Of a stretch of 64,000 nt of DNA, positions 1 through 64,000 are shown one piece after another. The first letter of the stretch is position 1, and every line of letters starts with the position of its first letter. The stretch lies in the NCBI GenBank assembly GCA_964036045.1, contig OZ038378.1, positions 165,540,001 to 165,604,000 on the forward strand, in the 5' to 3' direction. Source of the stretch: Eutreptiella sp. 'Long Island Sound 2002'. Lineage: Eukaryota > Protista > Euglenida. A program made the translations under genes and the position numbers. A model generated the notes under the pieces. It was not told the origin of the DNA, made no database searches, and saw nothing but the letters and a program-made list of their open reading frames with translations.

Positions 1-99
1 GTCGGTGCCAGTGGTCCTTCCCTTGAGCAAGCCCCTCGTTGCTGGTAGTCCTCCCTGTTGTTGGACCGGCGGGCAGGAACCCCACCGCAGTCACCAGCC

Positions 100-170
100 T
101 CTGGTGCCGGGTTCGAACCCCTGACCTTCGGCACCGGAGACTCCGTAGCTTTGCCGCCGTGCCAGTGCTA
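100..170 (-). mobile_element. tRNA-derived SINE-like head
   Basis: Minus strand reads TGGCACGGCGGCAAAGC (A-box-like) then GGTTCGAACCC (B-box) at tRNA-like spacing; no complete cloverleaf seen. Confidence 0.4.
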
Positions 171-389
171 TGGGAGACGTTGCCCCAGCTCGAGTGCACC
201 ATCCGCCAAGCATTGACGGATGATGGGGCTGTTGGCGGGGGGCGGGGGGGGCTCTGGTAGGGGTGGTGCACAGCGCACAGCGCACCCCTGACCCTGACGC
301 CCTCAATACTCTCTTCAGTGTCTGCCCTCTGAAACAGGCCTCACAACCCACCCAAGTCCCATGCCCCTAAGTGCAGTCCCTGCAATCCC

Positions 390-3300
390 TTGTGGCACGG
401 GTGCTGACTGCCCCTCCTCGTTCAGATACGCACCGGTTTTGTCAAAGAACTTGACCACGTACTGCTCCTGCATTCGCTCCCGCACTTTGCGGCTCACGAC
501 CTTTGTTCGCTCCCGCACCTTGCCTTTGACCTGGGCACACAGATGTGACGCGGTTGGTGTCGTCTGGGCACGAGCCTCCAGTGGTAACGTGGCGCCTGAC
601 CGGCAAAGGGCAACGAAGTCCTCCCTCCCCATGCCGCATTCTCGATTGGAAAAGGCGGTGCTGCGGGAGGCGGTTTTTGCCAGTTAAGAAGCGCTTTTGG
701 CGATTACCAAGCAGTTTTGCTGGCTACAAAGCGGTTGGCAGGGGTTGGGGGTGTTTCATATCAAGAAGTGCTTGGTCCCCGTCCAGCAATTCCCTGCCCC
801 ATTCATCAGGAGGGCGCTGTCTGCATGGGTCCTGTGCACTTTCCGCGGCAAATGCCCGCGGAACACATGGTCGGACCCCCCCTCCAAGGAATGCAAACGC
901 ACCAAAAGGTCACGCAGCAACACGGCTCGCCAGTGGCCCTCACCGACCGTGGATGCCTTTCTGTCACCAAAGAGGGACGGACGGGTGACCTGTGGGTTAG
1001 ACACCGACACGGATGCAACATTGTTGGCTGCCGTTATGCGCTGACTGCTGGACAGGGGATTGCCTTACCAGGGGGGCAGGGGGGCTTGGCGGGGGGGGCT
1101 GGGGGGGCGAAATGGATGGCCAATTGGCTGGACCCACCCACCCACCCACCCACCCATGTCAGGAATGTTTCTCTCAAATAAAGAATGATTTACGAGGCTG
1201 GAAACTTGGGGTTTGTTGGCTCTTCCTCTTGTCACGAGGTCTCATTCACAAAAGACAGATGGTGAGAGGCGGTTGCAAGTGCCCTACTCTCTGAAACCCA
1301 TCAGTGGTACCGTTGATCCAGCAGCAGGCCATTGCTGAGTGACCGGAATTTCTACTCTGTTGAGCACCTCAAAATGCCCCAGGGTTTCTATTTTGTTGAG
1401 CTTCTGAGGTGGGGGTAGGGGGATGGGGGCGGGGGGTTGGGTCTGAGCCCCCCTAAAACAAAATTCTGCACCTGAAACTAGCCAGAGTGAGTAGTTGTAC
1501 TGGGCGCGCACCGGGTGAGGTGATGATCCCGGGGACGGGCGGGTTGTGTCCTGCCATTTCACGCTTTCAACTCTCTTCAACGCAGGGTTGCACTCCGTTG
1601 CCCTGAGAGTTGTGCCGCGCGCACGCCCCATCGGGTGCTCCCCCCATACCTCCGTCGTTTTCTCTGTCCAATGGTCACGCACTTTCTTTTTGGGATCGCC
1701 CGTGACCACCTGCCGCACTAACTTCATCGGAGCGTCGACCTCTCGGACCTTGCGAACGAGTTTTTTGGCGTCGGTGAAGATTTCGGTGCGACTTGGGATG
1801 CGCCTCCGGAGCTGTGACTCTGTGGCAGGCTCGGGCTCGGGCTCAGGCTCGGGCTCAGAGGGTTGTTCAGGGCCGCTGCTATCGCATGAGGACTGTGTCG
1901 AAAGATGGGGTGCGCAGAAGCAAAGCAGCAGGCACTTTCCAGCCCCACACCACCCACCCCAGCGGTCAGGAGTTGCCGAGCAGACCGCCCACCTCTCGCA
2001 GCCTCTTGATGCCGCCCTCTTCACACCCGACCCGATGGATGGGCCCCACACCCACGATCCGTGAGTGGCGAACGCGTACGTGCACCCGGAAATACCAACC
2101 GGCACACTCCCTCAGCCTTGATGGCACAACCCCCCCCCCCCGCCCCCCCCCCAACATCACGTGGCATTCAGCCATGGGTGACCTTGAACTGTGGGTCTCC
2201 CCTGGCACCTTTGTACAGGGCCTCCAGGTCTGACAGGCGGGCGGACCCATTGGGCTCTGCGGCGAGCCCACCGACAATAAAGACAGTCCTGGACTTATGC
2301 AGCACTACCAGTACGCCTGACCAGTGCATGTGTCTTAGGGCATGGGTGGCTTAGGGACGCACTGCACAGGGACCATGGGGACCGGGCCAGCACAGGAGGC
2401 AGGAGCACGGGGGGACGGGCTGGTGGTGAGCGCAGCAACAACACCCCCCCCCCCCCAGAGCCAGGAGGGCAGCAGCCGAGTGTCACGGCAAGCTGGCCCC
2501 TGACCCCAGCCCTAAACACGGGGAGCGTGAGGGAGCGGCCCGCCAGCCACTCCCGATACCGTAGGGCATACCATACCATACCATACCGCCGCCCCCCCCC
2601 CCCCTGGCGCGCGCCTCTTTGTCTAGCCCTACCCCAGAGGGGTCCGTCCCCTCGTATTCCGTGTTGGTCAGTTGCTGCGCGACGGGTCCTCAAGGGAAAG
2701 GGCACAACTGACACACCCCAAACGCCACGTGTGCAGAGTGCGCGGTGTTGCGGTGCACGGACTGCGTAGTGGACAGTGTGCGGGTGGCACGGCGGCGCAG
2801 GCCGCACACTGCAGAGCCCGCCGCTTGGGGAGTGTGCGGCCCGCCGTTTGCCAAAGCGACGCCACGTGGCCCTGTGCCGAGCGGTTGGGCTCATGCAGGG
2901 CAGACCAATGGGGCGTGATGGACATCCGTCGTTCTGGTCCCGCCGGCCCCTTGGCGCCAGGATCTGTGCCTTGTTCCCGCGGCGGTTTCTCTGCTCCATC
3001 CAACGCCACCCGGACAACACGGCGTCTCATCGTCATTCCACCTGCCGTCTCGCAGTGACATCCGTCGTGTCGCCAGTGGCTGCGCCCAACACTGAAATAC
3101 CCGCGTTCCCTCTTGATTGCCCTCGTGGACCTTCGCCACGCTTCCGGGCCGCTGTGCAGAAACGCCCCCCGTGGCTTGGCATGCACCGCGGTGTCGCACC
3201 CTGTCCCCTGACTTGGTCTGTCCTTGAATGTCTTGCGAAGTGCAGCCCCGCTTTACGCCTCTCGCGCGTGGGGCAGGGAAGGGGCAGGGAACGGAAGAGC

Positions 3301-5400
3301 AGAGGATGACGCCCGCCCCGCAGCTAAACCGGGAAGCCGAAGTGGGCATCAACCAGCAATGCCTGGCGACAGCAGCAGGTTTTGTCTTGCCTCGGGGGTT
3401 GAAGTGTTGAGACCACTGATGAGGATGGACTACACCTCGGCCTGACCTCATGCCGCCCGGTGCTCTTGGCCCTCAGTGGCATTGATTTGGGTCTTGAAAA
3501 TCAATGGCAGTAATGACACAAGGTCCCCATGGAGGGGGGTCACTTGGCAGAAAACAACCCCTCATGGCATGACTATTGGGACCACAGGTACAGTGAGCGG
3601 GGGGGGGGGGGGTGGCGTGAGGCCGTGGTGTTGGTTTGCTTGCCTTTGGCCTCTCGCCACTGTACATTCCGACCCTCTCTGGGTCCAAAGGTGTTTTGGT
3701 TGTGTCAACGGAGCCCCTGGATGACTTGTCCTGTTTGACTACTCCGGGGTCGGCTGTCCCGGAGACGGGCTGTTGCCCGTGCCATTGACCAGGTGCATCC
3801 AGATGCACACTCCGAGTCCATTCTGGGTTTGCCGACTCCAGCACTGACTTGTGTGCGCTGGGGTGTGCATCTGCAGGATCATTTTTGTGACATGGGCCTC
3901 TAACAACCACAATGATTCTTTCCCTTTTGTCCTTTCCTTCTCCTCCCTCTGCGCTCTGCGCCATTTTCGGCAAGCGCGGTCTGCCCTGCCCTGTTACCTC
4001 CCCTTGTGTTTCCCTTTCTTCCTGCCCAGTTTCCTCTGGGCTCTCCATGTTCGTCCTGTTCTGGGGTGTAAAAGGGCGGCGGGAGGACGTGATGCTGTAG
4101 GGAGGGGGAAGGGGAGGGGGAGGGGGGTCGTCGCGCCCTGTCCCCTCTTTCCCCTTGAGGAGGAAGATCCTGGCTCAAGGGGGCTCCTTTGTTGGTGGCA
4201 GCATACTTGGTGTTGCTGGTTTTGGCCACTTGCTTCTGCTGGCCCACATATCCCAGTCTGTCCTGGGCGTAGTTGCATGATGTTCGCTGGCTTGATGGCC
4301 TTAGCTGGCGCGGCGGTGGTAGACCATGCACGTAGTGCCCGCCGACAGACTACGGATTCGGGACCGGGGCTAGTTCCCCTTTGTATGAGTCCCCGCAGTC
4401 CGGGCGAGGGGCAAGTCCGCGGCCTCCCCCCCCCTACCCTGTCAAGTGTCTGTTGGTGCATCACCCAGGGCCCGCAGTGCCCCAGGCGTCTTTCTGGGCT
4501 GCCCGGGGCTGTTGTTGCGTCTGTGAGTGCGGTGTTGTTGCTGTGGTGTTGGTGTTGTGGTTGGTTTTGCTGCGGTTGTTGCTGGAGCGTAGCAGGGGGT
4601 GTCTATTCCAAGTGGTGTCAGCGTTGTGGTTGGTGATGTTGCCTCCTGTGGCACTGGCAACCAAACCAGTCCCAACATCCGAGTCCTGACGGGGCTGCGT
4701 CCGCCATCAGTGATCCTGTCCTCCAGTCTCTGGTTCACCTGTGGTTCAGTCGCCGCCAACATCAGTGCCCCATCACTCTACAGTCCTCTCCACCCCCACC
4801 TTGGGGGATGGGGTACAGGGGGGCAGCATTACAAGTGGATACTGGAACAGTTTCGCACTTGTGGGCAAGGGGCTCTGCGAGGCAAAGCACAAGCAAGACG
4901 AAGCGCTCACCACTAGGGAAGCAGACGTCCACAGGGCAAAAACAGCAGATTTAGAAAGAAGACTGACTGCATTCTGGCATTTTCAGTGTGAAACATAGTT
5001 TGTTCAACTCATTATCTGGGGTTTTGGACGGAGTAGGACACCAATGGCGATCGGTGGCGAACCGACGGCGGTTGGTTCGACGAAAGCTTTAGAAAACGCG
5101 GGAAAAAACGCAAAAAGGAACGCATTTCTTGACGCACCACCTCAGTCTGCGCGCATAGTGCAGGGCAGGCCCGCCAGTCCCAGGGGACTGTGCAGGAGCA
5201 AATGCACGGCAGGACCAGGACACACCTCGTTTGATACCAATTCATCGGATTGATCATTGGAGAACTCCAAGGACTCGCTGCCAACGAGGGGTTGCATTGG
5301 GGGACCGCAACCTCTGGGGAACGGGGTAGCAAAAAGACAACACAAATCTGCAAGAGACAAGCAGTGGGATCAGGGGCTACGACTGACGCCTGAGCCAAAG
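390..5400 (-). CDS. Candidate multi-exon gene for a low-complexity protein of unknown function; exon structure only partly resolved
   Basis: Protein-like minus-strand segments at about 390-570 (QVKGKVRERTKVVSRKVRERMQEQYVVKFFDKTG), about 760-1040, 1472/1511-1892 and probably 2700-3200, 4150-4700 and 5150-5400. They are separated by G/C-run-rich intron-like DNA. Phases could not be joined unambiguously. Confidence 0.35.
1472..1892 (-). CDS. Best-supported exon of the 0.4-5.4 kb gene (PE-repeat, basic region)
   Basis: Acceptor ...tttcgacacag|TCC at 1893/1892; open frame SSCDSSGPEQPSEPEPEPEPEPATESQLRRRIPSRTEIFTDAKKLVRKVREV...; candidate GT donors near 1511 (CCG|gtgcgc) or at 1471 (CAG|gtgcag). 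Confidence 0.5.
3608..3878. repeat. Dispersed repeat family (second copy at about 62665-62840)
   Basis: Shared core aacggagcccctggatgac...tcctgtttgactactccggggtcggctgtcccggagacgggctgttgcc at both loci. Confidence 0.75.
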
Positions 5401-5433
5401 GATTATCCTGCCCTTGTGCTGTCCTGCACCCAT

Positions 5434-5726
5434 CCACCTACCCCCGCCCCCCTTGAAATCTCCCCCCTTTTGTCGGGCCGGTTCCCCCCCTAGGGGGGGG
5501 GGGGGGGGCGGTCACAAAGTGACGGTCCCCCCCCTGGGGCGGGGGGGGGGGGGGGCGCACCACAAATCTGTACCCTGGTATCACAGTGTAAATCAGCTTC
5601 GGCGACTTCGGCGCCTTGTAAAAATTTTCTTTGGAGCCTTTGGCGCTTAGTATTTCCTGTGCTTTCTGGGCCAAGGTGACATTTCCCCCCCTTGGGGGGG
5701 GGGGATTTCAAGGGGTGGGGGGTGGG
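5434..5726. mobile_element. MITE-like element with terminal inverted repeats
   Basis: Left end cccc(c)ttgaaatctcccccc and right end gggggggatttcaagggg are reverse complements; about 290 bp and non-coding. Confidence 0.45.
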
Positions 5727-8574
5727 CGGTATGCATCTCCACATTTCCACATTGTGGTCATTGGTAAGGTTGCCTTCTGTGCCTGGTCATCCTGCGCCTG
5801 ATTGTTCTGTTCCACCCCTTTTGGTTCTGGTGATTGCTCCCCAATGCTGTTTCTGTCAATTTTTGGAGCTTTAGTGTTGCTGTCACGTAGAGGAGTAGGC
5901 CACGCACATGTCCCTTCCAATCGACCCCAGCACCACCCGCCGACATAATCCCCCCTCGTCCCTCCCCCCACTTTCAGGGTGGATACAACCCTGTGACTTT
6001 GGCGTCGTGATGCAGCCAATATCGTGGCTGGAGGCATACAGTCTTTTTCTGGGCTGGAGGTTGTGGGCTCCGCACCATCCGAGCAACCTGTGTGTACACG
6101 CCACACCAGATGTATGAATGAGGGAAGGTGTACGTCCCATCATTTTCATGGGTGTGCCCAAAGACGCCATCCGTCAAGGACCGCCCCAAACGTGCACCGA
6201 CACCCACACCCACATGGGGGGGGCATGTTTCCCTCTTAGGTTTCAGAGCTGCTCGACCTGTGGCTGTCTCCACCCAAATCCATCCCCATCCCCTGACCCC
6301 TCCCGTCGCCGCACACCGTATGCATCACAATAGGCCAAGATTGATTTTAGGGGGTGTTTGGTGTAGCCTAGAGGCCCTACGTTGGTCAGGGATTTTGGGC
6401 TTGTTTTTGTTCCTGCACAGCAGATTGAATGAACAGAGGTAATGTGGCCTAAGAGGCAAATAGCGGCCACAGACCTCTCCATCCCAGGCCTACCCTCTGC
6501 CATACAGGACAAGGAAGCAATTGGAACAAGAACTCTTGGTCTATGGTGGGTTGCACCGAGGAATTTAGCATGAATCAGTCAAAGTGGGTGACAGAAGCCA
6601 CAAAAATGAAACATGGTCAATAATTTTCTGTACCAGAGTGGCATACAAATACCAGACCAAAAAGCGACTCCTCGTCAACCCGCCCCCCCCCCTTTAGACG
6701 AGCAACACCCTTGTCAACAGTAGGTGTTGTTTCCACAACAACGCGCAGGACCTTCACAGTATGCATTGTTTCCATAACCTTGGAACCGTGGAATTTGGTG
6801 GTTCTGGTGGTTCATGAAGATCAAGTTTTCTTTATGTAATTTTGAGGCTGGGGATGGTTTCTGATGATGCTGTCCTGCGACCCATTTTCACCCCTTCTGG
6901 TCCTTTGGAGGTGGAGATTGGTGAATCACCTGATGACTAGCGCATTGACGACGCAATGGTGACTGTGTGTGTCTTCTCTCGGCATGTGCAAACAACGCCC
7001 ATGTCAGAGGCAAAGCTCAACTGTCACATTGGGCCTGTCCCATTGGGCCCCATTGCAGCCAACGGACTCCCAAAGACATCCACAGATATCCCCCTTTGTC
7101 CCGCCAGATGCCACATTCAGATGGTACATACGCCCACCAGGAACGGCTTTGACGGATGCCCCTCCTGGGGAAGGTGCGATCCGGATGGGGCAGCAGTCCC
7201 ACTGCCATACCCAGTGCTACACCTCTAGAGCTGCGGTGAGTGTACCTCACCTGGCAAGCCTCAGGTGGTTCTGGGCAGTACCACCGAATGTGCAAGCAGT
7301 GCATCGTAGTGCGCACTTACTGCAACGGCAGTCCGACTGCTGATCCAAGACACAACAGGTGTACGAGCTGATGATGCATTGTGCAATTTTGGTAGACTGC
7401 ATGGTCACGGCTTCTATAGTCATCTGAATGGCCTGTTTACAGCCATCGGGGTGCTTCATTGCTTTGTGCACCAGCACCATCCATGGTCAATGGTGCATGG
7501 CGGGCGTTCAGCCGCACTGCTGCGCACAAGAAGTGCCGAGGTGCCCACTGTATGTAAGACATAGGTGGGGGCCCCCTGTCAAGGTCAACACGTTTGGTAG
7601 TTAGTTGGTTAGTTAGCCTTGCGGGCGCCAACAAAATGGCACCAGATGCCAGGTGCAGAGCCATCCATTATGGCTCCATCATGCTCGTTTCACGCCAAAA
7701 ATACACCCCCCCCCCATATCATTGGTTTCGTTGAATTGAGTGCAGGTGCTTGTGCTGGACCTTGGCAGTGTTTGTGTTTGTACCACCGATGAGTGGCACC
7801 TGAACGAAGTGGGAGAGGGACATACGCCACCACCTATCACTTAAACTACTCACCCCATTAATGGGCACATGGGCGAAATTCCCGATAATGGTTCTTGTGC
7901 ACGTGCAGGAAGGGCAGCAGATTTTTTTGGATGGAATAGGGACCGTACCTCAACTTGACCAAAAAGGCACATGCATTCCTCCTCTCACACCTGAGACACC
8001 CCAAGTGGTGAGAGGGTGACTCCAGAAACTGGTGGATCACAGAGGACACACGGTTCCCACTGGTCGCGATAGCAATAGCACCCATACTACATTGTCAATT
8101 TGAGGGACCAAGCTCCATTCGCAGCAGCAAACATACCCAGAATCTTGGACCCGCCGATTCCTTCACGGCATTGAAACCGGTGTCAAGACCTGCAGACGTG
8201 GTGCTGTGGTCCAGTGGCTTGGCCCCGACCTTGTGCATATGTCTCGGACTGTGCACCACTGCCCTTGTGGCACGGGGTGGGACCTGCAGTGGCTGCCACT
8301 GCTTGCAGGTGAGCGTAGATACTACTACTGACTGCTTAGCGTAGGGGCCCCAGTGCCCCCGTCAGGACCATGAACTGACATGGTGTATGTGCCAAATGCC
8401 AGTTGGCCCGCGTTGGGGGTGATTCAACCCATGGTCTGTTCATGCCTGTGGCAGTTCTCTGGGGTACTTTATACACACATTCATTGCAATATGTGCATCG
8501 TTCGTGGGTCACGACTGTACTCTGTGCCTCGGCTCTCTGCCTGTCACTAGTCTGGCTCTGGATCCAGAATGCTG

Positions 8575-8578
8575 GTGT

Positions 8579-8609
<31 letters not shown>
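8575..8609. repeat. (TG)n microsatellite
   Basis: Visible GT dinucleotide run with one interruption. Confidence 0.9.
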
Positions 8610-8852
8610 ACGCCTAAATCTTTCAAATCATGCTCAAACTGCGAGGTTCAACAATTATGCCCTACTACTGATCGACCGAACCATGAGTTCTTGTGTTCTG
8701 GTGCCCCGTCGGCGGGCGTCAGGAACCAGGTTGAGAATAGCACACACAACATGCAACAAGAGGGGGTGGCGTCCGTGCTCCTACCGCATCCTGCATCCCC
8801 TGTCCGTGCTTCTGTGCTTCCCTGCGTGGAGGCCCCAATGAGCGAGTCCACA

Positions 8853-8873
8853 GTGTGTGTGTGTGTGTGTGTG
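8853..8873. repeat. (TG)n microsatellite at the 3' end of the LINE
   Basis: About 10 GT units, roughly 130 nt past the LINE stop codon. Confidence 0.9.
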
Positions 8874-11894
<3,021 letters not shown>

Positions 11895-13186
11895 CGGAAG
11901 TGTGTGTGTTGGAAACTTCACTGCGCCGGTCTCGGACTGGGTCAGTGGTGGTTTGAGTCGCTCCGGGTCCAGCGCGGGGCTGCCTGCGACACGGGCCACC
12001 CGACGCATAGGGGCTGTCTGGCCCTGTGCCTGGCAGGTGTTGGACACTCTCCCATCCCATCCCATCCCACTAACTACCGAAGCCTGTGTCTCCCCTGATA
12101 CCACACACAGTGACCCGACCTGTTACTGCCAGGGTTAAACTAATGTTTATTGCTATACATTAGTGACCAGAACCAACCTCAAACCACCAATTCCCCAAAA
12201 CACCACATGCACAGGCCAAAGGTACAATATTGCGGTCAGAACAGGTCGTTTCAGAGTCAGAGAAAAGTCTACGGGCGCAGCAGAAGTCAGAGAACATAGA
12301 GACGTAAAAATCTCATGATTGGCATCAGGAGCATCATGATCATCATCATGAGCCATGATGGGAAGGCGCACGCACGCAACGCGCCCCATGTCACTGCAGG
12401 TCACAACGAGAAGTCGCTCATGCACGTTGATTGAGGGGGCAGGGCCACGCGCACACGTGCCACACATGAGCCAGGCTGTCTGGCGGTGGCATGTGGTTGG
12501 CATGGGGCCAAGACCTCCAAAGGAGCTCCTGCCACAGAGCGTTCATGGCCATCTGTCAACCAAGTGACCGAGATGGTGCGCACGCAAAGATACAGAGACG
12601 GCAGTCGCACTCACCTCCCCTTCGATCTTCCCGTTCACCTGCACACGGCAGCGACCCGTGGGATTCCCGTTGTCGCAGCGGCCCTGCAGAAGGCCTAGAA
12701 ATGCGTTGACATGGACGGCACGACGGCACTGCGGATCGAAATCGTGGAACTAATTCATGAGTTTAGAACTTCAATCGAGCCTCACCCAATTTTTCTTGGG
12801 CCTCGGGGCACCCGTGTGAAGGCACTTTTCGTGAGGAACCCTCTGTACCACGGAATTAGGTCCGCCACACACACAAGGTGTGCGCACCACAGAACTACAC
12901 TGAGGGGCCGCCTTTACTGCACCCGACGCATTACAGCGAAGCAGCAGTCTGCCAAGCCGTGAGTACGGCATTCTCATACAACATGGGGTGCGACGAGAGC
13001 TGACACATGGTGATACCTGGGAGCAATGGCAAGAACACGGACGACTCGGGCAGGTATCCAGGCAATCAGCATATCCTGCGCTTTGCTGGGGAGTAAAGGG
13101 GGGGGCATGAACGCTTGTATGCTCATGTGCAGGCGTGAGGGATTGCTGCACAGCAGCAAGCTCTACTCCTCCACCACCTCCTCCTC

Positions 13187-14383
13187 CTACTTCCTGACAT
13201 CGTCAAGACGCACGAACGGCTTGCGGACAGCGAATCCAAACAAGTCATCCGTCACATCGCTGTTCATCACAGAGGAAGCGATGTGAGGGTGAGCGTCCAG
13301 AAGTATGAGGCAGTCCGGATGCAGCGGCCACACCTCCAAGGCACGAACCCTGTCAGAGCAGCGTGCGGCTATGTAACGGAAACACTCACCACTGAGATTC
13401 TCCGGCGTCCGGGCGTATGAGATGAGGGCGAGATGAGTCAGGGCTGAATTGTTTCGGAGAGCGGACATGATGACCGCATCATCTGCGTTTGTCCCCAGGA
13501 CGAGGACCTTCAGCTTCTGAAAATTCTCTAACAGTTTGGCATAAGCTTCTGCTTCGAGGGTCTCCGAGCAGACGTCTAGATATCGCAGGAACTGCAGCCG
13601 ACAGAGGGCATCGATGTATGCCGGACCGCCGAGGAGATCTTGCCCGTGAAAGCTCAGGGCAGACAACATTGGGAATTTGGAGAGGAAAGCCACCGCAGTG
13701 GCACTCGACAAGCAGACGTCATAGCCGTCCGCATGCAAAGATTGCAGAGAGTGAAAACTGGATGTCAGGGCAGCAAGACATTCGTTGCTCATGTCATCGA
13801 TCCAAATGTGTTGCAAGTTCCGCAGGGGAGTGAGTAAGTTTGCGGGTACCGACGCGGAGAAGCCGGTAGCGGGGGACACATCACACAGGCATAGGGACGT
13901 CAAAGCGGTCTGCTGTGAGATGGCCCCCAACAGGGCATCGTGTGCTTCTGCACTGTAGCTGATGTCCAGCTGCGCTAGGCTAAGCCCTCCAAGGCAGCTG
14001 GAGATGTCCTTCCACCCCCGGGCCCCCAGGTGTGTCAAAGACTTTGGGCAGTGCTGCAGCACAGACCGCAACGTGTCTCCGCTGGGGGTCACAGCAACGT
14101 GTAGGGCTGATAGAGGGGAGGCACCCAGCGCCAGGGACGTCTCGTCTTGATGCACGTGCAAGAACTGCAGGTTGGTGCAGGCCCTCAGGCATAGCTTCAA
14201 GACGCCCTTTAAATGCCCAGGACATTGGCGGCCAAGGTCTCTAAACTGGATGCCTTTGACGGACTGCCAGCACTTGTTTACCGCGTGCATCCAAAGCCGC
14301 GCAACCAGCCTGTAGAAGGCCCACCGGAGAGGGTCCAGGTGCCACACAACTTCTTGCAGGACGTCAATGGGAAGGTGGTTCAT
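13187..14383 (-). CDS. F-box / leucine-rich-repeat protein (398 aa, intronless)
   Basis: N-terminal F-box-like HLPIDVLQEVVWHLDPLRWAFYRLVARLW followed by LRR-like units (LTHLG, LAQLDIS, LTSLCL, LQHIWI, LQSLHA, LSALSF, LRYLDV, LKVLVL). The ATG at 14383 is preferred over the upstream alternative start. Confidence 0.8.
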   Translation of the reverse strand: MNHLPIDVLQEVVWHLDPLRWAFYRLVARLWMHAVNKCWQSVKGIQFRDLGRQCPGHLKGVLKLCLRACTNLQFLHVHQDETSLALGASPLSALHVAVTPSGDTLRSVLQHCPKSLTHLGARGWKDISSCLGGLSLAQLDISYSAEAHDALLGAISQQTALTSLCLCDVSPATGFSASVPANLLTPLRNLQHIWIDDMSNECLAALTSSFHSLQSLHADGYDVCLSSATAVAFLSKFPMLSALSFHGQDLLGGPAYIDALCRLQFLRYLDVCSETLEAEAYAKLLENFQKLKVLVLGTNADDAVIMSALRNNSALTHLALISYARTPENLSGECFRYIAARCSDRVRALEVWPLHPDCLILLDAHPHIASSVMNSDVTDDLFGFAVRKPFVRLDDVRK

Positions 14384-14411
14384 CGTGGAAGAGCAATATA
14401 AGCGCGAGGGA

Positions 14412-14440
14412 CTGTGACGAAGAGGACAGGGCACCAACCG
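14412..14440 (-). promoter_or_regulatory. Probable trans-splice (or cis-splice) acceptor upstream of the F-box gene
   Basis: Pyrimidine-rich ...ccctgtcctcttcgtcacag| ends about 28 nt before the ATG. Confidence 0.4.
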
Positions 14441-16743
14441 GAAGGGCACACCCACCCATCGATCACTCCACACTGGAGCAGTTGCTCATCAGCATCAGTG
14501 CCATCTCCCACGCCCTTGATAACGATTCCAGTGTCGACCACTTGGCACTGCAATCCGAAATTGGACAGATTGGACATGCATTATACATGAGCCTGCTTTA
14601 CAAGCAACCCTACACTGTTGCCTTGTACATGGGGGAATATAACATGCATATACTAAACCCAGCGGGAACACGCCACCTCGGGTCACAGGGCTGGGGCATC
14701 CACTGCCACCGCTTGGTGGATGAGCTGTGGACTGGCGTTATCCCCCGCACCCTTGCCCCTTGCTCAGGCCAGCGCCCCCAACCCCCCCAGACATAGCCCC
14801 CCCCACCCCAGAAGGCCCTCTGGGCCCCAAGATGGCAAGGACCAGCCAGGTCTAGACCTACTAAGCCGGGCTTCCCGTAGGGCTGAAGTTCACTGACCAG
14901 CCCCCACTGTTCAGTGACAGGGATTGCAAATTGGCCCAGCCCCTGGTCCTTGCTACAGCACCTGTGGCCACACTCAAACCAAAACTAGGCGCAACGACCA
15001 TAATGGGTGCTGTCCGCTTGGTTGGGCTAGACGACTCAATCTCCGTTCCGTGTGCGCATGCCGTGTGAGGTGCCCCAAAGGACTACACCCAAGCCCCCTG
15101 AAAAAATTTTCTTAGCAGGCACTAGCACAGCATAGCATGTAAGAAAGGGGGGCAGCCCAAAAATATGAAGCAATGCTGTATTTGCAAAGGCTGTAGTTAC
15201 TGCTTTGGCAACCCCTCGTCTAGGAGAAGACAAGGAGCGTAGAACAAGAAGCCGTTGCTCCATGAAAAGTTGTAGTTTGGTCAACACTGGCAAAGGACAA
15301 CAAAGGCAATCATGCAAACCAGACAGCATACAGGAACATTCACATTAAACTTGTGGTTCCCGGGCCCGTCCATACTGGAGGCACACACATCGCAATAACG
15401 GACAACATATATGTGCGCCTCTTGTGTGATCGGAGTATGTTCGCACGGCAAACCAGTCTCGAATTCGTCAAGATACGCTCCGTAGCTGAGCCCTGATACG
15501 GAAGCGCATAATCTTGTGGGGGACAACTAATTTACGGCACAGGATACCAACAGACCCGCGATCGATAAACTTGGCAATGGCGTTTGGATATGCCCCCTAG
15601 CGCCTAGCATCTCCGTGGATGTCCTTATTTGGGACTGCGAAGGGCTACAACCAGCCAAGGGACATTTCAAAGATTACGATCTTGGTGCCAATGGTGGTGC
15701 TGATAAAGGCAGTATATGAACTTGCCCGCCTTTCATTGGGTGCGGTAGCCTCACAAAATGGCAACAAGAATATAATGAGGTGCAATGGGACGACCCTTTG
15801 TAAATCTATTCACACCTTTGTTGCGCCTGACCCAATTCTGTATTCGGCGCCAGGTTCGCTACCCTCCTTATGGCCCTTGGCCCCCCCCATGTGTGGGTGG
15901 ATGTACGCGAGGAGATTCACGTTGACGATGAAGGGGATGATGGTGCGGTTTGTGCTCTATGTTGCATGAAGAAAGCATCTTCTTGTGAGCACAATACTTG
16001 TCAGTTGCACTATTGCGGCGATTGTTTCAGTGCCCACACTCGTGGGCATGCACAGTAGGTTGCCAGCTATATTATTGTTGACTTTCTTTTGGCATCCACA
16101 CACGTGGGCTTCGATTGGTGACACACGGCAGATTCATTCATTGAGGTGCCCTTTTGCTTGTACAATGTTGTTTGTGGGAAAGAGGGATGCTCACACAGGT
16201 CTTGTACCCAAAGGCTTGCTCCTTGGGGGGCATTTTGGGAGGGGGTAAAAGCCTACCTATTCCAAGTAAACCCGCCGAAAAAGTAGCGCATGAGGCGCAC
16301 GCGGCGCACAAACTCCCTCCTTGAAGAGGGGGCTTTGATTTGTGTCCCGGGTTATGCAACACCAACCATCTTCAGGTGTGCAATTGGCAGGCTTATGGTC
16401 AACAAGTTTGTGCCAGAGTGCGCGTGCACACTCCATGTGAACATGCTGGGGCCTAGAGGGTGAGGGACCAACAATAGTTGCTATAACCCTGTGACTCATG
16501 GCCCGGAATTTGTACTAAACAACGTCACCTCTAGAGATAACGGTGCGCCTACAGCACACACAAGTGCCCTCCCCCCCCCCTTGTGGGGCACTAATGAGGG
16601 TGTGTTGGGGGTCCACAAGCTTCCATGAATTACCGGCAATCATCCACTAGTGCGGAAGCAGCTTTTCGCATATAGTGCCCTCAGAGGCAGGGCACTGGCA
16701 TTAGGTGACAATTTCTTCTGGGGCTAGGGGAGATTGTCACACG

Positions 16744-17536
16744 TTGTGGGGAACTACTCAAGGGGCGGGGGGCAATGATCGCAAGAATTGAAACCCTATG
16801 TGACTGTTGTTTCACCTAGCTTTTGGCCATGCTTCCGCAAGTTGCATGTAAATCTTATCATTGTTTCGAGGCTTGGGCCTGTTGCAGTTCTTAGGTTCGG
16901 TGGGCAAAGAATAGAAAGTAGAAAGTACTTGCTTCAACGGCTTGTAAGGTGCTGGGGGCTGGTGTGGGGTGCGGCATCTAGGTGTGGTGGGATTCAGCGG
17001 CCCGGGTTAGGTTGTCTGGGTTTTGGAGGGTGTCCAACATCTACTACAGTGGTACCACTTGGAATGAATGTATTGACTCGTCATGGTGCAAAGACAATGT
17101 GCATCAAAAAGAGTCCTAAAAAAAGCACGGTAAATTGAATAATTTGTGTGGCAGTGTTGGACAAAAAAAATACTAAATTGAAGCACCTTCTCAGGGCAAA
17201 CTGGACCACACAGCTGTTTGGCCTGAAAAAATAACATTGAAGATACAGCAAAAAATGACCTAAAAACATGACTTTTTTTGTTAGAAGCGACTAATCTTGG
17301 ACAATGAATATACATGACCGCATAAGCCTACATAAGCCTACATGCATCACACAATCTTTTTCACTCCACTTAAGGAACAAGTGGATTTGTGGAACATTCG
17401 TACGTTTGGGAAGAGCATATGTTATGATTGCAAAATTTTGCAACGACATTGTCACTCCCTCCACATTGAAGAGGGTCAGGCTCCTACGAATTTACCCATA
17501 GACAGACAATTATCATGTGACTCATAATATCTATCT
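16744..17536. repeat. 793-bp direct repeat, copy 1 (R1)
   Basis: Matches 20395-21187 at a constant offset of 3651; the ORF track shows nearly identical ORFs in both; only a handful of mismatches seen, mostly at the ends. Confidence 0.95.
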
Positions 17537-17727
17537 ATGCATGTCCTATAGCTGCAGGTACCATACCCATGGATTTTGCAATGCCAGCTTTCATGCCTTC
17601 ACAAGATTTCGCAATGGCAAGTTTTGTGTCGTTGCCAGATTTTGCCATGGTAGCTTTCCTGCCATTGTCAGATTTTGCTGCGATGGCAGCTTGCGTGCGA
17701 TTGCAAGAACTCCCAATGGCAACATGT
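17513..17727. repeat. Dispersed repeat family (diverged copy at about 33163-33377; related sequence near 40130-40450)
   Basis: tcatgtgactcataatatctatctatgcatgtcctatagctgcaggtaccata...tcccaatggcaacat is shared; rich in ttgcaatggc-type motifs. Confidence 0.8.
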
Positions 17728-17728
17728 A

Positions 17729-17736
17729 TTTTTTTT
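17729..17736 (-). other. Candidate poly(A) remnant of the aminopeptidase retrocopy
   Basis: T8 on + (A8 on -) lies where homology to the 33163 repeat copy breaks off, about 770 nt downstream of the stop codon. Confidence 0.4.
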
Positions 17737-18508
17737 GGCTGACTCTAGAAGTTCAAAGAGTACTCAAGACAGTTCTTGGAAAGTGGACGCAACTCCAGCA
17801 TATGATACAATGGATATGATACAATTGTCCTACACCGCCCATGGCGAACTTTGCTTCTTAGGGCCTCAAACGAATGATTGTGGGCGAATGAGAGTTAGGT
17901 TTGGATTAGTGTGTGCCCCTTTTGGGTCTTGCAAACTGGTTCGGTCGCTGCTGATGGGAGGTTAGAAGTTGGGCTGCTGGGCCGAATCCGGCAATTAAAT
18001 TGGGCGGTTATGCTCTTGTCATGGACTTGTGTCGCAGGTAACACATCGTGTAGTCCAGCTCTTCGCTAGAAGCCATTGCCATGACGATAAGTATTCTATT
18101 TTGCACTGCACCTGCACATGGCCGCCCTTCAAGGGATCATCCAAATGCTGACTGGTCAGATCTGAGTGTGCAGGTGGACTGTATCTTGGGAATGCATGGA
18201 GTTGGGCTGGGCTCTTGGGGATTGGTTGTCAAGTGCTGTCATGTGACGTGGCAGGCTGCCCACTGCCTATGAAGAGTGCGTAACAAAACCTTGCACCCAG
18301 ACCAACCTCATTTGGGGACAGCTTTTCAACATCTGCCTTTAGATATTGTTTCCAAAGAGCATCAGTAACACTCTGTCGTAATCCCTGGCGACTGGAAAAT
18401 CACAGCACGATGTGGAATACGGATCACCGTGAATAATTCAATGGTTGAACACTGGACGAGCAATTTACAATTGCAAACACGCTGCCACGTGTGTCCGCCA
18501 GGCCGTCA

Positions 18509-20356
18509 TCATTTACACAACGGCTGGCAGGCGCATTTGAGCCAGTCGTATAGGGCTGCATCATCTTCAACCAATGGTCCAACCCTTTTTAAGACTTCGC
18601 TGTGGTACTTATTGAAAGCGTCCAGTTCTTTGTCGGTGAGCAGTTGTACATCCACCAATTTGGATTGAATGGGGACCATCGTGAGATCGTCTACGCCCAG
18701 GAACTTCGTGCTGGCCATGCTGTACTTGGTCTCGACCTCATGCAAATAGCACAGGTTTTCGATTCGGATGCCAAACTCGCCGTCTTCATAATATCCGGGT
18801 TCGTTTGAGATGATAGAACCAGCCTTCAATTTGGCGGGCACGGGCCTCGTGCCGATGCCGTGCGGACCTTCGTGCACGTTCAAGAAGCATCCGACCCCAT
18901 GTCCAGTGCCGTGCTTGTAGTCCAGGCCCGCTTGCCACAGATGACTCCTTGCCCATGAATCTATCTGATGCCCTGTGATGGTGTTGGGGAACACGGCGTA
19001 ACGCAGGGCCAAATGCCCTTTCAGCACCAAAGTGAAGCACTCGATTTGTTTGGCCGTGGGCTGCCCAAAGTGTACCGTCCGTGTGACATCTGTAGTGCCA
19101 TCCCAGTACTGTGCCCCCGAATCCAATAGGTAGATGTCATTGGCCGTTATTTGGCGATTGTCACCAGATGCTGGGCGGTAATGAATGATGGCGGCATTAG
19201 ACCCAACGGAAGAGATGGTCTCGAAACTGGGACTTACAAACAGATCCTGCTGCTTGCGGAATTGAAAGAGTTTCTCCGCCCCCGAGACTTCTGTGACGAC
19301 ATCACCAGCAGAGACCCTATCCTCCAGCCACTTTAAATAGCGGATCAGCGCTGCTGCATCGCGCAAATGACATTTTTTCATGCCCTGCAACTCCACTTCA
19401 TTCTTTACCCCCTTGGCAATGGTGGCCAGCGATGTACGCCCACTGCATTCCACCACAGGATTTGTATCTAAAAACTCAAATAGTTTGTGGTTGCATTGAG
19501 CCGGGTCATAACTGTACTCAACTTCCCCCTGGGCGGTGCTCTGCAGCGCTTCGCAAACGGCTTCATACGGCTTGATAGCGACGTCAACTGCTGCTAAATG
19601 CTCCCGGACTTCTGCACTGAGTTTTGTGTCATCCACAAAGAGGGTAGCAGTGCCCTCTGTCGTGGCAATGCAATACGCAATGAACACGGGGTTGAACGAC
19701 ACGTCGCTGCCACGCAAGTTCAACAGCCAAGCAATATCATCTAATGCAGTCAGCAGAATTCGATCCACTCTCTCGTCCTTCATATCGGAGGCCAATTTCT
19801 GCAATTTTTCAGGCACACTTTGGCCTGCGTATTTTGTTGGATGGAGGAAAATGGGTTCGGTGGGCAACGGCGGCATCGGGTTTTCTTGATCCTGCTGCCA
19901 TACAATGTCCACCAGGTTGTCCACTCCCAGAAGCTTCAAGCACGACTTCTTCCGAGCGTTCAATGCTTCTTCAAATTTTTTGAACTGCTCTACAGAGAAC
20001 GTCCATGGGTCAAAGCCCACCACCGCATTTTTCTCGAGGTTGTCCACGAGCCACTTCTCTGCCGTTGGGACATCTGCTTGGCCGAATTTCATGAGGGTCC
20101 ATGGAGGCGACTCCAACTGCTTTGATGCCTGAAGGTGGTACCTGCCATCAGTCCAGAGCAGCGCCTGCTCCTTCGTCACCACAGCATAACCAAAAGAGCC
20201 GTCAAAGCCAGTAATATACTCCCTTTGCGAGTACCGCTTGGGGACATATTCGCCCATATGTGGGTCAGCAGAGCCAATGTAGTATGCACTCAGTCCCCGA
20301 TCAGCCATTAGCTGCCTCAGTTTAGCGACTAAGTGGGCGGTGGCTTTGACCTTCAT
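18509..20356 (-). CDS. XPNPEP1: Xaa-Pro aminopeptidase P (peptidase M24B, XPNPEP1-like), 615 aa, intronless, probable retrogene
   Basis: Creatinase-like N-terminus (SADPHMGEY...ITGFDGS...WTDGRY), LDDIAWLLNLRGSD, SFETIS, LLDSGAQYWDGTTDVTRT, HGTGHGVGCFLNVHEGP, SNEPGYYEDGEFGIRIEN: full metal-binding motif set. The ATG at 20356 follows the spliced-leader-like sequence. Confidence 0.95.
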   Translation of the reverse strand: MKVKATAHLVAKLRQLMADRGLSAYYIGSADPHMGEYVPKRYSQREYITGFDGSFGYAVVTKEQALLWTDGRYHLQASKQLESPPWTLMKFGQADVPTAEKWLVDNLEKNAVVGFDPWTFSVEQFKKFEEALNARKKSCLKLLGVDNLVDIVWQQDQENPMPPLPTEPIFLHPTKYAGQSVPEKLQKLASDMKDERVDRILLTALDDIAWLLNLRGSDVSFNPVFIAYCIATTEGTATLFVDDTKLSAEVREHLAAVDVAIKPYEAVCEALQSTAQGEVEYSYDPAQCNHKLFEFLDTNPVVECSGRTSLATIAKGVKNEVELQGMKKCHLRDAAALIRYLKWLEDRVSAGDVVTEVSGAEKLFQFRKQQDLFVSPSFETISSVGSNAAIIHYRPASGDNRQITANDIYLLDSGAQYWDGTTDVTRTVHFGQPTAKQIECFTLVLKGHLALRYAVFPNTITGHQIDSWARSHLWQAGLDYKHGTGHGVGCFLNVHEGPHGIGTRPVPAKLKAGSIISNEPGYYEDGEFGIRIENLCYLHEVETKYSMASTKFLGVDDLTMVPIQSKLVDVQLLTDKELDAFNKYHSEVLKRVGPLVEDDAALYDWLKCACQPLCK

Positions 20357-20374
20357 TGCAAAAAACTGCAAAAA

Positions 20375-20394
20375 CAAAAAACAGACACTCAGAA
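20375..20394 (-). other. Euglenid spliced-leader (SL) relic in genomic DNA
   Basis: TTCTGAGTGTCTGTTTTTTG, ending 18 nt upstream of the ATG, compared with the Euglena-type SL as recalled (...TTTCTGAGTGTCTATTTTTTTTCG): 12-nt exact core plus T-run. Confidence 0.7.
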
Positions 20395-21187
20395 TTGTGC
20401 GGGACTACTCAAGGGGCGGGGGGCAATGATCGCAAGAATTGAAACCCTATGTGACTGTTGTTTCACCTAGCTTTTGGCCATGCTTCCGCAAGTTGCATGT
20501 AAATCTTATCATTGTTTCGAGGCTTGGGCCTGTTGCAGTTCTTAGGTTCGGTGGGCAAAGAATAGAAAGTAGAAAGTACTTGCTTCAACGGCTTGTAAGG
20601 TGCTGGGGGCTGGTGTGGGGTGCGGCATCTAGGTGTGGTGGGATTCAGCGGCCCGGGTTAGGTTGTCTGGGTTTTGGAGGGTGTCCAACATCTACTACAG
20701 TGGTACCACTTGGAATGAATGTATTGACTCGTCATGGTGCAAAGACAATGTGCATCAAAAAGAGTCCTAAAAAAAGCACGGTAAATTGAATAATTTGTGT
20801 GGCAGTGTTGGACAAAAAAAATACTAAATTGAAGCACCTTCTCAGGGCAAACTGGACCACACAGCTGTTTGGCCTGAAAAAATAACATTGAAGATACAGC
20901 AAAAAATGACCTAAAAACATGACTTTTTTTGTTAGAAGCGACTAATCTTGGACAATGAATATACATGACCGCATAAGCCTACATAAGCCTACATGCATCA
21001 CACAATCTTTTTCACTCCACTTAAGGAACAAGTGGATTTGTGGAACATTCTTACGTTTGGGAAGAGCATATGTTATGATTGCAAAATTTTGCAACGACAT
21101 TGTCACTCCCTCCACATTGAAGAGGGTCAGACTCCTACGAATTTACCCATAGACAGACAATTATCATGCTACTCATAAAATCTATCT
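20395..21187. repeat. 793-bp direct repeat, copy 2 (R2)
   Basis: Begins at the base adjacent to the SL relic and ends at a T10 run (21187-21196). Confidence 0.95.
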
Positions 21188-23104
21188 TTTTTTTTTGAGT
21201 TCGTGACGCTCAAGGTCTCATTGAGTGTACTGAGGAGAACTCGGAAAGCAGAAGGTCCATTTATCTATAGTACGGGTGCACCCAGAAAGTGAGCGGACTA
21301 GAGGCACAAGCAGCGCACCGGCATAACATGTGTTGATCCTTCATACAGTAGTGCAAGCAATCTGCCACGCCCAACGGGCTTCAATCTATGTGGACGCATG
21401 TAGTGTGAGGGAGTGCCTAAAGGCGTGGTAGCTTGGCACAATGTGTACGAAATCAGTGCAGTGACACATGGATGCATATGCTGGTGGTGCCGGACCTAGC
21501 ATGCAAGCATGTTTTGTCATATACAGCATGTATGCAGTGGTGAGTGAGGAGTCTGTGAAAAGACATGCAGTGCAGCATCGGTGTGTGGGACATGGTGTGT
21601 TGGTGTGTATGCAGTACAAACACACTAGTGTTCATGATGCATAGGTGGTGGAATATGGTGCGCACATTCAGGCAACGGTGGGCCAGACATAGATACTGCA
21701 TCCCGGCAAAGGCAAATTAATTCGCACGAGCAGCAGCTCGTCTATTCACACATCAGCCATGCATCCCTCCACGCAAGGACGCTCATTAGTGGGCATGGTG
21801 TGTGCACGGCTAGCCAATGGCACATGACGCAATGTGCGGAAACTGGCCGTAGACTACAGAGGAGGTCGTGGCAAGGAGGGGTCACGGGCTGCGGTTCCGA
21901 CATGGTCAGGTCCGACCAGTGGCAGTCCACAAGGGTCCAACTCACTCGCACGGTGAATCACCACCCGCCTTGGCACCTTCTGCACCACTAGCCTTTACCT
22001 GTTAGCCTGGGGACGTTCTTGGTGCTGTGATGGGATAGGCCAAGCCATGTGATCCTAGCCAGTGTTCCGATAGGGAGGAGGTGGTGAAGGCGGCGGTCTC
22101 ATGTACACTGGCTGCTCCATCATTGTGTGCACATATTGCCCGCCTCCTGCAGCAATAAGCAACACATTGTGCACACTGCACATCCGCCTACATGCGGCTT
22201 GCCACACACCGAGCATCGTCCATCATCCACTCGGGTCGCATGGCTCACGTTATCAGTACACATGACCCTTGCGGCAGGGCTCTCATGGGATGGGCCCAAC
22301 TGGCGCAGCACAAGTGGATACAATCGCAGAGCTGCGGCATTGAGTTCAATACGATGACTATCCTGCTAGGTCGCATTCCTAGAGGGTCCGTGTCCCATAG
22401 CTTCAAGTATCAACGGGGATCGCGCCGCAAGGGATCAATGGTGGGGGCCCTATGTGAGCTCCACTCATGGAAACGGCCTGTAAGCCGATGTGCTAGGCTC
22501 AGCCTGATGACTTGCTTGGCACTGTTTGAGTCAATGGTGCTATCTCCCGTCGTCTCTACGTGGGCCACCTCCCACACGCTGATCCTGCTCATCAGGGATG
22601 CCCAAATCCTTTTGGATCCTTTTGATGAGTTTTTTATAACTCCTTTGGTTGTTACGCCTATGTGTGTGCTTGTTGCCATATCCTAGCAGACCTTGCATGG
22701 CCGCTTAATTGGCCCACTATGGCATTGGGACAGGCACCATAAAGGACACCATCAATGGCGGCGGTGCCTGCGGGCCTATTAGTGCATATGGCTGTGGATC
22801 ACCAAGGGGCCGTTTTCATGGCGGTGTTGCAGAGCGAGACCTTGAGGCGGATGCAACCGTCCTCGTCAGAGTTGTGCCACTCCGTGGACCTAGAGTCTCG
22901 TGACATAGACCTACATAGGAGAAGATGCCCTCTTGTGAGTGAAAGAAATATGGTCGTTATGATGTTGCTACTATACGAGAACTATTGATTTCCTCGTTTA
23001 ATGATCACCATATTGTTGATGTATCAAATTACAATGTCAACCTTGGCTTTCAACCCAACAAACATGCATATTTGTGCCTACCGACTTGCATTGGGTGGCG
23101 TGCC

Positions 23105-23400
23105 GGCTAACCTCGCCCCTGATGCACCCCTGACGCGCCCCTAACTCCTCCTTGACGCCCTCTTGACGTTTTCCAGATGCCTCTCTGACGCACCCCTGAT
23201 GCACCCTAACGCAGCCCATACGCTTTTTGAGACAAGAGCCTTGACGCCCCCTGGCGCATGGTTACTCTATTCCTGACGCCACCCTGACGCCCTCCTGGTG
23301 CTTCCCTGACGACCTCCTGATGCCTCCCTGACGCCCCCATAACGCCCCCATGACAGGACAATTACGCAAAACCCGAATCTAATGCATAATCATATTTTGA
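23105..23400. repeat. GACGC/CTGACGCC degenerate satellite plus conserved cgcaaaacccgaatctaatg motif (also at about 26320-26750, 28255-28480 with the satellite inverted, 31770-32110 and 32940-33050)
   Basis: Repeated tgacgcc/cctgacg units; 23105-23540 and about 26440-26895 are direct copies of each other. Confidence 0.75.
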
Positions 23401-23409
23401 CGTAATATC

Positions 23410-23550
23410 CCCTGTACAAGAAGCTATAGCACAGGGTCACTGTGAAAATTGGCAACCAGGTTTACAAGGCACTCTTAGACACTGGAGCCACGTTGTCTAT
23501 CGTGGCCAGCAGACTACTGAAACCAGCCAAGATCCGGAAAACCAAAACAA
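23410..23550 (+). pseudogene. Retroviral-type aspartic protease fragment
   Basis: LYKKL*HRVTVKIGNQVYKALLDTGATLSIVASRLLKPAKIRKTKT: intact LDTGA motif, one in-frame stop, truncated. Confidence 0.75.
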
Positions 23551-24087
23551 AGCAACTCACAAGGACCACAGATTTGTTTTTTTGATCGACAACACAATAC
23601 TGGCACACAACCCGACAAGCACGACAGACGATATACCTCATACGGAAACGGCCACGAGAACATTGGGACCCCACCTTGTGGGAAGTCCCATTGCAGCCTC
23701 TACCGAAACGCCACAAAACGCACTGGGATCCAAACGAGTGGGAAATACCAATGACATGACCACTACCACCCCAACGGGAAACCATGGGGGCGCAGTCGTG
23801 AGCTGCAGCCCGTATGCACACCCTGGATTTGCCGAAATCCGTACTCTGCATTGAACTTGGCCCACAGTGGCCCATGGCACATTATGAACTGGCCTATTTG
23901 CTCACAAGGACCACAGATTTAGAAAAGATATTTGGAAAACTGCCCACATGGGCACTCTCTCCTTTTCTAGTGCCATCTAGAGATGTGCACTCTTTGTTTT
24001 GGGTCCCATAGGTACTGAGGTGGCATGGCATGTGGCGCTGAGGTCACTGCCATGTCACATGGGATCATCCTACTTAGCTAGGCTGAC

Positions 24088-24155
24088 TGGGTATTGAACC
24101 CAGAACATCTCAAAAAGAGGTACCCCAGCCCCCTAGGGTGCACACCACTAGGATA
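24088..24155 (-). mobile_element. tRNA-derived SINE-like head
   Basis: TCCTAGTGG (A-box-like) ... GGTTCAATACC (B-box-like) on the minus strand. Confidence 0.3.
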
Positions 24156-24424
24156 GCTAAGCATTCATGATAAAGTATAGAAAAATTCAAAAGCTCTGAA
24201 AGGGAGCAGCGCCTCAGTCGATCAGGAAAATGGTGTTTAAGTCAAAACAGATGGGGGGTCAAGGGTCCACACAACATCCTTGGTTTAGTGTTTGGTTTTA
24301 TAGGTCAAAATGCTTTGTCTCCATTTTGGTTAGGCCAATACGAAGATAAAAATGTAGTATGCCTCTAGGCATCTCTAACACAACTAAAGCTTACCCCTAG
24401 GCATGGAAATACACTTTTTCTTAC

Positions 24425-24620
24425 TACTCACTTCTGCGTTGAAAATGCTGTTTTTTTTATCTACTGAAATATTGTTTTTTTTTCTAGTCACTCACTTCTA
24501 TGTTGCAAAATCCTGTTTTTTTTTTATCTACTGAAATATTGTTTTTTTTTCCTCTCACTCACTTCTATGTTGAAAATCCTGTTTTTTTTATGTACTGAAA
24601 TTTTTTTTTTTAATGAAGTG
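24425..24620. repeat. About 62-bp T-rich tandem repeat, about 3 copies
   Basis: actcacttct(a/g)(t/c)gttg..aaat(c/g)ctgttttttt...tactgaaatattgttttttt recurs. Confidence 0.8.
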
Positions 24621-24892
24621 GCCAGAGTTCCTGTTTTTTTATGGAACTTGGATTGCACCTCGGCCTTTAATGCTCCTCCATTGCTGTGCGCAACTCGCGT
24701 GAATTGGGAAAAGTGCAAAAAAAAAAGTTGCTCTCGTGTGCAAATCGTCCGACCCTACAGACTTCACTGCCCTTTGGAAGACATGCCGCTGTCGCAAGGG
24801 ATGAACCAGATATTCACTTTCATCGACTCGGTGTTATTCCAGAGGAAACAGGAGGTACTACTCTCTCTCACTCATGGTAAGCTGTAAACCCG

Positions 24893-25855
24893 CAGTGAAG
24901 AAGTGCAAGAAAAACATTGCTGTCACGATACTTGGCCTCTTCACACCCCCTCCCCCCTTCCCCCTGTTTTGGCGCAAGCACTCTCTCAGCACGGAATCCC
25001 TCTGACCGTCGCTTTCCCTGACTTCGGGATAGGGAAAGGGGTACCTTTACCGGGGCAGCCCCCACAACAGTAGTTCAAAAGCGCACCAGACAAGCCGTTG
25101 CGCTGTCGGGCAGCGGTGTGGTATCCCTGCAGTATCGCATTGTACCGGCGCGGCGAGTCTGCTGCGCTCCCACGCATCAGAAGATAGAACTGCCGTGATA
25201 CTTCAGAGTGGCATCACAAAATGAACCCCTAACCCTTCGCCAAGGACCACAATGCATGTCACTAGAGCACTCAGCAGGCTGACGAATGTGACCAGCATGC
25301 GTACCTCGGCACCCCTTTGCCACTCCCCCGCCCTTGCGAATCCCCTGAGGGGGCGGGGGAACCGTCACCTGGAACATTTTTAGTTCACACAGAGTAATTG
25401 ATCTTTCAGGGATTTCTGTGGTTGTCCATGGCAGTCCCATTTTTGCATTGTGTGGTGCATCTCAGGCAATGCCTCTGTCCATGTATCATGCACATCACTC
25501 AGTGCTCTTGCAATTTCAGCCATAAATGTTAATAATGATGCCACACACGCAGACAGTGCTACTGTCAACTGCTCCCGTGCAGGTGGCACTGTTAGAGTTG
25601 CCCAGCTCCAGGGTCCGTCAGAGTGTGGCGCTGACTACCAGACCATCACACACGAGCGATCTGGTGGTGTGGTGACACATGATCGTGCAGCTGTTGCACG
25701 CATGTCGCTGCTTCGTGTGCGAAAGCCACAAAAACCCAACCCCATCACTTCCCTCCGCGAACCGTGCAAAGAGGAGACAAGAGCAGTCTCTCACATCAGT
25801 TGATAGTGGCCTTCTAAGAGGGTGCTCTTGCGACGGTGCGGGCGCGGTGCAAACT
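24893..25855. repeat. About 960-bp repeat, inverted copy of 42027-42991
   Basis: Identical short ORFs appear on opposite strands (25450-25803 + equals 42078-42431 -); ends match by eye with one small indel. Confidence 0.9.
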
Positions 25856-26059
25856 GAACCACAGAAGTTCCACACACCGCGATACAAAATCCTCTGCTCT
25901 GCTTTCCCAAATTGGAACGCCACTGCGCGGTTTTAGTTCGTTGCTGCGGCGGTTCGTAACATCTGGCGGTTTCTACATGCAGCAGCTCAGAACGCCACCC
26001 AAACGAACTGCTACAAAACGAACCTTTACGCTTACGAACTATTACCACCCCCTGTCGAC

Positions 26060-26430
26060 ACAAATAATCCTATAAACCGGCAGCACTTAATTGGCAAAAA
26101 CATTGCTAAGCCTCAGCGGCAATAATCATAGAAACACATGTATGGAAAGATCTGCTGTGTCACTATGATGAGGCAACTGGATGTGGTTTTGTCAAACTTG
26201 TCTGCATTTCATAGTGGTGCTGGCAAATTGCGAATGTCTAGGACGGCTTGTGACCATGCTCATAGCTGTGGAAACGTCACTTGTTTTTTGTGTTGACTCC
26301 ATTTCCTAACTTTTCCCTCACTCCCTCCTGACGCCCATCCAAAATGTGCATAGACCCCTTGACACTCGCCTGACACTCCCATGCGGCACTCTTGACGCCT
26401 CCCTGACGCCTCCCTTACGCTTTAGTGACG
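26060..26430. repeat. About 370-bp direct repeat (copy at about 32677-33057)
   Basis: atcctataaaccggcagcacttaatt...gtgttgactccatttcct..cttttccctcactccctcctgacgcc is present at both loci. Confidence 0.85.
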
Positions 26431-26751
26431 TACTTGTAGCCCCTAATGCACCCCCGACGTGCCCCTGATTCCTCCTTGACGCCCTCTTGGCGTTTTCCAG
26501 ATGTCTCCCTGACGCACCCCTCATGCACCTTAACGCAGCCCATACGCTTTTTTAGACAAGAGCCTTGACGCCCCCTGGCGCATGGTTACTCTGTTCTTGA
26601 CGCCACCCTGACGCCCTCACGACGCGCTTCTGGTACCCTCTTGACGCTTCCTTGACGACCTCCTTATGCCTCCCTGACGCCTCCTGAACGCCCCCATGAC
26701 AAGGCAATTACGCAAAACCCGAATCTAATGCATAGTCATATTTTGACTTAA

Positions 26752-27560
26752 TATTCCCTGTACAAGAAGCTACAGCACAGGGTCACCGTCAAATTCGGCG
26801 ATCAGGTTTACAAAGCAGCCTTACACACTGGAGCCACGTTGTCTATCGTGGCCGGCAGACTGCTAAAACCAGCCAACATCCGGAAAACCAAAACAATGGC
26901 CATACGGGTTGGGGATGGCAAAACAATCCACTCCTTGGAAGGGTTTGACGTGACAGTGTGTCTTGGCGATGAAGAGGTAACCCAACACTGCAGGGTGCTG
27001 GATACCGATACCTTTGACATTGTCATTGGCACAGATTTTCTGCGCCGAAACCCCCAGGGGAAATTGTTGTCTTTGCAACATCCCTATGCCCTACACTGCG
27101 GCTTTGGCAGTGGCCTCTTCTCTGTCCCTCTGGAGCTGTCAGGACAAAATAAATCCGGTTTGCGTTACGTGAACCGTTCCCATCGAATTGAGAGCTATCA
27201 GCTTTTGCAACCAGTTCTTGGGAACGGAGTGGTCGCCCTGCAAGTAGACTTGAATGAAGTTCAGGTGCAATCGTTCGCAAATAATGAAAAGCATGTGATG
27301 CAACTCTACTGTTTGCAAAACCTCAACAATGCGTATCATTTTCACTGGAGATCAATGGGGTGGTGCTATGCTAATCCCCCATTCGGGTTCTACAACCGAA
27401 CACGTTTGCTGGATGCCACTATTGGACCGTATGGCTGTAGGAAGAACTGAACTTCCCGACGGCCCTATGTATGTTCGTGGAGATTCTCAGGAGACTATGC
27501 CTGCCCCTGAATGGCGTAGTTTCCTCACCATCGTCTCTGAATCCCGTAGCTGTGAGTGAC
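26752..27560 (+). pseudogene. Retroelement pol remnant: aspartic protease followed in frame by a Dam-like N6-adenine methyltransferase domain
   Basis: VYKAALHTGATLSIV (D to H relative to LDTGA in the 23410 copy) ... FDIVIGTDFL (protease C-terminal motif), then QVQSFANNEKHVMQLYCLQNLNNAYHFHWRSMGWCYANPPF; after a frameshift or deletion, CWMPLLDRMAVGRTELP...PAPEWRSFL. Confidence 0.7.
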
Positions 27561-29445
27561 CTAGACCAGGAAGTACTCAAAGAGGTGATGGCCGAAAATT
27601 GTGGCCTTACCCTACTGGATCTCAAGAAGAGGTCCGAATACCCTTTGGTCACCACTACGAGCGCTGAGAGCTACGATGAATTCGAGACTCCTGCTGTCTC
27701 CCCTGCATTGGATGATGCTGACAACCGCCTAAGCGAGATCGCCAGCGCAATACCACCGGTGAACCTGGAGATGTTGACCGTGAAACACATTTTTGTAGTT
27801 GAAAGTGTTGTTAGTTATCACGTTGTTGTTAAAATCACCCAAAATGCCCTTGTGAGGCACACCAACTCTTGGTGAAAGCATTCACAATCAGAGCATGATG
27901 ATCTCCAAGGATCGCCGAAATCAGACTTGTTTTTTTGGAACGATGCCTTTCATATGTCCTGATGACACGAAGGAGCAGAAAATGCAAGATATGTACATAA
28001 ACAATGCAAGCAAACATGTGCATGACACATATACTAAAAGATGGCATTCAAGTTATAGCAAAGAGACAAAAGAGACGACGTGCCGGCCTTGATCTTGTTG
28101 CCAAAGGGTCGTCCCAATCAGGATCCCGAGTTAGATCAGAACAAAAACTGAACAAGGTATTGAATCTTAAGCTCCAAACATGAAAAAATAGTGATTTGTG
28201 ATGACATAATGTCCTATTCCCGTGACTCCCCCCGACGCGTGGTGCCATTTCACCGATGCGTTTCGGATCCGCTTCAGGACGGCGTCAAGGGGGTGTCAGG
28301 AGCGCGTCAGAGGTACGTCGGGGAGGCGTCACGGGGTCAAACATATTTTGGAGGGACGTCGGGGGGGCATGAAGGGTGCGTCAAGAGGGTGTCAAGGCGG
28401 CGTTAAGAAATGGAGGCCTCAGGGAGGGGTCAGGATGCGTCAGGTTGCGTCAAGGGTGACGCAAAACCCGAATCTAATGTGTCTAATCTCATCCAATCTA
28501 ATCTCATCTAATCTCATGTGTCATTCATACTTGTTAGGGGGCGTCTTTGCACAGCGCGGGCACAGCGCCAATTGTTACGTCCCTTATCCTGGGAACACCC
28601 CTGAAACACACCAAAATTGTCACATTAGTATGAAAAGGTGATTCTGTGTATCCACTGCACTATATTCTCGTAAAAATAGTTTCAGTGAACCTTCAAATGA
28701 TAACAGGCAATACGCAGAGAAACAAACATCAGTATACTTTTAGCTTCACCGATGGTTTGATGAAGTCCTGCTGATCCGTGTAGAGTCTCCAGCAGCGTAT
28801 CTCTGACATTCCCACACTGGTTTCCATCGCCAAAGAGTGAGGCTATAGCATAAAGAACAATTATACATCACAAAAATATGGAACCAGTGGACAAAGAACA
28901 CTGCAGCCGAGGATCACATTTGTTCATGCGCGGCTGATGACAATATTTCCTGCGCGGCCCGTGGGAAAGAAACAACAGGCAGTCTGAAAGCATCACGGTA
29001 ATATATAGTCAGTATAGATTACAAGCAACCATCTACCAACAGAAGCATGCATGATCCATTCAAAAGAGCATGGGGTGCAGAATTCAGGACCCTGTGACCC
29101 GTGGCAAGCATCAGACTACAAAAGAAATCCCTCGTGTACCGGCAGGGGCTGTAGGGTGCGAAATTCAAGACCCTGGGGCCCATGGCTACTGGTAGTGGAA
29201 AACAGCCAACATTTCGCACAGCACCGGTGCGCCCCCTTTGTGTGCCAGGCAAATTATACCATGGCTACACTCTCTGTCAATACTGCCAGACAACTCTTTT
29301 GTTCTAGCCTGCTGCTGCTGCTGCCTCGCAGACTCTGAAGAGAAACTGCAAATTCAAACTCTGAGCGTGACTTCCAGCATCACTCCCGCCCCCTCTCCTC
29401 TCTCCAAGTCCCCCTTCGTGTTCCTCCTCCTTGCTCTCTCTTCTG

Positions 29446-30105
29446 CTAGCATGTGGTCCACTCGGGGCGTCTTCGACAACGCTGTGGACATTCCAGTGGT
29501 GACAAATACATCCCAGTAGGGACTCCCACACGAGCATCTCCGTCACGCTGCGATGGAAATGGTCGCCATTCAGTGTCATTGTACTGCCCACAGAGATACG
29601 AATCATGCGCCAAGCAGGACACATGCGGAAACAAGTGTTCCCTCAGAGCAGCTTGGTCTGAGCCTTCCTGTGTTGCAGGAGTCCAGATCAACTTTCGAAA
29701 CTGCTCCAAAAGGGTCCCTGTCGGCTGTCCTCTGTAGCCCCACATCCCACCGAGCATTTCAATAGTGTGCAGAACGTGGTCGCGCATTATGTGGCACTCA
29801 TAGCTCGTGTTGTACAACCACTCAATGACAGCATCGCGATCGCGGGCAATGAGATCATTGTCTGTGTCTCGCGACAGGAAAACATCAACTTCCTTGTCCA
29901 GAGCGGCCAAAAATATCCAACACATTTTGTTTGGTGGTATCGGAAACGGAACTTGTGTCATGTCCACAAGCTGCACATGGCGCAGATGCGAAACCACTGT
30001 GGCATTGTCTGTGTAGATGCGCAGCGCCCAGTCGCTGCCAAACAGACGCTTGACGTCCGCTGCGATTGAGGGCAGTCTACTGTAATATTTGAGATTGGAC
30101 CCGTA
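29446..30105 (-). CDS. C-terminal glycosyltransferase-like domain of the split gene
   Basis: YGSNLKYY...WALRIYTD...MCWIFLAALDKEVDVFLSRDTD...VIEWL...HIMRDHVLHTIEMLGGMWG...DQAAL...HDSYLC. This resembles the widespread uncharacterised 'KKVISFSLYG...MFWRF...SRDxD...HIMRDH...LGGMWG' family, but lacks its own N-terminal strand. Confidence 0.8.
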   Translation of the reverse strand, partial: YGSNLKYYSRLPSIAADVKRLFGSDWALRIYTDNATVVSHLRHVQLVDMTQVPFPIPPNKMCWIFLAALDKEVDVFLSRDTDNDLIARDRDAVIEWLYNTSYECHIMRDHVLHTIEMLGGMWGYRGQPTGTLLEQFRKLIWTPATQEGSDQAALREHLFPHVSCLAHDSYLCGQYNDTEWRPFPSQRDGDARVGVPTGMYLSPLECPQRCRRRPEWTTC

Positions 30106-31191
30106 TGCCAAATGCATCAGCAAACTGGTAGAAGTTACCAGAACAAGATGGGCATGAAGGTTTGGATATCCATGGGACTTTGCTTGGATGAGACCGCGCA
30201 AATTTATGGAAAGGGACTGCATCCCTATCAGGACAGCCTAGTTTGGGCGGCACGTTTGTGGCGTCATTTCTTCCCTGATGCTGAGCAAGTGGGATTGCTT
30301 GTCACTCTTGTCTCGGATGGCACCTCTGGTAAACATGGCAACCTTGTTGCCCAATTAAAGCAACAGAAAGTCGTCATCCGCTTCGTCCATCCTCATCCAC
30401 TCCTAGGCTGCGTAACGTCTTCGCAGTTGGTCCGCAGCTACGCTTTCAAGGCAAAACAGGTTCAGAAGCATGACATCGTGGTGACAGCGGATGTTGATGC
30501 GTGGCCAACCAGTGCACGTGTTTTGCAGCCTCTTTTTGAGCATCCCTCAGTGTTAGTTTGGATATGGCAGTACCAGTACTCTTTGGAATCTGGGTCTACG
30601 TTTCCCATGTCATTTATAGGGATGGCAGCTGAATTGTGGCGCACCATTCTGAGCACCCGCACGATGGCGGAATGGTTGGCCTATTTGAACGTTTCCTCAC
30701 ATACCTCTGCCGAAAGGATGTGGTATACAGACCAACGAATTGTCACCAATGCCATTTTGCTTAACAGATTATGTTACATCAGCCGCCAGATCTCAGAGGT
30801 CGTTCCTGTCCTTGCATGGAATGATCATGATGTGTGCTGGCATGGCCAAACCAAGCACCGCCATTCTGAGGATGAGCCATTCATTGATAACAAGACATGG
30901 GTGCATACACGCGTTGGCCGAGGCCCTGACTTTGTTTTGGCATTGGGACATCTCATAGAGAAGACGAGCCTAAACAAGAGCAGCATTCAGGGTGTTGAGT
31001 ACAAGAGGGAGAGAGATATAAGTGTTCCCACAAGAGCCAATCATTCAACTACCCAGAAACGCAACACCAGTGAGGAAGCGAACTTCATCAGTCCTCGCAC
31101 TCAATCCCTTTCTCAAGATGAGCTTGTGTTCTCACAGCTGCCTACACACCAACATACTGCGAGGGGAAAAAAGATTGTGTCTGTCTCTGTT
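30106..31191 (+). CDS. Inverted middle segment of the split gene: glycosyltransferase-like domain 1, linker and first strand of domain 2
   Basis: 362 open codons: VWISMGLC...YGKGLHPY...GCVTSSQLVR...DIVVTADVD (DxD)...TFPMSFIGM...WYTDQRIVT, ending RGKKIVSVSV, which is the strand missing from 29446-30105. Confidence 0.8.
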
Positions 31192-31251
31192 TATGATGCC
31201 AAGAGCAGCAGCATGCAGAGCAACACACGCGCAAAGCAAGTTCCTTGCCAT
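31192..31251 (-). CDS. N-terminal signal/anchor segment of the split gene
   Basis: MARNLLCACVALHAAALGII, preceded by pyrimidine-rich AG acceptor-like sites; joins in frame to 30106 when the segment is re-inverted. Confidence 0.7.
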
Positions 31252-34200
31252 TCCATTTGTAGATCAGCTGGAAGAAATGGACACTGATAAAAGCAGGCAC
31301 GACACACGGTCCCCGGGAGCAGTAGGGGAGGAAGGCTATGTGACATTACTGTAAGACTTTCAGCGACCTATGATCGGCGCTTTTTCCGGCCTTGGGCAGG
31401 ACTTTTCAGCAGCACTTTTTCTATTGTTTTTGCACTTATTTCAGTGGAACATCCTGTAAAATATAACTGAAATCTGTGTTATTGCGCGAGCAGCGGCAGG
31501 CAAAATGTCGCCGTCGCGGGCAATTTCTGGCGATCGGAGAATTTGATTTAAAGCGATTTTAGGCATTTTTTATATTGCTTTATTGTTTTTAAGCATAGGC
31601 GAAATGTAGGGCACTGTTCCCGCGCCGTTCCGCGGTGGTCACTGTTGACCAAAATGGGCCACCTAATTCATTTTCTCTGATTTTCCTGATTGATTTTTAC
31701 AAATCGATTCGTGGCCCATGTTGGGGCACAACACCCCCTTTTTCCATGTATAATATGGATTGGACTCGTAATCCCTGACGTCCCCCTGATGTCACCCTGA
31801 CGCCTTCCTGACGAATCCCTGACGCACCCCGCACCCCCCCTGACGACCCCCTGTCGGCCCCCGGACGTCTACCTGTTGACTCCCTGACGCTCCCCTGACG
31901 GCCCCCGGACGCCCCCCTAATTGCCCCCTAACGTCTACCTGTTGACTCCCTGACGCTCCCCTGACGTCCCCCGGAAGGCCCTCTAACAGCCCCCTGGCGC
32001 CTCACTGATGCCTACCTCACGCCCCCCGCCCTGACACCTACCTGACGCCCCCCTGATGCCCTGTTGTGCCCCCCCCCGCCCTAGATGCCCCCTTGAGGCC
32101 CAACTGATGCCCACCATGCAAATTCATTCATTTTCCCTCATATCTTAAAGTGCAACCTTATTAAACCGAAAAACCATGATGTGGCACAATCTTAGTATTT
32201 AAATTTTGCGCATTGTGAAAAAACAAACTTCCCATCAATGAAAAACAAAAGCCGTCCTCGTTGTATTTTGTTCTTGTTTAGCTCCCATGTCGTTTCTCTA
32301 CGTGGAACACATGCAATGAACAATATCACATTGCCACAAGTATTTCTTGCGTCTGCTCGTCAAGATGGCACTACAGCTTGCACTTACATGATGTTTCCGA
32401 TGTGGGTATACATCCTTCGCGTTTGCCGAATTCCGGCTCAGCATTGTGAATCGTGCCGGCGAAGAAGAATGCAAGTGCCATTTCTTTGGTGTACCCACCA
32501 GCGCCAGCACAATCTTCCTCAATGTCCACTGTCAAGAACTCGCCGCCCGCTGACAAAGAGCACCAGCTTGGCAAAGAGCACCACCTTGGACGTATAGAAG
32601 TCATCAAAAGGATTCTTGATAGATTGGACCTTCTCTAAAAATCAACAGTAATACAGCTAAGAAACAAGCAGATAGACACAAATAAATCCTATAAACCGGC
32701 AGCACTTAATTAGCCAAAAACATTGCTAAGCCTCAGCGGCAATAATCACAGAAACACATGTATGGAAAGATCTGTTGTGTCACTATGATGAGGCAATTGG
32801 ATGTGGTTTTGTCAAACTTGTCTGCATTTCATAGTGGTGCTGGCAAGGTGCGAATGCCTAGGACGGCTTGTGACCATGCTCATAGCTGTGGAAACGTCAC
32901 TTGTTTTTTGTGTTGACTCCATTTCCTGACTTTTCCCTCACTCCCTCCTGACGCCCATCCAAAATGTGCATAGACCCCTTGACACTCGCCTGACACTCCC
33001 CTGCAGCACTCCTGACGCCTCCCTGGCGCCTCTTTTACGCTTCCCTGACGTACTTGTAGCGAAAGTCATCAAGCACATTCTAATTGCTGCCATGCAGTCT
33101 AAGGACGGATTTCAACCATAAGGTTGGTATCTTGGTCCTTAATCACTTGGTAATACTGATCTCATGTGACTCATAATATCTATCTATGCATGTCCTATAG
33201 CTGCAGGTACCATACTCATGGATTTTGCAATGGCAGCTTTCATGCATTCACAAGATTTCACAACAGCAAGTTTTCTAGCCGTTGCGAGATTTTGCCATGG
33301 TAGCTTTCCTACAATTGTCAAATTTTGCTGCGATGGCAGCTTGCGTGCGATTGCACGGACTCCCAATGGCAACATTTATGCCATTGCAAGAAATTGCAAT
33401 GGCATGGCACAAAACTTGTTGTCGGACATTTCGCAATGGCTGGGATGCAGCCATTTCGTGATGGTAGCTTCCCTACAATTGAGAGATTTTGGAATGGCGT
33501 AGCCATACAGTTCAAGATTGGGCCTCTATGGTGCCTGCAAAGGGGTAGATTGTCCGTGGATGGGATCTCGCACTTGGTGGTGTTTTGGGAGTGGCTATAG
33601 TGGGATTTCCCACAAGGTGGGATCCCACTCCTCCCTGGGTCGTTGTGTATCATGTGTAGCTTTTTTTGTATTGCCGTGGTGTGTTGGCGGCCATGTATGA
33701 CGATGTCATCCTCCGGCATCCACTAGACTACAAACTTAGTTCAAAAGTGTTTGTACTGTTTATGCACAATTAGTGTGCCATCACTATGTAACACGCACAC
33801 CTCATTGGAGTTGCTGAAAAAGAAAAACCTGCTCACAGTGCGGACACCTAGATTATGTGTAATGTCTCTCTAGTGGCGGCACACACAAAAGCGTACATGT
33901 GTACATGCATGGGACTACATCCCCATCCTCGGGGGCCTCCTACCGAAGGACCAAACAATTGATACTTGTCTAGAAAGCAGACATGGTAACACCACTGTGT
34001 CATCCTAGCCGACCTCGTGATGACTCAACACCCCGTGGGGGTGGGCACTTAAGACGTGGCGGCCCACTCAAAAGTGTGAATCTGTGGGGGAAAACCTTCA
34101 TAACTCAATGGACAGGAGCATTTTCAGCCACGTGCCGCTCCAACAGCCACACGGGCTGAACTAATACAGAGTGTAACTCCTGTTTCAAAATCACTTCGGG

Positions 34201-34305
34201 GTCGTTGAACGTGATCACAACATCAAGGCACACATGTGTAGGTCTTGATGAATGCAAGCGTAGCCAAGTGCGCTTATTGCGCCTCCACCACGCGAAAATG
34301 AGGAT

Positions 34306-34429
34306 GTTTTGTGGTTACGGTAGTCCCCCCCCCCTCCCAAGGAAAACAGTGACCTCGTCCCATCACATAAGACAAAAGCTGTCACCCACATCCCACGACA
34401 GCAGCAAGAACCAACTCAGAAATGGTAAA
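34306..34429 (-). repeat. Split direct repeat B2 (3' terminus)
   Basis: 124-bp match to 34721-34845. Confidence 0.95.
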
Positions 34430-34554
34430 TGGTTTGTCCTTTGCTCAGAGTGAGCATGATGGAGCCAGGAGTCTGGCTCAGCGCCATGGCAGCTGGTGCC
34501 ACTTTGTCGGCGCCGGAATAGTACAGAACTGAGGCATGTGTGCATGCGTGCGGG

Positions 34555-34845
34555 CAGAATGTGCTGCTGACTGGCAGCAGGAAAACAGAACATCAACTAA
34601 GACAGAGAACGGGGTTGCCTGGGATCATCCCCTCGGTGGTGTTCTGACCCACCCCTCCACCACACAGGTGTCCTGATCCTGTCACACTGCCTCAAAACTT
34701 CAGTTATTTGCATAACTTCAGTTTTGTGGTTACGGTAGTCCCCCCCCCCCTCCCAAGGAAAACAGTGACCTCGTCCCATCACATAAGACAAAAGCTGTCA
34801 CCCACATCCCACGACAGCAGCAAGAACCAACTCAGAAATGGTAAA
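34555..34845 (-). repeat. Internal B1-A2 junction
   Basis: A2 (34555-34723) and B1 (34721-34845) overlap by the trinucleotide GTT. Confidence 0.95.
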
Positions 34846-34930
34846 AAACAAAATGTTAACACAACACCTCCAAGTCAGAATCAGGGCACGGATCTGGGCG
34901 AACTCAACAGTAAGCGCGCCGTACAGAAAA

Positions 34931-37900
34931 TCAATGTGGGGCACGGTCTCTATCGGCAACATGGCCCCACGACACGTGGGAGCCAAGCTTATAATACAAC
35001 CGTTCTCTGGCATGAGCTTGCAAAACTACAGATTGGGGGGACCAAGAATAACAGGCCCTGCTGACAGGATCAGCAGGGTTGAGAGCAGATTCTACATAAT
35101 AGAGGTGAATCACAGCGCCCATCCAACGGATTTTGTGTGCCAACCTACGGAGTATGCGCTGCTGAGGACAAAGGTCAGCATGCGCTCGTCCCCAAACGAG
35201 TTGCCCAATGGCCCCCATGTTATCGAGAATCAACTCAACATGAGGCTGGTCTATACCGCGAACCAAATCAAGGGCCGCCAGGGCCCCAAATAACTCGGCG
35301 GACTGTTGATTGTCCACCCAGACTGGGGCACGACGTATGGTGGGCCCGGCCCTGGTCCAGAGCCCCACCATATATCTACCTAGAAATTGGGGATCAGGTG
35401 CAGCATCAGCAAAAACACGGATCGGGGGGGTGGTAGAGGACAAAGCTGGCTCCCACCCTCGAAAAGAAGCTGCAATTGCCTCCAGCAAAGAGCGGACCAC
35501 AGAAAAGGGGGTGCGGTGTGAGGACATAGGTCCATGACGCAGCCATTGACGCGGCCCAGCAAGAAAGGCGCCCACAGATGCTCCAGGTCGCCCCAACCAA
35601 ACGATTTTTCCCAAAAGTCGTTGGAGGGATTTAAAGCGATATGGGCGAAGGGCCACGGTCAGCCAGCGGCTGACCACGTCAGCCACAAATGCTACAGAGG
35701 GTGCTATCCGGGGCCCGGAAAGATTAAGGGCTTTGCCCATCCACGTGACGTTCTTGGAAGGAGTAAAGTCACTTTTAGGACTGATCAAGTACCCTTGTTG
35801 TTGCAACGCATGAGCCGCAGACTGAGCCATGGACTGTACATCATCCCGGGGACCGACAAACAAAATATCATCCAAATACTGGATGATCAGAACTGAGGAC
35901 GGGGGGAGTGTCTCCAAAACGCGTGCTATTAGGTGTTGAACAAGCCCGGGGGCTTGATGCCACCCGAATGGTACCCTGACAAAGGCGTACCTGTCAGTGG
36001 CCGCCGCCACGCGTATACAGTTCAGCATGTCAGGCGGCAAATGTATAGACCAATAACAGTTTCGCAAATCAATCTTACAGGCGTACACATCACTGCAAAT
36101 GGATCTAAGAGAGGCCGCAAGACCCTCCAATGTAGGCAACCGAAACCTGCGGGCCTTAGAGGCGCAAGAGCGATTAAAATTGACCATATTTACAATCAAG
36201 GCAGCCTTTTCCGCCGATTTATATTTTACAAACACCTGGGCATTCGCTGGCTCATCCGTCGGGGCAAGAAGCCCGTCGTGAAAAAGGGCACGCAGCATAG
36301 CTCTCGCCTTAGGGCAATGTGTTGGCGGGCACTGCGGCGCCGAGCTGCCAGCTAAAGCAAACTGTGGATCTGCCCAGAGATCCCACAAATCACGGGGAAC
36401 ACGAACAGACCCCGCGGGACCAATGCCCTTACGGGCAACATCAATAGAAACATGGTCACGGGAGCCCAGGATAGGGGAGGAGGCAGAATCAGGCGGGCCT
36501 GCAGTGGCCAAATGGTGTAAAACAGACTCAGCCAAATCCGCGTCTCGCGCAATGGTCTGACGCATAGACGCCGGCCTATCATACACCCATTTGCAGACCT
36601 CTGACCACCAGAGGTGGACAAGATCACGCGTTTGCGGCAAAGGGACACGTTTATGAGAAGAAAACAGGGCAGCAAATTCATCGAGATGTTGATGCCAAGC
36701 GACGCCGCACTGAGCGCAAGTCTCCGGACGGGTGGGCTCCCGAAGGGCTACGTGAACGGAGCGCCGCACGTGCTCGGGTGCCGGCAAAGTGCTGTGTGGC
36801 GACACTGGGGCCTGTGCGGGCTTGAGCCGCGCCCGAAGTTTGCACCGGGGTTTGACGGGTACGCGGAACCGTCGACGAAGTCCGGTCTTGCGATCCACTG
36901 ACCCCGACAGAAGCATGTCGCCTGGCTGACTGGGGCGGCCGGCTGTCAGAGGGGGTGCATACTCGACGAACCGGGCGAGTGGTCCCCAATAACCGGGAGC
37001 GGGGTCGTGGGACAGGGGGCCTGGGGGCGTCATCGCTGTCGTCCCCGTCCATGGCGACGGGCGGGCATTCTGCGAGGGTACCCTGGACCAGGGCCAGCAG
37101 GTTTTCCGGCCATAATTGGAACGCCGCCGTAGGACGTAATTCCACCCGTCGGGTTCCACACGGCCACGGCAAATCGATGGGGAATTTGACGTTCCATGCC
37201 AATGGTGGACTGCTGTAGTACCGGGCTTGTCGCTCAGTGAGCCATCGACCCCAGACGGCAATGACGGTGAGGGCAGCGCCCGCCCATGCAAGAAGGGCGG
37301 CTCCCATGCGGCGCCAGGAGTGCCAGCCGGCTTCATGCGCCCCCGTACCCCAGAGCTGGGCGCGCATGGTAGACTGGAGGATTGCTGTACCCGCGGCAAC
37401 GGGCAGGAAGTCTGGGCGGCCGGCAATCGCTGGTGAGGAGACAAGACGCTTCCTCCAAGCCTCGCCCCAAGCTCCCATGGGCGCAGTGATCCAGCGGTTA
37501 GCGCCCTTGGAATGGTAGAATGACAGGCGTCGCTCAGTGCATAAGTCGGATTTCCTGATGGAGGCAACCTCGCTGACGCGCAGTAAGTGGCAGACTGACA
37601 GAACTGCGAGTCCAAGGGTAACAAAGGCGAGGTCGGTGTCGACATGTGCTGCCATATGGGCCAGCATGGCAGGGGTGCCCCACACGGGGGACGGTGCGGG
37701 GTGTTCGTAAATACGGTCGGCTCCCGCAGACATGGCCCAGTGGATGGGGGAAACAGTGGGGGGGATGAGGGTGATCTTCTCGCATAGTCGGACCGCACTA
37801 AGTAATCCGCGAATGATGACTGATTTGCGGCCCTGTGCTGCGAGTAGTCGAATGTGTTGTGCCAGCACCTGGGCTCTGGTGAATTCAGGGTATTTAGTCG

Positions 37901-38287
37901 CTGTGACAGAAAGACCTCTGAGCAGCCCTGCCCAAGAATCAACGGTGCTGGGTGCCCAACGTCCCAAGGCAAGGGCCTGATCCGAGGCATAGGGGTCCCG
38001 AGCCCGAGCGTCAAGCAGTCTGGTGCTGAGAAAGCGGAGCTCATCAGCAGTGCCCCCGGATTGAGCGCCGGGTTGTACCACACCCCCGGGGGCAGTTCGG
38101 GGTGTGGAAGCGGGGCGTTCATCACCCACACGGGGGCCCCGGATCGCCATGGGGCCCGGTAGACAGGGAGCGAACAGATCCAGGGGAAGTGGGTGCCGCA
38201 GGCTGAGCCCCTGGCGGGGCAGGAGGATTCGGGTCGGGCGGGGGGCAGCCTTGCCAGCTCCAGTGCATTTTTGAGCACCGGCTGCAT
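34931..38287 (-). CDS. Reverse transcriptase-RNase H ORF of the YR retrotransposon
   Basis: KIDLRNCYW, VPFGWHQAP, QYLDDILF, WMG; RNase H residues in VFADAA...QQSAELFGAL...LILDN...NPADPVSR. The RT/RH part is the C-terminal about 560 aa; the N-terminal half overlaps the YR ORF. Confidence 0.93.
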   Translation of the reverse strand: MQPVLKNALELARLPPARPESSCPARGSACGTHFPWICSLPVYRAPWRSGAPVWVMNAPLPHPELPPGVWYNPALNPGALLMSSAFSAPDCLTLGLGTPMPRIRPLPWDVGHPAPLILGQGCSEVFLSQRLNTLNSPEPRCWHNTFDYSQHRAANQSSFADYLVRSDYARRSPSSPPLFPPSTGPCLREPTVFTNTPHRPPCGAPLPCWPIWQHMSTPTSPLLPLDSQFCQSATYCASARLPPSGNPTYALSDACHSTIPRALTAGSLRPWELGARLGGSVLSPHQRLPAAQTSCPLPRVQQSSSLPCAPSSGVRGRMKPAGTPGAAWEPPFLHGRALPSPSLPSGVDGSLSDKPGTTAVHHWHGTSNSPSICRGRVEPDGWNYVLRRRSNYGRKTCWPWSRVPSQNARPSPWTGTTAMTPPGPLSHDPAPGYWGPLARFVEYAPPLTAGRPSQPGDMLLSGSVDRKTGLRRRFRVPVKPRCKLRARLKPAQAPVSPHSTLPAPEHVRRSVHVALREPTRPETCAQCGVAWHQHLDEFAALFSSHKRVPLPQTRDLVHLWWSEVCKWVYDRPASMRQTIARDADLAESVLHHLATAGPPDSASSPILGSRDHVSIDVARKGIGPAGSVRVPRDLWDLWADPQFALAGSSAPQCPPTHCPKARAMLRALFHDGLLAPTDEPANAQVFVKYKSAEKAALIVNMVNFNRSCASKARRFRLPTLEGLAASLRSICSDVYACKIDLRNCYWSIHLPPDMLNCIRVAAATDRYAFVRVPFGWHQAPGLVQHLIARVLETLPPSSVLIIQYLDDILFVGPRDDVQSMAQSAAHALQQQGYLISPKSDFTPSKNVTWMGKALNLSGPRIAPSVAFVADVVSRWLTVALRPYRFKSLQRLLGKIVWLGRPGASVGAFLAGPRQWLRHGPMSSHRTPFSVVRSLLEAIAASFRGWEPALSSTTPPIRVFADAAPDPQFLGRYMVGLWTRAGPTIRRAPVWVDNQQSAELFGALAALDLVRGIDQPHVELILDNMGAIGQLVWGRAHADLCPQQRILRRLAHKIRWMGAVIHLYYVESALNPADPVSRACYSWSPQSVVLQAHARERLYYKLGSHVSWGHVADRDRAPH

Positions 38288-38741
38288 GGGTATGGCGGGG
38301 GTCCCGACGCATCATAGGTTCGTCCGGTCGAATAAGCTGTATAGAGCGTTTGGGACCCAATCTGCGTGAACCCTCCACGTCGAGTCGGAGTGGGAACTGG
38401 CAACGGGGCAGACTGAGACAGAGAGGGGCCGGCAGTAGACGGTGCCTGAGACGCGAAAGTGGGGGCAGGCGGGGGCTGAGAAGGGTGCGACACCGGGGCA
38501 GCCGTCGCACAGTCCCGCGCCCAATGACCATGAAGTCCGCATCGGAAACATGGACCCGGCGGGCCACTAGGCGGTACAAACGACCCAGGGACCGCCGTGG
38601 ATCGCCCTGGGCTTGCGTGGGACTGACTCTCCGCCGTACGATACAGTGCGCGCCATACATCACGGGCCAACGTCTGTCCCGCACGCGCCAGGACAGCCGG
38701 GTCAGACTTAATGAAGCGCAGCAAGGCCTGAGAAACGTCAC
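36678..38741 (-). CDS. Tyrosine recombinase ORF (YR domain at about 37210-37975; true start uncertain)
   Basis: APSTVDSW (SAM-like N-terminal helix), LLRVSE (Arg), HSKG (Lys), HSWRR (HxxR), WGRW, RYY (Tyr nucleophile). Confidence 0.9.
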   Translation of the reverse strand: MTFLRPCCASLSLTRLSWRVRDRRWPVMYGAHCIVRRRVSPTQAQGDPRRSLGRLYRLVARRVHVSDADFMVIGRGTVRRLPRCRTLLSPRLPPLSRLRHRLLPAPLCLSLPRCQFPLRLDVEGSRRLGPKRSIQLIRPDEPMMRRDPRHTHAAGAQKCTGAGKAAPRPTRILLPRQGLSLRHPLPLDLFAPCLPGPMAIRGPRVGDERPASTPRTAPGGVVQPGAQSGGTADELRFLSTRLLDARARDPYASDQALALGRWAPSTVDSWAGLLRGLSVTATKYPEFTRAQVLAQHIRLLAAQGRKSVIIRGLLSAVRLCEKITLIPPTVSPIHWAMSAGADRIYEHPAPSPVWGTPAMLAHMAAHVDTDLAFVTLGLAVLSVCHLLRVSEVASIRKSDLCTERRLSFYHSKGANRWITAPMGAWGEAWRKRLVSSPAIAGRPDFLPVAAGTAILQSTMRAQLWGTGAHEAGWHSWRRMGAALLAWAGAALTVIAVWGRWLTERQARYYSSPPLAWNVKFPIDLPWPCGTRRVELRPTAAFQLWPENLLALVQGTLAECPPVAMDGDDSDDAPRPPVPRPRSRLLGTTRPVRRVCTPSDSRPPQSARRHASVGVSGSQDRTSSTVPRTRQTPVQTSGAAQARTGPSVATQHFAGTRARAALRSRSPSGAHPSGDLRSVRRRLASTSR

Positions 38742-39252
38742 GTTGCCATACCCAAGGTAACTTGGAGTCCACCAGCTTCAGCAAGGCAGCGTGGTCAAGC
38801 ATGGGCACCGTAGGCCCACGGAGCTCCTGCAGACGGGCCTCGCACTCATCGATTTGCTGCTGCAGCGAAGCCTCCGTAGCAGAAGCGTCAGTATGCTGTG
38901 AGGCTGCCGGCGACTCTCTCGGACGCTCAGTCCAATCGCCAGCGGTAACATCCAAAAAATAGTCAGTGGCAGTTTCGAAGAGAGCGAGCAGGAGTAATGC
39001 TTCATGCTGCTCAAGATCAGGGGCTGCCCATTTCGTAAGCAGATCAACACCCAGAAGGTCGAGACCATCCAATAGAAGTCGGGCATGAAAACGGGCAGCA
39101 ATAGCACCCCTCTCCTCAGCTGAGAGGAACGCCACAGCAGAAGTAGACGGCCCATCGCGCCATTGCCTCCAGCGTTCATAAGGCACTGTGTCCGCTGGGG
39201 GCATGTCAGAGTCGACGGCGAATAGAATCTTCCGCTTTTTGGGATCCGGCAT
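38122..39252 (-). CDS. Gag-like ORF with zinc knuckles
   Basis: Coiled-coil LQQQIDECEARLQEL, CFRCGLHGHWARDC (CX2CX4HX4C) and a second variant CSRCSKMHWSWQGC; ATG about 35 nt inside A1. Confidence 0.85.
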   Translation of the reverse strand: MPDPKKRKILFAVDSDMPPADTVPYERWRQWRDGPSTSAVAFLSAEERGAIAARFHARLLLDGLDLLGVDLLTKWAAPDLEQHEALLLLALFETATDYFLDVTAGDWTERPRESPAASQHTDASATEASLQQQIDECEARLQELRGPTVPMLDHAALLKLVDSKLPWVWQRDVSQALLRFIKSDPAVLARAGQTLARDVWRALYRTAESQSHASPGRSTAVPGSFVPPSGPPGPCFRCGLHGHWARDCATAAPVSHPSQPPPAPTFASQAPSTAGPSLSQSAPLPVPTPTRRGGFTQIGSQTLYTAYSTGRTYDASGPPPYPCSRCSKMHWSWQGCPPPDPNPPAPPGAQPAAPTSPGSVRSLSTGPHGDPGPPCG

Positions 39253-39287
39253 TGTCAAAAGGAATAGACGAGGAAAGCGAAGACAAA

Positions 39288-39456
39288 CAGAATGTGCTGC
39301 TGACTGGCAGCAGGAAAACAGAACATCAACTAAGACAGAGAACGGGGTTGCCTGGGATCATCCCCTCGGTGGTGTTCTGACCCACCCCTCCACCACACAG
39401 GTGTCCTGATCCTGTCACACTGCCTCAAAACTTCAGTTATTTGCATAACTTCAGTT
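39288..39456 (-). repeat. Split direct repeat A1 (5' terminus)
   Basis: 169 bp identical to 34555-34723. Confidence 0.95.
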
Positions 39457-40661
39457 CTGAAAGCACCCATCCTTCTCATTCTTGATATCCCGTAAGCGCA
39501 TGCACGTTTCAGCCTTGTACCTCTGCTTCACCGCTTCACCTGCTGAGGTGTTACCTCCTTCGGCGGCACAAAAGCATTGTGCTTTGTCATCTGCAGCATA
39601 ACGCAGGGCCAAAAAGAGGCAGAAAACACTGCATAAAATTCGAGACAACCCCTCGATCCCTCTCTCAAAGCTGAGTCAAATCAATGGTTTCCACACATCC
39701 AGCAAAATTGTTGGTGAACGCGGGTCTGCTGGGGTGGGGGGCTCCAAATGTGCATGTTGTGGATAATCCAAATTAGATTGTTGGTGGTACGTCAATACTT
39801 TGGTGATGTATGTATTTTGTGTTTACAAAAGCAAGAAGCTAGCGGCAAAAGAGGCCCACAAGGGTTAAAATGGTGGTGAGCAGCTTGGCATGCAAATCTA
39901 AGGATCCTCAGGGCATGCAAAATGGGACCTCTACACCTACACCAAAGACTGTGGTGCCGACACCGGTGCCTCAAACTAGAGGTTGCACAACCCAAGGAGC
40001 CCAACAAAAGATTGGTCGGTGAGTAGGTTTGGTTAGTAGCCCACCACATGACGACCAAGTTGACCCAGAAAACACTTCGCAGCCTACATTGCAAAAGTAG
40101 AGCCTGCAATCAAATGGGGGTGCAAGACAATGGCACAAGACGTGCCATTGCAAAATCTCACGGTAGGCACAAAGCCTACCATTGTGAGATTTGGGAATGG
40201 CACAAGATGTGACGCTGCGAAATCTTGCTATGGCTGGTGTTGGGGTGCGCGCTTGGTGATGGTAGCTTTTACCATAAGTGTAGATCATAGTGGCAGCCCC
40301 AACATTTTCTCGCAACCCCCAGTTGCTTGGCATTGCAAGATTTTGCACGGAGGCTACCACCCTGCACCGCAGTGCAACACCACTAAGCCTACCATTCCGA
40401 AATCTCGTAGAGGAAAGAAACAAGTTTTGTCACATGTACATGCAAATCACAACAAAAGCTGCTCCTTTGAAATCTCGCAACAGCCTGCTTCACGCCATTG
40501 AGAAATTTTGGAATGCGTGACCTCTGTACATGCTGCTCAACTTCCATTCTTCCATGCTAGGGTTTTGACATATTCTACCACATGAGATGGTGTGTGATGT
40601 TGCACGCCAAGTTTCACAGCAAAAGAGTGCTGCATGTTGCAAAACAGCCCCAGCCCCTGAG

Positions 40662-40790
40662 TAAATGGTGGCCCCAAACCCCAAGAAAATGGTGGCCCCA
40701 AGCCCCGAGAAAATGGTGGCCCTAGCCCCCGAGAAAATGGTGGCTCAAGCCCCCGAGAAAATGGTGGCCCCCACCCCCCGAGAAAATGGA
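40662..40790. repeat. About 24-bp tandem repeat, about 5 copies
   Basis: ccccgagaaaatggtggccccaag units. Confidence 0.85.
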
Positions 40791-42026
40791 CTGGCCCTTT
40801 AGGACCGCACCACCCATTTGCAGCGCCAGTGGTACGCCGCACCTTGAAGGGTAAAGTAGGACATGGTTCCACAGGTTGCAAAAACGAAACCAACTGTTCT
40901 TATGACAAGAGGGTTTTCTCGCAAGGGGGGGGGGGGGGGAGTGGCCTGATCACACTGCTTGCTTCCCCTCTGTTATGTACTAGTGATCTTTGTGGCATGG
41001 CATGTAAGCGTGCTCTTGAAGAGTGCAGAACGCTTGGATTCACTTACTACCACCCGTGGTTCGCCCACTGGCACCCAACGGTTCCCCCACAAGGGAACAT
41101 GCCAAAAATGGCCAAGATTATTGGTTGCCCCACCCCTTGGAGGAAGTTTTAAGGAGCACACAGCACACAAGAAGACAGGCACAAAACAAGGGCATGGCAT
41201 GCATAACGTGACCATTACACAACATGTCACCGTGTGGGCTCAGATCTGTTGAAAAGGGCTCTGTATGCCTCTTTTTCTCGCTGGTAGAGCTGACCTTGAG
41301 GAGCGAAACATGGAAGAACTCAACAAGGGCCGCTAGAATGGGCTCACTTGCTGCGGCCTTACCTGCCACCTTGCCTGAGGGTTGGCAGGAGGCTTGGCAG
41401 CACCTTTGGAGCGGGCTTGGCAATAGGTCTGGCTTGGGGCTGGAGCCCTCGTGGCAAACAGTTTTGCTGCAAGAACATCCCTCGTAAAGTACAACATGTC
41501 CTCAAAAACGTTTGTCAAACTCCATACTCCAAAGGCACTCTCCGCCAACACCACCTCAGTGCCTGATCCACTATCATTGCCATCGTCCGCACCACTAAGT
41601 GGGAGTTGTTGCACCGCGCGCGCACCACGCACCGCGCACCGCGCGTCTGCACCGTGGCAACTATTAATGGCCAAACACCGGTGAAACAAACCTTGGTTGG
41701 AAGCACACTACCTGTCTTGCGAGGATTTTTTTGGTGATGAGGGTGCCTCAGCGCACCGCGCGCGCGCACCGCGCGCGCGCACCGCGCGCACCGCGCGCTG
41801 AGGCAGACGCGTCACTTACCGGTGAAATGCACACCTTTTTCAGACAGGTACCGCCGTTCTAAGTCAACCGGGCTACAGTCGCACCGCGCGCGCGCACCGC
41901 GCGCACCGCGCGCGAGGCACCCTCGATGCCAATAATTCCCAAAGGCTTCTGGGTAGTTTTTGTTCTTTCCTGGACGCCTCTTGATGGTTGCAATTATCAC
42001 CGGGAGGGGCCCCAGACATACCCAAA

Positions 42027-42991
42027 GTTTGCACCGCGCCCGCACCGTCGCAAGAGCACCCTCTTAGAAGGCCACTATCAACTGATGTGAGAGACTGCTC
42101 TTGTCTCCTCTTTGCACGGTTCGCGGAGGGAAGTGATGGGGTTGGGTTTTTGTGGCTTTCGCACACGAAGCAGCGACATGCGTGCAACAGCTGCACGATC
42201 ATGTGTCACCACACCACCAGATCGCTCGTGTGTGATGGTCTGGTAGTCAGCGCCACACTCTGACGGACCCTGGAGCTGGGCAACTCTAACAGTGCCACCT
42301 GCACGGGAGCAGTTGACAGTAGCACTGTCTGCGTGTGTGGCATCATTATTAACATTTATGGCTGAAATTGCAAGAGCACTGAGTGATGTGCATGATACAT
42401 GGACAGAGGCATTGCCTGAGATGCACCACACAATGCAAAAATGGGACTGCCATGGACAACCACAGAAATCCCTGAAAGATCACTTACTCTGTGTGAACTA
42501 AAAATGTTCCAGGTGACGGTTCCCCCGCCCCCTCAGGGGATTCGCAAGGGCGGGGGAGTGGCAAAGGGGTGGCGAGGTACGCATGCTGGTCACATTCGTC
42601 AGCCTGCTGAGTGCTCTAGTGACATGCATTGTGGTCCTTGGCGAAGGGTTAGGGGTTCATTTTGTGATGCCACTCTGAAGTATCACGGCAGTTCTATCTT
42701 CTGATGCGTGGGAGCGCAGCAGACTCGCCGCGCCGGTACAATGCGATACTGCAGGGATACCACACCGCTGCCCGACAGCGCAACGGCTTGTCTGGTGCGC
42801 TTTTGAACTTGGGGGCTGCCCTGGTAAAGGTACCCCTTTCCCTATCCCGAAGTCAGGGAAAGCGACGGTCAGAGGGATTCCGTGCTGAGAGAGTGCTTGC
42901 GCCAAAACAGGGGGAAGGGGGGAGGGAGTGTGAAGAGGCCAAGTATCGTGACAGCAATGTTTTCCTCGCAGTTCTTCACTGCGGGTTTACA
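42027..42991. repeat. Inverted copy of 24893-25855
   Basis: See partner feature; flanked on the left by caccgcgcgcg arrays (41600-41920). Confidence 0.9.
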
Positions 42992-45900
42992 GTCCATTGG
43001 GTACCGTGTTGGCAGGTTGTCAGGCTTCCAAACTGCAGGAGTCGCTTCGGGAAAGGGTTTCCCCCCTCCACATCAGAGCGAGAGGTCCCAGCTTCAGCCT
43101 CACATGTCGTCGATGGTTGCTTTCGTAAAAATACGGGCACAACAGGGGGATGCAGGGATGCAATGCCGTAGACGCGCAGGGCGGATGCTGTTGTCTCCGG
43201 GAAATGATGATTTTACAGGGGGTTAAATACGCATCGGGGTACGCGCCGCGATACCTGAAAATCGAGCGGGTTGCATGGCGCCCACACACCTGCACTTGAT
43301 GCAACAACCCTCTTCGAGGTGATTCACAGTTCTTGTTCCTCCGGAAAAAAAATTCGGGTGATGATTCTGGAGATCCCCGAAGAGATGTTCAAGTACGCCT
43401 ACCCCCCAACGGTCGGGGAGAGAACTGTGGGTCATGTACTTGGACAGGGGTAAGAAAGGTGTGGAATACAATGACAATTGTACGGGAAGAAAAAAGCCAA
43501 CCTCAAGAAATTCTGCCTTAATCGTAGTCTCCTGGTCGCCACAAGCGAGTGCATTGATCACATCACATTGCAAGGATTTCAACGACCAAACAGTGACGTC
43601 TTATTCTGTCTTAAAAGCCATTCAAGTTGGAACCAACAAGCGTATCTGCACCATTACACTTCACTTCCGAAAGCGCGCGGGATAAGGCCGCGGTGTGAAG
43701 GAGAGGGGGGAAGGGGTCGCGCTTGCCTGGAAGGCCACAGCTTGCTCACACACACCCACGACATGGCAGTGGACCGTGTACGAAAAGGACAAGTCAATAG
43801 AGGGTTTAGGACGATTGAAGCTTGAGAAATACTTTGCCCTTTCTTGCTGCTCATTAGGTTGCAGCAGGAAAGGCAGGTTTCGCCGACAGTTATGCACTCG
43901 CATACTTGGGGCGCGTGAGCCTGCACAACCCTGCTCTGGTTTATAGTGCCGAAACGGCGGGGTCAAGCAACGCACTTCAGATAAACGGCGCTGCGGTGGC
44001 CACAACGACGTTGCGTCGAACGTACACGTGCTGTGGTACGATAATAGACGTCGAATGTGTCCCATTACAATGGCATAATTGTTCCGCGACCAGAATACCT
44101 TCGACATGCCGATGGATTACTAAATCTTCGGGCATGCTGTTCCAATGACATGCTCTCCCCCCTGTGCCCTCCCCACACTGAGAGGTTATCAAATGATCCC
44201 AGGCCCCCCACGGGGGAAAGGCCAACAAGTGACGGCCCAGTGATTTTTTCGGTTTTTTCACATGGCTATTCATCCAATGCCGAAGCTGAAAACGAGGCTT
44301 GCAACCCGGTCTAGTGTAAAATTTGGTTGGGAACGAGTGGCTGATTGAGTGTGCAACACTACTACTACCACTGTGGCAGTGGCAGCAGTGGCACCACCAC
44401 CACCACCGGTACTATCACTAGGCCTACCGCCACGACAATTTGCTTCCCTTGCCACCTACACCTTGCGGGATGCTCAAACAAGTGGTTCTTAGCCTGGTTT
44501 GAGCCTGTGGTGACCTGTTTCGACCCCAAAAAACTGCCAAAAAGCCTTGACTATAGGCAAGTTTGGGACCAAAACAGGCCTCAGAATGGCCCAAACACGC
44601 CCAGACCCCCGCACCAATGTGTGTTTGGCCGCGGCAAGCCAGCGGAGGGAGCCCGCCCGGCTTGCGTTGCGGCCATTTTTGTCCAAAACCAGGCCAAAAA
44701 TGGTCCCACCATCAGAAACGCTTGAGAGCCTGACGAAACAGCTTGCTTTCTTCATGTCAATGGAAATTGTTTCACCTTGAAACTCTGCAACATGTCTGCA
44801 CAATGCCCCAAAAATGGCCCCAATCGCCCAAAAAAGAATTTGCTGTGTTTTGGCCAGCATAAGCCCCAAACCAAGACTCGCCTGTATCTGAGCTACTTGG
44901 CTCGCAACCCCAACCCCATTCTGAGAGCATGTGGTCCACCCTTAATCCCCCTCTTTTTGTCGGCTCCAACCCTCAAAATGGCCCAAACGGACACCTAGAC
45001 CCACGTGAGCCAGCAATGAGAGCATACCCCGTCTGCAGCGTGGAGGAGAGAAAAGATTGGCGGATACATATGCGTTGATATATATTGTTATGTTTGGCGC
45101 TTTGGGCGGCCATGGGGTGTTGCTAGTGGAGTGGGCCCTGCAGCTCGCTCAGGGGTCGCATACGAGGGACTGGAAAAAAGGCAATGGGCCAGGGGCTTGA
45201 AACTGGATGCCAAAATGAGCCAGCCCACATGAACACAACGGAAACACGGCCATGACCCCTGGAAAATCATTACGCTTGAACCTCAAGACATTGTGGGTGG
45301 ACTGGCCTGGAATTCGCCGGTGGTCCTGGGCTGATTGTGGACTGGACGCCGCCCCCAATCCACTCCAGCTTCGTGCAGGAATGGGTGCACCCTGGGATAG
45401 AATGTTGCAGTGAGCAGAGACCACTCTTACACACATTTTCTGCCTTTCCAAACCACACAAGCTGTCATCTCACATTCTCCACCACAAACACTGCAGTCAG
45501 AAAAGCTGTGAGACAAAATTGCTGTGCTTCGAGCAGCACAGGACAGTCCCCACTCTTCTGGCACCCTGTGCACCACAGCAAATGACTACTGGCGCCCCGC
45601 GCCCTGGGCACCACAGCACAGGATGCCGGGGGGCATCCCTCAGTGTTCAGGCTAACCCCCAACACCCGGGAAATCACGGTCCCTACCAGGGGGTGTGGCT
45701 TAGACCGAGCGTAACAACACAAAAATATCCATACCTCTTATTCGTAAAAAGGGGGGGGGGGCAGTTTGAACCAGATGTGACTTGGATATGCCGGGGATAT
45801 GTTGGGGATATGCCAGATTCATGACCAGTATTATTTACGGCCGCCCAGCATGTCCAGCTAACACCAAGGTGCAAAAAAAAATACAATTCCAACACCACAT

Positions 45901-47056
45901 ATCCGCAGTGTTGATCACACACGTGGACGTGTGGCCAATGTATGAGAGTCCCTTAACACCTCCCTGAGCACAACGCACCAGCCTATAGCAAGCACATCAG
46001 TCATGGTGTGCAAGAGAGGAGCCAAAATTGAGGAGTGTTGTTGCCTCACACCTCGGATTACTCGTTTCATTTTCTTCAGCACAAGACACATCACAGCAGC
46101 TCCTCATTTCTGTAATCCTTGAGTCTAATCTTGCATCTCAAAATTCGGGACCTAATTCAGTTGGGTGCCAAAAAGATACGTTCCAAACATCAAGTGTCCA
46201 TTGGACACCGGACGGGGGCGATAATCGCAGAGGGTCTGTACCAGGTCGCAACCCTAACAGGCCATGCCAGCTTCGACAGGGGATAGGGTGAGAAGGGCAG
46301 ACTGGCGGCAAAGCCGACCGTCGCTGAGGCTACCCCTGTCCGAAACAGACTGAAAGGGCACATGGAACAGAGGGTGTTGCGGGTCAGACGGATGAACTCC
46401 CAGGCGTATTCATTCATCGCGTTCCTGCAGGGCGGCTCCTTTTGCGGCCAGTTCAAGACTCAGGTTCGTCACTCAATGGGTCAGACTTCAGGGCGGATTC
46501 AGGACACTTGGGCTCACGACTGAAGGGGACATATACACTCGGACACGAAGCAGCTTCAGAAGCACCGGACATACCAGGGACACACCACCGTCCCCCACCA
46601 GCTATCGGCCCTTGCCAGCCGCGTTGTTCTGCATCAGGCTTTATGTTGGAGTTACAGATGCTGGTCATCAAACAGGAGAAGGGCAAGTGGCAGTTGGTAA
46701 GCAACTGAGGTACCAAAATTCAACAACCGTAGTCGGTTGCGGGCAGGTCACACTGAGAAACACGGATCAGATGTGGGCGAGTCCTACTGATATGCACATC
46801 GGATGGTGAGTCCTGCTGAGACACTCATCAAATGCAAGTCTCAGAATCAAGGTTCAGTACAGAGCGGTACAGAGGCGACTCCTGCACCTCCAGAAGCACT
46901 AACCCGACGCACGTTGCCGTGCACGGGACCGTTTATGGATTGGCAGCTTGAAAACATGAAGCAATGCAGCGTTGCGAAGGACCGTGGCCCTTCGGTTTGG
47001 GCTTTGGTCTGGGCTTGGCCACAGGTGCTGCAGAAGCCCTGCCCCTGTCCCACGCC

Positions 47057-47647
47057 TCAGAGCTGCCATAGCTCCTGTCGCTCTTCGGGGCACAGCCGCC
47101 ACACGTACGTGCTGCCCGCATACGGTAGCGACCCCGTCGAGACCACGCTATGCACGAATTCATGCTCCGGGCTGCGGAGCGCGTGGTGCAGGTAGCAGCG
47201 GCTGCGGGGACTCAGCTCCATGGACGCTGCAGGCAAGTCCACGCCAGAAGCGCGCTCAACCTCCTCGACATGCCATGCCCAGAACCCACGTTGGGTGCCC
47301 AGAGTTGCGAGCGCACGCGACGTCGCAAGGAGCGCTGGGAGAACCGACAGCGGCAGCCAAGAAGCGAGGTGCTGCCAGATCTCCCGGGGGAGGAGGCTGG
47401 GGACAGCACCATGGTATTGGGTGGCGTGGCTTGGGGGCAGCAGCGAAGCTGGACCCGTCGCACAAGGCAAGAGCTGGAAGATCACTGGGAGGCAGTGGAG
47501 CATGCAGTGCAGGGCCGTGAGCCGCAATTGCTCATGGCGCAAGAATTGCTCGGCGGGGACGCCATGCGAGCGCAGCACAACTTTATTGGAGTCCCATTCA
47601 AGGCGGCCCTGTACTTCGGGAAACATGTACGTGGGTGCGATCCAGAC
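47057..47647 (-). CDS. Exon encoding an F-box motif (terminal exon of a larger gene)
   Basis: Acceptor cactcaacacag|GTC; LLPREIWQHLASWLPLSVLPALLATSRALATL is F-box-like; TGA at 47057. Confidence 0.6.
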   Translation of the reverse strand, partial: VWIAPTYMFPEVQGRLEWDSNKVVLRSHGVPAEQFLRHEQLRLTALHCMLHCLPVIFQLLPCATGPASLLPPSHATQYHGAVPSLLPREIWQHLASWLPLSVLPALLATSRALATLGTQRGFWAWHVEEVERASGVDLPAASMELSPRSRCYLHHALRSPEHEFVHSVVSTGSLPYAGSTYVWRLCPEERQELWQL

Positions 47648-47707
47648 CTGTGTTGAGTGAGTGAGAGAATGAATGCATGAGTGAGAGAGGGGGAAGGAGA
47701 AAAAGGA

Positions 47708-47910
47708 AGGGAGGGAGTGGAGGGAGGGAGGGAGGGAGGGAGGGAGGGAGGGAGGGAGGGAGGGAGGGAGGGAGGGAGGGAGGGAGGGAGGGGGGGAGGG
47801 AGGGAGGGAGGGAGGGTGGGAGGGACGGAGGGAGGGACGGAGGGAGTGGACGGAGGGACGGAGGGAGTGGACGGAGGGAGGGAGGGAGGGAGTGGAGGGA
47901 GGGAGGGAGG
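47708..47910. repeat. (GGGA)n microsatellite
   Basis: Long GGGA/GGAG run. Confidence 0.95.
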
Positions 47911-48111
47911 AGGGATTGGGTTGCATTGGGTTGGTTTGGAGGGGTCGTTTTGGCTGACCGGTTCCCACTGGGACTGCTCGCTCAACTAGCAACCCCCACG
48001 CTGTTCCTTGCACGACCTACTCTTCCATCTCACCTCCATCTCAATGCAAGCACGCCTCGGGTAGCCAATACAAAAATCTTGACCAACAAACGCCCGGTAG
48101 TCCATCTATAC

Positions 48112-48170
48112 TAGCTTAGCTGGGCACACACTAGGGAACCAAGGCCTTCTTCCTGGGTTCAAACCCTGGT
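48112..48170 (+). mobile_element. tRNA-derived SINE-like head
   Basis: TAGCTTAGCTGG (A-box) ... GGTTCAAACCC (B-box). Confidence 0.45.
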
Positions 48171-50772
48171 CCTGAGTTGAAACCCTGCATAACCTGGCGA
48201 GCTAGGATAAGCCACATGTGACCAGCCGGTGTCCACTGCCAGTCGCCACTGTTGAGTTCATTGCTCAAACTTTATGGGATTGTATTTCATGTACGAATGT
48301 ATCATCCCACAACATCTCGGCTGAACCCGAGGCACCATCGTTGACCTATGAATTGGGCCCGGCTTGCTTGCTACTTGTTTGCAAGGGGTAGCTCCGCCCT
48401 GGACCCTAAAAAGGATTCAAAAACTTATCGGTTCCACCAGCTCAGTAACCCGATTCCTCGAACACCAACCCTCGGGTCATGGGTCAGTGGCAGGCTTGTA
48501 GACGAAGCAATGCAGAACACAGAGAAAGCCCTGCCATGCAAATGACACACAGCAAAAACATGCATCAGGCAGCATTTTGCTCAGGAAATACCACATGAGA
48601 CCTATATGTTCAGCTACCCCCTGATCACTAGGACTGAGGCTGAAATGTGACATCCAGTTCAAACATGTTTTTCTGTCATAGTTGAACCCTATATCAAATC
48701 GTCGGCATTTTGAGCATACACAAATTGGGTGAAACTGAAAACTTAGGCCCTGTCGTTGGCATGGAAAACATTTTGGACCTGTTGGCGCCATGACCCTCAG
48801 ACCACGAAGTATCAACACCGGGGGTTCCGCATACAAGGCCCGGCCCTGCCACACACACAAACCCACCCACCCAAGTTGTGCAATCGCAGTAGCCTCCCTC
48901 CCTCCCTGCTCCTCCGACCACATTGCGACTTCTTCAAAGTGGGTGTTCAGTAGGTAAGTCAGAGGTCGTCCACCCCATGGGCAGGCTGCACCCCATGGAA
49001 GGGAGTATTCTAGCACCACGAACCCACGAGGCAACACTGCGTCCCCACAAGTGGCACCCTCTTGAGGCCGCGGACCCTTGTTCCATGGCCAGCAGCAACA
49101 CGCTGCGTACCATGGGAAAGCCTGCATTTGGGGAGAGAAAATCCAGTGATTTCGGCACAATGGTTGGGGCCTGGGGACTGGCAACAATGAGGGTAGGCGT
49201 GTAGGGCCTGCTGTCCTGCACTGCACGGGGGCACCCTTCGGCGAGCCCGCATGCAAGTAACACAAAGGGACAGTTGGATGACACAGTTCTTCGCTTTACA
49301 AAAGATGTTAATGATGAATCGTCCTTTTACATGCTGAGGATTCTAGCTGATTCGGGCGATTCACGTCCCCGAAACAGCGTGGGCGGGGGGGGGGGGGGCT
49401 TGCTATTTCGTGTCTGCCCCAGGTAAACCCTCCGCTGCAATGTTGCTTCCTACAACAGCTTTCAGCTAGTCATCCTGTGGAATTCCACACCCCAGCCTCC
49501 TGTGCGTTTCCATTCCATCCTCAACGCCTTGGCAAGACAGCACAGCACCATTGGCAATACAAAAGTAACCAGGGCATGCCGCGCCGCCTACAACCATAAA
49601 CACAGCAGTTGCCCTTCAAGAGACAAGCAATGATCCTTCATCGGATTCGGGCATTTTGGTTTCCTGACTTCCTGTTCAAAATTCCTACATGACATGCCGC
49701 TGCATGATGCCCAACATCCCTGCACCGCACGCGCACCACGACCCGCAACTATACCTCACACACCTGCACCAGCGCGCCACATCCACACAATGCGCCTCTA
49801 GCATGGCCCTATAGCCGTGCAATACACCTGCACCACGAGCCTGAAACCACACCATGCACACGTGTGCATCAGTGCACGACAACAATACCACGCATCTCCT
49901 GCACAGCCCTAAAATCATACAACACACCTGGAGCATGCACAGCCACTGCCGCGCCACAATTACAGTGTTGTGCTGTGTGCTTCGGACGATAAAAGAAGAT
50001 GGGCACAGGAACCAGAAGCAGAAGATAGTGATTCCGCAGAGTAGCAGACTTGTGTAGACCTGAGGCACAAGGCAGCAGTTGCATGCATCTTCACGTGGCC
50101 CAGTGCCCAGCAGCACTCCTCGCAAGGAGGCCAAAGTCCCCACAAGATACTGCCACCAGCGGAGAACAGGAAGACACACAGAGAAGTGTAGGACCGAAGA
50201 GGACTCCACAATCACGTCTGGCGACATAATGTGATATAGCAGCAGGGAGAGCCATGGCGGCGCGCGCGCCATTCATCCAGGATCGACATGCCCAACCCGG
50301 TCCTGTTTGGTCTGATCATTCTAGTGGTTGGCAGTAGAAAAGAGTGGGCAGTTGGGCCACCGCCCTTCTGCTTGCCTTCAATTTGACTTTGGTGACGACG
50401 CACATGCAACCTCTGGCCTGAAGTGACGATACAGCGCTTGCTTCTCAAGAAAGGTGCCCCAAATCACTGCAAGGGCCCAATGTAACAAAGGGGCCCACAA
50501 CTGTTGCTTTTTTTGCCCAGAAGAACGAATCAAAGGCCGAGGGGCGGCGGCTCATGACGGCCAAAATGGTTCAGGACCCATGCCGCATCCCCCGTCACAG
50601 TGCGCGCCACATTCAGGGACTCCGGCCCACCGGAGCTGTGGCTCGTGGCTCACTGGAGGCACTTGTGACCCAGTCCCCAAATGAAAGCCCAGGACTGGCC
50701 CTCACGCACGGAGACGGAATTGTCCCATGACCTTTGGTACATCAAAATTGGGGTGGAATGGTCAGCGCTTAC

Positions 50773-53700
50773 CCTGGCAGACATCTTCGCCGCGTAGCAG
50801 CTTCTGCGTCACCCTCTGTGTCCCGTTCCTGATTCTAGCCTCAGGGGTGGGGCCAGCCCAGAAGACGACGCTGTGCGTGTCTTGTGCCCACTGCCACTGT
50901 AGCTACTGATGTTGGCGTCACTAATGCCAGCGTCACTGCCGCTTGTGCCCCTGCGCCCACTGCCAGTGCTCCGTAGGTATGGGCCGATAGTGATGGGGCG
51001 ACGCAGCAGCGGTCAACACCACCGCTGCTGCTGCGTGTGCTGGTGCCAATACGGCTGATGCTTTCGGAATGGCGGCCGCACTGCCTTTTAAATGCGGCAG
51101 CACTGCCTTCGGGCTGTGACAGCACTGGCCTCAGACTGGGGCAGCAATGGCTCTGGAATGTGGCAGCCCCACCGTCCGAATGTGGCAGCACTGCCTCCGG
51201 ACTGCTGTCCGACGGGGACAGCACTGCCTTTGCAACATGGAAGCACTGTCTTCAGAACGCGGCAGTGCTGCCAACTGCCTCCACTTCACCTATAAGCACC
51301 TACGTCCGTTGCAGCCGACCAGGCGGTTGACCGTCGGCCGCCGAGCCGGGCTCCTGAACTTCAGTCAACCTAAACTGAAAACTGAAACTGGAGGAAAAAT
51401 GAAAAAGGGAAATCGTGTCCCTTGCCTTACTACTGCTCCGGTCTGTACAGTCTCAATCTTCAGCAAAGCACCGATCGGGGGTGGCAGGGGCCACGCACCT
51501 GCTCTCCAATCATGTCCCCGTTCAACAAGTCTGCGATGCGGATCAGCAGCAGCCAATACAGCGGCGACAGGAAGAAGGCGTAGGCAACGTTGCGCTCCGG
51601 CTGCTCGGCGACCACAATGCCCGACGTCGTGGCCATGTACTGCTCCAAGTTCTTGAGGTCCTCAAAGGTGGCCAGCTCGATGCTGTCTTCGTACAGGAAG
51701 TCCGCAAAGCACAGGCCATCCCGCGCAAAGAACAAGGGCCCCAGCATCAGCACCAGCCAACAGTCGATGGCTTTGCTGGCCCTGTGAACATGGGGACAAC
51801 ACGGGGACTTCGTCGCAAAGCAGTGTTGTGTGCGGACAGAAAGTACACCGCCTCAAGGGCACGGGGGATGCTGACGACCCGCAGACCCACGATGGCGGAA
51901 GGGGCGGGGAATGTCGCAGTGCCTGTGCGCACACGCCCGGGCGGTGGCACCGGCGGGGGGTCGTTGGGGCCAGTAGCATGTGTTCGGTGCGACGGGCCCC
52001 GGCGGCGGGACTGAGGTGGGACAACAATGCGGGGGCGGGTACTGCACAGCCGCAGAACGCCCCAAATGTACCTCCGAGAGGCGCAAGGCGAAACCACGGC
52101 CCCCAGGCGCTCGGCGCTCCGCAATCGAGCCAGAACGGCTAAACCACCACTCGATTCAAGATTCATGGCTCCCTGTGGCCCGACGAGCGCTGGGGGCACG
52201 CCCTATAGCCCTCGGGGACGGGCCGGCTGGACATGGATGCAGCCGCAGCTGCCGTGGCACACCCCCTCCGGCGAGGGGCGTGCGGGGCATGGCTTTGTAA
52301 GCCCCCCCCCCGCATTTGGGAATCAGTGCAACGAGGGGATTCAGAACGCTCATCAAGTGCCTGGCATTCGATGACAAGCTTTGCAACCGCTGCGAGCCCC
52401 CAGCAGTCATTCACAAAGCCCGGGTTCGGTTCCCGAACACTGTGGACAAGAATCCCCAATTTCAGAACTGGAAAGGGGAACCCACAGGAGAAGGGATGCG
52501 ACGGAATTTGGTCCCCTCGAGAGGAACCCCCTGTCGGGGCTTCCAATGGGGATTTCTGTCCCAGCTCGGCACCGGGTTGGTTCCCTCGATATCGGGGACG
52601 GTACAGCAGGCAACCGGACAGGGGGTTCCGCCCGACAGTCATCTGCAAAACCCGAGTTCGATTCCTGGATGTTTGGACGTTCGGAACATGTTCCGGGGGC
52701 CTTACTGCCCGGCGCAGCCGACCTGTGAAGGCACACAGGAACCACCTTGGGTGGAAAGGCTCCCATTTTGCGGCAGAAAACAGGGCTCAGTAGCGCAACG
52801 GAGTCTTGTTGTCTCACTCGCGAACCTCACGGTGATCAGTCACTATGAAACCCACCCAGACATTGGGGATTCTGTCCCCAGCATCCGGAATCGACCGGGT
52901 TTGGTATCCGGAATCGACCCCAGGTTTGGGAAATCGCCATTGGCTATCGGGCAGTACAACATCCCCAGTTCTCAACTTTGGAAATTCTGTCTCAGGGACA
53001 AAATTCCCCAATCGGAAATCTTCCGGGGGTTTGGGGGGGGGGGGGCGGCAACACAGCCCCAGCCGTGCACTAGAACAAGCGATCTCCGATGACCAGGTCC
53101 AGAACTGCAAGCAACACCCGCCGCCGCGCAAAGACATCAGACCTTGGCAGCCGGTCCCCAGGCTCCTTGGCAATGCGGTACATGCGGTGCACTCCCAAAA
53201 ACCCGAAGAGGATGAAGATGATGAGGTATGTGGCTGCGTCGTCATCACTGAAGAGCTGCGGCACCGGCGGCGGCAGGTCAGGCACAGAGAACGTGCCGTA
53301 CAAAGTCGGCGGGTCCGCAAGCAGGCGATTCCGGGTCTCTCTGTGAGCAGGACATGCAGCCATGAGGCGCAACGGACTCTGACCGCACCCTGAACAGTCA
53401 CACCAAGGGTAAGGAAGCAGAGCAGTCCAAGCAAAAATGCTTGAAGAGAGCATCAGGCGACAAGTAAGCGTTGTCGGTTATACCGGTTGCCTCAATGCCT
53501 GCAGGTTCCGACCCCTGCACTAGTGGTCCCAGGAACGAATCCCAGTGAGGGAAATACCATCCGTGGGGAAGCACTCTGATCACATGCGGCTCTGATCTGC
53601 AGAGCTTTGCTTTCTCTCTGCCTTCGCCAACTGATCAGGGCCAACCGTGGGCGTTGGAGTGCCGGCTGCCGTGTATTGATGGCCAATTGCCTTCAGTGAC

Positions 53701-56700
53701 TGGCCGGCCCTTGCTCTCTAGCGGCTGGTCGAGCATTTTGCAGGTGCGGCGTAGTGGCTGGTCTCAATTCATCAGCAGTATCCACATCTCCTTCCCAGGC
53801 TTGTACTAGAGGAATGGGATCCCTTGCCTTCTTGTGATTTTCCTCATAGAACAGACTAAGGTTGTAGGTGGAAGGATTGTGGAGAACCAACGACGGTTGG
53901 CTCTTAATCGACGGCAGTTGATGGTCAGCCGCCTGTTGACGGGTATACATCGGTATAGTTGGTGGCGGTTGGCGGCGGTTGGTGGTTGGTGATTGGTGAT
54001 TGGTGGCGGTTGGCAGTGGTTGGCGGTTGGCGGTTGGTCGCCGCTGGCGGTTGGCAGCGGTTGGCGGTTGGCGGTTGGTGGCGGTTGGTGGCGGTTGGTG
54101 GTTGGTGGCGGTTGATGGTTGACGGTTGGTGTTCCCTGGGGGCGGTCCCTAAGGGCAGTCCTTAGCAAAAAAAAAAATCTAGTTCCTAAAGGACCCCCCT
54201 GGTATACATTGAGGCAGGGCCAGACCCCCAACTGATGCCAACGCCGTGGTTCGAATCCCCGGTCAATGACTGGTGAACTTCGGCTTCAATCCTGTGCTGC
54301 AGCAGTGAGAAGTAGCGGCAGGACGTTCTGTAATGGTGTTGAGCTTAGCATTTCAGCACGGGCTAGACCATTGCGGTATCTGAGATTCGTTCCTTGCAGG
54401 CCAGCCGACGGGCAGTTGTTGGCCGGCACTCATTGGTCATAGGACGATGATTTGCCAGACGGCGGCGCTTCACTTCTCAGGACTTCAACCACTTTGGGTA
54501 CAGAGGGTCCGAGGGTCCATTCTGCCAAGGGTCCGGAAAGCCTCCCTTGGGCTGATGCGTGCACGCCCTGTTGGGTAATTCCCACTACTGTCGAAATAGG
54601 GATTTTACGACGCGTCGGGCCCCGACACCTCCCGACGCGTCGTACATCCCCGACGCGTCGGGCCCCGACGCCTTGTACGACACTGTACGACGCGTCGTAC
54701 AGTGTCTTAAGCAACACTCTGCCCCCCCCCCTCTCTTAAGCAACACTCTGCCCCCCCCCCCCCCCCCCCCCCTCTCTTAAGCAACACTCTGCCCCCCCCC
54801 CTTCTATTAAGCAACACTCTGCACAGGGGGAGGGCGGTCTGGGGTCTGTAGACACTGTGCACCACAGGTAGACGCGGCCTGCTAATTGTAGACACTGTCG
54901 GCATGTTGTAGACGCGAAGTGCCAATATTTGGGAAGGGGGCCGAAGGCCCCCTTCCCCCAAGACGGTCCGCTGCCATCGTTTACCCGCCTAGAGGGGGAG
55001 GGCGGTCGTACTATGTCGTACTGTGTCGTACGGTGTTGGTGCTGTACGACACCTTGTACGACACTGTACGACGCGTCGTACATCCCCGACGCGTCGGGCC
55101 CCGACGCCTTGTACGACACTGTACGACGCGTCGTACGCTCCCGACGCGTCGGGCCCCGACGCCTTGTACGACGCCCCGACGCGTCGTACAATGCATTTCC
55201 GACAGCACTCGTAATTCCATGGCATTCACGCCCAAGACTGACGCTCACAAAAAGGCCCTTGATAGCAACGTGGGCACCACGAGGACAGCGGGCAAACAGT
55301 CAGCCCTTCAATCCCATCATTGTGCAAAGATGTTCTCCACATCGGCATGACACTGTTGTTGTATTCCTGCACAGGAATGACATTTGAAAGACAAAGCATG
55401 CGCGGAAGGAGAGGACACGAAGCGTCAGGTCCTACCAGGCCTACCGGTCGCAAAAAAAAAAGCCATGCCCTCAAACATTCTCTCATAGCACCCCATGGGA
55501 CACCAAGCAAGACAACAGAGTCGAGTAAATTATCGAAACAAAAAACAGAGCACGGTGTACGTTGAGGGCGATCGGTGCCCACCACACAATGGTATCCCAC
55601 AAGCGTACCGGGGTGGTTGGGTCCCCCCAGTGTCCTGAGAGCAGAAGCCTTGCGTGAGCGGCTTCCTGGGCATGGTGAAGCCTTCCCACGGTGAAGCCTT
55701 CCCACGGTGAAGCCTTCCCCCAAAGCAGCTCGCCAGAGCAAAGCGGGGACAGGGAGGTGTTCCAGACACTTGCCTCCATGGCATCGAATCCCCTGCCGCT
55801 CGCGCTGGCAGAGGCTTCACGTGCAGTGATTGCCAGACTGCGAAGTCGGGGCAGGGCACTCCCTCATTCAAAAAAAGGAAAAGAAACTGCGTGACCGCAC
55901 ACTCAAGTCACACTCAGGGGGTGACGGACGGCGGTTGGGCAGCGGCCGACGGCGGTTGGAGGGGGACTGAAGGCGGTCAGAAAGGAGCGCCCTCAAAAAA
56001 CGGGGATCCCAAAAAGGGGGCGGAGCTTCACCGAACTTTCCTACAAAAGCAAACCCACCGGCTCCCTCCCTCGGGATGCACACTTCTTCAGGCACGGGAG
56101 CAGCATGGCGATGAGCAGCGCCCCGAAGCACAGCTGCAGCGACAGGCACAGCAGACTGACCCGCAGCCAGTCCACCCGGAAATGCACGCCGCCCTGGAAG
56201 TGGATGGCCGCCGGGCACTGGCCCGTGCACAGGCGCCCCAGATGCCCCACGCATGTCAGCACGTGGGGCACGATCACCAGCCGGTGGGACAGGGTCTGCC
56301 ACCGCCAGCGCAGCGGGACGGCGCAGGGGCCAACGCACAGGGGCTTGTTGTCGGGCCCGAACAGGAAATTGGTGATGGTGACGGCGACGGTCTGCACACC
56401 GGAGTAGGTCACGTTGTACATGGCGGTGTGCGGCACATCGCAGTGGACGGAGAAATTGTGGCCGAGACCCCGGTGGCGGCACACGCGGCGCTGAGAGGAG
56501 GGGGGCGGACAGCAGCGGCCTTTTCCCGGAGAGTCTGAGGGGATGTTTGCCTGGCGTGCCCGGCATCCAAATCAATGCCCCGGCCATCCATCCCAATGCG
56601 TTACCCCCGTCATACCGAGCTTGGGGGGGGGCTTTTCAAAATTGCAAAAGCACAGGTCACTCATGCATGATGGGAAGATATCCACCTCTCTTGGAATCAT

Positions 56701-59700
56701 TGCTTGCTCTCTTGGGCACCAAAATAAGTGCCCAAATCCCATTGTGCTAGGCAATAGGCTATCAAAAAATCCCATACAGACACATGCCCAAAAACCAGTT
56801 GGAGGCCGGACGCTGACTGTTGAAACTTTGCCAGGCGCGCCCGGCGCACTAACGTTCCCCCTTTGACCGTCACACGAGGGGCCGTCACGCATCAACCGCA
56901 AGATCGGGCGTCCAGACTTTCCTGGAGTCGTGGTAAAAAAAAAATCAGAAACAGAAACGTGGTCTCACATGGAAACTCCTGAAGCCCCGCGGCCCCGCCC
57001 GGTCATGCAGCGCAGCAGTCACGAACACAGCCCGGCAGCCTCCCCAGACGTCGTGGGCTCGGTCCCCCGGCTTTGGCATCGGTGGCGGGAAACACGCGTC
57101 GTCGTGCGATAGCCCGTCGGCGGTCCTCGGACACGGGACTCGTGCCCCCTGCACACCCCGACCCCCGTGCCCCGCGCGGGCGTGCCTGGACTCCGCCCAA
57201 GGTCTGCCCGGATACCGGGAACAGGCCCGGCGTGATTGGGAGGGAGAACGGAGGGTGGGAGTCTCAGTGCCGTAGCCAGGCCCCTCGAATCTCGAAGCTG
57301 AGGTTTGGGGGCTGGAGGCCATCACACCCCCCCGGGCCATGACAGGGGCCGCCGGGGGGGGGGGGGGGATCATCCGCAAACGGCGCGAGAGGCAGCCGAT
57401 GTGTCCACTCGGTACAGCCGTCGGCCCCGATGAGAACTCAGGTCAGACCCGCCCCGGACGACGGACCTCAGCACAGCCGTCCGCCAGGAGCTGCAGGCAC
57501 CGGCCCAATCGGAGGCACGGACCTGTGGCACATTGCGTTTGCATCCGGCACCCACTCGAGTGCCCTCACCCGAGGGCGGGGGAGGGGGAGGGGGAAGGGG
57601 GGGAGGCAGAGTTCTGCTCAAGGGGGGGGGGGGTTCTGGAAGCCAAAAGTCCAAAAGTTTGTGTACCAAAAATAGCCCAAATCAACGTTTCCTTTTGTAA
57701 AGGTCATTTTTTCGCACAATGAAATCCGGGTCCGAGGGGGGGTTAGACCCTCCCCCCGAGGGATGTATTAGAAGGGGGGGAGGGGGGGAGACGCGGGGGA
57801 GTTCGGGGGGGACCCCCCTCCTTCCAGGGTCCCCCTATGGTCCCCGCCGAAAGCGGGCCAAAATGTTTTAAGCTTAAATCCTCTTGGCACCGAAACAAAA
57901 TGTTGGCTTTCAGCCTCAAACATTGGAAGGGGAGGAGGGGGGCGGGGTCCGAGCAGGGGTTACCCCCCCCCCCTCCTCCTGCGGTGTACGGCCGTTCTAA
58001 TACATCACTGCCCCCCACGCTCCCCGCAGGAAATGCTGAGTTGTTAAGCAAAATGCTTGGGGGGAGTGGGACATGCCACATCCAGCACAGCCCCAACACA
58101 CCAACCACTGGGCTCCGCGAACGCGGAAACGACACCAGCAAGAGCACCGGCCGCAGCGGCCGACAGAAGCAGCAACCCGACGCAACATGCGAAGGGAAGA
58201 ACGGGTGACTGTCCAGGGCCCCGTAAAGGAGCAACGACCGGACGGCATGTCACACAGGGGGGCGAGGGTCGGCGGAGCTCCACCTCCCCCGCATTCACAA
58301 CACAGTACGTCATTCAGTAGTGTCACCGCGCAAAGGGGGGGCGGGGTCCCCGACGGTGCCCCGAGGGCTCTGCTCTGCCCCCACTCGTGCCCACACGACA
58401 ACGCGCCCCACCAGCAGCGCACGCGGCGCGCCTACCTCCCCGACGCTCGTCACCGCGACGGAGCCGTTGCTGCTCGCGGCGCCTGTGAAATGCAGCACCG
58501 CCCGGCGGTTCAGGTAGAACGACTCGCGCGCCGCCGCGGCCCCGCATTTGTTGGACGCGACCCGCCGCCGGTACGTCGCGGCCGTGGGCCGCGTCGCCTT
58601 CAGGTCGTCCAGGTCGAAGACCAGCATCTCCTTCAGAATCAGCGCGGGGTCGATGGGGCGCGGCGTGGGGGGCCACACGGGGGGCAGCTTGTTGCTGGTG
58701 CGGCTCTCGGCCCAGGCCAAGGGGTACGGCGACAGCGGCACGGCCCGCGAGAACGTGACGATGTCCCAATGGTCCATCAACTGCGGAACGGAAGGCAAAA
58801 CCGAGCGGTGAAGCCTCGGGGATGGGGGGGCTGAGGCGTGGGAGTGTGCGGGACGGAGGGGGGGGGGGCTGAGGCGTGGAAGTGTGCGGGACGGAGGGGG
58901 GGGGGGGGGCTGAGGCGTGGGAGTGTGCGGGACGGAGGGGGGGGGCTGAGGCGTGGGAGTGTGCGGGACGGGGGGGGGGGAGCTGAGGCGTGGGAGTGTG
59001 CGGGACGGAGGGGGGGGGGGTGAGGCGTGGGAGTGTGCGGGACGGGGGGGGGGGTGAGGCGTGGGACTGTGCGGGACGGAGGGGGGGGGCTGAGGCGTGG
59101 GAGTGTGCGGGACGGAGGGGGGGGGTGAGGCGTGGGAGTGTGTGGGACGGGGGGGGGGGTGAGGCGTGGGAGTGCTTCAGGTGCCGGGGCGCCGCAACGG
59201 AGGCGGTCCCGGACGGCGGTGCTGAACGAAAAGCTGCAGTGCCCTCCGGGCGCCCCATGCGGACCGCGTCCCCCCGGCGGGACCGCGGAGCGCGGAGAGC
59301 AGAAGCGAAGGATGCGGAGGAGCTACGGACATCTCCGCGGGGGCCTGGGCTGCAGCTCCCCCAAATGTGGGACCCCCCCCCCACGACCGCATCTCCAACG
59401 GCATTGAGCAGGGGGTAGCCCCAGAGTTTTGCTTGGGGGGTTGGGGGTGGGGGGGCGGGGAGGGGTCTGGAAGCCAAAAGCCCAAAAGTTGATGCACCAA
59501 AAATAGCCCAAATCAATATTGCCTTTTGTAAAGTTCATTTTTTCCCGCGATGAAATCCGGGTCAGACCGGGGGGGGGGGGGGTGTTAGACCCCCCCACCC
59601 ACCCGCAGGAGACGCTGAGTTGTTGAGCAAAACTCTGGGTCGCCCCCAGGCCTGGCATTGGGTGCGGCGCACTGGGTGAAGGGTGACCGGGGGCCCGGCT

Positions 59701-61708
59701 CGTTCGCAGGCCCGTGAGGCACACCCCCCCCCCCGGTGTCACTGCACCGTGCGCCGAGCGCATTGAGGGGGGAGCCCCTGCACAGCAGACCCTGAGCCCC
59801 AAAGAGTGAGGGATGCACCCAACAGAACTGTTTTTGTTTTGGTATGCCAAGGCGTGACGGACCGTGGCTGTGCCATCATTCCGCTCCCCCGCGTGGCGCC
59901 GAACTGTGGACTGGCGGATGCACCAAGCCCCCAACAGTCTCTAGCGTTAATAGTGCATGGTATCGTATGGAACCCCGTAAGATGTGCTAGAATTTGTCCA
60001 TCAAAGTGTTGATCATGTTGATTGGTTTTGCAATGCCCGGCACATACCAAGTCCATTAGTTGTCAACCTGGTGGTGACCTAGAGTGTGCATCTCTTGGAG
60101 CACCCTTGGAGCACCTGCACTACACTCGTCCCGTCTAGTACAGCACATGCCGGACCATTTTCCTGTGCTTCACCGGCAACTGGTACCTAGGTGAACACAA
60201 TGACTTTCTATGGCTTTAGAATATTGTATTGGCTTGGTGTATTGGAAGCTGATTGGTAGTACCACCACACCCACACCTACACCCGCACACGAACGCCTGG
60301 CTCACTGCACGTGGTGTAATCCATCATAGAGAGCATTGGAAGGGGGGGAGGTACCACCTAACCTCCTCCAACCGCCGGCCTAACCACTTCTGGGGCCGCC
60401 CCTGCCCTTCTAATGCATCCCTGCAAGGGGAGGTCCCGCCTTCGAGTCGGCCACAGGGGAGGCGGAGGCACACAGCCGCCGCCTGCACTGCATCTGACAA
60501 GGCAGGCTGCGCCCTCTAGACGCCCGTGTGCATTGCCTAGCTGCAGGTGCCAGCAGGACGCGACAGGGCAGGTCCCCCCTGCCCGGCCGCACGGGTTGAC
60601 ACCGCTCTGGCCCATACCGTCGCCGGGTGCTGGTACGTTGTGTGGGCAGCAGGACTGACTGGCGTGTGGTGCTCCACTGTCTGCCACCCGATGGGGACCA
60701 GAGACTCTGCCCCAGGGATGCATTCGAAGAGAAGGGACCTCGAAGGCGGCCCCAGAAGCAGTTGGACAGGCGGTTGGAGGAGGTTGCCAAAGCGGTTGGG
60801 GGCAGTTACTGTCGGTTATGAACCCCATTGAAACTGGCGCTTGCTGTTCGGGGGACAGTGGCTGGGCATAGGCTGGGCACACTAGAGGGGGGGGGGGTAC
60901 AACAGGAGCGGGAGCCCACCAGGGGCAGACCAGCCGTGAGGGGGAAAGGGACATATGGTGGACGGTTGGGACAACGCGTGGAGGGGTAGGGCACCTGGGC
61001 CTCACGCACACGGAACACAGCGAGGCAGGTGGTGGACGGCCTGGGGACGGAGGTGTGTGGACAGCAAAAACAGTCAAACGACCCCAGCAACAACCAGCAC
61101 AACCCCCAATACGCCAATTACTGGGCGCCGCTGACGTGCAAACGGCATATCCTGCCACATCCAGCACAGCCCCAGCACACCAACCACTGGGCTCCACGAA
61201 CGCGGCAACGACACCAGCAGGAGCACCGGCCGCAGCGGCCAACAGAACGCAGCGACCCGGCGCAACATGCGAAGGGAAGAACGGGTGACTGTCCAGGGCC
61301 CCGTAAAGAAACAACAACCAGACGGAATGTCACACAGGGGGCACCCCCCCCCTCCAACGCATCCCTGCCCTGCCCACACCTCCCGTGAGGCGCGCGCAGC
61401 CCACGCCTGGGGGCACCACTGGGGCATGGGGGGACGACAGAGCAGAGGCGGGGCACAGAGCGGAACGGGACCTGCTCAATGTAACGCTGCCGGTCGCGGC
61501 GGCGCTGGGGCGTGTCCATGAGGGGGACGTAGGCGGCCTCGGACATGAAGCGGGCGGCGACCGGGAGGCGCAGCTCGCGGCCGAAGGGGAGGACCATGAC
61601 GTCAGGGAAGGAGGGGATCAGGCGCAGCAGTACCACCAGCCACAGGGCCATCGTGAGGACCACGACGGCGGCCGGGACCGTAATGAACATGGCGTATCGG
61701 GAGCCCAT
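50773..61708 (-). CDS. Intron-rich gene for a predicted membrane protein of unknown function (may continue to exons near 50100, 48700 and 47600)
   Basis: Exons: 61708-~61478, ~59403-59180, 58806-58436, 56490-56084, 53340-53072, 52131-52072, 51922-~51850, 51781-51499, ~50900-50773. Phase-consistent GT-AG joins: GAG|gtaggc...ctctcag|CGC (58435-56491), AA|gtgtgc...tcacag|A (56083-53341), G|gtacat...gcacag|GC (52071-51923). N-terminal hydrophobic segment and several later TM-like segments. Confidence 0.65.
52132..53071 (-). other. Candidate non-conventional (non GT-AG) intron
   Basis: Both junctions are Y|R, with a 5-bp direct repeat GTTCT and a terminal ACGGCT/AGCCGT complement; removal joins DRLF to WLDCG in a frame consistent with the next GT-AG intron. 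Confidence 0.5.
53959..54128. repeat. GGCGGTT/GGTGG minisatellite
   Basis: Degenerate ggcggtt(g) tandem array within an intron. Confidence 0.9.
54208..54262 (+). mobile_element. tRNA-derived SINE-like head
   Basis: Perfect B-box GGTTCGAATCCC with an upstream weak A-box-like TGAGGCAGGG. Confidence 0.35.
54607..55190. repeat. Palindromic CGACGCGTCG arrays (54607-54700 and 55016-55190) around an aagcaacactctgcccccc tandem block
   Basis: Repeated cgacgcgtcg and gtacgacgcgtcgtac perfect palindromes in about 55-bp units. Confidence 0.9.
57636..57745. repeat. Intronic dispersed repeat (copy at about 59468-59580)
   Basis: ggaagccaaaag.ccaaaagtt..tg.accaaaaatagcccaaatcaa...gaaatccgggtc is shared. 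Confidence 0.8.
58073..58262. repeat. Intronic dispersed repeat (copies at about 61155-61345 + and 62355-62545 -)
   Basis: ccacatccagcacagcccc...caacatgcgaagggaagaacgggtgactgtccagggccccgtaaag...atgtcacacagggg in three copies. Confidence 0.85.
58807..59179 (-). other. Candidate non-conventional intron filled by a minisatellite
   Basis: Ends TGAAGC...GCTTCA+cc pair +1 with -3; 4-bp direct repeat CACC; removal keeps the frame (APRH|RSVLPSVPQLMDHW). Confidence 0.45.
58828..59173. repeat. About 36-bp G-rich minisatellite, about 10 copies
   Basis: gaggcgtgggagtgtgcgggacggaggggggggg(ct) units. Confidence 0.95.
59404..61477 (-). other. Candidate non-conventional intron with an 11-bp terminal stem
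   Basis: Perfect inverted repeat CATTGAGCAGG (59402-59412) / CCTGCTCAATG (61471-61481) at the ends of two coding blocks, containing CAG/CTG; exact junction ambiguous. Confidence 0.55.
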
Positions 61709-63189
61709 CAGAGCCCACTGGCATCACTCTGAGAGGCCTATGCCTGCGGCAGAGATGCAGCCAGGCCCACGGGGGTGGCGCACGGACTGACACCCCCCCC
61801 CTCTGGTGATACCTGCCACTTGTGTGGCGTACTCTACAACCGCCAGCTTGAGCTCTAAAAACCCAACGTACGACCCAACATAACTGGACTTCGTGGATTC
61901 TTTTTGGGGGGGCGGAGATTCAGACTAAGATGAGCTGGCGTAGCCCGCTCACTTCACAATACTCGAGGTACAGAGCTGTCCAGTGCTACGATGATCGCAC
62001 GATGGCGTGGTAGCGGATCTGACACGTAGTGAGGATTAGCTGAGTCTGAAACCAGGTTATGCAGTGGGAGACTGCCACGCCCGCAGGCTTCCCATTGTGC
62101 ACGACAACGTAACTGGACTTCGTGGATTGCAGAAAACAGATACCAACTCAATGGGGCACAAATGCCCCCTGGACCTCAATCAAGGGGAGGGCACGTGCTA
62201 CTCATGCTTCTGCCAGGGGGCTCTGACGCCAGATCGGGGCACAGATCAGCAACCCATCCACATTGCAACACAAAGAGTCTCATTTGTACATCATGCGGGT
62301 GTACAGAACGAAAAATGCCCACGACGGAGGGCCAGCGCTGCCAGACTATGTCCCCCCCTGTGTGACATTCCGTCTGGTTGTTGTTTCTTTACGGGGCCCT
62401 GGACAGTCACCCATTCTTCCCTTCGCATGTTGCGTCGGGTCGCTGCGTTCTGTCGGCCGCTGCGGCCAGTGCTCCTGCTGGTGCCGTTTCCGTGTTCGCG
62501 GAGCCCAGTGGTTGGTGTGCTGGGGCTGTGCTGAATGTGGCATGCTGCCAGACTATGTACCCCCCCCCCTCCCGTGTGCAGCGAACAATAAGGCCCTCAA
62601 AAAATACCGTCCAAACAGAAGTGTTCGTTGGACAAGGCGTCCGCTGGACACGGGGGGGGGGGGGGGCACAAGGCCTCGGTATCAGGTTGTTTGCCTTTGG
62701 CGGTGCCTATTGGCCTCTGGCCCTTGCTCATTCTGACCCTCTGTGGGCCCGAACGTGTGTTAACGGAGCCCCTGGATGACGGGTCCTGTTTGACTACTCC
62801 GGGGTCGGCTGTCCCGGAGACGGGCTGTTGCCTGTGCCGCTGGGGGGGGGGGGGGTTATGGGTGGTCAGTTTCCTGTGGAAATGTGTGCCGGGTCCAAGG
62901 GGGCACGGCCAACATGGTTCGTGCACCTTGCACAGTGCCTTCTGCTGCTGAGAGGGTTTGGAAGATGCAGGGGGACCGATGAACCCCCGCATCGCCTTTT
63001 TGCCGGAGGATATGCGTCAAGAACTTCATCCAGAACACACGTGTTGAGTAGGCAGTCCTCTCCACCGAAAAGGGACAAACGGATGCAACACAGCCCCATA
63101 CGACGGTCAGGCCAGCGTGCTCTTCGTCTGTCCATGGCTCATCCATGGCTCTGGGTGCGCAACAGTACGGGACCAGTATTGCTGTGACG

Positions 63190-63650
63190 CCTGTGAAGCC
63201 CCGGGCGGAGACACTTTGCGGTCTGCGCTCCAGCACTGCCCAAAGTCTTTGACACACCTGGGGCCCCGGGGGTGGCCAGCTGCCCTGGAGGGGGTAGCCT
63301 AGCGCGGCTGGACATCAGCTATAGTGCAGAAGCACACGATGCCCTGTTGGAGGCCATCTCACAGCAGACCGCTTTGACGTCCCTATGCCTGTGTGATGGG
63401 CCCCAGCTGCCAGCTTCCCGGCGTCGGTAGACGCAAACTTACTCACTCCCCTGCGGAACTTGCAACACGTTTGGATCGATGACATGAGCAACAGATGCTT
63501 GAGGTGCCGATGCGATGGCTCCGGTCTCCTAGTTCCCGGCCCTGAGCTTTCACGGGCAAGATCTCCTCGGCGGTCCGGAATACATCGACGCCCTCTTTCG
63601 GCTGCAGTTCCTGCGATATTTGGACATACCCTTGAAGCAGAGGCTTGTCT
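63190..63650 (+). pseudogene. Decayed partial copy of the F-box/LRR gene at 13187-14383
   Basis: Long nucleotide matches (cagcactgcccaaagtctttgacacacctgggg, gacatcagcta.agtgcagaagcacacgatgccctgttgg, ccctgagctttcacgggcaagatctcctcggcggtccgg) with deletions, frameshifts and a stop. Confidence 0.85.
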
Positions 63651-64000
63651 TAAAAGTGAAGTCAAGAACTTCAGTCGGGGAGGAACTACAATTCATCCCT
63701 TCAGGTTCTGTGAAGAGAATGCCACCAATCCCAAGTTTTGAGCTGAATCACGAGTGCTTACATGTGTACTAGGCGTTGCTCATGCCCCCCAAACTGGCCT
63801 GACAGCCCTGCAACCAAGTAGACTGGGGAGAAAGGTCGGCTGCCGGCGGATGGCAGTGTTTTGTACAAAATCGAGACAGGAAAAGAAGGTACTTGAAAAA
63901 CGGGACCTGCTTGTCCACGCGGCGATTGACTAGAGGTATCAGTAGCCATCCGATGTCCGGGTCCTGCCGGACCTGCTGGTCTCAAGCGACACTTGCCTTT

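Follow-up and report, generated by a model that had tools for sequence, protein, structure and literature searches.

At this locus of the window, by which we mean the whole stretch of 64 000 nt that was analysed, the list of open reading frames (ORFs) contains two that overlap head to head as assembled, one on the plus strand (30112-31287, 391 amino acids) and one on the minus strand (29446-30222, 258 amino acids). A preliminary description of this DNA had proposed that both are parts of a single gene split by an internal inversion. We rebuilt the gene from the window by flipping 30106-31191, and the recomputed frame is correct as described: piece A (31251-31192, minus strand, 20 codons), piece B (30106-31191, plus strand, 362 codons) and piece C (30105-29446, minus strand, 219 codons plus TAG) make up an open frame of 601 codons, free of internal stops. 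A tblastn search of the window found no paralogue of the gene inside it.

Read in the original orientation, the 5′ coding flank with its hydrophobic signal anchor occupies 31194-31258 on the minus strand, as placed from the ORF list and by comparison with an uninverted copy on another contig (L003). The inverted segment itself (30106-31191, plus strand) is 1086 nt long and codes for a stem, a first predicted GT-A domain (GT8-like, with a DVD motif), a disordered linker and then KKIVSVSV, the first eight residues of the second domain. The rest of the second predicted GT-A domain, through the TAG, remains in its original orientation (29446-30103, minus strand) and carries the motifs SRDTDND and MRDH...GGMWG. 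A TA dinucleotide lies at each breakpoint, as had been noted, at 30104-30105 on the left and at 31192-31193 on the right, the two bordering the inverted segment. The second join of the flipped sequence was also said to rebuild a family motif, and KKIVSVSV/YGSNLKYY indeed corresponds to the conserved beginning of the family of C (P0152-P0155), matching the homologues P0154 (KKIISVSVFGHNEKYY) and P0152 (VIAVSVYGKNRKYY). Elsewhere in the window, a relic of the Euglena spliced leader is found on the minus strand near 20370-20395, and the dinoflagellate spliced leader is absent from the window. The relic counts in favour of Euglena gracilis as the source, the organism being a euglenid.

The encoded product is a predicted type II membrane protein, made up of a signal anchor followed by two GT-A domains, the first of them GT8-like, with a linker in between. 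Its earlier designation as a double glycosyltransferase holds at the level of fold and motif, and does not extend to a Pfam model for either domain. Specifically, Pfam searches of the three pieces gave no family at E-values up to 1, no curated glycosyltransferase models were found by Pfam in the homologues, and sequence-profile searches of the PDB came back empty for both domains. The structural model of the B domain has a pLDDT of 81, with a disordered linker in its last 70 residues, and its Foldseek matches are to GT8-type GT-A enzymes, namely LgtC (E = 1.8e-6) and also LARGE1, UGGT and glycogenin. Within the B motif TADVDAWP, D129 is invariant and D123 almost invariant. The domain has 215 relatives among 1.84 billion representative proteins, mostly of 300-370 amino acids with about 30-100 residues ahead of the B domain, and several of them also carry a fused FkbM methyltransferase domain. 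The C model (pLDDT 86) gives weak GT-A matches, with a Foldseek probability of 0.98 and an E-value of only 3e-3, and TM scores of 0.42-0.47 to PBCV-1 A64R and mannosylglycerate synthase. Residues R79-D80-x-D82 (SRDTD) and M107-R108-D109 are invariant in the C family, and H110 is nearly invariant. Relatives of C are mostly 210-340 amino acids long and apparently comprise the C domain alone, with an N-terminal stretch that is hydrophobic or of low complexity in P0152-P0154; the family is frequent in viral metagenome clusters, and rotifer and crustacean records contain it as well. As modelled, both domains are GT-A folds with a DxD-type motif.

Both domains are also present in a single chain in P0006, in the order C, B, FkbM. 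The possibility that B followed by C forms a general operon-like pair was rejected, as the genes adjoining the stand-alone B homologues P0002 and P0003 encode no C domain. The closest familiar architecture is that of LARGE1 (GT8 plus GT49), likewise a type II membrane protein with tandem GT-A domains and a DxD-type motif in each, and the best structural matches of the first domain include LARGE1 as well as LgtC. Unlike LARGE1, the protein has no membership at the sequence level, and its second domain comes from an unnamed family; the likeness is one of predicted fold. In this way the locus brings to notice two unnamed GT-A families, one of which is often fused to FkbM methyltransferases.

A protein search with piece C identified P0151, which is 90% identical to it and is encoded on the ENA contig ctg8778_38x_l (L003). 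The window's own ORF (P0001) is encoded on ctg9238_31x_l of the same assembly, ERZ25074135, and ctg9238 is 100% identical to window positions 27148-34287. Both are long contigs from the assembly of one sample, with coverage of 38x for ctg8778 and 31x for ctg9238, and theirs are the only two near-identical copies of the gene among 5.8 billion proteins. On ctg8778 the three gene blocks are collinear and uninverted: window 31193-32492 corresponds to L003 4807-3506 (92.3% identity), window 30105-31193 to L003 4806-5894 (96.9%) and window 29374-30105 to L003 6621-5893 (95.9%). The frame restored by flipping the window is not a product of chance, because a natural collinear copy exists. Hereafter, W denotes the inverted copy of the window and U the copy with the ancestral, uninverted order.

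Evidence from reads was taken from Logan contigs of four public runs placed on window positions 28900-31750, three of them DNA (X1, X2 and X3) and one RNA (X7). Run identities are coded; X1-X3 represent two studies and two organism labels, and the degree to which their strains are independent is uncertain. The right junction of W is bridged with 0 differences in all three DNA runs, by a contig covering 31136-31445 at a depth of 50.8 in X1, by one covering 31136-31468 at a depth of 6.8 in X2, and at a depth of 43.9 in X3. Its left junction (30105/30106) is attested solely through bin depth and a lack of loose ends, and not by the listed contig pieces. The U arrangement appears in the same runs as strand-changing joints: 30107>31193 at depths of 44 (X1), 4.4 (X2) and 48.9 (X3), and 30105>31191, also given as 30103>31193, at 3.7 (X2) and 42 (X3). 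Junction depths for W and U are thus 50.8 vs 44 in X1, 6.8 vs 4.4 in X2 and 43.9 vs 48.9 in X3, with a left-flank depth in X1 of 67 vs 28 that is no clean 1:1.

These data bear directly on the suggestion that the inverted form is an assembly or amplification chimera absent from cells. Mis-oriented long reads can yield exact in-place inversions, and L004 is the window's own source assembly and hence lends no independent support. Against a chimera stand the error-free contigs across the right junction of W, which derive from short reads of three runs and two studies at depths of up to 50.8, and the SNPs at other sites by which X3 differs from the window, so that X3 is not simply the same data. 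We regard a chimera as extremely improbable. The inversion in W is real.

A contig of the uninverted form is also present in X7, an estuary metatranscriptome. Its record 30, a contig of 420 nt, covers 30428 down to 30105 and passes straight on to 31195-31280, which is the first join of the uninverted order. X7 has depth over genic bins and zero depth over the adjacent non-genic bins, which suggests that the uninverted form is transcribed.

Comparison of the junction letters shows that the flip is not base-exact, as had been claimed when no base was thought to be gained or lost. In coding orientation, the first join of L003 reads GGGCATCA/TGCGAAATG (GGCATCA/TGC) with no TA, and the second reads CTGTT-TA-CGGGTCC with a single TA. 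The joints 30107>31193 and 30105>31195 in the run contigs give the same letters. The corresponding junctions of the window read GGCATCA-TA-AACAG and TTTGGCA-TA-CGGG. Consequently the order is flank, segment, TA, flank in U and flank, TA, reversed segment, TA, flank in W; the left TA has its match in the uninverted copy (L003 CTGTTTACGGG), there is no TA at the matching right join, and W carries one extra TA. U in turn carries 2 nt more in a GT run near 31220-31222, read as TC in X1-X3 and as AC in X7, with an equivalent change in L003.

The flipped window is in frame from ATG 31251 because these two 2-nt differences cancel. As a result, residues 11-20 of the flipped 601-amino-acid protein (ALHAAALGII) are in a frame that the natural copy does not use; at this site the natural copy has (K/M/L)LCMLLL(W/L)AS. 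The start of W that is in frame with the ancestral order is ATG 31258, reading MEWQGTCFARVLLCMLLLLAS, whereas the earlier reading used ATG 31251. L003 has ATT at the position of ATG 31258, and its N-terminal part reads MARNLLCACVKLCMLLLWAS, followed by CEMHQQ. In both copies the same hydrophobic anchor results, by way of a compensated frameshift. The case also carries a caution, in that a seemingly base-exact restoration of frame by inversion can come from compensating 2-nt differences.

The orientation of the segment is tied to the haplotype of its flanks, and neither form is attached to any flank except its own diverged one, whether in X1-X3 or in the two assembly contigs. Over 31193-31468, for example, the X2 contig across the U junction shows 17 mismatches and 9 gaps, against none in the W contig. 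On the left side U carries the variants 30028 C>T, 30054 C>G and 30071 G>C, and these three, together with a 3-nt deletion at 29508 and a 7-nt insertion at 31273, are all found in L003. No contig of X1-X3 combines W flanks with the uninverted segment or shows the reverse combination, with the qualification that Logan contigs drop rare variants, so that flipped molecules would go undetected if they were a minority on one haplotype or the other.

Flank linkage of this kind is at odds with the proposal that the locus is a programmed, reversible ON/OFF switch, in which a tyrosine recombinase encoded nearby would invert part of the gene of a surface-glycan enzyme. Such a switch would account for the presence of both orientations at roughly equal depth in every DNA sample examined, and for a segment interior that is nearly identical between the forms in X1 and X2. 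However, recombinant junction contigs were not seen, the TA difference between the forms amounts to a non-conservative exchange, and the form that would be 'ON' contains a stop codon. Inverted repeats at the breakpoints are at chance level, in line with the preliminary description, which had noted none flanking the segment: the longest match between the two 120-nt neighbourhoods is 6 nt, a length attained in 92% of shuffles, and the repeat listing of the window contains no inverted pair flanking the segment. The nearest large ORFs (34931-38287 and 38122-39258) match RVT_1 and a gag zinc knuckle in Pfam and, by these matches, belong to a putative retrotransposon; no integrase or recombinase domain was found by Pfam in the neighbouring ORFs. 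The flank linkage, the TA duplication and the lack of an inverted repeat above chance speak against a conservative reversible switch, and a programmed one seems to us very improbable. The bacterial switches Hin/Gin, FimB/FimE and the Bacteroides invertons resemble this locus in having both orientations within a sample, one of which breaks a glycan-related gene. They differ from it in that here flanking inverted repeats are lacking, the TA differs, orientation is fixed for each haplotype, Pfam found no recombinase domain in the neighbouring ORFs and the host is a eukaryote.

The event had also been called either very recent or reversible. The inversion is common to samples that differ in SNPs and therefore is not brand new. 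The claim that the inverted form is a null allele is supported for W, with the corrections that the allele is not new and that the other copy is disabled as well. Specifically, 30028 C>T on the plus strand converts the Trp codon 408 (TGG, 30028-30030, minus strand) into TGA in U. The TGA is present on the U contigs of all three DNA runs, with variant depths of 28.5/115.3 in X1, 3.7/13.6 in X2 and 42/61.1 in X3, and in L003, which is one frame of 600 codons with this single TGA. Trp 408 is conserved in the closest family members. The nuclear code of Euglena is the standard one, and the alternative that TGA is read as Trp was rejected on this ground and because the gene ends in TAG. No intact copy of the gene was seen in X1-X3 or in the two assembly contigs.

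W and L003 are separated by 15 synonymous and 43 non-synonymous differences, for a dN/dS of 0.81 overall, 0.90 in B and 0.71 in C from only 58 substitutions. Differences in the C domain were polarised by eye against P0152-P0155 and alignment A1. The majority of changes at conserved sites of this domain fall in L003 (P12R, V18L, W26stop, L77P, R108C, R181Q and P196L), and W has few (R64I and E147K). This distribution, drawn from few sites, would fit an order of events in which U lost its second domain first and W was whole until the inversion, which would have made W a null allele. In all probability neither copy yields a complete two-domain enzyme, and the gene is decaying. In this presumably asexual alga the two copies were put out of action by independent lesions, W by an inversion and U by a nonsense codon. 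What the locus offers is a heritable micro-inversion in a gene being lost, and not a eukaryotic phase-variation switch.

Contigs ctg8778 and ctg9238 are collinear over window positions 29109-33060 (about 4 kb), and beyond this, in the 10 kb of flank compared, only transposon copies match. The two co-resident copies are most likely two haplotypes. Alternatively, the two forms could be duplicated or homeologous loci, in which case the inversion would be fixed in one paralogue and the nonsense mutation would belong to the other. This would agree with the end of collinearity between L005 and the window after about 4 kb, where the farther matches are transposon copies at other places, with flanks that are 4-8% diverged and have kilobase-scale indels, and with the 16.9% of BUSCOs that are duplicated in the published Euglena gracilis assembly (PMC11252322). 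Paralogy is made unlikely, in our estimate, by the similar coverage of the contigs (31x and 38x) and junction depths near 1:1, by the occurrence of just two near-identical copies among all proteins searched, and by the fact that transposon indels between haplotypes could shift the homologous flank past the 10 kb compared. Neither the E. gracilis assembly paper (PMC11252322) nor the giant endogenous viral element paper mentions heterozygosity, inversions or this gene.

Taken as a whole, the locus is best explained as a two-break inversion allele of a decaying, intronless gene of 601 codons that is present in two co-resident copies, and we consider this explanation highly probable. The event is ordinary in kind, and its junction anatomy is neat. 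With the ancestral order reconstructed from the window's own letters, the first breakpoint falls 1-2 nt from the centre of TTGGCAT-C-ATGCCAA, a quasi-palindrome with a perfect stem of 7 nt and arms that match at 15/18 positions. Among sampled window positions, 0.5% have a perfect stem of at least 7 nt within 3 nt and 0.03% have arm matches as good as 15/18, and the one at the breakpoint is the only such site in the gene region. The palindrome is imperfect in L003, and the argument from it is post hoc. After the inversion its arms lie at two different junctions as a direct repeat of ATGCCAA (repeat family D16), the right arm at 30105-30111 and the reverse complement of the left arm TTGGCAT at 31196-31202, both on the plus strand.

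In the proposed course of events, one break would have occurred at the tip of this short quasi-palindrome, just past the signal anchor, and the other, with a 2-nt stagger, at the TA in the first strand of the second domain. Fill-in of the stagger would leave a TA on both sides of the 1086-nt segment, which would then have been rejoined backwards in a one-off repair of two breaks with no site-specific recombination. The rearrangement cuts the first domain off from the promoter and anchor on one side and from the second domain on the other, which would leave W null. The base-level junctions, with their TA duplication and palindrome tip, inform how such breaks are repaired.

Two other origins of the TA were considered and rejected. 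A Tc1/mariner-type element would be suggested by the TA, and yet the ends of the segment show no similarity by eye and the repeat listing contains no terminal inverted repeat pair; P-nucleotide addition from off-centre opening of a hairpin would give TG or CG and not TA. Replicative template switching of the FoSTeS/MMBIR type, primed at microhomology, would be another origin of the same allele and could draw on the 2-nt TA microhomology at the junctions and on the quasi-palindrome at one breakpoint, which could stall a fork. For a clean, reciprocal inversion in which no letters were inserted or lost beyond the 2-nt duplication, however, one blunt and one staggered break are simpler, and annealing at the palindrome arms would be expected to duplicate the flank as a fold-back, of which there is no sign. 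We rank template switching below two breaks with end joining and think it rather unlikely.

Simple inversion alleles that arise through two breaks followed by end joining, and bear short duplications from staggered breaks, are described in Drosophila. W shares with such alleles its reciprocal junctions (the left one by bin depth), a small duplication flanking the segment, breakpoints free of transposons or long repeats, and inheritance of the allele with its haplotype. It differs from them in that the segment is 1.09 kb and lies within one gene, the duplication is just 2 nt, and the euglenid host is believed to be asexual, with both copies persisting in each of the three DNA runs. Cruciform or hairpin tips are also known as break sites, as at the palindromic AT-rich repeats in human translocations. 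Here, too, one breakpoint falls within 1-2 nt of the midpoint of an inverted repeat whose arms end up at two different junctions. Unlike those examples, the palindrome at this locus is tiny and lies in coding sequence, and a role for it would follow from its position alone.

A broader reading is that the inversion exemplifies a genome-wide habit, in which small in-place inversions (0.2-8 kb) are frequent, short palindromic junction letters (TA here) result from a particular staggered-break or hairpin-processing repair, and gene conversion confined to the segment keeps the copies alike. We consider this doubtful; if true, in-place inversion would be an important way in which genes and transposons decay in euglenids, and one that has not been described so far. 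At this locus the letters of the contigs look like the result of gene conversion between the two copies, limited to the inverted segment. The interior of the segment is assembled in X1 and X2 as one contig at the summed depth, which departs from the window at 0-1 site; L003 and the window differ at about 28 sites inside the segment; and sites near the junctions (30109, 30768 and 31166) still branch in the run contigs.

Between positions 30110 and 31165, inside the inverted segment of the two-domain GT-A gene, the gene copies are nearly identical in the public DNA runs X1 and X2. In the assembly, approximately 28 sites in the interior of the segment differ between the copies. The sites immediately beside the inversion junctions remain heterozygous. 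This distribution looks like the result of gene conversion restricted to the inverted segment.

The translation starts of the two copies also differ. In the window (31220-31258) and in the corresponding region (4745-4790) of L003, the contig sequence that carries the uninverted copy and its flanks, the start ATGs are located 7 nt apart, and a GT run contains a 2 nt indel between the copies. A compensated frameshift between them yields unlike cytosolic tails with the same hydrophobic anchor. Two stretches flanking the uninverted copy, of 3.35 kb (L003 156-3505) and 1.04 kb (L003 6622-7659), lack a counterpart in the window and probably represent transposon insertions not shared by the gene copies.

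Directly upstream of the 5′ flank of the gene is a degenerate tandem array of approximately 30 units of 11 nt (CCCCTGACGnn, 31760-32112). A retrotransposon occupies 34931-39258 on the minus strand, where an 1118-amino-acid ORF matches reverse transcriptase and the ORF upstream of it encodes a gag zinc knuckle. The preliminary description had claimed a tyrosine recombinase, a domain that is absent from the Pfam results for this retrotransposon.

The short element at 28996-29187 has a depth of approximately 98 000 in the DNA runs, compared with 90-180 around it (an approximately 1000-fold excess), and exhibits many variant joints. It includes two 33 nt direct repeats (29073-29105 and 29154-29186), is also covered by the metatranscriptome RNA run, and probably represents a short repeat of very high copy number. 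On the minus strand, the genomic DNA contains a spliced-leader-like relic (20370-20395) in which a T-rich run comes after TTCTGAGTGTCTG.

No Pfam model exists for the family of the first GT-A domain (B) or of the second (C), both of which are unnamed. Among their relatives, an FkbM-type methyltransferase domain is repeatedly fused to a B-type domain (P0006, P0009, P0078 and P0131), and P0006 additionally carries a C-type domain ahead of the B-type domain.
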